Assembly (NCBI GenBank): GCA_048881705.1
Contig: JBHLSH010000094.1
Coordinates: forward strand, 1 to 11,966
Reading direction: 5' to 3'
DNA from: Candidatus Heimdallarchaeota archaeon
Lineage (GTDB): Archaea; Asgardarchaeota; Heimdallarchaeia; Hodarchaeales; Hodarchaeaceae
DNA: 11,966 bases
The position numbers were made by a program, and so were the translations under genes. The first letter of the stretch is position 1. Each line of letters opens with the position of its first letter. Below are positions 1-11,966 of this stretch, piece by piece. The notes beneath the pieces were generated by a model. The model had not been told where the DNA came from, ran no database searches, and saw nothing but the letters and a program-made list of their open reading frames with translations.

Positions 1-101
1 ATACCTTGGTAACTTAATTTTGCTTTATTGAACCAGAACGTTTTCAGTCTCGAATAGATTTATTAAATTCAAGGTTATGGCAGTTTAATATCAATTGAGG
101 A

Positions 102-782
102 ATGTTTGTGTCACTCGCAGGAGACGGAACCAACAAGGGAACTCGTGGAAAGATATTACAATACTTGTTGTTAAATGGATCGGGTCCTGGACCCACTGTT
201 AAACAGATAGCCAAAGCTATGGGATTGAGCTCAAATACTATCTGGAACTACCTGATTAGTCTAGAAAAAGATGGATACATACAGCGTTCTGAATTGAAAG
301 GGAAATCTGGCCGTCCAGCAATGCGATACACCCTCGTAGATAAAGGAATCGAATTATTCCCAAAGGTATACAAAGATTTCTGCATATACATTCTGGATGA
401 ACATGAAAAGCTCCATGGAAAGGACAAAACAATAGAGCTTCTCGAACGCATTGGGGAAAGAATTGCAAAAGACATAGAACTTCAACTAATGCGTCAAAGT
501 CAAAACATTGGACATCCAGATTCGTTAAAGCAGAAATTACTGAAATTTGTAAATATTTTGAAAGAATATGGGGTGTACCCCGAAATAACAGAAGAAAACT
601 CTTCTTATGACATAAAAACACACAATTGCGTCTTGTATGGGGTTATGAAGTTAAATCCATTGATATGCAAGATAGATGAGGTTTTCTATGCTCAATTGAC
701 AGATCGAAAGGTTATAAAAGACAAATGCCTCAGTAGAGGTGATAACCACTGTCTTTTTCGTGTTATGAAGGCAGAAGCCTAA
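102..782 (+). CDS. Winged-HTH transcriptional regulator, SufR-like/COG2345 (ArsR-type) family, with a C-terminal 4-Cys V4R-like sensor domain
   Basis: 226-aa ORF. HTH segment TVKQIAKAMGLSSNTIWNYLISLEKDGYI, family signature GRP..Y.L...G...FP..Y, and C-terminal HNC-X12-C-X19-C-X7-C ending RGDNHCLF. GAGG lies just upstream of the ATG. Confidence 0.85.
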   Translation: MFVSLAGDGTNKGTRGKILQYLLLNGSGPGPTVKQIAKAMGLSSNTIWNYLISLEKDGYIQRSELKGKSGRPAMRYTLVDKGIELFPKVYKDFCIYILDEHEKLHGKDKTIELLERIGERIAKDIELQLMRQSQNIGHPDSLKQKLLKFVNILKEYGVYPEITEENSSYDIKTHNCVLYGVMKLNPLICKIDEVFYAQLTDRKVIKDKCLSRGDNHCLFRVMKAEA

Positions 783-809
783 TAAGGGTTGTTTTAAAAT
801 TCGTTAAAG

Positions 810-818
810 TTTTTTTTT
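810..818 (+). terminator. Oligo-T tract, putative archaeal-type terminator of the regulator gene
   Basis: T9 run starting 28 nt after the stop codon at 782. Confidence 0.4.
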
Positions 819-933
819 GAAACTAGAGATCCTTCATCAACAAAACTGCTTTTTGGAGTTCTTTTAAGCTGGATTTAGCCGCTAAAAAGGATTTAGATGA
901 AGTTTACATTGTCTCGTTTTTCAGCTTTTTTAT

Positions 934-948
934 GGAAAAATATAAATA
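934..948 (+). promoter_or_regulatory. BRE plus TATA box of the first DOMON-like gene
   Basis: GGAAAAA-TATAAATA with the TATA starting 62 nt before the ATG at 1003. A near-identical element precedes the paralog on the minus strand. Confidence 0.55.
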
Positions 949-1002
949 ACTTGAAAAAGGTACATCGTAAACATTCTCATAAAATATCAGAGTGATGAAT
1001 CA

Positions 1003-1941
1003 ATGAAAACTAAAATAGGAAGTTCGTTACGAATTGCATCCCTAATTGCCCTGCTTTTGTTAGGTGTCATGAGTACCATTGTACTTGTACAGGCTAACGG
1101 TGAACATGAGCATGGGGCACACCTTACCCTTCGAGCAACCGAAACGGATCTCACAACTATCGCTTTGGATGGAGATTCCAGTGATTGGGCTGCAGTAGGG
1201 GGACTTTCGTTTACTATTGTACCGATTGAACGGGATGAAGTTCCAAACGATGACAGACAGCTCGATGTAAATGTTCGGGTTGCATTTGATGAAGATAATA
1301 TCGCCGTGCTTGTTGAAATACAGGATAATTATGCGTTTAACAGCTCGGACCATCATTTATCGGGCCATGTAGCCGTTATGTGGGCAATAGATGAGGAAGC
1401 TGGACCCCACATGGGAATGGATGATGCAGGTGTCAGTCAGGGAAAGGTAGATATCTGGCATTGGGAGCTGGAGACAGCCCCAGGCACCGTCGTTGGCGGC
1501 AAAGGGACTGCCACCAGTGGGGACGATCCTATAGGTAATTTTGACGATGAGTGGGCCACGAGCTCAGAAAACAGGCATGATGATGCGGCGGAAAATTCCT
1601 TGTTCGGCAATTGGAACCATACCGATATCGCTGGTTCAAGAGGCCATTATGTTTTCGAAATGAAGAGAGCCTTACAAACCACGGATGACAATGATACGCA
1701 GTTTTCTGAAAACAGCGTTTACAAAATGGGCGTAGCCTATTGGGATCCAGATGAAACCCCGACAGGATGGGAAGACGATGGTCACCTTGTATCCGCGGAA
1801 ACTGTTGGATGGCTAAATATCGAATTGGGAGAACCTACTAGTCAATCAACGCCTGGCTTTACCGTAATTGCAATGGTCATTAGTTTGACTGCGGTGGCAA
1901 TTGGAACAGGGATTTTCTGGAAAAAAGGTAGAAAGAACTAA
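1003..1941 (+). CDS. Secreted DOMON/EB_dh-like putative heme-b-binding protein with PGF-CTERM-like anchor (paralog 1)
   Basis: 312 aa. Sec-type signal peptide ending VQA; motifs LDG..SDW, HMG (M137), VDIWHW, YVFEMKRAL, AYWDP and DGH (H261) fit a DOMON-type beta-sandwich with candidate Met/His heme ligands; no CxxCH; C-terminal TPGF + hydrophobic helix + KKGRKN; several N-X-S/T sequons. Family assignment is from motif recall, not a search. Confidence 0.78.
   Translation: MKTKIGSSLRIASLIALLLLGVMSTIVLVQANGEHEHGAHLTLRATETDLTTIALDGDSSDWAAVGGLSFTIVPIERDEVPNDDRQLDVNVRVAFDEDNIAVLVEIQDNYAFNSSDHHLSGHVAVMWAIDEEAGPHMGMDDAGVSQGKVDIWHWELETAPGTVVGGKGTATSGDDPIGNFDDEWATSSENRHDDAAENSLFGNWNHTDIAGSRGHYVFEMKRALQTTDDNDTQFSENSVYKMGVAYWDPDETPTGWEDDGHLVSAETVGWLNIELGEPTSQSTPGFTVIAMVISLTAVAIGTGIFWKKGRKN
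1443..1530 (+). repeat. 88-bp exact inverted repeat, left copy (partner 4341..4428)
   Basis: Base-by-base comparison: 1443..1530 equals the reverse complement of 4341..4428 with no mismatch. It encodes KVDIWHWELETAPGTVVGGKGTATSGDDP in both paralogs. Confidence 0.97.
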
Positions 1942-1958
1942 AATTCCTATTTCCCCCC

Positions 1959-1967
1959 TTTTTTTTT
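1959..1967 (+). terminator. Oligo-T tract, putative terminator of paralog 1
   Basis: C6 followed by T9, with the T run starting 18 nt after the stop at 1941. Confidence 0.45.
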
Positions 1968-2034
1968 CTCAACAGAATCAATATTAATTTTATTTGGTTA
2001 TAGGGAGAATGGTCAATTAATTGGTTGCAGCCAC

Positions 2035-3678
2035 TTGATTTATATGTTGAAGAGAAAGTTTGGCGTGATTTTAATCCTGCTAGTGCTGTTTTTATATCCA
2101 GGACCAGCTATTTCTGGTGCTTTGGGACATCAAAAAAACACAAGTGGCATAGAGAGGGTTCATGGTGAATCGAGCAGAAGTCTAGCCTTCGAGGTCATTG
2201 ACGCTTTATTAAGGGATTTGGTTCACACGGAGGATCAGGCCAAGTGGCCCCGTATTATCGATCCTCCTCCTCGGGATTGGGATGAAGATTGGAACCAATA
2301 TTTTTACGGGTATCATTGGGGTACTGCAGGTATCGCCGATGCCCTTCTATCATTCTATTCGACTTCATTAAATGGAACATTATTAAACTACGCAGAGGAG
2401 GCCGCAAACTTCATTATCGCTGGAGCTAGAACCAACGAAGAGGGGGGAGTCTATTGGTTTACAGGAGAAGGAACGAGAAACCGCTACATTGGTAAGAAAT
2501 ACGGGAATGCTGGGATTGCTTCCTTTTTTTTGCATCTCTATCAACATACAAAGAATCAAACATACTCCGATTTCTTAAACAAAACTTTAACGACCTTATT
2601 ATCCCAAGCAAATCCTGTTCCAGGGCTTAATGGCGGAGCAAGATACTGGGGGTACGGAATGAATGATATTATAGGTGTTACTGGCTTTAATTACGGTACT
2701 GTGGGGATTGTTGGTTCCTTTTTAGAAGCAAGCCGTACTCTAAATGAGTCTAAATGGCTAGATATCGCCTTAGCAGGGGCCTATTGGCTAGAAAATATCT
2801 CAACGAGCGATGATGGGATCGTAGAGGAATCAATGGCTGTTCCCTGGTCTACTTCGGCCCCCTACAATTCTCACTATTATACGGGTCTCGGAAGTGGGAA
2901 CGCTGGTGTTGGTTCTTTTTTCTTGGATCTATATAGGAGTACAGGGAATTCAAGATGGTTGGATAATGCAAAAAAGATAGGTAATTGGATTTTAGAGAAG
3001 ACAAAAAATGATAACTGGGGAAATGGAGGGGTAGTTTATTCTACTGGAATAGATAGTACTGACATGATTACTGGAATAGATGCTGGCGCAGCCGGCGTCG
3101 GAATGTTCTTATTGGAGCTTTACAAAGAGACGATGGAATTGAAATATGCGAACGGAGCGCTTGACGCATCCGATTGGCTGTTAAGAATAGCCATCAGATC
3201 TGACGAAGGAATTAAATGGCCCAAAGCAACTACTGGAGAAGATAGTCAGGTATATATGACTGGAGTCAGTTACGGAGCAGCGGGGATCGGAGAGTTCTTT
3301 GGCCAGTTGTACCAAGTTTTCGGTTGTGAGCAGTTCAGAGAAACGTTGATTGGAGCCGCAAGCTGGCTTGAAGGGCAAAAGACAGATCATGATAGATTTC
3401 CAGTAGCAACAGGCAAAAAAAGATTGACAACATCTCTAAGCCAGTATGGTCATCACCTATCATATTACGATGGCAGTGCTGGTATAGCATTATTCTTCCT
3501 TAGAGCCGCGGACCAAATAAATGCCACTCCTTTGTTTCCTGAATCGATCAGCTGCGTAGGAATAGGTTCGGAGAGTAATTTTAGGCCAGAAGATATTATA
3601 TTATCACTTTTAGGATTGGCGGCTTTGTTTTCGTTGATTGCCATTCCAATCATAAGGACAGGACAAAAAGACAAGTAA
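2035..3678 (+). CDS. Secreted, C-terminally membrane-anchored LanC-like (lanthionine synthetase C-like) alpha/alpha-toroid protein lacking Zn ligands
   Basis: 547 aa from the TTG at 2035; the ATG at 2044 is an equally likely start. Signal peptide, then seven GxxxG-xAGI/V repeats (YHWGTAGIA, KKYGNAGIA, FNYGTVGIV, LGSGNAGVG, IDAGAAGVG, VSYGAAGIG, YYDGSAGIA), each followed by a helical hairpin of the LY..T....(W/Y)L..A type. No WCYG or CHG motif. C-terminal hydrophobic helix followed by RTGQKDK. Confidence 0.8.
   Translation: MIYMLKRKFGVILILLVLFLYPGPAISGALGHQKNTSGIERVHGESSRSLAFEVIDALLRDLVHTEDQAKWPRIIDPPPRDWDEDWNQYFYGYHWGTAGIADALLSFYSTSLNGTLLNYAEEAANFIIAGARTNEEGGVYWFTGEGTRNRYIGKKYGNAGIASFFLHLYQHTKNQTYSDFLNKTLTTLLSQANPVPGLNGGARYWGYGMNDIIGVTGFNYGTVGIVGSFLEASRTLNESKWLDIALAGAYWLENISTSDDGIVEESMAVPWSTSAPYNSHYYTGLGSGNAGVGSFFLDLYRSTGNSRWLDNAKKIGNWILEKTKNDNWGNGGVVYSTGIDSTDMITGIDAGAAGVGMFLLELYKETMELKYANGALDASDWLLRIAIRSDEGIKWPKATTGEDSQVYMTGVSYGAAGIGEFFGQLYQVFGCEQFRETLIGAASWLEGQKTDHDRFPVATGKKRLTTSLSQYGHHLSYYDGSAGIALFFLRAADQINATPLFPESISCVGIGSESNFRPEDIILSLLGLAALFSLIAIPIIRTGQKDK
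3042..3081 (+). repeat. 13-bp direct repeat TACTGGAATAGAT at 27-nt period inside the LanC-like gene
   Basis: Copies at 3042..3054 and 3069..3081; both encode TGID. Confidence 0.85.
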
Positions 3679-3823
3679 AATCCAGCCCTAACTTTAAATG
3701 ATGTCCCCTGTTGCATAGGTAACCGATGGGCCCCCAGATTTAGTATAATATCTGTTAAAGTTAAAAATTTGGAATTTATCGGGCGCTAAGGTATGCCGCT
3801 CACGTATATTGTTCTAAGAAAGG

Positions 3824-3841
3824 GGCAGCTCAAACGCTGCC
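3824..3841. terminator. Short GC-rich hairpin in the convergent intergenic region, possible terminator
   Basis: GGCAGC-tcaaac-GCTGCC (6-bp stem), followed on the minus strand by CCTTTCTT. It lies between two convergent genes. Confidence 0.25.
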
Positions 3842-3929
3842 AATTGAAATCGTGAGAGTTCACGTGGCCATGGCTAGCAGCCAAGCAAATTCTTATATGC
3901 GATTCTAAGTCATTGGCCAGAGAATGGTT

Positions 3930-4832
3930 CTATCTACGTTTTAATAACCCTTTCTTTTGGAAAACCAAAACCGTAACAACACCCAACAGTGTTAGCGCTA
4001 TCTCAAAACCAGGTGCAGAACCTGTATCACCTAAATGTACTTCAAGCCATCCAGCTGAATCGGCTGAAATCATATGGCCACTATCTTGCCAACCTGTGGG
4101 GGTTTGGTCAGGATCCCAATAGGCAAGGGCCATTATATAGATACTCCCTTCTTTCATTTGGATATCATAGTCTTCTTCAGTAGTAGTCAAAGGCCTGACC
4201 ATTTCAAAAACGTAATCACCAGAAGCGTTGATTCCATTGTGAAACCCCGTGTGGTTCCATGCGCCCATTAGTGAATTTTCAGAAGTGTCGTCGTGTCTGT
4301 TAACTGGAGATGTCGCCCATTCATCGTCAAAATTGCCTACAGGATCGTCCCCACTGGTGGCAGTCCCTTTGCCGCCAACGACGGTGCCTGGGGCTGTCTC
4401 CAGCTCCCAATGCCAGATATCTACCTTTGTTGTCGCTTGGCCTTGGTCATCCAATCCCATATGGATCCCCGTATTTCTGTCTTGAGCCCACAAGACAGCA
4501 ACATGACCCGACATATGGGGATCCGACTCGTTAAAGTCATAATCATCATGTACAGTATATAATAAGGCAATATGCGTGGAATTAAACATAATTCGAATCT
4601 CAACATCTACTGTACGGAGCAGATCTAGTGATAAAAGCGATAATGATGCCCCCGGAACCTCTATCCATTCATCGCCGCTTCCATCCAAAACGAGATCCGT
4701 TAAATCGGACTTTTGGCCCTTTATTACAATGGTATAATGCGTGGCTCTTAATGGATTCACAATGCCCTGACCAAAGACCATTATGAATAGAAATGCATAA
4801 CAAATACTCTTAATTACAGTTGATCTTTTCAA
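3930..4832 (-). CDS. Secreted DOMON/EB_dh-like putative heme-b-binding protein with PGF-CTERM-like anchor (paralog 2)
   Basis: 300 aa, TTG start, signal peptide. Aligns by eye over its full length with 1003..1941 (HMG M125, VDIWHWEL, YVFEM, AYWDP, SGH H253). C-terminal APGF + hydrophobic helix + QKKGLLKRR. Confidence 0.78.
   Translation of the reverse strand: MKRSTVIKSICYAFLFIMVFGQGIVNPLRATHYTIVIKGQKSDLTDLVLDGSGDEWIEVPGASLSLLSLDLLRTVDVEIRIMFNSTHIALLYTVHDDYDFNESDPHMSGHVAVLWAQDRNTGIHMGLDDQGQATTKVDIWHWELETAPGTVVGGKGTATSGDDPVGNFDDEWATSPVNRHDDTSENSLMGAWNHTGFHNGINASGDYVFEMVRPLTTTEEDYDIQMKEGSIYIMALAYWDPDQTPTGWQDSGHMISADSAGWLEVHLGDTGSAPGFEIALTLLGVVTVLVFQKKGLLKRR
4341..4428 (-). repeat. 88-bp exact inverted repeat, right copy (partner 1443..1530)
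   Basis: Exact reverse complement of 1443..1530. Confidence 0.97.
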
Positions 4833-4876
4833 ATAAATCCAACCCGGTTTCGATCGGCGTTCATTAAGGGGACTTT

Positions 4877-4910
4877 TTTATATTTTTTCCTGAAAAAATG
4901 GAAAAAATAT
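4877..4910 (-). promoter_or_regulatory. BRE/TATA of paralog 2 overlapped by an 11-9-11 perfect inverted repeat
   Basis: The minus strand reads GGAAAAAA-TATAAA, with the TATA starting at 4882, 50 nt before the TTG. ATATTTTTTCC (4880..4890) and GGAAAAAATAT (4900..4910) are exact reverse complements. Confidence 0.55.
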
Positions 4911-5023
4911 TCCCTTGGGTCCTCCAGGTATCGCGGATTATCTCCCAAATTCAGCTGTTGGACGTGTACATAGCAATGTTTGACCTTAAGTTTAATGCAG
5001 ATCAAGAGTTAATAAAATTAAAA

Positions 5024-6022
5024 TCAGTCTAGATTTTTATCTAGGATTTCTTTCGGAAGGTGCACCGCAAAACGACAAACGGTGTCTCCTTTAATCACAG
5101 ATTCTAGTAACTCAACCTTAATAGGATGTTGGTCAAGTACAGCCTCCCAATAGTTTTTATAGAACCCTCCACTGCAATTGCAGAATATGGGAGATATCGG
5201 TTTATCTTCTTCTAATAGGGCTTCACGAATCCAAGGATTGTGACAAAAATAGTATCGTTTCTGCCTATCCTCGTTTGATTTAAGAAACGGAGCTGTCATA
5301 TAGGGGATTTTTGTGACAGTTATTTTATTTCCAGTTCGAATCCCCGATTCTATTGTCGGGTCACTATTAACATAATTGATAACTGATGAATCGACTTCTT
5401 GAGTGAAAAACAGTGAATTCTCATGGAAATGTGATTCCAAGGTTTTCAGGAACTTCTTACGCTTTTTACGGAGGAATTCATCAATATTTTGACTCTCTTG
5501 AAACGTTTCCCGAGGTTTTTTGTATGATTCCGTATAACGGTTCCTTAATCCATTTGCAAAAAAACGACTGCTTTCTAAATCACCAAATCTTTCAAGGAAT
5601 CGCTTTACAAGGACTTTAGTAATCAAGGGTTTTTTCTTCGGATGTAATCCCAGGGGTGGAATTTCCACACCCTTAAAGATCTCATTTCGCACCTCCTCTC
5701 CGTACTCCTCGATTAATCTTTTTGAAAAGTTCTCAATCATCTCACTTCCGTCAAGTAATTCCATCGTGGCGATAATCATGTCTTTATTACCTGTGAAATA
5801 CCCATAACGAAGAAGCGATACATAATTTTCGTAAGAATTTTTACCAGATTTAATCAGATATGCCGAAAAATCGTGAAGGGCTTCATACGTGATATTATCT
5901 AGATATTCAGTTGAATTCATGATATGTTTCCGAAATTCTCTAAGGAGAGCGATTGAGTTATGGATTTTTTCTGGATCCAGGTTTTTTTCTTTCAAATAAC
6001 GCTTGAAAGCTTCGATCTGCAT
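5024..6022 (-). CDS. Hypothetical protein with a DUF6144/V4R-like Cys-containing C-terminal domain and a helical N-terminal domain resembling the integrase SAM-like (core-binding) domain
   Basis: 332 aa. C-terminal YYFCHNPW...FCNCSGG..K.YWE......VELLES...GD..CRF.V matches my recollection of the DUF6144/V4R-like pattern. The N-terminal AFKRYLKEKN...I...L..F pattern recalls recombinase N-terminal SAM-like domains. No catalytic R-H-R-Y motifs are recognisable. Confidence 0.65.
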   Translation of the reverse strand: MQIEAFKRYLKEKNLDPEKIHNSIALLREFRKHIMNSTEYLDNITYEALHDFSAYLIKSGKNSYENYVSLLRYGYFTGNKDMIIATMELLDGSEMIENFSKRLIEEYGEEVRNEIFKGVEIPPLGLHPKKKPLITKVLVKRFLERFGDLESSRFFANGLRNRYTESYKKPRETFQESQNIDEFLRKKRKKFLKTLESHFHENSLFFTQEVDSSVINYVNSDPTIESGIRTGNKITVTKIPYMTAPFLKSNEDRQKRYYFCHNPWIREALLEEDKPISPIFCNCSGGFYKNYWEAVLDQHPIKVELLESVIKGDTVCRFAVHLPKEILDKNLD

Positions 6023-6317
6023 GAAAACTCACAGATTAGCTCTCCAAAAATCCATATTAAATCATTGGATATTGGCAATTGCCCAGCATCAACAACGGAC
6101 TATCCGATATGTGTTCTGGGTACATGATAGCTGGATGATATCTTCTCTCGGATCTCCTTCCAGGGTTATCTTGATCAGAAAATCAGGATGAACGCCAGGC
6201 GAGATAGTAAAAGTCTATTAATCCTGTTATTCTAAGAATTTAGGTCTTTCATTCAGAATTGAAGCGATCGATTAGATGCCATATCGATCAATGATACCCA
6301 CCAAACGCTTCAAATGC

Positions 6318-6497
6318 CTAGTTCTTGCATACTAAGAGTTTATCAATTTTCTCTGTATATTTCTTTAGCTTCTTTTTTTGGGCCCTAATAAGTCGAAGTT
6401 TATGGGTTCCAAGCCAGCGTTCGGATAATGGGTTATAGAAAAACTCAAACCGCTCATTAAAGCCTTTCCTAAATTCCTTCAGACTCATATCTTGCAT
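6318..6497 (-). CDS. Possible 59-aa Lys-rich small protein or gene remnant, not listed in the ORF track
   Basis: Hand translation gives MQDMSLKEFRKGFNERFEFFYNPLSERWLGTHKLRLIRAQKKKLKKYTEKIDKLLVCKN*. A TTTAATAAA TATA-like element lies about 46 nt upstream. No SD motif and no recognised homology. Confidence 0.3.
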   Translation of the reverse strand: MQDMSLKEFRKGFNERFEFFYNPLSERWLGTHKLRLIRAQKKKLKKYTEKIDKLLVCKN

Positions 6498-6750
6498 CTA
6501 CTTGAATAGTGTCTTGTTTTCAAGTACTTCCAGGGTCGATGCTTTATTAAAGGGATCAGAAACGAAAATCCGCAAATATCGGAGGAAATTCTCTAGTCTA
6601 TGCCATCTACGCTTTTTGGAATCAACTACGATGACTTTTGTTTACAAGATATTGTCAAAAATTCAACCAGGAGAGAGTAATTTGCTTTAACGAAACAATT
6701 ATTGGCGGCTCAATAAATAAAATCTTGTACTGGTTAAAAGTTTCAATTTG

Positions 6751-6780
6751 AATATTGACGCCGGTTTCAATCTCAATATT
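6751..6780 (-). terminator. Hairpin immediately after the cox operon, possible terminator or 3-prime stabilising structure
   Basis: AATATTGA (6751..6758) and TCAATATT (6773..6780) form an 8-bp AT-rich stem with a 14-nt loop, 4 nt past the coxD stop. Confidence 0.3.
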
Positions 6781-6784
6781 GGAT

Positions 6785-7069
6785 TTAACCAAATAAAGGG
6801 ATTAGAGCGATTATGAGGGCTATAAGTCCTGGAAAGATAAATACAATCAGAACGATATCCCTTCGATTCTTTTCGTAAAGAATCCCCATGAAAAAGGCCG
6901 CGACAAGGCCCGCTTTTACAATTGCGATTCCTAGAAGTGAGGGAAGAACCAGGTTTTGACCCAAGATTTGGTCTAGGTAGCTGATAAGAAATTCTACTAA
7001 TGTTAACACTGCTAGCGCAATGAAAACTTCATTTGTAGGTCTGGTTTTCTTTGAAGTATCAGTACTCAT
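6785..7069 (-). CDS. coxD: Cytochrome c oxidase subunit IV (prokaryotic CyoD/CtaF type)
   Basis: 94 aa, 3 hydrophobic helices, motifs VF.AL.VLT.VEF and KAGLVAAFFM(G)ILYE. Last gene of the operon, with SD GGAGGT at 7079..7084. Confidence 0.85.
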   Translation of the reverse strand: MSTDTSKKTRPTNEVFIALAVLTLVEFLISYLDQILGQNLVLPSLLGIAIVKAGLVAAFFMGILYEKNRRDIVLIVFIFPGLIALIIALIPLFG

Positions 7070-7078
7070 CGTGTTATT

Positions 7079-7084
7079 ACCTCC
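7079..7084 (-). promoter_or_regulatory. Shine-Dalgarno site of coxD
   Basis: GGAGGT directly after the coxC TAA, 9 nt before the ATG. Confidence 0.8.
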
Positions 7085-7918
7085 TTAGATCAAATAGATA
7101 ATGGTGAAAAGCATTATCCACACCAAGTCCACGAAATGCCAATAGAGCCCTATAGCTTCGACTCCCGAATAATTCAATCTCGAATAACCTCCCTTGTGAG
7201 CTTTTATAGCAATGAAAAACACCATTATAATGCCCAAGAAGACATGGGCACCATGAAAGCCAGTTTGCAAATAAAAGGTGGCTCCAAAAAGACTCGAATC
7301 GGGAGTAAAGCCGCTAGCGAAAAGATTATAGTATTCGAACAGTTGTATAACTAGAAAAATCGTTCCCAGAATCGCGGTGAAGAATAAGAAATTCCGAAGC
7401 CCCTCTTTGTCATCCTTTTCTATTGATTCAACTGATTTGACCATAGTGACTGAAGATAATATTAGAATGAACGTGTTTACGGCAGTTAATGGGATATTCA
7501 AAACATCAGTCGCATTCGGCCACACGGGAGGGATTATTCCACCCTTTTGGAAGTGGAATCCGAACAATTCGATCAACAATTGCGCTAAATCTGCCCACGC
7601 TGTTGAGCGTAACCTTATGATAAAGGAGATTCCGATCAGTAAACCAAAGAATAGCACTTCTGATGCAAGAAAAATCCACATGAAGAAATGACGTGGGTAC
7701 TGTCGTTCTTCTTCAGCCTTTACTTTCTGTACTGATGTTTCTTGAACGATAAACAAAATCAAAAGAATAAGATAACTGAATAAAATAGCGATACCTATCA
7801 TGAATTGGCCAGAGGAGAGAAATGTCAACGCAATTCCAAGAGATCCTGCTGTTATAGCCAAGAACGGGGGCCAAAGGGAGGTTTTGTGAACCACAATCGT
7901 TTCGTTTGTATTTGCCAT
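7085..7918 (-). CDS. coxC: Cytochrome c oxidase subunit III (about 7 TM)
   Basis: 277 aa with motifs SLWP, FLASEVLFF, NTFILILSS, QLFEY, TGFHGAHV and LYWHFVDLVW. Confidence 0.95.
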   Translation of the reverse strand: MANTNETIVVHKTSLWPPFLAITAGSLGIALTFLSSGQFMIGIAILFSYLILLILFIVQETSVQKVKAEEERQYPRHFFMWIFLASEVLFFGLLIGISFIIRLRSTAWADLAQLLIELFGFHFQKGGIIPPVWPNATDVLNIPLTAVNTFILILSSVTMVKSVESIEKDDKEGLRNFLFFTAILGTIFLVIQLFEYYNLFASGFTPDSSLFGATFYLQTGFHGAHVFLGIIMVFFIAIKAHKGGYSRLNYSGVEAIGLYWHFVDLVWIMLFTIIYLI

Positions 7919-7925
7919 AAAACGT

Positions 7926-7931
7926 CCACCT
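7926..7931 (-). promoter_or_regulatory. Shine-Dalgarno site of coxC
   Basis: AGGTGG 7 nt before the ATG at 7918. Confidence 0.7.
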
Positions 7932-7933
7932 GC

Positions 7934-9487
7934 TTATGTTGTGTTTCGATCGGTTTGATATCCAAAATTAAATGGATTCTTGCCCGCCTGTTCGCCTTTC
8001 AAAAAGCTCTGTATTAAGTTGGTAGCCATTATTAACACGCCTATTGCCATTAAGATTGCTCCAATTGTAGCAATTTGGTTCCAAATCATGATCCAGAAGG
8101 CATCAGGCCTATAATCAAAATACCGACGAGGGAATCCATTTACCCCTGCCATTTCAATAGCACCGAATGTCATCATAGAACCTATCGTCCAGAACCAGAA
8201 ATGGAGATTTGCCAACTTTTTATTATACATTTTTCCCGTTGCTTCTGGGTAGAGATAATAGAGTATCCCGAAGAATGTAGAGACAATTCCCCCTATTGCA
8301 ATTAAGTGAAAGTGGCCAACAACAAAGACGGTGTCATGAAGTATTAAATCTAGAGGAACTACGTTAAGAAAGACGCCAGTTATTCCTCCTAACGTAAACC
8401 CAAATAAAAAACCTAGTGCAAAAAGCATAGGAGTATCGAATTTAATTCTGCCGCCGTAAAGAGTGAACAACCAATTGAAAGTTTTAATTCCACTTGGAAC
8501 AGCGATAATGAAAGTCCCTGCCATGAAGAAAAGGTTTACTTGACTGCCCAGGCCAACCGTGAAGAGGTGATGTCCCCAAACAAACGTCCCTAGGAAGGCA
8601 ATCACGGCTAATGCGACCACCATCGAAGTATAACCAAAAACATGCTTTGGGTCTCCATCATGAGCAAACATTGAAATAAGATAAGAGGTAATTCCCATGG
8701 CAGGAAGAACCATGATATAGACCGCCGGGTGGCTATACGCCCAGAATATGTGCTGCCATAGAACCGGAGAACTTCCACTCACGGAAGCGAAGAATATCCC
8801 TTGCGTACTTGCTGTGTTGGCAATAATCAACCGATCTAATTCAAGCAGAACCACTCCCGTTGTCAAAATTGGATTTGCAATAATCTGTATTATTGCAGTA
8901 ATAAAAATTGACCAAGTGAAGAGATCCAAACTTCGCCAGCCAAGCCCAGGTTTTCGCATGGTTAAGATCGTAAGAACAAAGTTTAATCCTCCTGCCATTG
9001 AGGAAATGCCTATCAGAATGATCCCTGCTACCCACAGTTCCACAGCAGAGCTTGTATAGATAGTGGATAATGGAGGGTATGCAGTCCATCCCACATCGAG
9101 AAATGAGAGATAAATGAATAATCCAGCAGGAATCAATAAGAAGAAAGCCGCATTGTTCCACCTAGGCCAGTACAAATCCTTGGCACCTATTAAGGTGGGT
9201 ATGTAATAATTGGCGAATCCAGCAGCCATAGGCATTGCAACAAGGAAAATCATTGCTGTGCCATGAAGTGAGAATAGTTCAGCATATGTACTGGAAGAGA
9301 CGATCGTCGGTCCCGGTAAAAACAACTCGATTCGAATTAAGAGTGCAAATAGCCCTGCAATCAAAAAATTGAGAATGGAAAAACCCAAGTATAATAATCC
9401 AATTGTTTTATGATTTGTGGTCCCAATAATTGTCAATATCTGGTTGATAGTGGACCTACTACCAGTAGTTTCAGTAGCCAGTGTCAT
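7934..9487 (-). CDS. coxA: Heme-copper oxidase subunit I, A2 type
   Basis: 517 aa. Metal ligands SLHG, HPAVY, WGHH and GHFH; also PRRY and HDT. YSHPAVY replaces GHPEVY, which is diagnostic of A2. D-channel Asp (DLYWPRWNN) and K-channel Lys (PSGIK) are present. Confidence 0.97.
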   Translation of the reverse strand: MTLATETTGSRSTINQILTIIGTTNHKTIGLLYLGFSILNFLIAGLFALLIRIELFLPGPTIVSSSTYAELFSLHGTAMIFLVAMPMAAGFANYYIPTLIGAKDLYWPRWNNAAFFLLIPAGLFIYLSFLDVGWTAYPPLSTIYTSSAVELWVAGIILIGISSMAGGLNFVLTILTMRKPGLGWRSLDLFTWSIFITAIIQIIANPILTTGVVLLELDRLIIANTASTQGIFFASVSGSSPVLWQHIFWAYSHPAVYIMVLPAMGITSYLISMFAHDGDPKHVFGYTSMVVALAVIAFLGTFVWGHHLFTVGLGSQVNLFFMAGTFIIAVPSGIKTFNWLFTLYGGRIKFDTPMLFALGFLFGFTLGGITGVFLNVVPLDLILHDTVFVVGHFHLIAIGGIVSTFFGILYYLYPEATGKMYNKKLANLHFWFWTIGSMMTFGAIEMAGVNGFPRRYFDYRPDAFWIMIWNQIATIGAILMAIGVLIMATNLIQSFLKGEQAGKNPFNFGYQTDRNTT

Positions 9488-9495
9488 TTCTGTTA

Positions 9496-9501
9496 TCTCC
9501 T
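9496..9501 (-). promoter_or_regulatory. Shine-Dalgarno site of coxA
   Basis: AGGAGA 8 nt before the ATG at 9487. Confidence 0.7.
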
Positions 9502-9507
9502 GATAAT

Positions 9508-10071
9508 CTAGCTGGCAACTATTGTTGCGAGCATATTAAAGTGATAATCGCCACACATCTCTGCGCATTGCACTCGGTATGTTCCTGGGGTCTCAATCTT
9601 TAACCAAAAAAGATTAAACACCCCAGGTATGGTGTCGATCTTGAATGAGAGGTCATAAACAAAGAAACTATGCACGACGTCAACGGAAGTCACATTCAGG
9701 ATGTACAACTGACCAACATCCAGATTTAAGACTCCCACTGAAATATTTCCCGCCTCCTTCCTAAACTGCCATTGGAACCTTGATCCGGTAACCCATACCA
9801 TTTCAGAATCTTCCTGCGGCAAAGTAACGATTTTTGTAACGGTGGGTAACGTGACCACAAAAGCAAATACCACCAAAATAATCGCAGCAAAAGTCCAAAG
9901 AAGTTCTAATCGATGCTCCTTCTCAATCTTCTTTCGCGGTCCTGGACTAGACTCTTTAAACCTAGTTATCATGTAGAAAAAGATACCTACTACCGTGAGG
10001 AAAAGAGCTCCTCCAATGATTATAGCTAGTAGGAGTAAGAATTCGATATCAGCAGTTATCGTGCTACTCAT
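9508..10071 (-). CDS. coxB: Cytochrome c oxidase subunit II (CuA-containing, no fused cytochrome c)
   Basis: 187 aa, two TM helices, K-channel entry Glu in RLELLWT, DVVHSF, and the complete CuA motif CAEMCGDYHFNM. No CxxCH. Confidence 0.96.
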   Translation of the reverse strand: MSSTITADIEFLLLLAIIIGGALFLTVVGIFFYMITRFKESSPGPRKKIEKEHRLELLWTFAAIILVVFAFVVTLPTVTKIVTLPQEDSEMVWVTGSRFQWQFRKEAGNISVGVLNLDVGQLYILNVTSVDVVHSFFVYDLSFKIDTIPGVFNLFWLKIETPGTYRVQCAEMCGDYHFNMLATIVAS

Positions 10072-10077
10072 GCCGTG

Positions 10078-10082
10078 TCACC
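10078..10082 (-). promoter_or_regulatory. Shine-Dalgarno site of coxB
   Basis: GGTGA (archaeal-style) 6 nt before the ATG at 10071. Confidence 0.65.
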
Positions 10083-10152
10083 GATAAATGGCCTTCTTTG
10101 GAAAGACATTGATTTGTGTTCTGCAAGAACCGACTTGGCGGGTAAAAAATCG

Positions 10153-10160
10153 TTTTAAAA
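10153..10160 (-). promoter_or_regulatory. Candidate TATA box of the cox operon
   Basis: TTTTAAAA preceded on the minus strand by GCAAAATTATCT, about 82 nt upstream of the coxB start. Confidence 0.35.
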
Positions 10161-10425
10161 AGATAATTTTGCAGATTTAGGAATGAAGATAGTTCCCAGC
10201 CAATACAACAGTTTAAAGCAATTTTTTAGAATTTCATAATGGAATGGGAACTCTACTGGAGGAATTTATGGTGAAAGGGGATTAAAGGCGCACCAATAAG
10301 ACGAAGTCTAAAAAAGGATTTAGGTTATTGAATTCGGTGTATCCTATCTCTCAGAGATCTCAATTCAGTATGAGTGTTCACCAGGAATTGACTTAAATCA
10401 TTCCTCGTGTCATGGAGATTTAAAG

Positions 10426-11940
10426 ATGAGTATCAAAGAAGTCTGGGATCTATTTAGTCGGGGAAAGTATTCCGAATTATTCGCAGTTGTGGAAAAACTT
10501 ACAAAAAATGACAGGATTGAGGGGGAGTTACTGAAGGCTCATCTCATCCACGAACTAGAAGGAGATTATGCTCAATACAAAACTCTGGTCGATCATTATC
10601 TAGAAAAAGAATCCAAAAACACTCACATTCAGATTTCAGCTAGGTTTCATAAAGCGACATGCTACTTTTGGGAATCTAAACCTCTCAAAGGTGACAAACA
10701 ACTAGAAATAGGGTATAAGCTTCTTCGAAATCTTCCTCCAAGCGAATACACTGATAGTATAGTTTTCCACGAAGCTTGGTACTGGCATCTTAAGGGAACA
10801 TTTCTTTTGCTGAAAGGAGAAAGAGCGCAAGCTATAGAATCACTGGAAAACGCCGTTACGATATCTAAGAAACCTGGGTTCCCTGTGTCGTCAATGCCTG
10901 GGGCAACATATAATCAAATCGGAATTGCGTATATGGAGGATGGAGACTATGACATTGCTTATGATATGTTTGAGAAAAGCATTCTCACCATTGAGGAAGA
11001 AGGAAATCAGATTTCTGCCTCTATCCCTTTATGGAATCTAGCCCGTATTCAGCTAATGCGAGGAGACGTAGAAACGGCATTAAAGACCCATGAACGGGGA
11101 ATAAACATCGCTAAAACTTCAGGATGGACAAGATTATACGCAGGGCATCTCCAACGGATCGCTTGGATAAATTATAGTACTGGAAACCCCCAAGAAGCGA
11201 TTGAACAATTCGAAGAAGTCTTAATCAAAATTGATGAGGGGAATTTTCCCACTGCATATGCCTTGGCAAGATTTAGTCAGTTCCAACTCTATCTTGATCT
11301 TCAAGAACGCAAAAAAGCGAAAGAATGCGCAAACACATTATCTAATTTAGCTAAGAGTTCAGAATCTATACTAATTAAGACTCTATCTAAAATGATGGAC
11401 GCGTTATACCGAAAGGAGTTCAATCCTTCCTTCAAAGGAAAAGCAAATGCTCAAACCAACTTAAGAGAGCTAGTCGAGAACGAAAGGGTTCCGCATCATT
11501 TCAGGATTATCGCTATGTTACACTTGGTTGATCTCTTGTTACTGGAGCTCCGCGTGTTTGAAGAAGAGCGAATTCTACAAGAAATATTGAGGTTAAGCGA
11601 TAAAATCCAGGATTTTGCTCAATCAAATGTGATGATCCCAATCGAGTGTGAGGCATTGATTCTCAGAGGAAAGCTCGCTCTCATCGAAGGTTCTGCTTCA
11701 ACAGCTGAAAGGCTTCTACAACAGGCTCTTGATCTAGCGAAGTTAAAGAAGTTAAAGAATCTGGAAACACGTATTGCCGTGGAGTATAATCACCTACAAA
11801 CTGAACTGGCGAAGTGGATGGATCTCATTGAACGTAATGCTCCATTGAGTGAAAGAATTGAACATTCACGAGTGGAAAACTACCTAAAGCAAGCAATTAA
11901 ACTTGCAACTTTACATTCGGACCAGTCGACCAACAAGTGA
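10426..11940 (+). CDS. Tetratricopeptide-repeat (MalT-like TPR) protein
   Basis: 504 aa. Tandem TPR-like units (YWHLKGTFLLLKGERAQAIESLENA, TYNQIGIAYMEDGDYDIAYDMFEKS, LWNLARIQLMRGDVETALKTHERG, HLQRIAWINYSTGNPQEAIEQFEEV) and a helical C-terminal part. SD GGAGA at 10414..10418. Confidence 0.88.
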   Translation: MSIKEVWDLFSRGKYSELFAVVEKLTKNDRIEGELLKAHLIHELEGDYAQYKTLVDHYLEKESKNTHIQISARFHKATCYFWESKPLKGDKQLEIGYKLLRNLPPSEYTDSIVFHEAWYWHLKGTFLLLKGERAQAIESLENAVTISKKPGFPVSSMPGATYNQIGIAYMEDGDYDIAYDMFEKSILTIEEEGNQISASIPLWNLARIQLMRGDVETALKTHERGINIAKTSGWTRLYAGHLQRIAWINYSTGNPQEAIEQFEEVLIKIDEGNFPTAYALARFSQFQLYLDLQERKKAKECANTLSNLAKSSESILIKTLSKMMDALYRKEFNPSFKGKANAQTNLRELVENERVPHHFRIIAMLHLVDLLLLELRVFEEERILQEILRLSDKIQDFAQSNVMIPIECEALILRGKLALIEGSASTAERLLQQALDLAKLKKLKNLETRIAVEYNHLQTELAKWMDLIERNAPLSERIEHSRVENYLKQAIKLATLHSDQSTNK

Positions 11941-11966
11941 ATCACAAGGACAACGATTGCGTCCTT

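Follow-up and report, generated by a model that had tools for sequence, protein, structure and literature searches.

How two diverged paralogous genes came to carry a stretch of identical DNA in opposite orientations, and whether that stretch serves to flip the segment between them, are the questions raised by this locus, which was analysed in a window of 11,966 nucleotides from a 3.96-Mb MAG (G000). Nucleotides 1443-1530 on the forward strand, encoding KVDIWHWELETAPGTVVGGKGTATSGDDP, are the exact reverse complement of 4341-4428, read on the reverse strand, and the 88-nt match is not extendable, which bears out the exact inverted repeat described in the original prediction. One arm lies in gene A (1003-1941, forward strand) and the other in gene B (3930-4832, reverse strand), both in frame and comprising 29 whole codons and one base without any synonymous change, as had been claimed, and the codon comparisons quoted for neighbouring peptides (SGHVAV and WDP..TPTGW) are correct. 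A search of the whole MAG gave two copies of the tract only, both on the same contig.

Genes A and B are arranged head-out, tail-in around a third gene. Gene A encodes a putative exported protein of 312 aa with an N-terminal signal/TM segment, an EB_dh-type heme-b domain and a C-terminal PGF-type anchor. It scores 49.9 bits against Pfam EB_dh (PF09459; cutoff 33.3), and its AlphaFold model matched EbdC (2ivf_C, E 1e-10) and NxrC (7b04_C) in a fold search; the sequence model together with the beta-sandwich fold predicted in the gene A model places the protein in this EbdC/NxrC-like family. Gene B, a faster-evolving paralog 55% identical to gene A, is a 300-aa ORF with a TTG start and a C-terminal PGF/Heimdall-CTERM-like anchor; its EB_dh score (30.7 bits) lies slightly below the same cutoff, and its match to Heimdall-CTERM (E 5.6e-4) is also below cutoff. 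A search with the family profile reached NxrC 7b04_C at E 1e-9, and a single-sequence search against solved structures gave no match, the profile and fold searches alone being successful. Four residues are invariant, namely M137 before the tract, H153 inside it and H206 and H261 after it, and they are candidate axial heme ligands. The enclosed gene (2035-3678, forward strand) encodes a LanC-like protein of the (alpha/alpha)6-toroid type with hydrophobic segments at both termini, which matches Pfam LANC_like at E 1.9e-26, with weak GH76/GH88 matches, and gives partial matches only in NCBIfam, to LanL/LanKC/LanM cyclase domains.

In a family tree calculated without the zone of identity, A and B still form sister groups (support 0.85) with a longer B branch, which identifies them as true paralogs; they are old and diverged. 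The pair itself was found in G000 and in one further genome (G001) among 83 genomes of the class, and no further lineage in that set carries it. A metagenome scan gave relatives at 39-45% identity only, with one match per locus. The outgroups are only ~40% identical to the A/B pair, a distance at which they do not polarise donor and recipient of an individual exchange.

The local identity is far beyond what the remainder of the two genes would lead one to expect. At degenerate codons specifying the same amino acid in A and B, the same codon was used in 27 of 27 cases inside the zone, compared to 39% outside (P ~1e-11), and with a nucleotide identity of 54% outside the zone the probability of a run of at least 88 identical bases is ~1e-21. 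The original prediction had identity ending sharply at 1530/1531. An abrupt edge is indeed present at the left (1442/1443), where 12 consecutive mismatches precede the arm and the peptides diverge (GVSQG vs GQATT), whereas to the right of 1530 another 23 of the next 26 bases match the partner and near-identity reaches 1556. Comparison with the sister species, by four-way site patterns, delimits a homogenised zone of 114 nt or 38 codons at 1443-1556 (gene A, forward strand) and 4315-4428 (gene B, reverse strand), in which 111 of 114 positions are identical and three are mismatched; this zone, with its exact 88-nt run, offers identity of a length suited to homologous recombination. It starts at the most conserved motif of the family, VDIWHWEL, on a core beta-strand, passes through a surface loop that varies across the family, and stops where the next conserved motif, NFDDEW, is reached. 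The indel-rich loop, which makes up two-thirds of the tract, is variable among 28 family members and yet identical in A and B, so that even the amino-acid identity there derives from conversion and not from protein constraint.

The sister species, represented by G001 (named Candidatus Thorarchaeota archaeon), has a colinear locus, with a gene A ortholog that is 95% identical, and allows four genes to be compared site by site (A0 and B0 in G000, A1 and B1 in G001). The two G001 copies also match each other over the same zone and share species-specific changes, and the codon that marks the left boundary is the same one in the two species. Within codon columns 150-186, nine informative sites are of the species type (A0=B0 differs from A1=B1) and none is of the paralog type (A0=A1 differs from B0=B1), compared to 2 and 258, respectively, outside the zone (Fisher P = 3e-15); the two exceptions are probably homoplasies. 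The tract therefore groups by genome and the flanks by orthology, as is characteristic of gene conversion between paralogs. The dS comparison proposed in the original prediction agrees with this: between paralogs, dS is 0 in the G000 tract and 0.10 in the G001 tract and is saturated or undefined in the flanks, so that identity extends to synonymous and protein-unconstrained sites, whereas between orthologs it is 0.36-0.54 in the tract and 0.29-0.72 in the flanks. Within the exact tract, copies differ at no position in G000 and at two in G001, compared to ~8 between species, and rough Poisson probabilities for such within-genome similarity (3e-4 for G000 and 0.014 for G001) make conversion after the species split likely in each lineage. 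Conversion thus probably took place in both lineages after they separated, the word recurrent being used here for two lineages (2 of 83 class genomes) together with a rough clock argument. Recombination between the copies, as originally proposed, is strongly supported by this concerted zone in two species, and the idea of a one-off conversion scar gives way to recurrent exchange, given that the zone recurs in the sister species, where the two copies have substitutions of their own in common. Each genome holds two tract copies only, with no third copy that could act as a donor.

The same comparison bears on the possibility that selection at the nucleotide level, for instance on an embedded RNA or DNA element, holds the tracts identical without recombination. 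Compared to shuffled sequences, the zone has an RNA fold of slightly greater stability (z = -1.86), an unremarkable value given that 11 of 200 shuffles reached equal or greater stability, and no Rfam match was obtained; an embedded RNA element was accordingly rejected. Between seven and nine substitutions separate the species and yet are common to both copies within each, a pattern that purifying selection cannot yield, and these shared species-specific changes essentially refute the explanation. GC-biased conversion was likewise considered and rejected: the tract has a GC3 of 0.62 (0.41 and 0.52 for the two genes), but of the eight sites at which the two versions differ, six carry G or C in G000 and A or T in G001, so that no consistent signal emerges. 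The upstream regions were inspected for a second tract. A promoter-like A/T-rich motif (…GGAAAAATATAAATAA) at 917-949 (forward strand) upstream of gene A has a matching motif at 4874-4906 (reverse strand) upstream of gene B, forming inverted repeat I2, and both may be promoters. A four-way upstream alignment shows similar motifs whose variation follows the paralogs and is not concerted, and a second conversion tract was rejected. A larger inverted duplication including the flanking regulators was rejected as well, gene 102-782 and ORF 5024-6022 being not detectably paralogous (best E 0.099).

Since the G000 and G001 sequences are MAG consensus, and the estimated contamination of G000 is 7.5%, identity might instead have been made by repeat collapse, bubble popping or polishing with mis-mapped reads, and homogenisation within each assembly could imitate a concerted pattern. 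The exactness of the 88-nt arms is what bubble popping of a near-identical pair would be expected to give, and a de Bruijn assembler that pops bubbles between near-identical repeats may have masked a SNP or two in G000, which would not change the conclusion of conversion. Collapse presupposes near-identity, however, which itself requires conversion, and the G001 copies retain two to three differences inside the zone that collapse would erase. The shared codon position of the left boundary in the two species argues against it as well, as do the conserved motifs that bound the zone. In addition, an independent assembly made with a different assembler, Logan contig L012, is 99.8% identical to G001 and carries an identical B1 tract; this contig, the third member of the protein cluster, belongs to the G001 population and therefore adds a separate assembly without adding a lineage. 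An artefact, regarded in the original prediction as the main alternative, is thus very unlikely, given that a second species' MAG contains the same zone, with residual differences, and a separate assembler agrees on copy B.

It is highly probable that the ~114-nt zone is kept near-identical by recurrent short-tract ectopic gene conversion between the inverted A and B copies. In the mechanism that we infer, the two conserved motifs would provide the homology at which a strand first invades, in homologous recombination of the RadA type or, possibly, in template switching, and the exchange would be non-reciprocal, between two inverted copies on one chromosome. Each conversion would reset perfect identity and make the next one easier, while the strongly diverged flanks would halt the heteroduplex, most sharply on the left with its 12 differing bases. 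As an outcome, strand and loop would co-evolve in both proteins and the remainder of each gene would be free to diverge; the identity of the zone itself may be selected or neutral. Resolution as a crossover would invert the cassette, an event that is mechanically possible but presumably very rare or selected against, no inversion having been fixed.

The geometry for such an inversion is as originally described: with inverted copies that are both in frame, a crossover would flip 1531-4340 and leave two open, in-frame chimeras. If crossovers in the 88-114 nt of identity did so at appreciable population frequency, the heme proteins would swap their C-terminal halves and anchors, the LanC-like gene would come to lie behind the other promoter, and conversion would be a by-product. 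Recurrent conversion proves that recombination intermediates repeatedly form at the zone, similar promoter-like motifs precede both genes, and up to 50% of recombination events between the inverted tufA/tufB paralogs of Salmonella are reported as inversions (PMC6735719), although the homology here is short beside the roughly 1.2 kb of tuf. Orientation, on the other hand, is constant. The cassette of the related MAG, the comparison suggested in the original prediction, has the same orientation as in G000, with the LanC-like gene pointing the same way and no flipped intervening segment found in either genome, and L012, the sole independent contig that spans a junction (that of copy B), agrees. 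Of the 260 informative sites in the 5' and 3' flanks, 258 follow paralogy, indicating that no net inversion has occurred since the species split. Neither MAG contains an alternative-junction contig, and no A/B chimeric protein or fragment, near-length or shorter, was found among ~15 billion proteins, which is weak evidence because few samples contain the organism. A switch driven by homologous recombination is accordingly improbable. There is a similarly slim chance that crossovers in a minority of cells make the 2.8-kb cassette a recombinase-free, homology-driven invertible element, with the patch maintained as its crossover site; two surface heme-b proteins would then exchange their C-terminal halves with the anchors, and the LanC-like gene would come under the other promoter.

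A shufflon- or inverton-type switch, in which a site-specific recombinase acts on the repeat, seems next to impossible. The neighbouring ORF 5024-6022 weakly matches Phage_int_SAM_5 at its N-terminus (E 0.0024, below cutoff), but NCBIfam gave no match for it, an integrase catalytic domain was found in neither Pfam nor NCBIfam, and its C-terminus is a Cys-rich DUF6144-like domain, and it was rejected as an adjoining recombinase. No other recombinase was detected in the window, in which all ORFs of at least 80 aa were scanned, and the repeat is an 88-114-nt coding segment, not a short crossover site. The shufflon-like surface-protein switch of the original prediction, with one orientation observed and neither a chimera nor an alternative-junction contig found, is unsupported.

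Recurrent gene conversion, the reading preferred here, makes this locus an instance of concerted evolution on a micro-scale in an Asgard archaeon of the Thorarchaeia, naturally replicated in a sister species, in which a 38-codon zone stays identical between paralogs that are elsewhere saturated at synonymous sites. To our knowledge, there is no culture and no genetics for Thorarchaeia, in which short-tract ectopic recombination appears, on the indirect evidence of these sequences, to operate, and the zone sets a rough upper bound of about 100 nt, between conserved motifs, on the homology needed. It also calls for caution in phylogeny and domain analysis of the EB_dh-type heme-protein family, where the loop identity reflects conversion and not functional constraint, and marks a place where inversion could cheaply be sought in read data.

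Among known systems, shufflons and invertons (Rci, Hin/Gin, FimB/E) resemble the locus in having inverted repeats on either side of a segment that, on inverting, would join the coding ends of surface proteins in new combinations; they depend on a dedicated recombinase of the site-specific kind with short crossover sites, and their populations contain both orientations, whereas the A/B locus has a single orientation and no recombinase gene in the window. Archaeal chaperonin (thermosome) paralogs reportedly carry patchy conversion tracts concentrated in conserved segments (Archibald and Roger 2002), in another gene family and lineage and without the inverted arrangement. In mtrA-1/mtrA-2 of Methanococcales and Methanomicrobiales, long-lasting conversion homogenises part of the gene while the rest diverges (PMC4632066); these too are archaeal paralogs in one locus with partial-gene homogenisation, but there conversion covers a whole domain and takes place between direct copies in tandem, compared to a 38-codon patch between inverted copies here, and the occurrence of the A/B pattern in two sister species only does not permit the term long-lasting. 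PMC6053082 surveys the rare prokaryotic cases of long-lasting concerted evolution. In Salmonella enterica and E. coli, gene conversion that depends on RecA homogenises the inverted paralogs tufA and tufB, and an inversion occasionally results (PMC5485169, PMC6735719). Like A and B, they are inverted paralogs on one chromosome that undergo non-reciprocal exchange and concerted evolution, and an inversion of the DNA between the genes can arise from the same intermediates (PMC5485169; PMC6735719). The tuf genes are near-identical throughout their ~1.2 kb and are separated by hundreds of kb, whereas A and B, in an archaeal host and with no inversion observed, have ~54% DNA identity, ~114 homogenised nucleotides and a spacing of 2.8 kb. 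Set beside these systems, the A/B patch is a clear instance of an established process, concerted evolution, and not a new kind of system.

A repeat finder detected an inverted pair at 1443-1622 and 4249-4428 (84% complementarity) in the window, which is one complete contig of 11,966 bp from a 3.96-Mb metagenome-assembled genome (G000; 155 contigs, completeness 90.9%, contamination 7.5%). Direct checking confirmed that 1443-1530 and 4341-4428 are perfect reverse complements and that exact identity stops at these coordinates at both ends. A search of the whole 3.96-Mb genome recovered these two copies alone, and both arms are in frame within their ORFs, gene A (1003-1941, + strand, 312 aa) and gene B (3930-4832, − strand, 300 aa). 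Outside the homogenised zone the two genes share 54% DNA identity, giving a probability of about 1e-21 for a run of at least 88 matches. Degenerate codons specifying the same amino acid are identical in 27/27 cases inside the zone versus 39% outside (P ~1e-11), and on both counts the exact run is not due to chance. The codon examples in the original prediction (SGHVAV and WDP..TPTGW) agree with our codon alignment. Its sharp end of identity at 1530/1531 needs correcting: the left edge is abrupt, with 12 consecutive mismatches before the tract, but on the right 23 of the next 26 bases match up to 1556.

Against the Pfam EB_dh model, gene A exceeds the curated cutoff and gene B falls just short of it; their products share 55% identity. 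A family profile search identified nitrite oxidoreductase subunit C (7b04_C, E 1e-9), and the AlphaFold model of gene A (pLDDT 79.6) resembles the ethylbenzene dehydrogenase heme-b subunit 2ivf_C (E 1e-10) as well as NxrC. Both proteins have a hydrophobic N-terminal leader and a C-terminal tail of a ..PGF.. motif, a transmembrane segment and basic residues; the gene B tail gives a sub-threshold match to the Heimdall-CTERM model. A LanC-like toroid gene (2035-3678, +) lies between the two genes. Immediately 3′ of the gene A stop codon, within 1942-1975, a C6-T9 run that is kept in the sister species looks like an archaeal oligo-T terminator, in which case the LanC-like gene would have its own promoter. 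Putative regulators read toward the cassette from both sides (102-782, +, and the Cys-rich ORF beyond gene B, 5024-6022, −). One is wHTH/SufR-like with a MetOD1/ATC_hydrolase-like C-terminus, and the other, of 332 aa, begins with a SAM-like region and ends in a Cys-rich domain resembling DUF6144. All that the two have in common is a weak Cys motif at the C-terminus (E 0.099). On this contig, which is assigned to Thorarchaeia, the two genes for predicted heme-b surface proteins have a complete heme-copper oxidase set as their neighbour, a COX4-COX3-COX1-COX2 operon (6785-10071, −; Pfam matches to COX2, COX1, COX3 and prokaryotic COX4) that is colinear in the sister species at ~90% identity.

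Within the genus, the pair also occurs in one further species representative, G001, on an 87-kb contig that is colinear with the window over ~11.6 kb (80-90% identity); the gene A ortholog of G001 bears the NCBI name 'Candidatus Thorarchaeota archaeon'. A codon alignment of the four sequences (A0 and B0 from G000, A1 and B1 from G001) revealed that A1 and B1 are nearly identical over the same zone as A0 and B0, and that changes common to A1 and B1 separate them from A0 and B0 (GAG/GAA, GCC/GCA, ACC/ACT, GTC/ATC, GTT/GTA, GGC/GGT and AAA/AAG). Nine sites in codon columns 150-186 (1443-1556 and 4315-4428) group by species and none by paralog, versus 2 and 258, respectively, outside the zone (Fisher's exact P = 3e-15). 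Paralog dS is saturated or undefined in the flanks of both genomes and falls to 0 (G000) and 0.10 (G001) in the exact tract, while orthologs differ between species by 0.29-0.72 in the flanks and 0.36-0.54 in the tract. These site patterns and dS values bear the mark of paralogs evolving in concert through recurrent gene conversion. The tract copies differ at 0 of 87 compared bases within G000, 2 within G001 and 7-9 between species. Independent evolution since the split would predict ~8 differences; assuming similar rates in both lineages, a rough Poisson estimate gives P of 3e-4 (G000) and 0.014 (G001), so that conversion likely occurred after the species split in each lineage. The predicted recombination between the copies is supported and strengthened, and the suggested scar of a one-off event gives way to recurrent conversion in two lineages. 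Between species, gene B has changed at roughly twice the rate of gene A (dN 0.06 versus 0.01-0.03; dS 0.47-0.72 versus 0.29).

It is unlikely that the identity was produced by the assembler, as the original prediction had allowed. Bubble popping could mask one or two SNPs within the 88 bases of G000. However, collapse requires pre-existing near-identity, the G001 copies still differ at 2-3 positions inside the zone, and the zone boundaries fall on protein motifs in both species. Moreover, an independent Logan assembly of the G001 population, which is present in metagenome SRR20218960, is 99.8% identical to G001 and reproduces the B1 tract without a change; its three differences from G001 all lie outside the tract.

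An alignment of 28 family members showed that the zone starts at the most conserved motif of the family (V149, D150, W152, H153, W154, E155 and L156 invariant), crosses an indel-rich, family-variable segment (ETAPGTVVGGKG..TATSGDDP) and stops where conservation resumes, at the NFDDEW block. In the gene A model it comprises a core strand (149-154) followed by a low-confidence loop. Since this loop varies across the family yet is the same in A and B, its amino-acid identity is itself a product of conversion and not of protein constraint. In a tree built without the zone, A and B remain sister groups (support 0.85), with gene B on the longer branch; they are therefore true, old paralogs. Nucleotide-level selection is excluded by the species-specific changes common to both copies. 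No Rfam match and an unremarkable RNA fold were found for the zone, and genome searches revealed no third donor copy in G000 or G001. We propose that the conserved motifs would supply the homology for strand invasion, that each conversion would renew the perfect identity and favour the next, and that heteroduplex would be stopped by the diverged flanks, above all by the 12-nt block of total mismatch at the left. In both species the same codon marks this left boundary.

The predicted geometry stands, in that crossing over within the tract would flip 1531-4340 and yield in-frame chimeras. For tufA and tufB in Salmonella, the best-studied analogue, inversion is reported to result from as many as half of all recombination events (PMC6735719). 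We regard a minority inverted orientation within the population as very improbable. The cassette has the same orientation in both species, as does a Logan contig running from the gene B tract into the end of the LanC-like gene. The flanks on either side of the zone group by paralog, indicating no net inversion since the split. No alternative-junction contig was found in either genome, nor any A/B chimeric protein or fragment in the protein collection searched, the latter being weak evidence because the organism is rare there. The ORF at 5024-6022 was rejected as a recombinase on Pfam/NCBIfam domain searches. A shufflon-like switch is therefore unsupported.

The EB_dh pair is patchily distributed, occurring in 2 of the 22 searched genomes of the genus. 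Six other genomes among the 83 of the class have an EB_dh homolog, five of them in single copy and one (G077) in two copies that sit on separate contigs. Outside the archaea, the closest homologs (~45% identity) bear Actinomycetota and Chloroflexota names, a pattern suggestive of lateral movement of the family. In a distant Thorarchaeia-class genome (G034), a single EB_dh gene (1531-2412 of the G034:C2 locus) precedes a LanC-like gene (2728-3726) on the same strand; gene A followed by LanC may thus represent the ancestral arrangement, to which gene B would later have been added as an inverted duplicate.

With no recombinase and one orientation only, the locus lacks the defining features of shufflons and invertons. 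The A/B pair is better read as a further instance of known inter-paralog gene conversion, the mechanism acting on the tuf genes, which are also inverted (PMC5485169, PMC6735719). Homogenisation is likewise partial in archaeal mtrA-1/mtrA-2, there confined to one domain (PMC4632066), and the gene conversion mechanism described in a wider survey of prokaryotic concerted evolution matches the A/B case (PMC6053082). What sets the A/B pair apart from the tuf, mtrA and survey cases is its very small tract of 38 codons, the extreme divergence of the surrounding genes and its host, an Asgard archaeon.
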